Shown here: in pieces, positions 1 to 64,000 of the stretch | How positions within the stretch are numbered: position 1 is the stretch's first letter | How the letters are laid out: every line of letters begins with the position of its first letter | Assembly: GCA_002104945.1 (NCBI GenBank) | Contig: MCFH01000045.1 | Coordinates: forward strand, 186,001 to 250,000 | Direction of reading: 5' to 3' | Source of the DNA: Piromyces finnis finn | Lineage: Eukaryota; Fungi; Neocallimastigomycota | Length of the DNA stretch: 64,000 nucleotides | The notes under the pieces: generated by a model | Seen by the model: the letters and a program-made list of their open reading frames with translations, nothing else | Told to the model about the DNA's origin: nothing | Database searches by the model: none | Translations under genes and position numbers: made by a program

Positions 1-249
1 GTAAATAATCTCAGAGATATCGAAAACACCACCAAAGATACTTATAACAATACCTCGTCTATATTACCTAAAAATGTTAGAGCCTTTTATGAACAATATA
101 TTAATAATTATAAATCTAATCTTTGTGGTTCTATCGAAGAATATATTGATGATGAAGATTATGCAAAAAAGAAATATAAAATATCCTATTATATATTACT
201 ATTAACAGTACTATCTTTTATATATACATATAAATATGTTATATATTAA
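1..249 (+). CDS. 3' end of an unidentified gene (partial), ending in a hydrophobic C-terminal tail
   Basis: Frame 1 is open from base 1 to TAA at 247-249: VNNLRDIENTTKDTYNNTSSILPKNVRAFYEQYINNYKSNLCGSIEEYIDDEDYAKKKYKISYYILLLTVLSFIYTYKYVIY*. Composition is coding-like, and the tail resembles a TM anchor or GPI signal. Confidence 0.5.
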   Translation, partial: VNNLRDIENTTKDTYNNTSSILPKNVRAFYEQYINNYKSNLCGSIEEYIDDEDYAKKKYKISYYILLLTVLSFIYTYKYVIY

Positions 250-425
250 TAATAAATCTTTTTTTTTTTTAATTTAATTTTTAATAGAAAAATTGCAACT
301 TTATTTCATATAGAAAATCTTTATTTTTTTTTTTTTATTTTTGTATATTTTGTGTAGCAGATAGTTTAGATATTGTTTTTTTTTAAAGTTTAATTATGAT
401 TGGAAAAAATGTATAGGTTAAAATT

Positions 426-474
426 CTGGCAGAAGTCGAATTTCTTCTGGCTAAAATCGCCAAAAATCTAGGAT
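426..474 (+). repeat. Short dispersed repeat, copy A
   Basis: GAATTTCTTCTGG (438-450) plus CTAAAATCGCCAAAAATCTAGGAT (451-474) recur at 51609-51658. Confidence 0.7.
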
Positions 475-1165
475 TTATATTAAATCATCATATAATTTAA
501 CAATTTAAATAAATAAAACATTAAATTGTAGTTTTAAAATAAGATATAAAAAGTAGTTTTAAACATAAGAATATTTAATAAAAATATTAAATGTTTTTTT
601 TTTCATTTATTAATATTCTATAAATATTTTTTCCTTTTTTTATTTAAATATAAAAAGTAATAAATTAAGAAAAGTTTCGGATTTAATAGTTATATTTCAT
701 TTCATTTAGGATATGAGAAAGACATATAAAAGTATGTTTTTGTTTTTTTTTTTAATATAATATAATTTTAAAAATTGTTCTTAATAGACATTTGTTTATA
801 AATGTTAAGTAATATAATTGAAATGTTTATCAAATAATTAAAAAAAAAAGTTTCTTAAATTTGCCAAAAGGTTGATATAGAATTTTTTTTTTATATAAAA
901 AATAGAATCAATATAGATTATGATAATGGGAAAACTTTTTTTTTTTATTTAATAACCATATAATAAATAAGAAATAGTCAAATAATAGTTTATTATAAAG
1001 AATTAAACTTAATTAAATGTTATTAATGAAAAAATTATTTTCAGAATTTTTACAAAAAAAAAAAAAAAGAAAAAAAAAAAAATAGTTGATTATATAATTG
1101 AATAATAAAATACCGATATATTAATTATTTAAAATACAAATAATTTATATAAAAGGATCATAAAA

Positions 1166-1777
1166 TTATTCTACTAAACCTAATTCTAATAATTTTTTAG
1201 AACTTAGTTCAGAAAATGGAATAACAGGATCAGGTATTGATTTATGTTCATTAAGAATTTTTTCCATCCATACCATATGATACCAACAATTGAATTTATA
1301 ACCACATTTATTAAATAAACCTACTAATCTATAACCTAAATGTTCATGAAAATCTTTACTATTATTTGTAAGATATTCATCTTCTTTTTCAGGATATCCA
1401 ATACAAGCATATAAATTCGTTATATTTTGAACTTTTGAAATGTTTTCTATAACTTCATAAAGTCGTCTTCCTAAACCTTTTTTAATAGCATTATTTTTAA
1501 GATAAATCGTGGTTACTGCAGACCAATTATACGCCTCTCTTCCAATAAATGGACTAGTATAGGCATAGCCAATAACCTCATCATTTTCTTCTGCAACAAT
1601 ATAAGGATATTTTTGAAAACCATTGTTCATTTTTTCTTCCATACGTAAACGAAATTCATTCACCGTTGGTACTTTTATTTCAAAAGTAATAGCTGTCTTT
1701 TCAACATAATATTTATAAATTTTTTGAATTGATTCAGCATCTTTTACCGTTGCTTTTCTTATCTTAATACTTGACAT
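1166..1777 (-). CDS. GNAT N-acetyltransferase, phosphinothricin/methionine-sulfoximine acetyltransferase (Pat/YncA/MnaT)-like; intronless, bacterial type
   Basis: 203-aa ORF with IYKYYVEKTAITFE, YPYIVAEENDEVIGYAY, acetyl-CoA motif KKGLGRRLY, NSKDFHEHLGY and CGYKFNCWYHMVWMEK, all typical of the YncA/Pat subfamily. Confidence 0.9.
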   Translation of the reverse strand: MSSIKIRKATVKDAESIQKIYKYYVEKTAITFEIKVPTVNEFRLRMEEKMNNGFQKYPYIVAEENDEVIGYAYTSPFIGREAYNWSAVTTIYLKNNAIKKGLGRRLYEVIENISKVQNITNLYACIGYPEKEDEYLTNNSKDFHEHLGYRLVGLFNKCGYKFNCWYHMVWMEKILNEHKSIPDPVIPFSELSSKKLLELGLVE

Positions 1778-1863
1778 TTACCTTGGATATTTTGAATATT
1801 AATTTTTAATTTTAAATAATACGTTTAATATAAAACTTTTTTTTTTTTTAATATTTTAATATA

Positions 1864-1902
<39 letters not shown>

Positions 1903-2523
1903 AAAGGAAAAATAGAGCAATTTATACAATGAAATAAATTAAACTTTAAAATATTAATTTAACCATAAGAAATATAGGTTTAAATTAATACAGAAATCTT
2001 TATCATGATCCATTGATTTATTATATTTTAAATAAATGGCTTTTATTGATGATTAGAATTTTCTATACTTTTTATTAAGCGTTATATTGAATTGATATTT
2101 TTTTTTTTTTTTTAATTAATCAAATGGATAATATTGCCTATGGAAAAAAGAAAAAAGAAAAAAAAAAACTTTTTTTTACTTTATGCCAAAAAAATAAAAA
2201 AGATTCAAATTTATAAATAATTTTATTACTATATGTATTACTGAATTGAATTACATGAATAATTAAATATACAATAATACATTGTTTTATATATATATAT
2301 ATATATATAAAATAAAAATAAAAATAATTGTAATTTTTCTTTATACCATTATTATTAATCAAAATATAAAAAATGAAAGTAATAAAGAAATGAATAATAA
2401 AAATGAGGTAAAACTAAAGCACAAATAAGAGGTGAAAAAGAATAAATAAATAGATAAATATTTTTTTTTAGCATTTGTGCTATTTTTTTTTTTTTTTTAA
2501 CAAGTCTTTTTCAATAAATCCTT

Positions 2524-4804
2524 TTATTTATCATTTGAATCAGGTTGTGGGGAAGGAGAACGTGAATTTCTATTATCGTTTGATTGAACAACTGGTTTAT
2601 TTAATTCTTCATCTGGAATTCCTGGACTTTGGGAACGAGATCTGGATCTGGATCTGGATCTTGAACGAGAACGGGATGGGGAACGAGAACGAGATCTTGG
2701 ACTATTTGATCTTGATCTACTACGACTTCTGGATTGTGGAGAACGAGATCTTGAGCGTGGTGATTCTGATCTAGAACGTGAAACTTGGGATCTTGAGCGA
2801 CTACGAGATCTTGGTGAATTGGATCTTGAACGGCTTCTAGAACGAGAACCACGAGATCTTGATCTATATCTAGAACGTGAACGTGATTCACTACGGGAAC
2901 GAGAACGTCTTGAATATGAAGAACCAGAACGAGATCTTGAGCGAGAGCGAGAGCGAGAACGGGAACGAGAACGAGAACGAGAGCGATAGCTGTAGCGAGA
3001 TCTTCTAGATCTTGAACGACTTCTAGATCTTGATCTACGTCTTGATCTATCCTATAATTATAAATAATTATAAGATTTTTTCATTATTATTTATTTATTA
3101 TTATAAATATATATATATATATATATTAAAAATGATCCTATTATTACTTCACTTAAGTAGAGTTTTCTACCCTTTAATTCGGTTTCATCCAATCTTTTAA
3201 TAGCATCTTTCATGTCATCATAAGAAGCAAATTCAACAACACTTTATTAAAAAAATTAAATTTTTATTATTTATATTATTTTTTTATAAATGTATATAAA
3301 ATTAATAATTAAATATAATCATCATCTGTATATTTACCCTTCTCCTTCTCTTTGTTTGTGAGCATCGGCAAATGTAACTCTTCCAACTTTTCTGAAATAG
3401 TCCTTTAAGTCCTGTTGGTTATTTATTAATTATTGGTTATATATATAAAATTTTATATAGGAATTTAGATTACTTCTTATTTATCCATTTATTATTAATT
3501 ATATAATTGCAAAATAATAAGAGTTATTTTTTTTTTAAATTCTTTATATATTATATTAATGTCTTAATTTTTAATTATATTGTTGTATACATTATTATTT
3601 CTATTTTATTGTTTTAATAACCTTTTATTTTTCAAAGTAATTAAAAAAATTATAAAACATTTTTATATTTCAATTTATATATTTATAATTTACTCTTTAA
3701 ATAATCTATTGACATCCTTTGAAGATATCCTTTTAACAGTAATAAAAGATAACTTTTTTTTTTAATTGAAAAGATTCCTTCATCCCTTAACATCTTTAGA
3801 TTTTTTATATTTAGAATAAATACTATAGCCTCAACATTTTATACCAGGTGATACAATGAATATATTTTTCATATCAGAATATTTTCTCAGAATCACATTA
3901 TTTCAGATACATATTATTTTTAGAACATTTATCCCAGAAACTATACTTATTTGTTACTATACATATTATGAATATTAATTTTCATTTTCATATATTTTAT
4001 TTTTACCTGCCAGCTAACACTTGAGGATAAATTTTCTACAAGAACTCTATAATTTGTACGTTGTGGTGGACCGTATCTTTTAAAAAATTCAATAATACAA
4101 ATATTTTAGTTTTTTAACTTACCAGAAATATATATTATTCTATTCTTTTATTCACCTGTCACTTCTTCTATCATCTCTACGATCACTACGAGATCTTCTT
4201 TCGCCATGTGAAATTTCAACAATAATTCTATATAAAACAGTTAAAAGTATTTAGTATTTATATAGTTTTTAAATCTTTGTTAATAATAACTTAATTTTAC
4301 TTTTGGTCAAAGAATGTAGCGTTGTGGCAATATTTTACAGCATCTTCCGCATCACGATAATCATTGTATTCCTATTATATATTATAATTAATTATTTTAT
4401 GACTTATTTTTTTTTTCCTTTTTAATTTTAATAGTTAATGATTCTTACAACAAAACCAAAACCTTTATTATATATATAAAATTTAATAATATATAAAATA
4501 AATAAAGATTAGAATATAGAGAATGATAATAAACTTTGTATTTTTATCTATAATTAAAATATATTATAATTAAAGCAATTAAACATACCAAATTCGTATC
4601 TACTGTTTCTACTATTTTTCAAATTGATTTCTTTAATATCACCATATTTTTTGAAAAACTATTTATACATTTTATGGATGAATACTGTAAATAAATGAAA
4701 TTATTAAATATTTGATCATTTACTATATTTAAAACTACCTTTTCTACATCCTTTTCTGTAGCATCGCGTGATAATTTTCCAATATAAATTCTTGAATTAG
4801 ACAT
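2524..4804 (-). CDS. Serine/arginine-rich splicing factor of the SRSF4/5/6 (Srp2) type: RRM1, pseudo-RRM2 and RS domain, about 9 exons
   Basis: Spliced model: [22 protein letters not shown]|[15 protein letters not shown]...|GFGFV (14-nt micro-exon 4449-4462)|[12 protein letters not shown]...|...[23 protein letters not shown]|[19 protein letters not shown]...|[28 protein letters not shown]|RS repeats, ending at TAA 2524-2526. SWQDLKD is the diagnostic RRM2 motif. Confidence 0.93.
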
Positions 4805-5243
4805 TTTGTTTTAAAGAAAAATTCAAAATGTAAAATAAAACCTTCTTTTTTCTATAAAACAATAGTAATATATATATAACTGTTAATTACTGTTTTTAAA
4901 CTAAAATATATTATTATATTTGATCATCACTCTATTAAATAGATTACTATTTTATTCTTTGTAAAAATTAATTAAAAAAAAATAAATAAAATAAAAGCTA
5001 TTTAATTTTAATTCAACAACAATGAAATATTTTATAGATATTTTAATTTATTTTTTGTGTTAATAATGATAACAGTATAATAATATATACGTTATTAATG
5101 TTAATTTTAGTTATTTTAATTAATAATTGATGAATCAATTATAACCTGAATTTTATGATTCAAAATAATTTTAAATGTTTTTCATAATATATATTACTTA
5201 TTCAATTTACTATTTTATTACTTTTATAATTGTTTGAAAATTC

Positions 5244-5274
<31 letters not shown>

Positions 5275-5597
5275 CTTAATATATTGTATTCCAATGCCTA
5301 TTTAAATTATGATTATCCAAAAAAATGTTTCAATTAAATTTCATTTACCTTTAAATTAAATTATCTTAAATATTTTTTTATTACTTTTAATTTCCTTTTT
5401 TTTTTTTTTTTTTTTTAATTTTCTTTATATACAAAGAATATCAATGTCTTAAAAATGGCGTAATTAAAAAGTAATTTTAATTTGATGTACTATTTTATTA
5501 AAAAAAAAAAAAGAGTGTAATTTATATATTAAAAAAAAATAATAATAATAAATTTGTAAAAGTTATTCCACAGCTAATAATTTAATAATATAAAAAT

Positions 5598-5632
<35 letters not shown>

Positions 5633-6345
5633 TTATATCATATGATATATTATCAAAATTATCAATACATATATGAAACGAAGTAGAAAGGAAAAATTTT
5701 TTTAATTTTTAATCTTTTTTTTCTGTACCTCATATGAACTATATAACTTAAAATATAATAAACATAATACTTGTAATAATACTTGTATTATATTATATTT
5801 CTATAATGTATACAACAACTCTTTATTTTTATCATTTATACTATGAATAATTATTATAAAAGAACTTTTTTGTATAGATATTATTATAAAGCAACAAATA
5901 CATTTTTTGTTACACAAAATATTATTTATAAAAAGTGTTACAAGTTTTTTTTTTTTATAAAAATTATCTTTATTTTTAGTTTAAAATGCATTCTTTTTAT
6001 ATGATAGAAATCTCAATGTTAAGTACGATTGAAATTATGCATTATTATAAATTATAAAATTTCTAAATATTATTATTCTATTAAAACATTGGAATAGAAA
6101 TATAGAATTAAAAAATTTCAAATTAACCATTATTAATAAGATAAAAATAAATATGACTTTAATTATATATATATTTTATGTTTTTAGTTATAGTTTCTTT
6201 TATCTTTTTTTTTTTTTTTCTTTGTAAATCTCGATTTATTATTATTATTATTATTATTATCGTTGTTGTTGTTGTTGTTGTTGTTAATTAATTATATTAT
6301 CAAAAATTATTTTCAGATATAAAGTAAAATTTTCATTTAAACTCT

Positions 6346-6505
6346 TTAGTCTAATTCAACTGAAGCGTTCCTTATGAAATCATCATTTTTTTCGGATGGG
6401 AAGAAATCTTCTAATTTAACTGGTCTAAGTTCATTAGTCTATAAAAATTAATATAAATAATTTAATATTAGCAATGAAAATAAATATAAATTTATATTAA
6501 TCTTC

Positions 6506-6540
<35 letters not shown>

Positions 6541-8574
6541 ATCTTACATCGATAACAGCTTCATTTAAGTCTTTATCAATATTTCTAATATATTCTCTTA
6601 CAGGTACCATTACGGCGGCTCTGCATAATTCTTTAATATCACTTCCTATTTTTATTTTTATTTTTAATAATAATATTATTAGTTTTTGATTTTAAAGTGA
6701 AAATATATATTCTAATATGTAGAATAATTACCAGAGTAGTGGTTAGTTCTTTTTGCTATTTCTTCTAAATCTAAATTTTCGTCAATCTTTGTATCTTTAA
6801 GCATCTATATATATAATAGTATTATTAAGAAAAAAACAGCTTTCTATTATTTTATATTATACTTTTTAAATAAATACTTACAAGTTTTAATAATGTAACT
6901 CTTTGAGATACATTTGGTAATTGAACAGAATATCTTTTTGGCATTCTTCTAATAATAGCTTGATCTTTTTATCATTTTTTTTTATTAAACAGTAAACAGT
7001 TAATATATATAATAACTCAATGTTTTAAAAATTATTATTAAATTTACCAATATCATTTGGTCTATTAGTAGCACCCAAAATCTAATGAATATTAAGTAAT
7101 TATTAGTTTTTTATTATTAATAATTCATATTTTTTTTTTAATATTTTTTTTTTTAAATACGTACAATAATTCTTGAGTTAGAGTCAGATACTAAACCATC
7201 CCATAAACTAAAAATAGATATTACATTATGTCATTTAATATAAAATTACTACTCTATATTTATTTTATAAATATTTATATTTTACCTCATAAATTCTGCT
7301 TTCATCATAGCAGTAGCTTCATGATCTTGAGAACGTCTGTCTCTTAAGAAAGAATCAATTTCATCAATGAAAATAATGGTTGGTTCTAATTTATGAGCTA
7401 ATGAGAATAGAGCATTAACTAACTTTTGACTTTCACCATACTATTATTATAATTGTTATAATAAAAATAAATAATTTTTTATTATTACATATTACATGTT
7501 TATGTATTATATTTATTCTACTATATTTTATTAAAATTACATATTTATCAGTGAGAGTTGAAATATGAAGATTAATGAAATTGGCACCAGATTCTTTAGC
7601 AATAGCTTTAGCTAACATAGTTTTACCACAACCAGGTGGACCATATAATAAAATTCCTTTTGGATTACTTAATAAGGAAGATGTTTTTGAAAATACATTT
7701 GGATAAACTAATGGATAGATGACATTTTCCTTTATAGAATCAATAATTTCATCTAGACCACCAATATCTAGTAAAATATAATATTTTTAAGAAAAATAAT
7801 GAAGATATAAATTATTATTAAGTAAATTTTATTATAAAACTTTTTAATTTATAATTATCATAATTTTTATTTTTATTATTGGCGGCATCTATAATTAATT
7901 TATAAATATTGATAATATTATAATTGATTTTTACCACTAAAGTTAACAGGAATATCATCTGGGAAAATTACTTCTGTTGCAATGATTTCTTCGTATTCAT
8001 TTAGAGCTAATTCTTTTAAACCGAGTCGGTCTAAAATTTGTGATGCTTTTGCTTTAGTTTCATCTCTCTTTTTTTTAGTTGGATCGAGTGATTGTAATAC
8101 CCATTTTACACCTTTTTAATTTTTAAAATTAAAGGTTATCACAATAATTAATTATAATTTATGAATGAAATTTAATTTTTTAATATTTTATTGTAAATAC
8201 AAATGTAGTATTTATCAAATTATTAACTATATAAAATTTTAATTATAGCATATTAATATTAATTATATTGTAATAATCATGAAATACCATAAAATAATAC
8301 AGCTTGTGAAACAAGAAATGCGGTTGCTTTTAAAATTTGATTAAATTATTTATAATGAATAAAAATTTAGATTGTTTTATATACATTTTATTTTTCATTA
8401 TATAAATAAAAAAAAAAAAATAACAATAACGATTTATTTAATTAATAAATATAATTATATATATATAATTATAAATGAATTAAATAAGGTTGTACCTTCT
8501 AAGATTATTTGTTTTGTAGATTGATTTCCTGATGATTTTGTATAGCGATTAATTAAATTTGTAATTGAAGACAT
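6346..8574 (-). CDS. MSP1: Msp1/ATAD1 membrane AAA+ extractase (multi-exon)
   Basis: N-terminal TM ([15 protein letters not shown]), [28 protein letters not shown], Walker [14 protein letters not shown], Walker [31 protein letters not shown] and [14 protein letters not shown] at 8572-8574, TAA at 6346-6348. Confidence 0.93.
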
Positions 8575-9810
8575 TTTATTATTTTTAATGTTGTTATCCA
8601 ATTTTTAATATTAAAAATCTTTATATAAATAATTGATTGCTCCTTTTTCCTTTTTTTTTTTTTTTTTATAAAAAAATAAAAAAAAAAAAGTGTATAAATG
8701 TAAAGTAATTATAATGTTAATTTTTGAAAATATATATTTATTTCCAGTTAATTATATTTCTATTCAATTTTTGTTTACTTTTTTTTTGTTTTAAAAAAAA
8801 AAAAACGTTTGAATTATTTAATTTTGTTATTTATTTTTCTTTGTTTCTATCTTATTTTAAAAATTATTTATTTTTAACTGTTTAAAAATAATTTATATTT
8901 TTTAATTAAATTCTATAAATTATATATATAAATCTTGTTAATATTTATAATTAAAATTTAATTATATATACAATATATACTTTTATTCCTACCTTCTACC
9001 TTTTATTATTAAATGTTCTCTTTTCTAAAAAAGAAAAAAAAAATATATTTTCTTTCAATTTTGAAATTTGTATTTTTTTTTTAAAAAAAAAAAAAAAGAA
9101 ATTTAAAAGGCAAAACGAAATAAAAAAAAAAAAAAAAAGTTTAAAAAATGAGAAATAAATTAAATTTAATAATTTAATCTTGAATTTTAATTTTAATAAT
9201 TTAATAAATGAATGAATGTTTATTTTATTGAATAAATTAAAACTGAAAATTAAATGTATAACTAAATAAACGACAAAGTTTAAAATATATTTATATATTA
9301 ATTGAATATATTTTGAAAATATATTTATGTAAAAAAAACATAAATATTGATATGATGAAACTAGTCATTATGGGAAAAGAGTCATTATAATATGAATTAT
9401 ATGTTTAATAATAAATCTTAATTACAACTAACCATGAATAGAATTTAAAACGTATATTAAAAACTAATTATATTTTATATTATATTCTTTTGAAAATCAT
9501 ATTTAAATAATTATCGAGAATAAAATAGCTATTACAAGCATAACAAAATAGTAACTATATTAATATTTATTAAAGTTTTTTATCTTTTATTAGTTTTTTT
9601 TTTGTAATACTCTGTAATTTAAAAGGTTAAATAAAAATATTATAATAAAATATAGCTTTTGTATTGTTGTTTTTTGGTAATAAAACTACTTATTCTATAA
9701 TTATTAATTAAAATTTATACAAAATCTTTATATTGTATAAAAAAAAAGAATATGTAAAAATAAAATGAATATATTTTTAAAGAAATTGTCAAAAAAAAAT
9801 TCACTTTATA

Positions 9811-9906
9811 TGATATTCATTATTTTTTTGTTATTCTTATTTAATATAACTTTTACTAAGATGATATTCATTATTTTGTTATTTTTACTTAATATAACTT
9901 TTACTA
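9811..9906. repeat. Imperfect tandem duplication, about 48-nt unit x2
   Basis: TGATATTCATTATTTT(TT)TGTTATT.TTA.TTAATATAACTTTTACT occurs twice in succession. Confidence 0.7.
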
Positions 9907-11866
9907 CTTATAAAAAGTTCAACAGAAATTAAATTATTAATAACATTAATATAACAAATACATTAATTGCTATAATAAATCATTATGTTGCTTTATATTT
10001 TAAAATTATTAATTAGTATTATATATCTAAGTTTTTAATGCTTACAATAACGATAATTATATAATTAATGTTTATTTCAGATATTATATAATATTTTTAT
10101 TTTTACATTTGACTTTTAAAAACAAAAAAAAAAACTATTTCTGATAAAATAAAAAAAGAAAATATTTCATTGAATAGTAGGATAAATAAAAAATAAATAA
10201 ATTAAAATATTAGTATAAATGTGTTTCTTTTTCCTTTTCAATTATCATTAATAATGTAATAATAATTATATGAATATTAGTTATTGTTGTTATTGTTATT
10301 AGTATTATTAGTATTATTTTAATTTAATTATTATTATTTTTTTTATTCTAATTATTAGTATTAGTATTACTATTATTATTGTTGTTGAAAAAGTAATGTA
10401 TATTTGTAGTATATACTTATTTATTTGAATAGCTGTTGTAAATGGGAAATCGTACATTTAAAATTTAAGATTTTTTTTCAGTTTGATTTTTTAATTTTAT
10501 TGAAATTTAGTATATAATAAAGTTAAGAAAAACAAAAACAAAACAATATTTTTTTAAAAAAAATTTTAGATTAGTATGCTTTATTTAAATTTTATAAAAT
10601 TTTAAAAGATATTAATCAACTATTATAAACAATATTTATTTATTAACTATTGATACGTAAAAACCTTAATATAAGATAATAAAACAATTTTATTATAATA
10701 AAGGTTTATTAAATCAAGGTATCAAGGTATTACTCTAATTGTAATTTATATCTTCAAAAAAGATTAAGCATTTAATTACATCTCAATATTCATTTCATTT
10801 GTAAGAAAATATTGATATCCATCCTGAAGTTTCATAATATTTAATTAAAATAATATATATTTTAAAACTACAAAGTATTCTAGAATCTCAATAGTTAAAA
10901 GTTTACTATCAATATTAAATATTATATTAAAATATTTTTATTGAATAAAAAACTCTCATTTGAGAAAAGGCGTTATTAATAATATCATTTTAAATTTTTA
11001 TAATATTCAATTTTAATTCCTATTAATTATGCATTAATAAAATTCTCCTATAGAAAAAAAATATTAATTATTAAATAAAATTATTTTTAAATAAATATAA
11101 TAAGTCATTTCCATTTTTAAAGGTTTTTACTTTTTCATTTTAATTCTATTTAGTATAACCAGAATAATAATGGATAAAATTTTATATATAATAGAAATTA
11201 ATGTTTAAACTTTTTATTGTTGTTTTGATTTTAAGATTACTTACAGAAATGAATATGATTTTTAATCATAATTTTTCAACTATAATTTTAATTATAATAA
11301 TAATATTAAAATAATTAATGGAAGGAAAATTAAGAAAGAGAAAATTAACTTTTTTTTTCAATTCATTTTTATTTGAAAAAAGCTTTTTTTTTTTCAATTA
11401 AATTTATTTTAAATTCTTTCTTTCTTTTCCCTTTTTTTATTATAAAAATTATATGTATTGTTAATTAAAATTTAATTAAATATTAAATATAAAAAGTAAA
11501 AAAGGAAGAAAAAATCGCTTTTTTTTTTTACTGGTTTTACTTTTTTTTTTTTTTTTTTTTGGTTTTTTTTTTTTTTTCGGTTAAAAAATAATATTCTTTC
11601 CTATTAATTTATTAAATATTTATTTTTAACATTAAAAAAAATCAAATTGAGAAAAAGCAAGAAAGGATAATATTTTTAATGTAAATTATAAAGTTTTTTT
11701 TTTTTTTTATTTATAATATTAAAATATTTAAATAATTATATTAATGATGAAAATAAAAATAATAAAATATAAAATCAATAAACAAAGGAAAGAAAAAAAA
11801 AAAGATATATAATTTGATGTTGATAAATCAAAAGTTTTTTTTAAAACTATCTAAATTCATTATTAA

Positions 11867-12007
<141 letters not shown>

Positions 12008-12311
12008 CCAAAATCATTATCATATTAATATTAATATTTATAATAAAGATAAAGATGATGAAACAGTTTATTCTATACATTAAATACATTAAGATGAATT
12101 AAGATGAATAAATGCTTGATAATAAATAATATTTGTTATATCAATAAATGTATTATTAATTGTTAAAAAAATTATTATGTTTATTATAATAATATTTATT
12201 AAATATGTTTAATTATTAATGATAAAATTTTAGATAAATATAGAAAAAACTCATTTTTAAAGTGTTTTCCAAAAATTTTATTGAGTAAAATTATTTTATT
12301 GAAAAAAAATA

Positions 12312-13127
12312 ATGGGTTGTGGAGCTTCAAAAGTTTCAAATCAAGCCGTTTCACCAGCTGTAAATGAAACTCAAGATGAAAATAAAAATAATACTAGATC
12401 TCTAAATACTAATAATAATGTCCTTGCTTCTTCCACCTCAAATTCTACTACCTCACCAACTACAAATGATAAACAAAATACCACTCCTCAAAATGATTTA
12501 AAAAATGATGACTTGCCATCAGATAAAAACGATGCATCACCATCAAATATACCGTTACCATCTTCTCCTAATGAAAATGAACATGAAATTGGCAATCAAT
12601 TAAAGAAATCATCATCAGCAACTTTAGGCTTAGAAAAGTCTAGATCAAAATCAAGATCAATACTAAAGTCAAAATCAAAAAGCTCATTAGTTGAACCTGT
12701 TGAAAATGAAAATAAGGATGAAAATACTAAAGAAAACAAAAGAGTGGGAAGTTCAAAAAGTAACTCTTCTTCATATCTTAAGAACAAAGAATTATCAAAT
12801 AGTAATATAATAAATAATAAATATGGAAGTAAGTTTTTTTTTTATTATAAATATTATAATAAATTTTTTATTTATTATTATTAATAATAATGATAGTAAT
12901 AATAAAAAAAGAATTTCAATTTCACAAAAAATATCAATATTTTATCATAAATATATAATAAAATGATATTTAAAACTAATTATATTATTATTATTATTAT
13001 TGATTTTATTACATTGTATGAAAATTTCTATTAATTAATAGAAATAATATTCATTAAAAAGTATAAATTATTTGATGAAAATTCAAGTAAATATTATTAT
13101 ATTTATAATAATATATAAATTTATATA

Positions 13128-13172
<45 letters not shown>

Positions 13173-13988
13173 TAAGTTTAAATAATTCATTATTGTTATG
13201 TATATTATTATTAAAGCATAAAATGATATTAATAATTTTTATTATTTATATTATTCTTTTTTTAAACTAATATTAATAATTAGATGATGAAAAAGGATTA
13301 TCACAATCTTCTTCTGAAGCAACATTAACAAATCAAAACTCTTCTGATTCTATTGGAAAACTATCCTTAAATTCATGTAAATATAAAAATTTATAAAGAT
13401 ATTAATTTAAATTTATTCATTTATTAACTAATATATATATCTATTTATTTATTCAAAATAGCATTTGTTCCATTACCTGCCATTGAACCAAAAACAACTT
13501 TAAAATCCATTTCTTTTGAAATTCCATTAGATGAAAGTATGATATGTAAAACTGTAAGACCAAGTTTCAAAGGAAGTTTACCTAAATTACACATATCACA
13601 AGATGAACTTAAGAGAAAGATAGGAAATGTAGATTCAAAGTGGAAAGTAAGAATTATAATAAAGGAAATAATATATATAATATATTATAATAATAGAAAT
13701 CTAACATCAAATTCTTAAAATATCTAGGATATGAATGTAAACAGAAATGGTTATAAGAAGAAAGGTCCAGTTGATGAAGAAAAATTAAAGGCATTGAAAA
13801 AGCGTTTATTAGAAAAGGAAGCTGAAGCTGCTTTGAATCGTCAAAGAGAATTAGATAAATTAAAGGCAAAACTTGAAAAAGCTCAAAAGCATGCATTAAA
13901 GGTTCAAGAAAGAAAACGTAAATTAGAAGCAGAATGGATCTCTAAGAGTAAAAGCAATTTAGAAATGACATCTAATGTTAATTACTAA
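12312..13988 (+). CDS. N-myristoylated/palmitoylated protein with a C-terminal stathmin-like domain (STMND1-like), 4-5 exons
   Basis: Starts MGCGASK. Exon 1 ends at 12828 (GTAAGT). Later exons give ...KSISFEIPLDE...SLPKLHISQDELKRKIGNVDSKWK|DMNVNRNGYKKKGPVDEEKLKALKKRLLEKEAEAALNRQRELDKLKAKLEKAQKHALKVQERKRKLEAE...NY*. A possible micro-exon near 13042-13087 is uncertain. Confidence 0.7.
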
Positions 13989-14749
13989 TTATATCTTATT
14001 ATATATTAATTTATACATATTCATTCTCATAAATATATTTCTCAATTTATTTTAACTTTTTTTTTATATTTAAATGTTCAATTACAATAATTCTTTAATC
14101 ACTGATATTTATTAGTTTCAATATGCAATTTTTTTATATCATCATTTTTTTTTCAATAATTTTTAATTACATTTTTTAGTATTAATAATTTGTATTTCAT
14201 TTTAATGCATTTTTAATTCAATTTTTTTTTGTATCTTGTTTTTTAAAGTAATTTTAATAATTCATAAATTGAATAATTATTAATAACAATTTGAGTTTAA
14301 CTTATATTTGATCTATTTATGGTTATTACACATTATTTAACTATATTATAAAAAGTATAGTTTAAATAATTGAAATAGATTTAATAAATAAAAAGATAAA
14401 ATATTATTACATTTGTAATTAATATAAAATAAAAAAATTTGTAAATTTTGATATGAAATGTAGTTTATTCTTTTTTGAAAAAATATTTATATTCATTTAA
14501 TTGAGGCTTTAATTTTGTCGTATTAAATAAAAAAAACAATTTTTATATAAAACTTATATATAATAAAATGGTTTTAATTAATGAGGTGTTGTGTTATAGT
14601 ACTTTTTTTTTTTTTTCTTCTGAAATACACCATACAACTATTAATATATATAACGTATAATGATAATTTTAATATATTATATATAACGTTTTCTCCTTTT
14701 AAATAAATTATAAAATGTAAAGTGTAAACTAGATGCTATTTTTCAAGTT

Positions 14750-15518
14750 AAAAAGAGTATACAATAATAATAATAACAATAGTAATAATAACAATAGTAA
14801 TAATAACAATAGTAGTAATAGTAATAATAGAAATAGTAATAATAACAATAGTAGTAATAGAAATAATAATATTAATAATGATAGCAATAGTGAAGATAAT
14901 AATTCTAATTTAGATAGTAATTTAGTTAATGATAGTAATAGTTCTAATAATCCGGTGAATATTAATGTGTATGATTATTCTAGTGTGTGCAGTAAAATAT
15001 TTAAATTCCTTCTTGGGGGAAGAAGTTTTAACAATATTAATTACAATTCAAGGGAATGGAAAGAACTTTGTAAGCGTCAGATTCAATCTGGTACTAATGA
15101 AGGAGCACCATTCTTGACGGTAACCGCGGAACTTCTAACCAAAATCATGCCTTTTGCTATTGGCCAGCAATGGTCAATGTTCAAAAGGTTTGAAGCAACA
15201 TCCAAGAGCGTCAATGCTGAAGAAACAGTAAGACAGGCCAGGAGGGCCAGCGCAACCAATGGAGATCATAATTTTGTTCCATGACAAAATTTTGATCTTT
15301 GGCTCGGTGTCCCATTGGAAGTCAAATACAATTATTATACTTTAGTATGATAGTGGCTTTCTTACTTTAATTAAAATTACTAGAATACATTATACCCAAT
15401 TTTTATTCATTTGTGTTTATTTAAACATATTTTTTTTATTTTTATTTATTTTTAATTTTTTATTACATGTATTATAATTTTAATTAAATTAATAATAAAG
15501 TTTATAATATTTGATGCC

Positions 15519-15573
<55 letters not shown>

Positions 15574-15577
15574 TATA
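14750..15577 (+). mobile_element. 5'-truncated retroposed insertion (processed pseudogene or non-LTR element) with polyA tail and 12-bp target-site duplication
   Basis: AAAAAGAGTATA at 14750-14761, preceded by TT, recurs at 15566-15577. A 49-nt A run spans 15522-15570, with AATAAA at 15494-15499. The interior is intronless, GC-richer coding-like sequence with an in-frame TGA at 15282-15284. Confidence 0.72.
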
Positions 15578-16673
15578 GATTAAGGTTTTAGGTGTATTAT
15601 AATATAGTATTCTTTGAACAGATTATTTTTTATATAATCACACTTAAAATTTTAATTTTTTATAAATATATATATACTATTTAAAATTAAAAATCAATGT
15701 GTATTAAAAATTTAATACATAAACCCACAATAAAAATAAAAAAAGAAAAGGAAAAAAAAAAAGATATAATAAAAAAAAGAAATTCTATTGATATATATTA
15801 GATAAATACAAGCAATTTTGTTTTTTTATTATTCGTAAAAGAACATGTTTCACTTTTTTTTTAATATATAATAATTTTTTACAAAAATGTAGAGTATATA
15901 TTATAAATGTTAATATATTTATTTAACAACATATTCTTCTTAATCTTTTTGTAGAATTATTAAAGAACACAATAATATAACAATAATGACAATAATAAAA
16001 AAAGAACATAAAATATTAAGAAACAATTATTATTTTCTTTTTTTATTTTGATTTACTAAAAATATTTATTTACCAAAAAATTTAAAAAATTTTCTTTTTA
16101 ATTATAGGATTTATTTTTTTTTTTAAAAAAATTAATTAATATATAAATTAATTTTTTATATATTAAAATTAAAATTCGTAAAAGTTATTGGTAAAGGAAA
16201 AGAAATAAAAACTCGAGAATTTTTTAAAACTTATTGGTATATATAAAGGAAAAAAAAAAAAAAACCTTTTAAAAAATAAATATTAAATACCGTTATATTA
16301 TTTAATGATACTTATTAAGCATTCTCAAATTAAAGACTTTTCAATTATATAAATTGAATGATGTTATTTCTAACATCAACACTATTATAACAATAAATAT
16401 TCTTAAGAGTTTATTTCATCATTTCATTTCATTTCTATTCAGTTTAACATTACAATATTCATTAAATAAGCTATTCATTATTCTATTATTAAATTGTTTT
16501 CGATTTTTTTTAAATAATATAAACATTTAATTTTAAAATAATACAATTACAATATAACATTCTTTTTTTTTTTTTTATATAATTGACAATTGGTATTGAT
16601 TATAATTTTTTCAATATTGTAAGACTTCTAATTGTATTATTAAATTAAATTTTAATTGAATAAAAATAACAAG

Positions 16674-19600
16674 ATGTCTATTGCAGCAGTTGCACATGAG
16701 TAATTTATCTTTTTTTTTTTTTCATTAAAAGAAAAATTGTCTAATATATCGTATTAATTATTATTATTATCATTATTATCATTATCATTATTATCATTAT
16801 TAGATATATTTATGGTATTAACTATAATATCAATTCAAACGCACTTTTTTCAACAAATGACGAAATTTTATTTGTAACGGGAACTTGTATTATCCGATAT
16901 GATATTAATAAAAAAAAACAATTTTTCTTGATGGGAAGTCAAGAATGCATTGAAATTTCAGCTTTATGCATTTCAAATAATAAAAGATTTTTAACTTTTG
17001 CAGAAATTACTGATACTATTATTCATATTGTTGTATATGATCTACGATTAATGGTTATTGTTAAAAATATCCCTTTAGAAAAGTTACCAAAGAACACAGT
17101 AATAATAATTATATTAATTTAAAATATATAAATTAAAAAATTTTATTTAAATAATCATATAATATTAATTAACATGAATATATATATATTAATAAAAAAT
17201 TATAAAAATATAAAAGAGAGTAATGATAATAAGATTTTCAGATGATGATAAATACCTATATATTCAAACAGGTGCTCCAGATTGGAAAATTTATCAATAT
17301 AAGTTAGATAAAGCAGTATTAACTATGGTGATTAATAATATGCCACCGTCATATCATCCAAATCTTCTTGATGATCCAAATTACAATGATAATGATTATT
17401 TATATGAAATGAGTATTAACAAGGATCCTAAATTTCTTGTTTCTGTGGTTGGAAAAGGATATTTAAGAGTCTTTAGTTTTAAAAAGGGATCCTATGATTA
17501 TATTGATATATCTAGACCTGATAAACCAACTGTAATGCCAATTAATAAATTATATATAAATAGTAATTTAATAATATATAAATATTCATAATAAATTAAA
17601 TAAATATATTCATTTCTTTTTAGGAATATCTATGCCATTGTTGGTTGAATAATTATTTATTAATGGCTGGTTCAAAAGAGGGAAGAGTTGATGTATTTAA
17701 TTTTTCAGGAACCTTTATAAGTTCATTAGATAATGCTCATGATACTATTGAAACTGATGATAATCCTGTAAACTCAATTTGTACATTAAAAGAAGGTTTT
17801 GCTTTAACTGGAAAAAATATTGTAACTATTTATAAATTAAACAGTTTAGGTTCATTTGATATTAAAAGTGATAGCATAAAAGAATTAAATACTAATAAAG
17901 TCATGTTTTCATCAAATAACTACAAAATTCTAAAAAAATTAAAATTAACAAATGATAATACTATTAATGTTAGCGGTTTAGTAAAAAATCAATCTGAAGA
18001 TGAACTAGTTTGTTACGCATCAAATAATCAACTCTTTTTTATTGATTTATATAAATGTGAAGAAAGTGCATTAGTAAATATCATTATAATATAAATATTA
18101 TAATGTATTATATAATATATTATAAAAATATATTAAATTATTAATATTTTTTTTTTTTTTTTGAAAAAAGAATGATTTAGATGAAGGTGGTAATGAAGAT
18201 AATCATTATTTATTTTCACAACTTTCATTATCATATCATACACAAGGTATATCAGCTCTTGATATTTGTGCAAGAAAAAGTTTAATAGCTACATGTAGTA
18301 AAGATCATTCTTTACGTATATGGAATTATATTGATAATAATGTTGAATTAATAAAATATTTCCAGGAAGAAGCATATTGCCTAAGTATTCATCCAAGTGG
18401 ATTATATATTATTGTTGGATTTAATGATAAACTAAGATTTATGAATATATTGGTTGATGATATAAGAACCTTCAAAGAATTTAATATAAGAAATTGTAGA
18501 GAGGTAAGATTATAAAATAATACAATTAATTTAAATATTGAGTCATTAGTATTATTAATGCTTATTATCATTTAATGGGTATATAACATAATACAATGAT
18601 TATTCAATATAACATATACAGTGTAAATTTAGTAATGGAGGACAATACTTTGCGGCAGTATGTGGTAATGATATTCATGTATATTCTACTTGGTCATTTG
18701 AACTTTTAACTGTTATGACAGGTCATAATGGAAAAATTAATTCTGTTAAATGGAGTAAAGATGATACAAAAATGGTATCATGTGGTAAAGATGGTGCTGT
18801 ATACCTTTGGTCAGTAGAAAATTCTTCAAAGAGAAGAGAAGGTGAACATGTACTTAAAAATTGTGATTATACATGTGCGGTATTGGCCCATAATAATTCA
18901 AGTATTTATGTTGTCGGTTCTGATAAAGCTTTAAAAGAAATAGAAGACTCTCAAGTAACTAGAGAAATGAATACTAAAGAAGTTTACACACAAGTAAGTT
19001 GATAATATATTAAATATAACATCAATTATTTTATATTAATGTTTATTATATTATATGTCATATTATTATTGCTATATATTTATTTAATCATATATTATTA
19101 AATAAAGATTATCCTCTCTAATTCCGGAAAAATGTTATTTGCAGGTATATTTTTATTATATTATGTTTATGTATTATAATAATATTATTTTCTCATTCAT
19201 TTATTTTTATAAATAATTATCAAGGTACAAGCAGAGGTACAATTCGTGCTATAAGATATCCATTTAATTCTATTACTGAAGTTGAATATAGAGAACATAA
19301 AGCTCATTCAAAGGCAGTGACAGCCCTTCAAATTTCATGTGATGATAAATATCTATTTAGTGCTGGTGAAGATGGAAATATATTTATTTTTCAAATTAAT
19401 GAAAGAGAGGATAAACATAAAATAAATATAAGTTATGGTAATGAAATGTTAATTACAAAAACAGAATTAGAGGAAAAAATATCCAAAATTATTGAATTAA
19501 AAACTCGTCTAGAGGAATTAAAATTAGAAAGAGATTATCAACTAAGAAATAATGATGTTGATTTTAATAAAGAACAAAATACTCTTATAAAAGAACATCG

Positions 19601-21619
19601 TGGTAAATTAGAATATTTAAATAATGAAAATAAAAACTTAAAGAATTTGATTGAATATGAAAGAGAAAAGCATGAAGAAAAATTTGCTAAAGAAATAGAG
19701 AATTATGAAAAAACTATTCAGGTAAGTCACCCTTTATTTTTTAAAAAAAAATAAAAAAGATTAATTATTATTAAATTAATAATTAAAAAAAATACTAATT
19801 AAATATAAAAAATAAAATGACAATAAAAATAGGAATTAGAAAGTCTAAATAATTATAAATTAATGAGTAAATATAAAAAATATGAGCAATTAGAAAGAGA
19901 ATTAGCAAAAATACAATCTAAATGGGAAAAAGAAGTTAAAGAACTTAATTCTAAAAATTTTGCAGAATTAGAAAAGATATCTATGAGTAATGATAAAATA
20001 TTGAATGAAAAAGAGGAAGATATAAATAGTGTATGTTTCTTTTTTTAATTAATTAAAAAAAAAGATTGATTTAAAAGTCTGATTTATTTATTATTATCTA
20101 TATTATAATATTAATAATTTTTAATTTCTTATTATTTTTCATATATATTAGTTAAAGGAAAGATTATATAAACAAAATAAAGAAAATGATGAAATTATGA
20201 TACAAACAAAAGAAGATTCTGAGATTGAAATTGAAAACATAAAAAAGAAATATGATGATATTATTAAAGGGCAAAAAGAAACAGCAGCATATATGAAAGG
20301 AGAAAATGGAATTATGAAAAAGAAATTTACCTCATTTTATGCCGAAATTGAAACACATAAAGCGGAATTGGAAAGAATACAAGCTGAATGTCGTCGTTTG
20401 AAAGATATTATTTCAAAAATGGAAAAAAATATTGCAAGTGTTAATCGTGAAGTAAGTTTTAATATTTTTTTTTTAAAAAAAAAGGGATATAATACCAAAA
20501 AAAATATAATGTATGTTTAATTTTATATTGATTCCTTTTTTTTTATATTTTAAATAGATATTAGTAAGAGAAGAAATGGTACATGATAAAGAAAAAAATA
20601 TTTTCGATTTAAAAAAGGAAAATCAAGAATTAGAAAAATACAAATATGTATTAGATTATAAGATTAAAGAATTAAAAACACAGATTGAACCAAGAGAACA
20701 TGAAATAGATGAAATTTCTGAAAAAATCATTGTAAGTATTTTAAATATAATTGATTTTTTTACTTTCGTATGAATAATGTCTCATTTTTATTATTATACT
20801 ACAAAAAAAATGAAATTTTACTTTTTTTTTATAGGAATTGGATGAAGATTTGCAAATATTTAAAAAGAAAAATCAGAATTTTGAAGAATCTATTGAAGAA
20901 ATCAAAGAAAAAATCAAAAATCTTATTCGTATGATTGATAAAGAAAAGGTTACTATAAGGTCTTATCTTTCAATCGTAACTAAATTTAGAGTTAGTCTTA
21001 ATTGTTTAGTAAATGTTATTCTTGAACCAAAGTTATTAAAGGTATGATATTATTTCTATATTTTTAAATTAAATTACCTCAGGGTATTATGATATAATAA
21101 TTACTAAAATAAAATTTTTTATTATTTGATAAAATATTATTTAATTAGAAAACTTTTGAAAAAATATATAAACAATTTTTGGAATATGTAAAAGATCTTG
21201 AAGAGGAAGATAAAATGGATGAAAATACTAAAATGGAAATATTAAGACAACAAAATACTATGATGCGTCAAATTAAAAAATATAAAGGTCAAATCATTGA
21301 GGAAGAAAAACAAAGTAATAAAGAATTAACATCAATGTTAAATAACAATATTGATTTAATTAGGTATATATGTTTTGAAATAAAAATTCAATCTTTATTT
21401 CTTTTTTAAAAATTAAATATATAATAATGATTTTTTTTTTTTAACTTGTTTATTTTTAATAAATATAATAGTGAGTTAAGTAATCTTTTATGTCAAGTTA
21501 AAATTGAAAGACTACGTTACACAAATACTCAGAGAACTTTAAAAAGAGTAATGTTAATTGCTCAACAAGTCGAAAAAAGAGAAAATAATATGCATAAATA
21601 CAAACAATATTATGTTTAA
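16674..21619 (+). CDS. CFAP57: Cilia- and flagella-associated protein 57 (WD40 repeats plus long coiled coil), many exons
   Basis: [13 protein letters not shown]..., [77 protein letters not shown] and [24 protein letters not shown] match CFAP57/WDR65 as recalled. Last exon ends at TAA 21617-21619. Confidence 0.92.
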
Positions 21620-22052
21620 TTTTAAATATAACAATTTATAGATATAACAATTTTTCATATATATATAATACAAGTATTCTATTAAAATACTTTTTATTTT
21701 TATCATACTTTTAAAAAATATTTACATTTACATTATTTTTTATATTTTACAAATTATAATATTATATCGATTACAATAACAATCATAATTATGTATTTTA
21801 TTCATTATTTTTGTATATTTACTTTAGCACGTTTTTTTTTGTATTTCTTTATAAAATTTATTTTAATTTTTTGTCATGGATTCATTCATTTAAAATTTAA
21901 AAAAAAAAAAAAAAAAAAATCATCGATAGTCAAAATACAAATCTATTTCTTTTTTTTTTTATTATTATTTAAAATATAAAAAAAATGGTATTTAAAAAAT
22001 AATAAAATTGAATAAAGAAAAAAAAAAATTGATAAAAAATAATATTTTTCTT

Positions 22053-23448
22053 TTATAAAATAAAATATTTATTTTGGTTAATATATATTTTTGATGATGC
22101 TTGAAGCTAATGATTTTCAGAGTAGAAATGATATTGGTATAATATAGTATAATAAATATTAATAATTAATAATTATTATATGTATATATTATATATATAT
22201 ATATTATAAAAAAATAAAAAAAAAAAAAAAAAATACATTTTGTAAACTTTGATTTAAGTCTTCATTTGGTATATTAAGTTTTTTATGAATACTATCAAAG
22301 GATAAACCATTTGGATATTTCTTTAGCAATTCAAATATTTGATTCTCGCTTTCTCTAAACGACGATTCTATGTCTTTTTAAAATTAAATAAAATAGTTAA
22401 ATATTAGTAATAATATTCATTACATAATTTTTTGAAAAAAATCTCTTTGTTTAATCAATGGCTTACTAGTTATATCTTCAAAATCATATATAGAATTATC
22501 AAAATCTGAATAGTTATCCGAATCATTATTTTCTTCTTTCTCTTCTTCTAGTTTTCTCTTTTTTGGATTTACTTGACCTGGATATGTAGATAATTTTATA
22601 TCATTAACATCATCTTCGTCTTCTAACATAATAGAAGTTACTTTTTTAGGTTTATGTATTCCTGAAAAATAATTTTCTTTATATAGTTTTATTATTTCTA
22701 GTGATCTTAATATTTCATATATAGGATCATTTTTTATATTGAAACTTTATTATTATTATTATTAAAATATATATATTCAAGAATTTTGTTTTATTAACTT
22801 ATTTTTAAAATTTGAACATTTCAAAATTATTTTTATTTTATTTACCTTTTCCCTTCAATATATCTTTCTATTTTATTTATACTTTTATTATGAATTTCTT
22901 TTAGACATCCTAGAACTTCTAATTGACAACCGCTATGAATTATATTTAGTTTATTAGAATATAAACCATTGATAGGTAATTTAACAGAAATACATCCAGT
23001 TGAATCATCTTTTAATTTATATTTATAAGTAATAATATATATATATATATATATTAACATCATTATTATTTTTTAATTTGAAATTTAGATTTAAAGATAA
23101 GAAATGAAATGTAGAAATTATTTTTATAATTTAAATTTGGCTTAATTGAAATTTCTTTATAATATATAAAATTATATCATAGTACAGTTTTATTTTCTTT
23201 AGGAAAAAATAAAGAAAATTACCTATCCATAGGGTATCTTCATTTATATCAGTGACTAAACCTAATATTCTTATAAATTGAAAATTAAATTTTGGATTTC
23301 CAATTTGAAAAATTTGATGTTCTTTATTGTGTAAAATAGTAATTTCCGGTGATAGTATATCATGTATAAATAACATTCTATGAGTTTTCAGTTCTTCGTA
23401 TTCATACTCTTTAATACTAAAAGTTTCGCTATTTGTAGCTTTTAACAT
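22053..23448 (-). CDS. STN1: OB-fold plus winged-helix ssDNA-binding protein, STN1-like (RPA2/STN1 family), about 5 exons
   Basis: THRMLFIHDIL, FIRILGLVTD, WI|DDSTGCISV (OB fold), DPIYEILRSLEIIKLYKENY, and a C-terminal wH QIFELLKKYPNGLSFDSIHKKLNIPNEDLNQSLQN|LQASSKIYINQNKYFIL*. Confidence 0.62.
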
Positions 23449-24195
23449 TATAATTTTTGTATTTAGAATAATTTTAAGAATTAAATTTTTTTTTTTTCTT
23501 TTTTTTTTTTTTTAAAAAAAAATAGTGACAATAATTTTTTTTAATATATTTGTGTAATCAAATTTTAAATTCAAAATATAGTTTGAAATTTTAAAAAATA
23601 AAATTTTAAAAATTTTTTAATATACAAAAAAGAATTATTATTAAATTTTTGGGAATGAAAAAAATACAAAATCCACAAAAAGTACTATCAAAGTAAAATA
23701 TTTTGTTATAAACTATATGCATATTTTCTTAATTTTTTAATTATATTAAACTACAAGTGTGAAAGTATATCTAATACTAAAAAAAATCTATTTAAAAGAA
23801 AAAAAAAATCTCGAATTAAAAATAAAAGTGAAATGAAATTAAAAAAACACATTAAATTTATTTCTTTTCTACAAAAAAGAATAGCTAAAAAAATAGCAAT
23901 TATAGAAATTTATGCAAATCTGTATATGAATTTTAATAATATTTTTATAATTTATAATTTATTTTTTTTACTAAAAATTAATAAATAAAAAGTATATTTA
24001 CAAGATAAATTTAATAATAGATTTAATAGATATAGAAAAGTATAAATAAAAAATTTCTTTTCTCTTGTTTTTTTTTTTAATTACTTAAAGGTTATAGATA
24101 TTTAATCGAATATGAAAAGAAAAGAATAATTATCTTTATAATGTATGAAAATTAGAGAGTCATGGTTTGCATAATTTATGAATATTTATATTCAT

Positions 24196-27100
24196 TTAGT
24201 ATAAACATTTTCTAATACTATTCATGTAAAATTCAAGTGCTACTTTGGTTTGCTTCCAGGTAGTGGATTTTCCAAATTCATAAATAGGTGTATTTTCTTT
24301 ATTATCTTTAATTTCTAATTCTTTAGACCTAGCATTCTTCTTTTTTCTGCTATTTTTCTTCGTGGAAACTTTTTGTTGTATATACTCTTCCATCGAATAA
24401 ATAACAGCTGTATAGTCTAGTCTTGGTGATGCATAATGTTTTAAATTAATTGCTTCTGCATCTTCATCATTTACTGGGAATAGTTTGTTAAGAAGAGCTT
24501 TGCAATTTACTGGGTTGAATGGTATCTTTTGCAATTCTAAATTAAATATTTGCTTTTTTAATAATAAGTAAGCATTTTCAAAACGTTTTTCAATTTTAGT
24601 TTCTAATGATGAATCAATAGAAAAGGAATCTAATTCATGAATGGTATCATTGTTGGAAATTTCCATACTATCATTACAAATATTGTAGCTTTGAGGATTT
24701 GAATTAGAATAGGTTTCGTTAGAATTTTTATCATTTATTGACGGCTTAAAACTTTTTCCATCTTTTGATAATGAATGATTCGATTCTTTTATATCTAATT
24801 TTTTAAGAGTATCGAATATATTTGATCTTCTTTTAATCTCTAAAGTTTCAATCCAGAGTAAAAGGTTTTCATAATGTGTCTGAGATGGTTCATTATCTTT
24901 CAAAGAGTTAATCAAAGTTTGTGAATAACTAAATAGAAGGTGTGGTGTAGGTGAATGAAGTTGATTTGGTTTTGACGTTAAGGGAATTAACGAATTAATG
25001 AGGGTTAAATTCTCAAATGAAGGTTCAACATTTTTAGCAATACAGCGATATTTGAATATCCAATCAAATACTTCTTGTACAACTTTCTCATTATTATTAA
25101 ATGATGAGTTTTCTATAGAGTCTGTAAATTTCATGATTGGTTTAATTTCGGAATCTACAGAATCTGTACTTGAAGAAAATGATGAATTATTACTATCTAA
25201 ATTATTTTCAGTATCATCATTTGAATAAAATATATTTGAATTAAAATCATCATTATTTTTATTTTTATTACATATTAGTTGATCAATTTCATCATGACGC
25301 TTTTTTTCATCAATGGAAAACGTAAATCCCATATCTTTACTATTTTTGTCATTATTAGTAATATTACTACTTTCACTTTCTTTATCTATACTATTATTAT
25401 TTACATTATATTTTTTTCCTGAGGTTGAGCGAATACTATTTCTTTGATTTTTTTTAATAAGCTCTACCAAAGACATATCATCATCATTATTATCAGTACT
25501 GTTTTCCTCTGTTATCATGGTATTTGAATGTTTATTATTTTGTTCTTGATCCTGTATATTACATGATTGATCATTTAATTTAATTCCATTTTCATTATTA
25601 TCAGAATTGGTCATATTATCAATTTTTGATGATTCGTTTTTATTTTCTTCCATATCATCAGATATCTTATCTATGCTCCATTTTTTATCTTCTTCATTCT
25701 TTTTTTTATTTTTAATGTTTTTTTGACTTTTTACCTTTATTACCTTTTCTTTTTTTATATTACTTTCATTTTCATAACTACTTTGTATAATTTCTTCGTC
25801 ATTTTTATTAATTTCATTTACTAGCGAGTGATATTTAGTTGAAGAAGTATTGGTTTTTGGTTTAACCAATCGACTAACCTTATTTTTTAAAGGACTATCT
25901 ATTAAATCATCACTGTCAGATTCATTTAAATTATTTCTTATATCATTTAAATCCAATAATTTATTTTTAAGTGTATTTATAGGCGTTTCATTAATATCAT
26001 CTTTTAATTCAAAGTTATTTTGTTTAATAGTTGGCTCATCAATGTCTTTTTTAAATTCAAAATTTATTTTATTTGTTTCTAATTTATTCGGATCATCCAT
26101 TTTTACTTCTGGACTTAAGATAAGTTGATTATGACCACTTTCGTAATCTGAAATTAAACTATCACTTTTAATACTATCATCATTTTGAGTATATAATTCT
26201 TCTCGATCACTAATTAATTCATCAATAATACCACCCATATTATTATGAACAATATTTTTATCTGACGTATCATCATCTTCTTCAATCAAATTTTCACTTA
26301 TTATGATATCATTAATTGATTGTTTTATATTGATATCATCTTTAATACTAATATCATGATTAATAATAGAGTTATTCATATTTTCATTACTATCGTTCTG
26401 TGATTTTTCACTATCTATGAGCTCTTCTTTTTCATAATTTTCTTCTACTTTATCTTCATCTTCAATTTCCTTTGTCTTGTTATCATCCTTATCTTTATCC
26501 ATTTTTTTATTGATAGATTTTATATTGTCTTTTTTAACATTATTATCCTCAATTTTAATCTTTTTAATTTTATCATTTTCACTGTCTTCTTTGATATTAT
26601 TATTTTTATTACTATCATTCAAATCTAAGGATGATTTTTCCATTTTTCTATTAATTCTTTTATTATTTTTCTTTTTATTTCTATTTTTATTTATATTATT
26701 TCCTTTATTTTTAATATTATTTTTATTATTTTCAACTTCCAAAAGAGCAATTGAAGTAGCATTATTGATTTCTTCTTCACTGATGATCGAACTTAAATTT
26801 ATTGGATTATCCATATCATAATTTGTTTCACTAGAAATTGAAATTTGGGTATCATTATTATCATTATTATCGTCATTAATTATAATTATACTATTATCAC
26901 TATCAGAACTAGGTATAAGAATTTCTTTTTTATTATTATTATTATTTAATTTATTACTTTTCTCGTTCTTTATTATATTTGTGTTACTATTATTTATTAT
27001 ATATCCTTTATTTTTATTATTATTTATATTATTATTATTATTATTTTCATCACTATTATTATTATTGTTATTGTCGTTATTATTACTGTTATTGTTATTT

Positions 27101-27302
27101 GAAATATTTTTATTATTAATTTTCGTTTTATTGCTATTTACTTTTTTGAGGGTATCAATTATTTTTGGAACTTGTTTTTCTTTATATTTATTTTCCTGAA
27201 TAGATTTATCAATATCTTTATTCTTTTTGTTTTTCTTTTTGTTCTTCTTTTTATTTTTTCTCTCGTTTGGAACATTGATATTATCATTACTATTATTATC
27301 AG

Positions 27303-27333
<31 letters not shown>

Positions 27334-27882
27334 ATTGAGAATGTTTTTATTTTTTCCAGAAACCGATGTAGAAATTTCTTTTGAATTCGAAATCTTACTT
27401 TTTTTTGATATATTTGTGTATGTTTCTTCAATAATTTCAATGTCACTATCACTTCCATATGTTTTACTATTTTGTTTAAAATTTGATTTTTCTTTATCTT
27501 TTTTTATGAGATTTTCCATTATCATTCCGGAACTAAATTTTCTTTTTTTATTTGTTCTATTTTCTTTTTTAAAATCAGTAACATTATCATCTTCACTACT
27601 ATCAATTAAATTAATTACCTTATTTGCCTTTTTATTATTGTTGTTGTTGCCATTGCTATTAAAAGAAGAAGATTGGTCAAAAGTAATTTTTTTAACTTTC
27701 TCTTGAATTTTTTTTTTTTTTACTGATTCTTTTTTCAAGTTTATTTTTTGTGGTGATTTTTTAGCCTCAAACCATTTCAACGAAGAACTCCTTAAATTAT
27801 GCTTCAAACTACGACTATTACTACCACCATTACTACTATTGTTCACTTTATTTCTTAAACTATAATTTGTCTGTAGTTTCAT
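24196..27882 (-). CDS. Hypothetical 1228-aa protein, Asn/Lys/Asp/Ser-rich and largely disordered, with a C-terminal helical region; probably nuclear
   Basis: Single 3.7-kb ORF with basic clusters (TNKKRKF, KKNKKKNKKNK). The last ~290 aa are more complex (VFDWIFKYRC, LLLWIETLEIKRR, WKQTKVALEFY). No family recognised. Confidence 0.75.
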
Positions 27883-28858
27883 TTTTTTTTTATTAATCTT
27901 TAAATATACAATGATTAGAATAGGGAAGGGAGAAGGGAAAGAGATAATGTATTTCTATATACTTTTTTTTTCCTCACTATTATTTCGAAAATAATTAAAT
28001 ATCTATAATTTTATTTATTAAAATGTAATATATATATAGGGATGAATGGATAATTCTATATTATTATTATTAATAATGGTTCTTCTTCAATTTTTTTCAA
28101 TTTCAAACTTAATTTAATTAGTTAGAATATAAATTGAAATGCTTAAATTAATTTAAAAAAAATTTAAATTCAATATATATATATATTATTAATCTTTTTA
28201 TATTGTATTGGTCCATTAATAATATTAATTTTATTTTCTTTAGGTATACTTCATTTATTAAATTATTATTTTTCTCAATTAATTGTTAATAGATAGAATT
28301 TTTAAATTTCTCCTTTTTTTTTATTAAATGAATAATATATATGAAACACTTTTAAATTTCCAATTTAAATAATTAAGATTTCAAATCCTTTTATCCTTTT
28401 TAAATACTTCTAATCATCAATTAAAAAAATATATTTATATATATGTTTATATATTAATTTCAAAGTAATTAAAATTAAATTTTTAATTTACTATTTTATT
28501 ATTATTTAATAAAATTTAATTAAATTAAATTAATCCCTTCATTCTAAATTTAAGAACGAAGTATAACCAAAATCAAAATCACTCTATCGTCAACCTTAAC
28601 AATTATATAATTATAGTATTAAAAAACTGCTATATAATAACAAGTATATGTATATATATTTTCCCCTTCAAATAAAATTTTATGAAAAAAAAAAAAATCT
28701 ATATTTTATTAATAAAGGAGATAATTTCTTTTTCCGTTAAAAAAGAAAGTACTTTGTGATTTAGGAAAAAATAAAAAATAAAAAATTTAAAATTATTTTT
28801 TTTTGTTAATCTATGAAAAAATAAACGCTACAATTAATATTTATTTAGTTAAATTTAT

Positions 28859-29890
28859 TTAATTACAATGATAAATTTCTGGGAAACGATCATTAAATAC
28901 ACAAATTCTTTGACGAATATCTTTTAATATATCAAAGGAAAGAGAAGTGAATAAAATTTCATCAAAAGAAGAATGATTTCCAATGGAAGGATTTCCTTCC
29001 ATTTTAATTATTTCTCTGTAAAGAAGAGGATTCGTGCTAGAACTATTGTCCTTTAATATATCATCTAATGGTCCACTACCTTCCACTAAAACCTCGCCCC
29101 ATGGATTAATAACAAGGGAATGTCCACAAAAAGTTAATCCATCCATTTCACCGCAATTATTAACAGCAACAACAAAACATTGATTTTCAATAGCTCTGGT
29201 AATTAATAAATGTTTCCAATGAGATAATCTAGGATATGGCCAAGCAGCTGAAACAAATAATATATCCAAACCACCAACTTGTACTGGAAAAGTTGAAGAA
29301 TTCTCATGATTGGTTTGCTCAAGTAATTTATTTTTTAAATTTATTCCTTCAAGAGCAATGGAACGAATAAATTCTGGGAATCGAATATCATAACAAATTA
29401 CACTAGAAAAAATACATTCAAGTTTATTTTCATTTTCGGTATTATCATCTGATGAGAATGTTGTTGATGTTACTTTATATTGGTTACCTCTGGTAAAAAC
29501 GGTTTGCTCTTTTGAAGGTGAAAATAAATGAACTTTGGCATAGGTACTTAAACATTGACCTTCACTATTAATATTAATATTTAAATTTTGATATATATTC
29601 TTTTGGGTATCATAATTTGCTACAGAACCACCAATAATCATGACTTTATGTTTATTAGCAAGTTCTTTTAAAAATTGCTTTGTTTCAATTCCGTCTTTAT
29701 CACAATATTGATCCACTTTATTTATAGTAAAACCAATATTCCACATTTCAGGTAATACAATAATATCAGGTTTTTGTGGAAGTGACATTACTTTATTTAT
29801 ATATTTTTTAATTTTATTTTTATTAGCTTCATAATTATAGGGTATCACTGAAAGTTGAATAAGACATACATTAACGTTATTTTGTTTCAT
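28859..29890 (-). CDS. Carbon-nitrogen hydrolase (nitrilase superfamily), omega-amidase MtnU/YafV/NIT2-like; intronless
   Basis: Glu-Lys-Cys triad motifs PDIIVLPEMW, YAKVHLF and ICYDIRFPE, plus AWPYPRLSHWKHLLITRAIENQCFVVAVN and GHSLVINPWGEVL. Confidence 0.92.
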   Translation of the reverse strand: MKQNNVNVCLIQLSVIPYNYEANKNKIKKYINKVMSLPQKPDIIVLPEMWNIGFTINKVDQYCDKDGIETKQFLKELANKHKVMIIGGSVANYDTQKNIYQNLNININSEGQCLSTYAKVHLFSPSKEQTVFTRGNQYKVTSTTFSSDDNTENENKLECIFSSVICYDIRFPEFIRSIALEGINLKNKLLEQTNHENSSTFPVQVGGLDILFVSAAWPYPRLSHWKHLLITRAIENQCFVVAVNNCGEMDGLTFCGHSLVINPWGEVLVEGSGPLDDILKDNSSSTNPLLYREIIKMEGNPSIGNHSSFDEILFTSLSFDILKDIRQRICVFNDRFPEIYHCN

Positions 29891-30755
29891 TTTTTTTTTT
29901 TATTTTTTCTTATAAAAATTCAATTAAAAAATAAATAATTTTGAATAAATTGGCTAAATAAAATAAAAAATATATATATAATAGGTTCTATATGAATATT
30001 ATTATTGTTCTATATATATGTTGTTGTTACATTAAATATTGCTTTTTTAAAATATTATTATTGTTGTTACTACTTCCTATTATTTCTTTTTCTATTATAT
30101 ATTATCTGCCTCCAGAAAATCTTTTTTTTTTTTTTTTTTTAATAAAAACATGTAAAGATAAAGAATTCATTTTGTCATTATAAAAAAAAAAAAATTAATA
30201 CCTTGAACGTTTATTGGTTAAACTTTAATTATTATTTAAATTAAATTCTATAATTTGAAATTAAAGGAACAGAAAATAAAAAATATATATTTTTTTTTTT
30301 AACTTTTTATTTTTATTCTTTATTAGAAGTAATGTGTAATAATTTGTTTTGCTTTTTTATTTTTGCTTTTTGTTTTTATTATTTTATATTGATATTTTAA
30401 TTAACTTCCTTTTATTTAACAAGTACTTTTATTATTATTATTTGTTTGTTTGTTTGATGTTTGTTTTAGTATATTATAATTAAAATATTTTTTTATTTAA
30501 TATTTCTTTTTTCTTTTTAAAAAAAAAAAAAAGTTTTAATCTTTAAAATGTATAATAATAATTTTTTTTTTTCTGATATGTAAATAAATATATATATATA
30601 TTTACTAATTTTGGTTAAATTAATTAATGATATTTATTAATTTAATATAAATATATATATAATATAAATTAGCATTGATAGGAAATGTAAAAGAAGAAAA
30701 AGATGAAGAAATAATTAAAAAATAAAAATATTTAAAAATAAAAATTTTAGAAAAC

Positions 30756-33700
30756 TTATTTTAATTTTCCATTACGGTGATAGCCAAATGGGGATATACA
30801 ATTATTATTATTATTAATACGTCTTTCTAATTCTTTTATTCTTTTAGCTAATGTTGCATTTTCTGCTAAAAGACCAAGAACAAGTGATTCGTGTTCATTA
30901 CATTTTTCACATTGACAAGCACTACCATCATCAAAATAGGAATTTGAATGATAAGTGTTATAGACTTCTTCCTCTGAGATAGAATTATTATTAACGGTAT
31001 TATAGACTTTATTGGATCTATGTACGGAAGAAAGTGAGGAAGATGATGGCTTATTTTCCGAGGATGAAGAAGATGACGAATAATCTTGGTTATAAGATAA
31101 TCGATTAGGATTAGGAAGAGAAGAACGACGATTATTATTTATTTTTATGAATTTTTGTCCTGAAAGTAATTGTTCATGTTGGTATATTAAACCTTCGTGT
31201 TGACTTGTTGAAGGTGGTGAAGTTAAATAGTAACTATCATGATCAATACCCTTCAACTTATTAAGATAATACTCATTGGAATGCGTTGGTGAATAGGAGT
31301 TTCTTCTTCTTCCTAAATTATTATATGAATTCAAATTTGCGTGAGAATGAGCTTTGTAACTTGGATTTTTATCAGGCATGAATAAAACATAGTTAGTTGC
31401 AGATAAATGATTATTAGAATTCTCTCGATGATTCGTTAATGGAGGCGATAACAATGGATCATTCATGCTAGTACCTAATTTATACCCTTTATTTTCAATG
31501 TAAGAAAGGGATTGTTGACTTTGGTTTTTTATTCTACCATCATTTACAATGGATGATGAAGTAGAACGGATTTTTGAGGGCTGAGGAGTAATATCGTCAA
31601 AATCTTCTTCATGATCAATACTTGCCTCAACTCCATTAATTAAAAACTGTAATTTGTGCTCATCAGAAACTGTAACGACTTCAGAACTTGACGTTTTATC
31701 ACCCGAAGAAGAAAAAGAAAGGGAATTATCTAATGATTTCGATGAATTTTTAACTTGATTAGTATTACCGTCAGAGAATGAATTTAATTCTTTTCCGTTA
31801 TATTCCTGAGGATTAGATCTTAAATTCATTTTATCACGCTTTTTAGATAGTATTTCTAATACAGGGTTGATAACATCATTCAACGAACTTTCTTGGTAAT
31901 TATTGATAAGCTGTAGTTGATGTAATTTATTAATTAATAAATCAATTTTTTCATTTTCATCTTCTCTATTCTTTTCCTCCTCTCCTTCCTTAATCCTTTC
32001 ATTATTTTTTTCATTTCCATTATGTATGGATCTAAAGTCAGAAATAACTCCTTCATCCATTTCCGGAGAACCGGTCAACCCAATATTATTAATTGTTTGA
32101 TCCTCAATGTAATTTGACGTTACAAAACTTTCTTCACTTTGACTATCTATCTCTCGAATAGTTGTTGCTGAAGATGTGGAATGGAATACAGGATTATAGA
32201 GATTATAACGCTTGGGTAAATAGAGACTATTAATACTAGAAATTCTTGCAGGTTGATTAGTTAAAAGTTGGTTTAAGGTTTGTAATATTTCTGTTGCTGT
32301 AGGTCTTTGATAAGGATCAACATTAGCCATACTTAATAAAAGGTTACATTCCTCGGGCCATCTCTTTTTAAGAAAATCTGGAATTTCACCTTTTCTTAAA
32401 TTGACCAGGTGGGCCATACGATCAAAAGAGGTACAAAATGGGAAGAAAAGTTCTAACATAATAACACTTAAAGAATAAATATCAGTAGCAAATGAATAGG
32501 GTTTGCGTGAGAGTTGTTCTGGTGAAGCATAGAGTAATGTACCTACACCAAGCGTTAAATCACTTTCACCTCCACTTTTCATGGTTTTCATACTACAATT
32601 ATTATTATCATTAGTTATTTCTTCTTTCATCAGCATTTTTAAATGATGAACATGATCTTCATTATCTGCTTTATCTGCAATAGCTAAATCATTAATATCA
32701 CAGTCGGAATTACCTTTTACATATCTTTTTGCTAAACCGAAATCACCAATCATCACACGATCATCATTCATAAAAATATTTGCTGGCTTTATATCACGAT
32801 GAATAAAACCGGATTTATGAATATGTTCGAGACCAGTAGTAATTTGTGAAAGTATAGTTAAATTCTTTTTTCGATTGATATAGTCAAGGAACCAATGCTT
32901 GGAATGCTTGACATGGACATCTTCTTCATTATTTAAGAATGGAGCATGTTTCCATATTTTTGCATTTCTTTCACGAATCCATTTTCTTAAATTATTAGGT
33001 GATGAATATTCCATTTGAATGTAAAGCATAGTATTGGCTGGAATTTGATAAATCGTATTTTTTGCTAAATCACAATCGTCAACGATAGTAGAAACACTAC
33101 TACCCGTTGAAAATTCATCGTCATAGTTTCCATTTGAATTTGTATTATTAAATTCAATATTATTACTATTATTATTATACTCTTCATGATGATGTTCGTC
33201 ATCTTTTACATTATTTTGGGAGGTATTTGAGAAATATTCTTCTTCATTGATAGTATTTTGTGTCTTTAACATTTGTTCCTTATGATCCTCTATTGAAAAT
33301 TGATTGTCTAACAACATTGTTTTAATAGAGTTATTACTATAAGTGGAATTATACGAATTACATGTCTCATTATCACTTTGGTGAAATTTATTTTCATTTT
33401 TATTAGGAATAGTTATGCCAACGCAATTATACGTTGGGCAATTTTCAAAGGATTCGAACGTGTCGCGCGTTACAATTGGGAGTTTGTCATTTTCACGGGA
33501 AGAGCAACTTTCTTCTTCATGTTCTGTTAAGAATATATCATCATTCTTTTCAGAAAATTGTGTTACTATTTCTTCTTTATCATCCAATCCATAGTTATCA
33601 AAGGTTTGGGAATCCGAATTTTGACCTGCTATACTATCATCTGTAGTATTCGTAGTAGTCAATTCAATTTCAGAATAATTATTAAGGTTAGTTTGAGAAG

Positions 33701-35933
33701 AAGAAAGCATATTGATTTCTTCGTTGGAAGTGTTAATGACTGGAAGTTCCATAAGGGTTAATGAAGATTCATCGTCATCACTAAGAGTGCTAGAAGAATC
33801 GCTTGGGTGATGCTCATAGTAGGATTCACTGGTATAATGAGAACCAGATTGATCATTTCTGGATAAAGAATCCATTATATTATTATAGCAATGGGAGTCG
33901 TGAGTACTATTATAACTTTGACCTTCAATAGTGTCATTCAAAAAACTATGTTGATTATCACAATTTTTATAAAAGTTTCTTACATTGATATTATAATGGT
34001 TGATATTATCTAAATTTCCATTTTTACTTTTACTATCACTTGATGGTTTTTCTCCGGAACACAATGGTATAGAATGTGATGAAATACTTTTATTTTCTGA
34101 ATTAATATTTTTAGGATGAGATATGGATGAGTTTGTAGATTGATTTGCATCAAACGAAGAATAAACTTCAAAAGAAGAAGGAGTAGAATTCAAAATTTCC
34201 CTTTCTTTTGAATTTTGATTATATGAACTTTGAGTTGAAAGTTGTTGTAATGGAGAGCAATTATTGTTACTATCTTCAATAAAAGATTTAGGAAGGGAGG
34301 TAATCATTCTAAGATCAGAAGGACCATTACCAAAAATGTCAAAATCTTCATCCTCCTTTTCAAAACAATTATTCGTATTTGAAGAGTTTGAAGTGGTATA
34401 ATTATTATGGCTTTGGTTTTGATTCTGATTAAGATAGTTTTTATTAGTTTTTGAATAGATAACATTGGAAGATGAATCATTAGGATTATTTTCAATAGAA
34501 TCATATATACTATAATTTTCATTAGGCATTCCTGGTTCATTTGCAGAAGCTATTGGAGTATTGGGATGAACATGATCAAATGGTGAAATAATATTTTCCT
34601 GTGATGGTTGAGCGGAATTTACTTTAGAATCTGTTACTTTTTGTAAATCATCGTTAAGAAGAACAGGTTCTACCCAAGAAGCATAGTAACGAACTACATT
34701 TGGATGACTTTTAAATTTTGCAAAATTTTTGACTTCACGAATAACTCTTAAATCATCTAATGTTAGTGATGTTTTCATTTGTTCAACTATTTTTTCATCT
34801 TTATTTTCATGATAATCGTCCTCTTCCTGATCATACAATTGATATTTTGAACAATTAGCTGAACTACAACCATATTCATCTTTATTATATCTTTCTTCAT
34901 CTGAATTCATCATATTCATACATTCAATATAATCCTGTGGATGACATTGTAAAGGTATTTTTTTAATTGCATAAACTTGTTCATCTAATTTATTCTTTGC
35001 TAAATATACTGATCCAAAACCACCTTTTCCTATACATTTTATTTCTATTAGTTTTTGTTTGTTTTCAATTGAAATGAATTATAATTATTATAAAATATGA
35101 AGCATTATTTAAAAATGAAATATGTTTTCAATTCAATTTATAAAGTTTAAGTGTGTATTTTTTTTATAATAAATGATATTAATTATAAAAAATTATTATA
35201 TAGATAAAGGATTATTATATATGTAATATATATAAGGTTAATTTATATAATTTATAATTGTTTATTATTAAAATTACTAAATAATATAGAATTGAATAAC
35301 AAACCTTTAAACTCAGTATAATAACGCGATTTTGTCCATTCAATTTCTGTTAATTGTCTAGTGATATCACGAACACTAACAATATAATAAGCTGTATTGT
35401 CTACGTTATTAGTACTTGTACTTCTATCATCCTTATCAATTAAACATGCAATTGATATATCAATATCAATTTTGTTAATTTTTGTATCGTTATTGCTATG
35501 TGACAACTTCCTTAAACCAGAGGTTATTATTGATTTCTCATAATGATTTGATCTTAACTCTTTATATAATAAAATATTTTTTATGAAAAAAAAAAATAGA
35601 CATGGAATAATAAAAAAAAAATAAATATAAGTTTTTTTCTTCATTATAAAATATAATTTATTATAGGTATAAAATAACTTATTATTAAAAGCATTTACCT
35701 TCATTATCCAAATTTAAATATGGTATCAATTTTGAAATATTAATATTTCCTATTAACTCTTCTCTTGAGTATTCAAAAAGTTCTTCAGCATAAGAATTTA
35801 CCTCTAGAATTGTTCCATATTCATCCAATATGAGCATTGGATCCGTAAGACTCTCTAAAATAGTCTTTGCATTATTTAAATACCAATAATTTTTTATTGA
35901 TAAGTTTGGTGTTTCTATTCTTTGTACTTGCAT
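30756..35933 (-). CDS. eIF2-alpha kinase (HRI/PERK-like) with an N-terminal PAS/PAC domain; 3 exons (35699-35933, 35305-35559, 30756-35044), about 1592 aa
   Basis: Exons join in frame through GT-AG introns (both phase 1). PAS: KTILESLTDPMLILDEYGTILEVNSYAEELFEYSREELIG; PAC: YYIVSVRDIT. Kinase: [88 protein letters not shown] and DIYSLSVIMLEL. Confidence 0.88.
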
Positions 35934-38900
35934 TTTAAAAAAAAAATTAAGGTATATAATGTAATTGTTTTTCCTATTTCAAAACTGTTGTTATTACACC
36001 AGGAAATATATTATTTAATTGGAATAGTAAAGTATATAGTTTATTTTCTTTTTTAATAAAATAGAAATTTGAGAGATTTTCTATAATATATACTTTTAAT
36101 GTGTTCTAAATAATGAACTCACTTTTTTTTTTCCGTTTAAAAAAAATAACAATAATTCAAATATTTTTCTTTTAGAAAAGGGGAATGACTTTTTATTATT
36201 GATATTAACTTTTGAATACTATGGTATTAAATTAAAAAAAAATAATTATAATAATATATAATTTTGGTTTTTAATTAAAAAATATTAACTTGGTCACTTT
36301 TTTTTCTAAATATATTCAAGTATTTTGTTTGTTGCAAAGTTTGTTTTTTTTTTTTATAAAAAAAGCTTTCAAACAAAATTAGGTTTTAAAATCTCGCTTT
36401 TATATTATTAAGTGTTATTGTCCTTCAAGGATAGATTATTTTGGTAAAAAAAAAATAATATTTGAAAATTGAATTAGGGATTCAACGTCTATAATATACT
36501 TTTTGAATTCTTTTTGAAATTTAATTTATATATTTTTTATCTTGTTTTATTTAATACTTTGTTATTAAAAGGAAGATGCTTATTATATATAAATAATTAA
36601 ATTATATAGCGAAAAAATATAAATATATATATATATATTTAGCTTTTTTTTTTTTTACAATAATTGAAATTAAATTAATTTATAATGAAACTGTATACAA
36701 ATTATAAAATATTATAAAATATATGAAATGATATAAATATATTTAAAACATTATTTTAAAAGATAATAATAAATAAAAAAAAAAAAAGATTAATTACAAA
36801 TAAAAAAAGAGGTGTGATTTTTTTTTTTTGCTCTCTTTTTTAGATTTCTTATTTTGTATAATAAATAATCATAATCAGTTTGAGATTTCCAATTATGATT
36901 TGTTTCGTTTTTTTTTTATACTTTACTATTGTTATTTGTTGGTTAAAATTACTATTAATACTATTGTTATTGTTATTAATATATTTTTCTATTTGATCCT
37001 TTATTTTTCTTCTCTGTTTCAATTTTTTATTATATTTAAAAATGAAAAAAATAAAAGTTATATTTTTTTAAGATTTCTATTTTTCTTACAATTGTTTTAA
37101 TAGAAATATTTATTTGATTTGTTATTTTGATATCAAATAGAAAGATAATAAAATCAATAAAATAAAATTATATAATAATAATATTTTGGTAAAAATTAAA
37201 ACTGTATTTTTTTTTCTAAATAATACAGAAAAAAAATATGTCGTTAAAACATTGTTTTATATTGAATTTTTATTAATAATTATTTAAGAGGTCGTAATAT
37301 TATTTTAATATTATATATTTATATATTATTATTGTTATTTTTTTTTTTTTTTTTACAATATATGTTTGAATTTTCACTATTGATAATCAATTTAAATTTT
37401 TGATGTTTGAATCTTGAAAAAGTAGTAACAAAACTAGAATGATTAAAATAAAAAGTTAAGATTCTGACAAATTTGAATACTTTATATAAATATATTTACT
37501 AAAGTATTGTTTTTTTCTATTTTATTAATATTATAATATTTTCCCTTTTATATTATCAATAATGAGATTTAATTGAATACCGAAATGAGTTTATGAAATG
37601 AACCATAAAATATATATTTATAAATTTAATATAAAAAAAAAAAAAAAACAATATAAATAGAAATTTTTTTATCAATATTATTATTATTATTATTTAATTA
37701 TTACTTAAAATTAAAATTTATTTAATTATTAAAAATTTTAATAAAAATGATATCATTAAAAAAAAATTTATAATAAAATAATAAAACTTAAATTAATAAT
37801 AAATGAATAGAATATAAACAATATTAACAACAAATAAAATAAAAAATGATAAAATATAAAATATATAAAAATATATATATATATAATCTATAAAGATTTA
37901 TCATAGTTAATAGGATAAAGAGAATACTAATAAAGAATAGTTTAATCCATTATTATAAAGCGAATACTAAAAGGTCAATAATAATAAAGGATTTTAAAAT
38001 ATTCTTTATTAATAAATTTGATAAAATTACTCTAGATAATTAATTCCTAACCCTAAAGCCTAATTCTTTTCCTATATTTATTTAAATATTAATTGTTTTA
38101 TTCATTGACTTTTAACATTTAAAATAATATATTATTACAATACATTGAGAGTATAATCGAATATATAGTTTATTCTGTTTATATTCTAAATTTGAAATCC
38201 ATCCTATATTTATATATTATATATTTATTATTTATAATAAATTAATATATTTAAAATACATTTCTATATATAATTAAAGTATATTATTAATTGTTAAATT
38301 AATAAATTTTAATTAAATTAATAATTCTTACATTATTTTAATTTATTCACCATTTTTTACTATTATAGAATAGAATCTCATAAAAGTAAATGGATATATT
38401 AATTAATAATTAAATAAATATTCAATAAAAAACCAGGGATTTTATACTAAATAAAAGACATATCAAAGAATTAAAGTGTTCAAATGTAATATAGAAAGAA
38501 TGATCATCATTATAAATATAATTTGCCTAAGATAAGTCTTTTTTTCTACTCTACTATTAAATGATAATTATGGTTTTTTTAAAAAAAAAAAAAGAAAACT
38601 CTTATAGTAATATTTTAATTAAATTGTCAACCAAAAAATAAATTAAATAATATATATTGGAATATATTATTAAATATTATTAAATATATTACAATTTAAT
38701 ACAAAAAAACCTTTTTTTAGTTTATCATTGACTGCTATTTAAATATATTATAATATATTATAATATATTTTGTTGTAATTCTCAATTAATTCAAATATAT
38801 ATTAATATAAAAAAGAAATCTTTCAATAGTAAAAGTTTAAATAAATGAATATATAAATTGCATTTTAATAAATTAACTATAAATATCAATAGATAAATAA

Positions 38901-39777
38901 ATTATAAAGTAAATAAATTAATATATATTTTTTTTTGGTAACCAAATTTATTGGGTGAAAAAGAAAAATTGTTGAATTTAAAATTACCATAAAAAATAAA
39001 CATGTTGCTTACTACATTTATAGTAATTTTGTTTTTTTTTTTTTTAAAAGATGCTTTGGTATAGAATACGCATGATGACAATTATGGCAATGCAATCAAT
39101 GCAATCCTAACATTAAATCTAAAAGATTAGACATTAGAAGGATAGCGTGTTAAACTAAAAGAGTATCTAATCCTAAACTACAAGTAGGAAATAGTCAGAG
39201 TAATAGAATTTACATTATCTTTTTTATGATACCTTTCACTATTATTATTCATAGGACGACTTTTATTGTTAACCTAAAATAACTAATTCCATCAACTTTA
39301 AACTTTTTATTCTTAATTTTTTATAAACAAGAATAGTTAAAAAAATTAATTTTTTTTCAATCTTAAACTTTTTAAAAAAGCTTAAAATATTCATAATGTT
39401 TATAAAATATACTTTACCATTAGACAGTCAATGTTTAATAATGATAATAGTATGTAATAGTATGTTTTAAATAGGTTACTATAATTTCAATGTCTATTAT
39501 TTTCAAAAAAAATAAAATAATAAAAAATTATTTATTATAATGTAATGTCAACCTAATTAACTTTGATATGAAAAACTTTGTATATAGTAAATAGTTTTAT
39601 CGCCGTATCAATAAAGTATTTTTAAACAAAGTTAATTGTAAACCATTTAACAAAAAAATATCAAGGCAAATAAAAGATTTAAATGTTTTGTATTAATAAA
39701 AAAAATAATAAAAAAATCAATAAAAGGATAGAAATTATGAATAACGTAAATTATATTTTCTTATTACTTATTTAAAC

Positions 39778-39808
<31 letters not shown>

Positions 39809-40679
39809 TAAATTTTAATTTTTTGCTATTGTAGAATATGTTTAGTCAAACCTTTTAGATCTAATGTTGATTAATATCCTAAGATATGATTTTTAAAGTT
39901 TCTAATAATTGACAAAGAATTTACTTTTTCCTTGTCTATTTTTTTTCCAAAAAAATACTATTAATTGTTGAACTAGTATAATATAAAAGGTTTTTTACAA
40001 ATTAACCTTTTTTTTTTAAAAACAAACAAATATTATTATCTATTACTATTATTACTATTATAAATAGAAGTATATATAATTTATATTTATATCTATAATA
40101 GTATATTTCTAGATTTATAAGCCTTTATGGATTATTACAATTTTACTTTTGACTTTGATACCAATTAATCATATAAAATAGTTTTATTAATCAATATTTT
40201 TCAATATTCAACATATAAATTGGATAACAGTTAGTCTTTTTTTTTTTTTTATTTTTATTAACTTTTTATTTGTATTAATAAATAAATAGTAAAAAATATA
40301 CATTTTTATTTAAATATGAAAAATATATATATATAAAGATATATTAGAATATAAGAATAAATTTATAAATATTAAAATAAAATAATTTAAAATATTTAGA
40401 TTATGATAATATTTGCCTTCTTTTTTTTTAATAAAGAAAAATAGTCAAGAATATATTCATCTTTTAAATATTATAAATAAAAATATTTTCATATTTTTAA
40501 AATAAAATGGAATATATATTACTTGATAGTGTAATATGTTTTTTATAATTTTTAAATATAGAGTTGTTGAAAGGTATAAATCCAAACTTTATTAAAAATT
40601 AATGGATTTATATCATCATGGATAACTTTATAATTTTTTTTTTTTTGGAATTTTCTTTATTTAAATAGGATAGAGGTAT

Positions 40680-42199
40680 TTAGTTATTTCCCATAATTTG
40701 TTGTTTTAATCTGTAATGTTCTTCGGCTAATACCATCATTTCTTCATCATTAATCATAGGATCTTTAATTTCCCAGACATTAGTTTTACCACCAACAGAG
40801 AATTCAAGATCTTCTTTAGTAATAGAATCCCAATATTTATAAATCATCATAACACTAAGTAAGGTAAAGACATCTCCCCAGAATAAACCATCTAAATAGT
40901 GATCACCCATGTTACAAATTAATTCAGATAATAAATATTGACCGATAACACCAATAACGAAGAAAGCAATACTGAATAAGATATCACCTAATGGCCAACG
41001 ATCATCCAAAGTTTTTATAACTAAAATGATTTGTAAAACAACATAGATTAAAATAGTAGCTGGGCAGAAAACAAAGTAAATTAAATAAAGCATAACAGGA
41101 TTACTACTACTGAAACCAGCAAAAGATTTAAAGGTAGCAATTGAAACAAAGAAGGAAGCAAGGAAACCAACAATAGCACTACCTCTTATAATCTTTTATT
41201 TAAAAAATAAATGAAAATTATATAATGAAACATATATTATATTATTATAATATTATTATATTAATTATAAATGTCAGATTATTTATTTAATAATAATAAA
41301 AATAAAAAAAAAAGTGTCTTCAAATTTAAAAAAAAATAATCATTTACCCAAAGAGATGTAGCTGTACCATCTTCAGCCCATTGGAATCCAACAAAACCAT
41401 TAAGTAATAATATTATGTATGTAGCAATAACCATACCATTATACATCGCTACAACATACTTTTTTTTTTTTTTTCATTAAAAGTATATATAAATAATTAA
41501 ATAGAATTAATTATTATAATTTTTTCAAAATATATATTAAAATATTAATAATACATAATATTAATGATATTTTACAGGATATATTGAAAGTGCAGCAGGA
41601 ATAGCACCGGAATCAAGCATTAATTCAATAATAATAACAATCATATAGGAATAGAAGAATAATACAATTTCCTTACGACCTTTATTAAAAATAATATATA
41701 TATGAATATATGGTTAATTTTTATTCTATTTTTTTTTTTTTTTTTTTTGTAATTATTATAATTTTTTTTTCTATTCTTTTGCTTCTTACCAACAGCAGTA
41801 TATTTTGATTTGATATGATAAATCATGATAGATGTCATAATTAAAGCAATAAATAATATAGCAATTGTTGCTGTTTTTTTAAAAAAAAATTTTTAATAAT
41901 ATTTAATTTTTATAATTTAAAATAGCGTTAATTTAAATTTTTTCTTTAAAATTTTTTTATCTTTAAAAAAATATACAAAGAAGATATTGAATAATAATAT
42001 TTATTATGAATTTATATATATAATAATGTAATATTACAAATTATTTACCTGGTTGGAACAAAAGGTTGCCACCAATATCGATATTTCTTGCATAGCACTT
42101 TGGTTCTATTTTATCACCAACTAAAGCACAAAATGGCATAACCACTTGATTACAAAAGTAATCAAATGACCCAAATGTAAAAGGAACGTCCATAGGCAT
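40680..42199 (-). CDS. CHS7: Chitin synthase export chaperone (multi-exon, multi-TM)
   Basis: [46 protein letters not shown]|[18 protein letters not shown] and [37 protein letters not shown] are Chs7-family motifs. Confidence 0.93.
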
Positions 42200-43340
42200 T
42201 TTGAATAACTTATTATTTGTTTAAAAGGTATAAAAGATGTTGTATTTGGAGTTTAATCAAAATGAATAATATAGATTTCAAATTGTTGTTTATTTTTATT
42301 TTATTATATCAATGTTATTTCCAAAAAAAATTAATTATTATATTTTATAGGAGTATATAAATTTCAGATATATTGATTAAAATAAAAAATGATATATTTA
42401 TTGATTATATATGAATATCGATGTGAATAGGGTATTGAATTATTATTTTTTTTAAATATGAATAAACGATTATTTCTCTGATAATTTCCCTTTATTAATT
42501 CAATTTTTTGTATATATTACAATGGTATATTTCTGTAATGATATGAAAAATGTTCTTTAAGTTTAAAAAAAAAGAAAGAGAATATTTTCAAACTTGATAT
42601 TTCATATATAAAGGTTATGCATATATATATTAGATAAATATAAATATAAATTAAAACAATTTAGTAATAAAATACATTAAAAATTATTAAATAATAATTG
42701 AGTAATAATTATAATAGTTTTTTCTTCATTCAAAAGAATATTTATGTCAATTATTTTCCATATATATTGTTAGTATTATTGTAAGAAACTTTATTTTAAT
42801 ATAATACTTTTTTTTATTATTATTGATATATTAAAATATATTATCAAAAGCTTTTACTATATTTATATTTGAAAATATTATCTCAATATTTTAAGTAAAT
42901 GTTAACATTTTTTAATTCAGTTTCTAAATGTCAACTTCATTTGTAAAATTTATGTTCTTCAAAATTATTCTTCATTATTTCATTCTTCTATTAATTTTAA
43001 TAATATTTTTCTCTTTTATTAGACATTTTACCTTGTATATCCTTCTTCTATTTCTCTTTTTTCATAAAAGAATATATTTTCATATCTTTTTATTATAACT
43101 ATTTTTTTGTTACACTTTTATTGAACCAAAAAAAGCAATAAAAAGAAAAAAAAATAAAATAAAAATAAAAAATATTAAAATTAATAAAAATTATATTTAT
43201 TAATAAAAATAATAATTTAAATATTAAAATAGATTTTATATATTACAATATAAATGAATATATTTTAAAAGTATAATTTATTAAAAAGACAAATCATAAT
43301 TTTAATTTATAATAAAACTCAACTATAAATTAATAAAAAA

Positions 43341-43383
43341 ATATATACATTATATACATTATATACATTATATACATTATATA
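43341..43383. repeat. (TATACATTA)n minisatellite, about 4 units
   Basis: atatatacattatatacattatatacattatatacattatata. Confidence 0.7.
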
Positions 43384-45830
43384 TCATTTATTTTTTAAAA
43401 AAAAAAGGTATTATTATTTTTTTTTACCTATTAATATTATATTTTTGACCTTTTAAAACAATTTTTTTTTTCTAATTTAAATAATGCTTTATTATTCTTT
43501 TTTTTAATTAATATTCAGAAGTAACTTTCTACTTTTATATAGTTAGAAACATGAATTTCTTTATATATAGGATTAAAATTATTTAAAATTAAAAAAAAAT
43601 TAATTATAATCATTAACAAATATAGGAAATAAAATTAATTTAAAAAAAATTAATTAAAAATAAAAAAAAAAAATAATAATACATAATAAGAATAATACAA
43701 AAAATAAAGTAATTTTAAATATAGAAAAAATATAAAAATAATATTATAAATTAACATTTAAAAGAAACAGAGAAAAAAATAATAATATAGAAATATACTA
43801 TCATTACACTTTATAATTAAAAAAACTTATTAGTTAAAGTGTATTAAAAGTAAGTTATAATTAAAAGAAAAAAGAAAAATGTAATAAAGAAAGAAACTCA
43901 AATAACAGTTGATTTTATGTGTATACCAGAATTCTTTTTTTTTTATATTTCATTAATAGTAATAGAAAACCTTGTTTGTATTAAATATATATATTAAATT
44001 TATAATGAATAGTTTTAAGAATGAGTAAATGTTGTATTAATTTAATTTAAAATTAAGGTATTAAGATTTCAGATTTTTTTATTTTTTGGTAAAAAAAATT
44101 CATAATTCTTTCATGCATTCAATTATAAATAAAATTAATTATAAAAATAAAAATAGGTAAAAAGTAAAAAGAATATATTTTTTTATTAAATATGAAAAAA
44201 TGATTGTATGGATGGGTGATATTGATAAGTTAAAATAGTAATATTAATTTATATAGGTATAATTATATAAACTTAATCTCTAAATATAAATTGCTAAAAT
44301 TAATATAATATATTTTAAAGAATTATAAATGTAATTCAAAGTTATACCTGAACTAACAATGGGAAGTTCATATTTATATAGATAAAAAATAAATATTTTT
44401 ATTAAACATATTTCTAAAATAATAAAAATAACATATTTTCTTTTAAATGATATTATCTAAAAAATGCATTATACTTTAATTTCTTTGAAATATTATTAAT
44501 GTTATCTTTTATATTTATTATTTATGTCAATGATAAAAAATAATTTTTTTTAATAAAATAGTAAACATTATAATAAAAGATATTTTATTACTATAAACTT
44601 AAAATATTATTATTTATTTATCAAAACACCTACAACTAAACTGTGAATGATAAATATTTATTAAACTGTGGATTAAAAATTAAAATTATCAAAGAAACAT
44701 CAAATAATTTTTAATATTTTTTTTTTTCATACTAATATAAAGTTTGATAACATTTATTTTGTTCAAATTGTCATTAATTGTAGATATAATAAACCATTTA
44801 TTAAAAATTTTCTATTTGGTTTATTATATTTAATATTTAGTAAATCTCGTCTTTTCTTTTAATTACAAATATATGTATATATATAATTAAAATAATATAT
44901 ATAAAAAGAAACAAACGTAATATATACATAGAGAAATGATTGTATTATACATATTAATACAACTAACATTCATGTATAAGGATATGACTTTTGAATTTTA
45001 TCTTTGAAATATCTTAATAATTGACAGAAAATTACATTTCTAATTTTTTTTTTCAAAAAATCGTTTACTATTTTATTATTAATAATAATTGAACAAGCAT
45101 ATTATATAAAACCTTGCTTTTTCACCTTTTTTTTTTTTTTTAAAAAAATCAAACTTTATGAAAATAAAAATTACTATAAATTCGAAAAGATTCAAAAGAA
45201 TGACAATTAATATTTCTATAGATGCATTAACAAGATATTTATAATTTTTTATTAATAAAATAGATTTTAATATTTTTAGAATGAATAGTTTTTAAAAATT
45301 TTCATATAGTTATTTTGGTTATGTAATGGTTTAAATAAAAAAAAAAGAAAGAAATATGTAGTGTTTATATTAATAAATAATTAATTATAAACAATTGTTA
45401 ACATTTTAGGAAATAAAAAGAAAAAATCCATTTATTATTAATAGGGAAAAAATCATATGAAAAGCATATTAATATGAAAAAAAGAAAAAGAAAATTAATT
45501 TCTTTTTTATTAACAAGTTGGATTAAATTCCGCAAACTCCAATTATCCATATTTATATAAATATATCAAAATGGATAGGAATAATTTTTGTTTTTTCTTT
45601 TAAAATATAAACATAAATAAACAGGTAAATTAGAGTACTTTTAACTAAGAATTGTTTTTTTTTTTTTTTTTTTTTTATATTAATGTAAATTTAATAAAGA
45701 ATTTGTAATTTATACAAGATTGATATAAATACACTATATAGTATTATTAATTATTTAAATTTAATTTGTATATTTTTAATTTTTTAAATTTAAAAAAAAA
45801 AAAAAAAAAAAGACAATATTAGAAAACAAA

Positions 45831-48017
45831 ATGTTTTACATTAAAAAGTTACCCGAAAGAGAAAAAAATCCCGAAACTTGTTGTGCCTCTGTAAAGAAAG
45901 GAAAAGAATATATTAATCCAGTATGTAAATTATAATTTTAAAAAAGCAAAAAATATTAATTATATAAGTATGAAAAAATTTTAAACAATGAAATTGAATT
46001 AATTTTAAAATAAAAGAAATTAGTAAATAATATATAGTTTTCACTTTTTTTTTATGTATTAAAAAATATATAATTAATTATTTCGAGTGTAATATTAGAT
46101 TAGGATAAATAGAAAGTAAAAAGTAAATTAAGTTTAAAAAGTTGTTGATATATACATTATCATTTAGTATTGATTTAATTTTAAATATACAATCAATAAA
46201 TGTAGCTATATTAAATAAATAAGTAATTTAAACTAACAACTTACATCTTATTGTATATTGTAATAATAGTGGCCATCTGCTACTCCAAGAGAAGCTTCAA
46301 AAGAAGTTAAGGGTATTGAATCCTTATTTATGGAGTATATTAAAAATGCTTTTCGCAGTAAGGAAAAAAATCAAAAATTAAAGGTTGAGCTTGACTTAAA
46401 AGCCATAAATGACTATGCTGAAGATGATAAGAATATTGCTTTACAATTAACATGGCTTGGTCATGCTGCCTTTTTATTACAAAGTTAGTTTTTTTTTTCT
46501 AAATATATATATAATGTTATTTTTAAATATTAATGTAATAATCAATAATTTTTATAACAATCTATTCATATTTCATCCCCTCATTATTTATCAATATTAA
46601 TTATGAATAGTTAATACATTCACAATATTATTTGATCCATTTTTATCAATAAGGTATAATATTTATTTTAGAAAGAACCTTTTTTTTTTTTTTTTTAATT
46701 TTTAATTATTTAAACATTTTATAATTATACCTTTTTTTTTCTTGTTTTTTTTTTTAATTATTTCAATCTATTTTTATTTGTATTTTTTATAGAGCATCAC
46801 CAGTTAGTTTTGCTGGACCATATCGTTGTAGAGGAAGAGGTTTTAAGAGTTTTTCTGAACTTCCACCAATTGATTTTGTTATCATTAGTCATAATCAGTA
46901 TGTAGATATTTTCAAATAATAAACAATAATAATAATAATAGTAATAATAATAAAATAGAATCAAACAATGGCAATAAATATCAAATTTTAAACTTTTTTA
47001 TATAAATATTTATATAGTTATGATCATTTAGATAAATATACAATTAAAGAAATATTTGCTGATGAAAGAAATAAAAAAAGAACTCATATCTTATGTCCTT
47101 TGGATTTAAAAAAATGGTTTAAAGGTATAGGTATTCCAGAAGATCAAGTTACTGAATGTGATTGGTGGGATGAAAATGAAGTTACAATTATTCCTGAATC
47201 CGTCAATGTTTCTGATGAAACTGCTCTCAACGAGGCATTAACTTCTTCCTCTAATAGAAAAATTACTATTTGTACAGTTCCAAATCAACATTTTAGTGGA
47301 CGTTCTACAAATGATAGAAACCAAACTTTATGGGCTGGTTGGGTAATTAAAAGTCAAGATTGTAGTTATTATTTTGCAGGGTAATTATTATTTTTTAATA
47401 TTTTAAAATTATTTTTATAATTCGAAACTTTTTTCTTTTTTTTTTTTTAAATAAAAAGAGTTATTTTATATTAATTAATATTAAATATATTTTTTTAATA
47501 ATATTTTTTTGTATAAAAAATAATAGGGATACTGGTTATCGATCTCTTCCAGATATATGTCCAGAAGAAGAAATTGATAACTATCCATATTGTCCAGTTT
47601 TTAAACAAATTGGTAATATTCATGGTCCTTTTGATATTGCTAGTATTCCTGTTGGCCCTGTCTTACCACCCCATATGATGAGTTCAGTTCATACCACTGC
47701 TAGAGTATGCTTAATATATGCTTTAATAATTATTTTTGATATATTTATGAATATTTCAAAAAATAAAATAAAAATATTATTAATAATAAAAATTTATTTA
47801 ATAATCTATTTTATAGGATGCTGTTGATCTTCATATAGATTGTAAATCAAAACACTCCGTTGCTATGCATTGGGGTACTATCGAAAATCTTGGTATAGAC
47901 GATATTGAAAGTGGTCCAGCTGAACTTCGTGAAGCCCTAGATAAAAAAAGTATACCTCATGATGAATTTCATGATGTTTATATTGGTCAAACTATTAAGA
48001 TTGAAAAGAAAAATTAA
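45831..48017 (+). CDS. NAPE-PLD/Fmp30-like metallo-beta-lactamase-fold phospholipase D, copy 1
   Basis: MFYIKKLPERE...TCCASVKKGKEYINP|WPS...LTWLGHAAFLLQ|..ILFDPFLS.|RASP...IDFVIISHNH|YDHLD...CDWW...PNQHFSGR...LWAGW...YFAG|DTGY...GPFDIASIPVG...H...|DAVDLH...MHWGT. Stop at 48015-48017. Confidence 0.9.
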
Positions 48018-48153
48018 AAAATTAGTAATATAAAATAATAATAATAAAAAAACATGTAATATAGAAAACAGTAATTTTTTTTTTTCAATTTAAACTAATT
48101 TTTACAATATAGTAATAGAAAAAATATTCTACTACTACTACTAATAAATAAAT

Positions 48154-48154
<1 letters not shown>

Positions 48155-48209
<55 letters not shown>

Positions 48210-48210
48210 A
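48155..48210. repeat. (AAAT)n microsatellite
   Basis: About 13 consecutive AAAT units downstream of NAPE-PLD copy 1. Confidence 0.85.
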
Positions 48211-48694
48211 TGAATAGATAAATAAATAGATAAATATTTAATAAAATAAATAAATAATTAATTAATTTAGAGTAATGTCTCCAATTAAAATACAAAAAAT
48301 CACAAGTTTTTTTTTTATTAAATTTTAACTTGTAATTAAAAAAAGTAGAAAAAGGTTGGTTTGAATAAAAACTTTTACTTTTAACTTGTAATTAAAAAAA
48401 AAAAAAAGCTAATAAAGAAAAAAAAATAAAGGAATTCATTCATATAAGATACTATTAATTAAAAGTAAATAAATCATTTTTTACAATATAGTTATAAACT
48501 ATAAACATTTAGGTTTAAAAATTTAAAAAAAAAATATTATTAAATATATCAAAGTTTGACAGCAAAATATCTCTATTTTTAATTAGTGTTACTTTTTTTT
48601 TTTTATATTAAACATTATTTATTACTATTGACAGTATGTTAACTATTTTTAATTCACACCAATGGAAATATAATATTTTTAATATAATTGAAAG

Positions 48695-51274
48695 ATGTAT
48701 CATATAAAAAAGTTACCAGAAAGACAAAAGGATCCAGAAACTTGTTGTGCTTCTGTTAAAATAGGAAATAAATATATCAATCCTGTAAGTTTTCATATTT
48801 TGTTTATAATAAGTTTTTAATTTTTTTTATAAAAAAAAGGGAAGCCAAAGAGATTAAATAATTATATGCGTAAAAAAAAAAAAAGGAAGAATTTATTTTT
48901 CATTATTTTTAAATAAATTTAACAATTAAAATTTGTGCAATTTAAATAAATTTTTTGAGATTATTTAAAATTCAAAGTAAATCAAAATATGAAATTTTAT
49001 TTCTTTTTTTTTTTTTTATTTATTTATTTTTTAATAAATTAAAAAAAAAAAAAAAAGACAAAAAAATATAATGTTCTTATATAATTTTTGCTTGGTTTGT
49101 TTTTTATCTTTCAATAGGTAAAAATTTAAAAGTTTATAATTAGTCTTTAAATATATTAAAATTAATTGAATAATTAAATTTAGAAATGTAATTGTATTTA
49201 TTTAAATTAATAATAATACAAAATCTCTTCCTCTTTTTTATTTTTAGTTAAAAAAAAAAAAAAAATGAAAATTTAAATTTCATTTTAAACAAAAAATTTA
49301 AAATAAAATATTGCAAAACAATAAAATATATATATATAATAAATTTTTTGATAATTTTTATTATTTTTTTTTTTTCATTTAGTGGCCATCAGCTACCAGA
49401 AGAGAAGCTTCAAAAAATAGTATTCCTGTTGGAAAATTATTTGATTTTCTTAAAACTTCTATAACTACACCAGATAGAAATCAAAAATTAAAAGTTGATG
49501 TTGATTTAAAAGCTATTAATGATTTTCATGAAGATGATAAAAATGTCGCTTTACAATTAACTTGGCTTGGTCATGCTGCTTTTTTATTACAAAGTCTGGA
49601 TTTTAACATATTTTTTTTTTTTTTTTTTATATTTATAAAATTTATTTAAATTTTCATTATAATTATGGATAATTTTGATTGACCAGATTATATATTTTAA
49701 ATAATATATATGTTTAGTTAATACATTTACTATTCTTTTTGATCCATTTTTATCAAAAAGGTATTTTTCGGGGATTTTTTTCCCCTTATATTATATACAT
49801 AATATACATAAATTCTATTTTTTTTTTTTATTTTTTTATTTTTTTTAATATAAAAAGAGTATTAAATGAATTAATGAAATTTTTATGATATATACGTATA
49901 TTATAAATATATATAGAGCTTCTCCAATTAACGTTGCTGGTCCATATCGTTGTAGAGATAGAGGTTTCAAAAGTTTTTCTGAATTACCACCAATTGATTT
50001 CGTTATTCTTAGTCATAATCAGTATATACCCCATTATTATTTCATTATTATTTTAAAAAAATTAATAATTTAAATCATTTTTATTGGTTTTATATTAAAT
50101 CAGAAAAAAAAATATTCATTATTATCATTATTGTTTTTATAATAATTATTAAAAAAAAAAAAAAAAAAAGCTATGATCATTTGGATAAATGGACAATTCA
50201 AGAAATTTTTAAAGAAGAAAAAAATAAAAAGACCAATATTTTTTGTCCATTAGATTTAAAGAAATGGTTTGTTGGTCTCGGTATTCCTGAAGATCAAGTT
50301 CATGAATGTGACTGGTGGGATGATAATGAAATCACTCGAATTCCAGAATCTGTTGACATGTCTAATGAAACTCAACTTAATGAAGCTTTAATTTCTTCTT
50401 CTAATAGAAAAATTACTATTTGTACTGTTCCATGTCAACATTTTAGTGCTCGTTCTTTATTTGATCGTGATCAAACTTTATGGGCTGGTTGGGTTATTAA
50501 AAGTCAAGATGTTAAATATTACTTTGCAGGGTAAAATTCTTAAAGTTTATATCTATATCTATATCTATATATCTAAATATCTTTTTTATACTTTGCATAA
50601 AGAAAAAATCTTAGTTAAATTTAAATCAATAATATAAAATTAATATATATATATATATATTTTCTTCTATTTTTATACGTATAGTGATACTGGTTATCGT
50701 TCTCTTCCAGATGAATGTCCTGAAGAAGAAATTGATAACTATCCATATTGTCCAGTTTTTAAACAAATTGGTAATATTCATGGTCCTTTTGATATTGCTA
50801 GTATTCCCGTTGGTCCAATTATTCCACCACATATGATGAGTCCAGTTCATACTACAGCTAGAGTAAATATTTTAAATAGTTAAAAACCATTATTATATTA
50901 CTTAAAAATAGTAAAAAAAAATCTTTTTGATAGTATTATATTATTAATAAATGATTATTAATTATATATGTATGAATAGGATGCTGTTGATATTCATATT
51001 GACTGTAAATCAAAACATTCAGTAGCCATGCATTGGGGTGTGTATAAACACTTTTTTTTCCTATATTACAAATTTTTTATTGATAACTATATTAAATATG
51101 TTTTGGCATATGTTTAAATGATAATTCATAGGTACTGTTGAAAATCTTGGTACAGATGATATTGAAATGGCTCCAATTATGCTTCATGAAGCATTAAAAA
51201 AGAAAAATATTTCACAAGATGACTTTAGTGAAGTTTATATTGGTCAAATTATAAAAATTGAAAAAAAAAATTAA
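48695..51274 (+). CDS. NAPE-PLD/Fmp30-like phospholipase D, copy 2
   Basis: MYHIKKLPERQKDPETCCAS..., TWLGH, SHNHYDHLD, PCQHFSAR, AGDTGY and MHWG|T. Exon pattern matches copy 1 plus one extra intron (51038-51131). Confidence 0.9.
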
Positions 51275-51584
51275 ATAAAATGAAATTACTTTCAGTCATC
51301 CTTTAATTAAAATATAAACATCATGTAATGAAGTATATTTTCATTAATTTAACAAAAATATATATATATATATAATATAAAACGTAAGATATAAAATATC
51401 TATCAATTAATTTTGCAAATAATAACACAAAAGCATCTTTTAAAACTGAAGAAAATAATAATATATACTTAAAAAAATGTAAAGACGAAATTAAAACAAA
51501 TAAATATATAAAATGAAAGAAAGAATGAAAAAAAATAAAAAACTATAAAAAACAAAGAAAGAAAATAAAAGAGGTCTTTTAAAA

Positions 51585-51658
51585 CTGGCTAAAAGTCTAA
51601 CAGAGATTGAATTTCTTCTGGTCAAAAAGTATGGCTAAAATTGCCAAAAATCTAGGAT
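51585..51658 (+). repeat. Short dispersed repeat, copy B
   Basis: GAATTTCTTCTGG (51609-51621), a 13-nt insert, then CTAAAATTGCCAAAAATCTAGGAT (51635-51658). It matches 438-474. Confidence 0.7.
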
Positions 51659-52428
51659 AATTTTAAATGTAAAAATTGATTTGTTTATTTTATTCTGTAT
51701 AATTTTTTAAAATAGAATATTAATTTTACTTTTTTAATGTTGCACAAATCTAACCATCCGTAACTTTATTTTGGTGGTAAAAATAAATTAAAATGATAAA
51801 ATAAAATTTATTTATTTTAATAATTTTTCATTCATTTATTTTAAATAACGAAAAAAAAATTTTTTTTGTTTTGTTTTCGTTTTTTTAAACAATGAACAAA
51901 AAAAGATTAAAATTTAAAAATAATAGTAAAGAAGAAAAAGGAAAAGCTCGATAAATATCAAAAAAATATAAAACAATTGGATATAAAAATTAAACTAATA
52001 TACTAATATTTAGTTTTTAAAATAGTAAAAACATTTTAAATAATAAAATTATTAGAATTGCAATTTAGTTTTTTTTTTTTTTTTTTTTTTGAAATTTGAA
52101 ATTTGAAAATTGAAAGTAATAATATTATAGATTCCGTCTTAAATGCCATACTATAAATAAAATAAATAGGGAATCCGTAGTAATAAGAAAAGTTAAAATT
52201 AACTTTATTTCAATATTTAAATTTTATATGAATAAAAAAAATATATAAATTTAATGGGAAATTAAAAAATATATATAAAGAATAAATGAAAAAAAAAAAA
52301 AAAATAGTAATAATAAGAAAACAGTATATTTGAAAAAAAAAAAAAATTACTATCAAAACAACATATTCTTTTAAATTAATGAAATAAAAAATAAAAAAAA
52401 TACTAATTTATATATAATACTCAAAAAA

Positions 52429-54855
52429 ATGAATACTATATTTAATATATATAGCTTTTTAACTATTTTTTTCTTTTTAATTTTCAGATGTTTTTCAGAA
52501 GAAATAAATATCCAGATATTAGTTGAAAAACCGGATTTCATAAATAAGGAATATTGGAAAACATATTCATCATCAATAGAAAATTATTTAAAAAGCAATA
52601 TAAATGAAAAGGCTTTCAAGGATATTAATCTTAGTTTTTCCTATAATTTAAATGAATCTGTGGGTAAAGCGGAAGAAAGGGACTATAAAAATGATGTTAA
52701 ATATATTATTGAACAATTAAAAAGTTCTACTTACGATATGATGATTTTGGATGATAAATTTTTATTTAGTGATAATTCCTTTGTCGAAAGTTCATATATT
52801 AAGAACACTTTTAATGTTAGAAAAATATATCAATTTTATTATGATATGACCAAGGATATAAATAAAAATGATGTTCTATTTAATGATCCAAAGGTTCTTA
52901 AAGATGGCTATTATAACGAAAAATTGTATGGATTACCGTATGAATTAGATTTCGATTTATTATATTATAAAGATCATGAGAATACAAATCATCAAAATTT
53001 TGAAAAATTCTCTTGGAAAAACTTATTAAATTGGAATGATGAACCAAATAAAAAAACCCCGTTAGGTCTGGCCTTTGGCTATGATGATGAACTATTAAAT
53101 ATCTTTGCTGAATATACTTATAGTAACTATAATTTTTTGGAAGAAAAAGATACCAATTTTGAAATTTTTTATAATGACACTTCAAAAGAATTATTTCATT
53201 CCTTTAAAGAATTTGTTTCAAAATCATCTTCTCTACCCATGGAAAAACTTTTAAATACCACAATAGAAAATGCATATAATTCCTTTGTCGGTGATGAAAG
53301 TATATTTTTTAAAGGAAAGGCATCTCATTATAAATCACTAGTTCAGAGGAATAAAGTTTTTAATAACGAAAAAATATCTGCTCTATTGCCTCCAAATAAT
53401 TACAGTGTATTAATTAAAAAATATGTAATTATTAATAAAAATAGTAAAATTGATAAAAAATTATTAACCAAAGTTGCACTTCAACTTACCTCCAAGAAAA
53501 TGCAACTCTATAAAGCTAAACAATTTGGTAGTATACCAACTTTTAATATAGCACAAAGACATCGAGATTATTCTATTGAATCATATTTCCAAAATAATGC
53601 CATACTTGGTAATTTCTTAGAAAAGATGAATCGAATTTATATAAAAGATATTTTTAAAAGTCGGTATGCAGCTCCATTTATGGAAACAAGGTTATTTTTA
53701 CCCCAGGATTTAAGAAATTATTTAATACAGGATGATTTACCATCGATTATAAATGTATTTGAAAATATTAAAAATTTAGTTATGAAAAGATCGGATCATA
53801 AAGAAATTTCTTTCCTTTTTTTGTATATACCAATGATCGTATTTACTTTTGTATCCTTTTTAGTTATGCATTTAGTGTATAAATATAGAAAACATCCCAA
53901 TTTAAAAGTATTTTCACCTCATTTTTGTAATTTAGTTATTTTTGGATATGTTATGGATATCATTTTAACCCCTTATTTTATGATTCAAGATAATAGTATT
54001 TTTAAATGTCAAGTACAATATATTTATGAAACCGTTGTTACCATATTAATTCTTTTGCCATTAGTGGCCATTACCTTTCGTATCTATTCCATTTATAATA
54101 ATAAATCAAAGTTAATCAATGGCAATAAATTGGATAATCAGCATTTATTTATATACATATTACTATTCCTAAGTATAATGACTATTACTGTAACCGGTAT
54201 TACTCTATTTTTCTTGAAATTTTATATTATATCCTATGGTAATATTGATACCTATCGATTAGCTACATGTGATTATGATGGAGGAAATGGTTATGAACTT
54301 ATTGAACGTTTAATATATACCATCCTAGTAAGTATAGAGTATATATATTTATATATTTTTATATTTAAATTTCAACATGATGATATAAATATTTATTTAT
54401 TTATTTATTCTTTATCATATTTTATTATTCACTAAAAAAATATATTATTTCCAATACAATAATAGTTTTTCATAATGTTTATAATGATAATAAAAACCGG
54501 AAAAATTTCTAAACACTATGGTCAATTTAATTATATCTACGTCCTAATATTTACTTTTATGGTAGAAAGAATTATGGACACATTACTTGATAAATTACCA
54601 TCCAATCGTTACTTTTTATATTATGTTTTATTAATTATATTTTATATGATTTCAAATACTTTATGTATATATATATTAGTAGGAAATAAGTTGATACATA
54701 TTTTTAAACATCCAATACCTTCTGATTCCTACGATGAATTAAAAAGCGAAAATGATTATTCTACAAACATAGATTCCTATCAACGTTCAACCATGGAAAT
54801 GGAAATTGTTGAAGATGATTCAACAAAATCTAATAAAACTATATTAATTGGCTAA
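52429..54855 (+). CDS. Extracellular solute-binding (type II periplasmic-binding fold) domain fused to a class C-like 7TM GPCR domain; exons 52429-54327 and 54466-54855, about 762 aa
   Basis: Signal peptide; SBP-like segments (YDMMILDD, KDGYYNEKLYGLPYELDFDLLYY, ALQLTSKKMQLYKA); seven hydrophobic segments with class C-like KHPNLKVFSPHFCNLVIFG and CQVQY...TFRIYSIY. GTAAGT...AG intron at 54328-54465 keeps the frame. Confidence 0.82.
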
Positions 54856-56091
54856 TTTAGTCTTCCATTTAAAAAAAAAAAAAAACAGCTTTATTTAATT
54901 CCTTTAATATTTAATTTTTTTTATATATATATTTATATCGAAAAAATAAATTTATTTAAAGAAATAACAAAAAATTAAAATTACAAATAAAAATGTAAAT
55001 AAATATCCCATTATTATATACACAAATTTAAAATTAATAAATTGGGTAGTATAAAATAATAAAAATAGTAAATAAATAAAACAAAGGTTAATTAATTTAT
55101 ATAGTAAGAATAATAATAGAATGAGAGTTGGCGTTCAAACAGAATATATCATTTCTATGATAAATTTTTATATTTTAATAAATATATATATAATATATAT
55201 ATATTTTGTAAAGTTGGTCAATGAGGATTATACTTTATGTTAAGAGAATATATATCAAGTAATTTTTGATATTCTTTTATAAATAAAACCTTTGCATTAT
55301 CAAAGTTAACATTAGAATTCTCTTCAAAAGTAGGATCATCGAAATAAAAATAAAAAAAAAGTACAGTCTTTTATTACTATTGTTAATAAAATACCATTAT
55401 TTTATAATAAAATATTACTGAAAAGTTTATAAATTATTATATATCATTCAATGATTACTAGTAGAAGTAGTAATAGTAGTAGTAGTAGTAGTAGTTATAA
55501 TAATAGTAGTTAAAAATAATTTTTTTTTTTTTTTTTTTATTATTATTTATTGATAATAAGGTTTTAAATAATTTTTTCATAGGTTAAATATTAATTTAAA
55601 TTATAAGAATTCTTTATCTTTCATATATTTTTAATATAATTTTCCTTTGTAAAAAAAAATAGTATTAATAAAGAAAAAGAAGTTATTACACTTTAATAAT
55701 TCAGAAAAATAGTATTAATAACAATCAATAAAATAAAAATACAATAATCATATCATCCTAAAGATTAAAGAATTATTTTCATTAATACTAATGAATTTTT
55801 TAGCAACAAAACCTTTACTACCACAAACTAATTTTATATATAATAAATCAAATTTATTTTATTCAACAAAGGTCAATATATAAACATTTTATTATTTTTT
55901 TTTAAGTTTAATACAATAATATTATTATTTTGAAGTTAATATTTCATTTTTTATAAAATTTTATTTGAGTGATAAACCATTTATCAAATATTTCTCTACT
56001 AACTATATATATACATATTCAATATAAATATAAAATTTAACTAAAATAATGATAAATAAAATAGTTATTAATTAATAATTTGAACCGAGAC

Positions 56092-58132
56092 ATACACTAT
56101 TTAAAAAAATTACCTAAAAGACAAAAAAGTCCAGAAACTTGTTGTCCATCAGTTAAAGAAGGTCAAAAATTTATAAACCCTGTTAGTTTTATTTTAATAA
56201 TATTAGGAAAAAAAAAGTTTTTTTTTTTTTAATCAATAAATATAAATGTTTTATTTATATATAAATATAAAAAAAAACCTTTTTTTTTGTTATATCACAA
56301 TATAAAGTAATGATTTAAACTTTAATATTAATAAATATAACTGAAATAAGACTAAAAATTATATATATAATATATATATTATATACATTATATTATTAAT
56401 ATAATAAATAATGATAAAATAAAAAAAAGTGGCCTTCTGCAACTATACATGAAAAATCATCAAATTCACCCAATTTTTTCTTCGGAATATTTAATGAATA
56501 TATTAAAAATTCATTTGTTATTAAACCAAAAAACCAAAAATTAAAAGTGGACCTTGATCTTAAAACTATCCATGACTATCAAGAAAACGAAAAAAATGTT
56601 GCGATGCAATTAACATGGCTTGGTCATGCAGCTATTTTATTACAAAGTAATTTATAAAAAATATTAATTAAAAATAAATATATAAAATATTAAATAAAAA
56701 TTATATTTATTAATAAATATATAATTTATAGTAAATTCATTTACTATTTTATTTGATCCATTTTTATCAAATAGGTAATAATAATAATACAACAAAACTA
56801 ATTTTAATTGAATTAAAAAAAAATTAAACTTAAACAAAAAAAAAACTTTATTATTAAACATGGCATAATAGAGCTTCACCATTTGGATTTATTGGACCCT
56901 ACCGTTGTAGAGAAAGAGGATTTAAAAGTTTTTCTGAATTACCACAAATTGATTTTGTAGTCATAAGCCATAATCAGTTTGTATTAAAAAAATTATACAT
57001 AAAAATACATATATATTTATATTATTAGATAATTCGATTATTATAGATTTATATATTAATTAAAATAATATTTCCTAGTTATGATCATTTAGATAAAACT
57101 ACAATTAAAGAAATTTATGCTGAAAGAAAAAATAGTAAGCATACAAAAATCATCTGTCCTCTTGGTTTAAAAAAATGGTTTGTTCGATTAGACATTTCAA
57201 AGGAACAGATCACAGAATGTGACTGGTGGGATGATATTGAAGTTAGTAAAATTGAAGATGACATTAAAGTAGATGATTCTAATGCTCTTCAAGAAGCCTT
57301 ATCTTTAGCTAATAAAAAAATTACTATATCCGCTGTACCTTGTCAACATTTTAGTGGTCGTAATATTTTTGATATGGGTAAGTCACTTTGGAATGGTTGG
57401 GTTGTTAAAAGTCAGGATGCCTCTTATTACTTTGCTGGGTAAGAGTTTTTATTCTTATTAAGGAATAAAAAATAAGTTTAGATAAATTAATAAAGACATA
57501 GGAAATAAAACTTAAATTATCATAAATTTTATAGTGATACAGGCTATCGTTCTATTCCAGATAACTGTTCAGAAGAAGATATTGAAAAATATCCATTTTG
57601 TCCAGTTTTTCAACAAATTGGTATCATTCATGGGCCATTTGATTTAGCCTCTATTCCAATAGGGCCGGTTATGCCTGTAGGAATGATGAGTCCAATTCAT
57701 GCTTCAGCAAATGTAATATAAATATAAGATTTAAATTTTTTCGATAATAATACGATAATAAATAAATTATAAAATAAAATAATAGGACTCAGTTAATATT
57801 CATATTGATTGTAAATCTAATCATTCTGTAGCTATTCATTGGGGTAATTCTTCATATAATAATAAGTATTATTAGTAAAATCCATCTATCATATTAACCT
57901 TTTTTTTTTTTTAAAAAAAATTATACTCTATTTTTTTTACTACTTTATTTTATTTCAATTTTACATTCTTTTTATTAAAAATATAGGAACAGTAGAAAAT
58001 CTTGGAATTGATAATATTGAATATGGTCCAAGTGAGCTTCACACTGAATTAAAAAAGAAAAATATTTCCAAAGAACAATTTCATGAAATGTATATTGGAC
58101 AAATTATTAAGATAGAGAAAAAAAAAAATTGA
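56092..58132 (+). CDS. NAPE-PLD/Fmp30-like phospholipase D, copy 3; homologous start codon is ATA rather than ATG, otherwise intact
   Basis: ATA CAC TAT TTA AAA AAA TTA CCT (IHYLKKLP) aligns with M-x-x-IKKLP of the paralogs. All 8 exons splice in frame with SHNHYDHLD, PCQHFSGR, AGDTGY and IHWGT. TGA at 58130-58132. Confidence 0.8.
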
Positions 58133-60749
58133 AAATAAATTAACCCATCTACCTATAGTAACGGCGGGTTTAAAAATACAATATTATTTTCTACATATCA
58201 AATAAAGTTAAAGATGAATCTTATTTATTTATGGGTATATAACATTTTTAATGTGATATCACCTGATCTATAATTTATATCTCCATTTTAAAAAATTTAT
58301 TAATAAAGAATATTCTTAAAATGTTTGGTTTGTCATCCCTACATAAATCAAGGTCATTGGTTAAAAAATACCTTTAGAAACTCTTAGAAACTTTACTATA
58401 ATTTTTTTTTTTAATATTCATAAAACTTTTAAAGACAAAACTTTATTTGATATAAAATAAATAATAGTTTAGATTCAAATTTTCTTTTTTGCTTAACACA
58501 AGTTTTTTCTAATGATAAAAACACACACAAAAAAAAACTTTTTTAATATCATTTTTTTATATAAAAAAGGATCTAAAATTATGGTTTTATTCAAGCTTAA
58601 AGAAGAATTATTATTCTTTTTCTTTAGCATATGAAATTTTAAAAAAAATTTTTTTAATTAAATCTTTATTATTTTGGAAAATTTTCTGAGCTTATTTTTA
58701 TTATTAGTCATAATGATTATTATTAATATTATTATTACTTGTTTTTTTATTTATTATATAATATTATTATTTGTGATATCTTCTTTTATACAGAGGCTTC
58801 ACTTTTACTTTTATTTTTGTGGAATGAATTTCCCCATAAAAATTTGTTTTCTTAGTAAATTACTTCCTTCTGATTTTGTTTCAAATTATTGGCTTTTAAT
58901 GTTTATTTTTTAATTTACCACCACAAAAAAAAAAGACAGGAAACTTTAATATTAATTAAAAAGAATAGACAATCATAAAAAGAATCTTAATTATAAAACA
59001 AAAACATTAAAATAATAATAAATAAGATTATTAAATATAAAATTATATGATTATATTGTAATATATAATAATAATGCTATTTTATTCTAATATTATCATA
59101 TATTGCAACATATATTATTTTTACAGGTGATTCTATGTTCAATTTATTAAAATCATGTTATTTTTTTTAATATATTTATATTTATTAATATGATGGAAAT
59201 TACAACTAATGGATCTATTACAATAATATATGTTCTAAGTATTATAGTATTATATATAATTATATAAACAAAATATAATAGGTACTTCATGAGAGAATAA
59301 AAACTTTAATGAATAATAAATAAATATTTGTGTTACAAAAGAAAAACATAAAACCATATTTAATATATTCTATATTTCATTGGATTGGACAGTTGAACCA
59401 ATACCTTCCATAAAATATCCATTTTATATATAATAAAGTTTTATTGTTGCATTTTTAATTAAACTTGTTTTTTTTTAAAAAAATAATTTTTAATAAAAAT
59501 AGAGATAATTGTAAAAAAATTAATTTATTTTTATTAATAAATTTCACCTTAATAATTTCCTGTTTTGGCAATGATGCTTCTCTTTAATAGAATAATTTTA
59601 TTATTATAATAAAACAGATTCATAGTAGTTTATAGTATGAAAATAATATACAAAAATTTTATTAAAAATATAATCATTAAATATATTATAATATATTGCA
59701 ACTATCTTTATTTTTTTTTTTGGTATTTCAATACGTAGGAATGAGAAAAGAAAAGAGTTAATAGGTATTAATACTTTTCTCTATAATTTGTTATTATTAT
59801 TATTAGTTGTATTGAGTATTTTGATCATATACCTTTGGTATTATTACCTTTTTTTTTTTTAATAAAAATATTAAAAATATTTCATTATTTTTAGTGCTGC
59901 TCTTATAACAAATGAATTTTTTTTATTATTTAGTTTAATAAATTTTATAAAGTAATTAAAATAATATATTAATTATTTTTGATATAAATATAATAAAATT
60001 TTCTTTTTTTTTTTTTCTATTTTAATTTTTTTTTCTTTTAATATTTAAAACTTTTTTTTTTTATTTCTTTGGTTCATTTAGAAGAATAGTTTTTTTTTCT
60101 ATGTAAAATAGTTCAATAGTTCAATTAGTATATATATTATTTATAAATAATATCTTAATATCATAATAATTATATTTAAATAATAATATTTTTATTATGT
60201 AAAAAAAAAAAAAAAAAAAGTAAACTGAGTTTAATAATTCAAAGTATTGAGTACAATAAAGGAAAAAAAATAAAAGGAACCAAACTCCATTTTAATATAT
60301 ATAATTTTTATATGAATAATTTACAATATTAAAGTTATATGTAACCTTTTTCATTTAGAATAATAAAAATAATAGTAATTAATGAAAAGGCTTTTTTATA
60401 AAAAAAACAAAAAACAATATTTGAATTAAAGGATACAGTAGATATAAATAAAAATAAAATAATAAAAAAAAAAAAAAATTTATAAAATAATAATTTTGAT
60501 AATTATTAATATTTGAAGTTAATTATATATATATATATTTTCAAATTAAAGCGTTTTTCATTCCATAATATATATAATATTTTAATATTCAAAAAAAAAA
60601 AAAAAATAGAATTTCAAAAATTATATAATTATTAACAATTATTATATCTATATATAAAATTCAATAAGCAATTAAATAACTAATAGAATTTTGATAGAAA
60701 TAAAAAATAATTAATTATCTTATTAAAAAGCAAAAAAATAAAAACAAAA

Positions 60750-62511
60750 ATGAATTATATTAAAAAATTACCCAAAAGGGAAGAAAAATTACAAAATTGT
60801 TGTACTTCCAAAAAAAAAGCTTGCAAATATGTTGACCCAGTAAATATTAATAAAAATAAAAATAAATTTATATATATATGAAATTTATTTAGAGAAATAT
60901 TAATTTTGTATATATATATATCTTATTTTTTTCATTTAGTGGCCTTCACATAGATACAGAAAGGGAAAAAGAATTATCAACTTTTTGAAAACTTTAAAAG
61001 CTATGACTTTTTCATTTGTTGCACAAGAAAAAAATAAGCGTTTAAAAGTAAATGTTGATTTAAAAAAGATAAATAGTTATAATGAAGACAATACCAACGA
61101 TGTCCAGTTAACATGGCTTGGTCATTCTGCCTTTTTATTACAAAGTAAGTACTGTTGTTTTATTTTTTTAAAAAAGTAGAGAAAAAAAAATTAAATAAAA
61201 TTTTTAAAATAACTTTTTCAAAATTAAAAAAAAAAAAAAGTGAATGGTTTTAATATTCTTATTGACCCACTTTTACACAAAAGGTAAATAAATAGTTTTA
61301 AATATTACTAATATAGGATATATAAAATATATAATTTCGTAACTAATATCTATTTTTTTTTTTTTTTTATAATAGAGCTTCACCTTTAAAATTTGTTGGA
61401 CCATATCGTTGTAAAGATAGGGGATTTAAAAGTTTTGCAGAACTTCCAGCAATAGATGTTATTCTTATTACACATAATCAGTAAGTATTGAAAATAATAA
61501 TATTATTTAATATCAAAACTACTTTTTTAATTATTAATAAACTATACCTTAATTAAATTTTATATATATAGCTATGATCATTTAGATAGACCAACTATAA
61601 AGGAAATATTCCGTGAGAAGAAAAATAAAAAATGTCAAATTATTTGTCCTATGGGTATTAAAAAATGGTTTCGTAGAAAGTTATTGAGAATACCTTCAAG
61701 ACAAATTCATGAAGCCGATTGGTGGGATGATTTCGAATTAACTCGACTTCCAACAGAATTTAAAGATAAGGATTTATTAGAAAAAGCTGTAGCTACTTCG
61801 AAAGATAAAATTGTTTTATCATGTGTCCCTTGTCAACATAATTCAGGTCGTTCAATCTTTGATCAAAATAAAACATTATGGTGTGGTTGGGTTGCTAAAG
61901 ATCAAAAGTATTCAATATACCATGCTGGCGATACTGGTTATCGTTCAACACCTAATAAAATTACTGAAGAAGATCTTGAAAAATACCCATATTGCCCTGC
62001 ATTTAAGCAAATTGGAGAGGTTCATGGTCCATTTGACTTAGCTTGTATACCTGTTGGACCAGTATATCCAGCTAGTATTATTAGTCCAGATCATGCCAAT
62101 GCGAATGTAAATATTTTTAAAATGTATATATAATTTTTTTTTATTAATAAGTTAAAAGGAATAAAATTAACATTTTTATTTTATTGTATGCTATTATCAT
62201 AGGACGCTGTAAATATTCATATTGATTGCCAATCAAAACATTCTGTTGCTATGCATTGGGGTAATTTATTTTATTTAAATCTAATATTTTTAAATAATGA
62301 AAGATGAAAGAAACAAATGGAAAGACATTATAATAATATTAATTATTTATTTGTGTTTTATATAAAATTATTTATAGGTACAGTAGAATATCTTGGTTTA
62401 GATAATATTAAATATGGACCAGAAGAACTTCATAAAGAATTAGAAAAAAGATCAATTCAATCAGAGGAATTTCATGAAATTTATATAGGTGAAATGGTTA
62501 TATTGGAGTAA
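60750..62511 (+). CDS. NAPE-PLD/Fmp30-like phospholipase D, copy 4 (most divergent)
   Basis: MNYIKKLPKREEKLQNCC...YVDP|WPS...TWLGHSAFLLQ|MNGFNILIDP...|RASP...THNH|YDHLD...ADWW...PCQHNSGR...YHAGDTGY...MHWG|T...GEMVILE*. Confidence 0.9.
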
Positions 62512-62580
62512 ACAAAAATAACAATAAATAATAATAATATTATTATTATTTATTTAACAAATTATTAAAAATACAAAATT

Positions 62581-62619
<39 letters not shown>

Positions 62620-64000
62620 TCATTTTAAGAAAATAGATAAATTATAATGAATAATAATATTTTCTCTATGATTATTAACAATCATTAATATACCTTAATT
62701 AAAATAGAAAAAGAAAAAAGGGGAAATTTTATAATAATAAATGAAATAAAACATTTATATTTTATTCATTTAGGTATTATTGATTTTCTTTTATGCATTC
62801 TTTCTTTTAACATTAATATTATTATTCCAATATCTATCTTAAAAGGCAATACTAATAACAAAAATAAATTTACAATAATTAAAATACAATTTATTATTAA
62901 ATTAGTTAATAAAAAAAATTTACAAATAAACAAAACCAATAAATCAATAAATCAATATTGACAGAAAACAGAAATAATAATAAAGTATAGATCAACCACC
63001 ATTTAATATATATAATAAATAAGAAATAAATAATAAAAAATTAAATCGTGGAATTGATTATATATACAAAACTAAACGACAATTTTTTTCTTTATGATTT
63101 ATAAAAACTTTTTTTTAAATATTATTTAAAAAAGTTTATATAAAGTTATTAAAAAAAAGAAAAGAAAGAAATTTAAATTTTGTAAAGAGAACAATTCCAA
63201 AACAGAATTTTCTCCTCTCTTCATAAATTTATTTTTCTACAAATTAAAAAAAAAAAATACAAAAAAGCAAATTAACTAAAAATAAACAAAAGACAAGTAA
63301 TAATTTCTTTTTTTTTTTTTTTTAATGTAAGCACATTAACATTCATTTTTCTTTTTTATATGTATATTACACAAAAAAAAAAAAAAAAAAAAAAGAAAAG
63401 AAAGAATAAAAAAAAAAATTTAAAGTAATACTTATCCAAAAAAAAAAAAAAAAAAAAGGATATAATTTTAAAAATATATAATTATATATTAATTTTATCC
63501 ATTATTAATTTGTTATTAATTATTAATTTGTTATTAGTATTCAAAACAAATAAAAAAATATTCAATATTTTATATTCATATAATAGTAGTAATAATACTT
63601 TTATTTCATAGATATATTATTCATATAGATTATTAAAAAAAAAAATTAATATCAAAAATATTATCGTTTAAAAAATTAAAAAAAATTATATATATATAAA
63701 AAAAATATAAAATATAAAATAATAAATATACAGTTTATATAATAAAATAAAAATATAAAATAATGAGAAGTTTATTTTTTAAATTTATTTTTATTTTTAT
63801 TTATGTAGTTATTTTTTTTTTTACAAATAATTTAATAAATTTTTAAATAAAGTATAATAGAATATTGGAAATATCCTTTATCTATTTTTTTTTTTTTGTT
63901 ATTTAATATATTTTGTTATTACTTTAGTTATAACTTTTAACAAAATATATTATTTCTATAGATAAGATTGTATCTGAAATAAATCAAAAAAAAAAAAAAA

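Follow-up and report, generated by a model that had tools for sequence, protein, structure and literature searches.

In the textbook view, eIF2-alpha kinases come with four sensor types. A gene on the minus strand of a 64,000-nucleotide stretch of the Piromyces finnis genome, which we call the window and to which all positions refer, raises the question of whether a PAS domain has been joined to a kinase of this family in an anaerobic gut fungus and, if so, whether that domain binds haem. An earlier note on the window had spliced two upstream exons in frame onto a kinase ORF and had proposed a candidate switch of translation controlled by haem, O2 or redox state. We found that exon 1 (35699..35933, minus strand, start codon at 35933) encodes residues 1-78 and contributes one base, the first, to codon 79. 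Its product covers the cap helix at the N-terminus and the leading half of the PAS domain (Aβ to Eα), and this piece alone gives a Pfam PAS match of 7.2e-11. Exon 2 (35305..35559, minus) encodes residues 79-164, comprising a short Fα helix, the PAS strands Gβ, Hβ and Iβ, a linker helix and, ahead of the kinase, the SRY..EF.E motif. Exon 3 (30756..35044, minus), spliced in frame after exon 2, includes the stop codon. Intron 1 (35560..35698, minus; 139 nt, 11% GC) and intron 2 (35045..35304, minus; 260 nt, 12% GC) are both phase 1, with GT..AG ends and lengths not divisible by three. The spliced coding sequence of 4779 nt has its sole stop at the end, and its product is identical at every residue to a deposited P. 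finnis protein of 1592 aa (ORX44509.1, A0A1Y1V0B8; hereafter P0001).

Two transcript-like contigs, L001 and L002, which represent the orthologue of a related species and not P. finnis itself, hold an uninterrupted 1575-aa ORF and match the window in three blocks, with ends at 35699, 35555-35305 and 35046. Exon 1 aligns to L001:334-580 and exon 2 to L001:585-826, and introns 1 and 2 are missing from both contigs. Because the contig coordinates are unbroken across the blocks, the exon junctions are used in the mRNA of the related species. For P. finnis itself, three runs listed as RNA, a guessed type (X1-X3), contained 0.70 of the sampled words of 34700-36100 (expected 0.665 without both introns and 1.0 unspliced) and 0.45 of the words of 35045-35700 (expected 0.36 and 1.0), and most intron 1 words were missing from them. 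That the PAS exons are part of a separate upstream gene, or of none, is exceedingly improbable. An ORF scan alone does leave the exons unjoined, but one unbroken ORF spans both junctions in L001 and L002, the word shares agree with removed introns, and the same PAS-kinase fusion recurs in paralogues and distant relatives, including P0006, where it lies in a single ORF. The three-exon gene joining a PAS domain to an eIF2-alpha-family kinase is confirmed as real, with splicing in P. finnis read from the word shares and the deposited model.

Pfam found only two domains in P0001, a PAS domain (PF00989, 3.1e-09; PAS_9 at residues 31-145) and a kinase domain whose match falls into several stretches, interrupted by an insert of about 530 aa. 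The PAS domain leads through some 20 residues of helical linker directly into the kinase N-lobe (residues 165-292; 34659..35044, minus), which starts exon 3 and aligns to HRI and PERK. The N-lobe carries the glycine loop GKGGFG (169-174), Lys191 in YAIKK, REVK of αC at 266 and a further ten-residue motif, and has an additional loop of about 55 aa between β3 and αC. The insert (residues 293-825; 33060..34658, minus), between β4 and β5, is low-complexity and Asn/Ser-rich. The C-lobe (residues 826-1092; 32259..33059, minus) contains HRDIKPAN (912), DFG (931), an activation-loop insert and the αG motif PFCTSFDR (1032), with Thr994 and Thr999 inside a 15-residue activation-loop motif at 993. A low-complexity tail follows (residues 1093-1535; 30930..32258, minus), in which a hydropathy scan predicted no transmembrane helix; the sole hydrophobic window of the scan, 1019-1037, lies within the C-lobe. 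The conserved C-terminal module (residues 1536-1592 and stop; 30756..30929, minus) is 88% identical to that of the orthologue and has a CxCxKC motif (1540), a coiled-coil-like helix and 12 conserved final residues. P. finnis has three PAS-kinase paralogues, namely A (the window gene), B (membrane-anchored) and C (short). The C-terminal coiled coil described earlier is present and common to related kinases, the Cys motif and helix being found also in paralogue B and Gonapodya and, in a looser Cys-plus-helix form, in Nowakowskiella.

The best solved matches to the kinase were EIF2AK1/HRI (9rhh, 5.7e-34), PERK (4.8e-30), PKR (6.5e-24) and GCN2 (1.2e-21). The 19 leading matches were all EIF2AK1-4, with PLK and NEK next at 1e-15 or weaker. 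The catalytic core is intact (GKGGFG 169, K191, REVK 266, HRDIKPAN 912, DFG 931), and the family signatures are present: SRYYTEFKE at 156, the β4-β5 insert, an LYASPEQ P+1 loop and both activation-loop threonines. The αG threonine of PFCT (1032) aligned to HRI FGT and PERK FST. For the roles of these residues, with the αG threonine presumably docking eIF2-alpha, we rely on established work on PKR, HRI and PERK. Judged by its sequence, the window kinase belongs to the eIF2-alpha (PEK) family, as the earlier note had held, and family membership and motifs point to eIF2-alpha as its putative substrate.

A tree of 43 kinases over 257 columns, with a bacterial outgroup and no other eukaryotic kinase group and with vertebrate HRI and PKR excluded by the search length filter, separated all PEK rows, the window kinase among them, from the outgroup at 100/100. 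Paralogues A, B and C fell with kinases bearing a FixL-type PAS, Gonapodya, Nowakowskiella and Entophlyctis in one clade (98/98), known to date from zoosporic fungi, with these three and the anaerobic gut fungi as named members, and from unassigned metagenome sequences. The Entophlyctis member gave a PAS_8 match of 22.4 bits, and the window protein combines an N-terminal PAS domain with a kinase inside this clade. GCN2 (97/100), HRI with PF22949 (90/92) and PERK (97/94) formed separate groups, and the tree yielded no resolved backbone order among the four.

HRI is the best solved match and shares with the window protein the SRY preface, LYASPEQ and a kinase insert, and the fungal HRI examined has a C-terminal coiled coil as well, so the earlier label 'HRI-like' stood only as a statement of general similarity. 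Identity with HRI was rejected. Pfam did not find the HRI N-terminal haem-binding domain HRI2_3H (PF22949) in P0001, whereas fungal HRI P0014 has it (1e-26); the window kinase lies outside the HRI group; and no Cys-Pro haem-regulatory motif is conserved, the sole CP (residue 699) being missing from all five orthologues checked. A sister relation of the PAS-kinase clade to HRI was neither shown nor rejected (AU p = 0.146). PERK identity was likewise rejected, since the protein has neither a luminal-domain Pfam match nor a transmembrane helix N-terminal to the kinase and the PERK clade is separate. PASK/Psk1, of the CAMK group, also places a PAS domain N-terminal to a Ser/Thr kinase, but the kinase group differs, and no PASK chain was among the best 60 solved matches listed, in which eIF2-alpha kinases lead, followed by PLK, NEK and others.

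The structure model of the PAS region shows a complete PAS fold (mean pLDDT 69.6), with a six-residue Fα helix at 78-83, strands at 88-94 (Gβ from 88), 108-119 and 135-143, and a helix from 145. Together with the Pfam match, this bears out the claim of a complete PAS domain before the kinase. By fold, the closest match was FixL (8js5, Foldseek E 5e-08), followed by DosP and LOV domains; by sequence, it was again FixL (phmmer E 0.0044), in the N-terminal half only. The haem sensors FixL and DosP are the nearest solved relatives of the domain by both measures, in support of the earlier note. In these bacterial haem-PAS O2 sensors, however, the output is a histidine kinase or phosphodiesterase and not a eukaryotic protein kinase, and they have a haem histidine and an FG loop that are missing in the window PAS. 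In alignments A1 and A3, group A shows a gap where FixL has its proximal-histidine motif (HD.Y, helix Fα), and the haem-ligand histidine is missing from all three anaerobic-fungus paralogue groups (A3).

The nearest non-anaerobe kinase relatives (path length 0.88; sister grouping 86/84) retain what the window copy has lost. The PAS domain of P0006 matched FixL at E 4.6e-22, and its histidine aligned to the FixL haem ligand. The FixL-type histidine is present in P0006, P0142, P0143, P0144, P0313 and Gonapodya. In the Gonapodya genome (sp. JEL0774, locus L004) the PAS exons had escaped annotation, and they carry the same NHDRYM motif. These kinases have the architecture and linker motif of the window protein and share its PLQCHPQDY and αC motifs. 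They keep an H-D/N/H-R-Y/F/I-M histidine and a full-length Fα-FG stretch, whereas the window protein has neither; the distal-position arginine, kept in all of them but Gonapodya, is missing from it too. By these motifs the PAS domain of the non-anaerobe relatives is a FixL-type haem-PAS, and we found no publication on such eIF2-alpha-type kinases of zoosporic fungi. Anaerobic gut fungi retain the PAS fold, which is under purifying selection, and the haem histidine is gone, as are about ten Fα/FG residues in the window copy. Because of these losses, haem binding of the FixL kind has probably ceased in the window PAS, although haem or another ligand may be bound in a different way.

We consider it likely that the gene encodes a soluble 1592-aa PAS kinase of the PEK family, one of three paralogues in a zoosporic-fungus clade, in which the haem ligand has been lost and the PAS domain most likely serves in regulation or dimerisation. 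A ligand or a partner protein would set the state of the PAS domain, and the linker would pass this on to the dimer interface of the N-lobe; the kinase would then autophosphorylate the conserved T994 and T999 in the activation loop and phosphorylate eIF2-alpha at Ser51, which would lower general translation. The earlier note had instead raised the hypothesis that the PAS domain binds haem through His84 of an RSNH motif likened to that of FixL, making eIF2-alpha phosphorylation respond to haem, O2 or redox state, with a possible link to haem-induced zoosporogenesis. The kinship with FixL and DosP is in its favour, as are the FixL-type haem-PAS domains on the same kinase in non-anaerobe relatives and the redox sensing also suggested for a paralogue by Swift et al. 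2021 (PMC10512342). Against it, H84 is a tyrosine in orthologues P0137, P0141 and P0284, whose N-terminal regions are 68-80% identical, and the group-A PAS domains share no conserved histidine. The FixL sequence match stops short of the haem-binding half, the Fα-FG stretch lacks some ten residues compared with FixL-type relatives and has an Fα helix of only six residues, and the FixL distal arginine (Gβ) has no counterpart in the window copy. FixL-style haem ligation is unlikely because H84 is not conserved, the Fα-FG stretch is shortened and the Cys-Pro is not conserved, and we give the full His84 model very little credence.

A larger but still minor share of probability goes to a PAS domain that is a ligand-free structural module, holding the dimer together with the C-terminal coiled coil, while regulation runs through the insert or tail, phosphorylation or partners. 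Dimerisation activates kinases of the eIF2-alpha family, as in PKR, PERK and GCN2, and solved FixL PAS domains are dimeric (8js5). The loss of the cofactor ligand and the conservation of the C-terminal Cys motif and helix across the clade fit this reading, as does the constraint on the PAS domain, which is modest because its dN/dS against the orthologue (0.19) hardly differs from the value for the low-complexity insert (0.20; tail, 0.23). From the FixL-type relatives to the window gene, conservation nevertheless extends to the PAS fold, its cap helix and the E.EW.KSRY motif of the PAS-kinase linker, which suggests a retained signalling link and not a mere tether. It is also unlikely, though less so than His84 ligation, that the kinase is an eIF2-alpha kinase by ancestry only and has drifted to another substrate, for example in a function particular to anaerobic fungi. 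Three paralogues in one genome would permit sub- or neofunctionalisation, group A has a long stem branch (0.6), and its αG motif reads FDR where HRI and PERK have MER. Opposing this, the docking αG threonine, the LYASPEQ P+1 loop and both activation-loop threonines are conserved, and no other part of the protein is as constrained as the C-lobe (dN/dS 0.08).

The window gene shows that early-diverging fungi have a further, PAS-based sensor type among kinases of the eIF2-alpha family, with three copies in the anaerobic gut fungi. A wider proposal, which we regard as evenly balanced, is that zoosporic fungi possess a fifth eIF2-alpha kinase class whose ancestral sensor was a bacterial-type FixL haem-PAS, a direct O2 or haem-gas sensor wired to translation initiation. 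It would be intact in Gonapodya-like fungi, while the anaerobic gut fungi would have kept three paralogues, lost haem ligation and re-used the PAS domain for another signal. What is new here is that the haem-ligand histidine is kept in non-anaerobe relatives, Gonapodya included, and lost in all three anaerobic-fungus paralogues. This offers a testable evolutionary story, in which the relatives that keep a FixL-type haem-PAS intact could be translation kinases under oxygen control, the haem ligand having disappeared in obligate anaerobes; the same comparison argues against pursuing the FixL-style haem hypothesis for the Piromyces protein. The PAS-kinases are also candidate stress-response controls in fungi under development for biomass conversion.

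The architecture itself is not undescribed, as had been supposed. The PAS-plus-kinase model is already public (ORX44509.1), and Swift et al. 2021, Front Fungal Biol (PMC10512342), reported PAS-bearing 'PERK-like' transmembrane kinases in P. finnis (367815) and N. californiae (503500) and suggested that the PAS domain senses oxidative or redox conditions. Their candidates were restricted to those with a transmembrane helix, so paralogue A was apparently not treated there. With the window gene annotated and a paralogue published, this soluble addition to the PAS-kinase group is modest news. The published kinases correspond to our paralogue B (P0009, P0011, P0124), which resembles the window protein in organism, N-terminal PAS domain, PEK-type kinase with insert, membership of the 98/98 clade and loss of the FixL histidine. 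The two differ in that the window protein lacks the C-terminal transmembrane helix and its PAS domain abuts the kinase, whereas about 200 residues separate PAS and kinase in paralogue B, and their C-lobes are about 36% identical.

The earlier note had spliced two upstream exons in frame onto a kinase ORF, and we found the introns as it described them. The window DNA is very AT-rich, with 11–15% GC in intergenic and intron sequence versus about 30% in coding sequence, and an ORF scan returned a long minus-strand ORF (34919-30756) with two shorter coding pieces upstream of it. Intron 1 (35698-35560, minus strand, 139 nt) and intron 2 (35304-35045, minus strand, 260 nt) both have GT..AG ends and 11–12% GC, and neither length is divisible by three. 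Joining exons 35933-35699, 35559-35305 and 35044-30756 gave a CDS of 4779 nt with one terminal stop, whose 1592-aa product, P0001, is residue for residue NCBI ORX44509.1 (UniProt A0A1Y1V0B8). The exon structure is correct, and it reproduces the public gene model, which is titled 'kinase-like protein [Piromyces finnis]' and for which the precomputed Pfam domains are already PAS and protein kinase.

Transcript-like sequences gave further information on the splicing of this gene. Two JGI contigs from an orthologue (L001 and L002, 5.1 kb each) contain a continuous 1575-aa ORF, P0137, whose C-lobe is 89% identical to that of the window protein. These contigs aligned to the window in three blocks, with window block ends at 35699, 35555-35305 and 35046, and the contig coordinates were contiguous across both block breaks (580/585 and 826/825). 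At the codons split by the window's introns the orthologue contig reads straight through at both sites, and therefore the orthologue mRNA uses exactly the junctions of the window gene. In P. finnis, three runs catalogued as RNA (the type being marked as guessed) contained 0.70 of the words sampled from 34700-36100 and 0.45 of those from 35045-35700. The expected shares were 0.665 and 0.36 with both introns removed, 0.79–0.88 and 0.585–0.775 with one intron retained and 1.0 for unspliced sequence; the observed shares agree best with removal of both introns, in a test that is coarse at 64–141 sampled words. A hidden micro-exon or shifted splice site that would restore Fα/FG residues to the PAS domain was rejected, as reading through from exon 1 meets a stop after four codons and the orthologue mRNA has the identical short junction. 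Upstream of the gene, 36039-36149 is 79% identical to the 5' UTR of the orthologue transcript (L001:70-179), roughly 100–200 nt before the start codon, which probably places the start of the window gene's mRNA at or beyond 36149. No alignment was obtained for the intervening 36038-35940, which is shorter than its orthologue counterpart. The downstream neighbour (28859-29890, minus strand) is a single-exon carbon-nitrogen hydrolase of the nitrilase superfamily (Pfam PF00795, 4.8e-37).

Searches with exon 3 against solved structures ranked human HRI (9rhh, 5.7e-34) above PERK (4.8e-30), PKR (6.5e-24) and GCN2 (1.2e-21), with PLK as the next kinase group at 1e-15. All of the catalytic motifs are present in P0001, namely the glycine loop at 169, Lys191, the αC REVK at 266, HRD at 912 and DFG at 931. 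An SRY..EF.E motif lies immediately before β1, a 530-aa insert separates β4 and β5, and the activation-loop and P+1 sequence keeps both threonines. Published work on PKR has established that the αG threonine is needed to dock eIF2-alpha; that of the window kinase (PFCT, 1032-1035) aligns with the HRI and PERK threonine. These matches, motifs and family hallmarks uphold the proposal that the kinase belongs to the eIF2-alpha family.

The more specific label 'HRI-like' fared less well. After excision of the inserts, 43 kinase domains (257 columns) were placed in an IQ-TREE phylogeny (LG+C20) that did not include vertebrate HRI or PKR. A single clade (98/98) joined the window gene and its orthologues (group A), the membrane-anchored PAS kinases (group B) and the short paralogue (group C) of anaerobic fungi, five proteins or loci with a FixL-type PAS, and annotated 'eIF2-alpha kinases' of Gonapodya, Nowakowskiella and Entophlyctis. 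GCN2 (97/100), HRI with its HRI2_3H domain (90/92) and PERK (97/94) formed separate groups, and the backbone among these and the PAS kinases was without resolution. The PAS-kinase clade could not be assigned as the sister group of HRI or of PERK: AU tests rejected neither position (p = 0.15 and p = 0.19, respectively). HRI is the best solved match, but in this tree the window kinase falls outside the HRI group; it is a family member but not an HRI. Since neither sister position is rejected, the label 'HRI-like' is as loose as the published 'PERK-like'.

Consistent with the earlier proposal, a complete PAS/PAC domain precedes the kinase. Pfam on the full protein detected PAS (PF00989, 3.1e-09), with PAS_9 covering 31-145, and an AlphaFold model built on 19 aligned sequences (mean pLDDT 69.6; 82-92 in the core) showed a complete PAS fold. 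This model comprises a cap helix (13-28), strands 33-36 and 41-45, helices 47-53, 57-60 and 66-69, a very short Fα helix (78-83), strands 88-94, 108-119 and 135-143, and a C-terminal helix continuing into the kinase preface. In comparison with the orthologue, the PAS domain has a dN/dS of 0.19 (C-lobe 0.08, insert 0.20) and is still under purifying selection.

Bacterial FixL is the nearest solved relative of the window PAS in both fold (8js5, E 5e-08, followed by DosP and short LOV proteins) and sequence (E 0.0044, over residues 22-72 only, before the haem-binding half), but the FixL haem-ligand histidine is missing from it. Indeed, in our PAS alignment this histidine is absent from all three anaerobic-fungus groups, and in group A the surrounding stretch is about 10 residues shorter than in the FixL-type relatives. 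The RSNH motif had been suggested as a FixL-like haem site, a suggestion that does not survive comparison with the orthologues: its histidine, H84, is a tyrosine in P0137, P0141 and P0284. A search across the group-A PAS domains for a conserved His or Cys as an alternative ligand found none, and a search of the window protein and its orthologues for a conserved Cys-Pro haem-regulatory motif found only the Cys-Pro at 699, which is not conserved. FixL-style haem binding by the window protein is therefore unlikely, as is the haem/O2 switch that had been proposed for this gene.

The relatives present a different picture. P0006, a single uninterrupted 1173-aa ORF (L003:4030-7551, a Logan SRR23967301 contig), combines a FixL-like haem-PAS with an eIF2-alpha-type kinase. 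Its PAS matches FixL at 4.6e-22 and shares with it the histidine, the P..IG loop and the distal arginine, the haem-ligand and distal residues being BjFixL His200 and Arg220. The histidine motif is also found in P0142, P0143/P0211, P0144 and P0313. In Gonapodya sp. JEL0774 (GCA_027604505.1, JADIIX010000013.1), the NCBI 'eukaryotic translation initiation factor 2-alpha kinase' P0007 begins at L004:4001, and about 1 kb upstream (L004:3063-3476) we found FixL-type PAS exons that include NHDRYM, the motif of the haem histidine; the annotated protein starts too late, and its N-terminus looks wrongly modelled. As the Gonapodya Gβ exon has no clean match and a His occupies the place of FixL's distal Arg, our claim for this genome is limited to the proximal-histidine motif. 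In the tree P0006 falls with Gonapodya, and the P0006 contig and the Gonapodya locus agree in GC content (0.563). The PAS-kinase linker motif and a PLQCHPQDY motif after β3 are common to the FixL-type relatives and the window protein, and the PAS domain of Entophlyctis P0161 is divergent. An exhaustive profile search with the PAS and N-lobe was dominated by bacterial proteins with several PAS domains, which accumulate score from each repeat; it added just three fused fragments (P0284, P0313 and P0305) and has little bearing on the distribution of the fusion. We found no description of these FixL-type kinases in the literature searched.

PAS domains occur throughout the 98/98 clade, and the FixL-type PAS of the relatives is about 45% identical to bacterial FixL, a level at which, we infer, convergence cannot be the origin. 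Most likely, a haem-PAS was already present in the clade ancestor and the ligand disappeared in the anaerobic gut fungi; a haem/O2 switch is plausible in aerobic or facultative relatives of the window gene. Monophyly of the anaerobic-fungus groups A, B and C was not rejected (AU test, p = 0.14), so that loss of the histidine may have been a single event or a repeated one.

How might the PAS domain act on the kinase? It ends about 20 residues before β1, and the intervening stretch is helical in the model; in FixL and LOV sensors, the signal exits the PAS β-sheet via a helix of this kind. Activation of eIF2-alpha kinases proceeds by N-lobe dimerisation and activation-loop autophosphorylation, as established for PKR, PERK and GCN2. 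The C-terminal coiled coil noted earlier is present and is conserved together with a Cys motif. The most economical reading would be that the PAS domain and this C-terminal region organise a dimer, that the state of the PAS biases the N-lobe interface, and that the active kinase then phosphorylates Ser51 of eIF2-alpha, homologues of which in anaerobic fungi are listed by Swift et al. (Supplementary Table 1, PMC10512342). The PAS may respond to a ligand other than haem, or it may by now be purely structural.

The architecture had been put forward as undescribed, but PAS-bearing kinases of this kind were already reported. Swift et al. (2021, PMC10512342), who retained a candidate only if it had transmembrane helices, described 'PERK-like' kinases in four anaerobic fungi. 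According to that paper, two of these kinases, N. californiae 503500 and P. finnis 367815, combine PAS at the N-terminus with a transmembrane helix close to the C-terminus; the redox idea for PAS kinases is also found there. P. finnis has three PAS-kinase paralogues: ORX44509.1 (A, the window gene), ORX50732.1 (B) and ORX55979.1 (C). The strong C-terminal hydrophobic helix of paralogue B (P0011 and P0124) fits the published description, and from that helix and the reported high similarity to N. californiae 503500 we infer that MycoCosm 367815 is paralogue B. The window protein has the N-terminal PAS in common with it, whereas a search for a similar C-terminal membrane anchor in the window protein found none. 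The window gene, which appears not to be discussed by Swift et al., thus adds a new, soluble member to a kind of kinase reported before. The NCBI model of P. finnis paralogue B (P0009) stops without the C-terminal transmembrane helix of its Neocallimastix orthologues P0011 and P0124, and its 3' end may be truncated.
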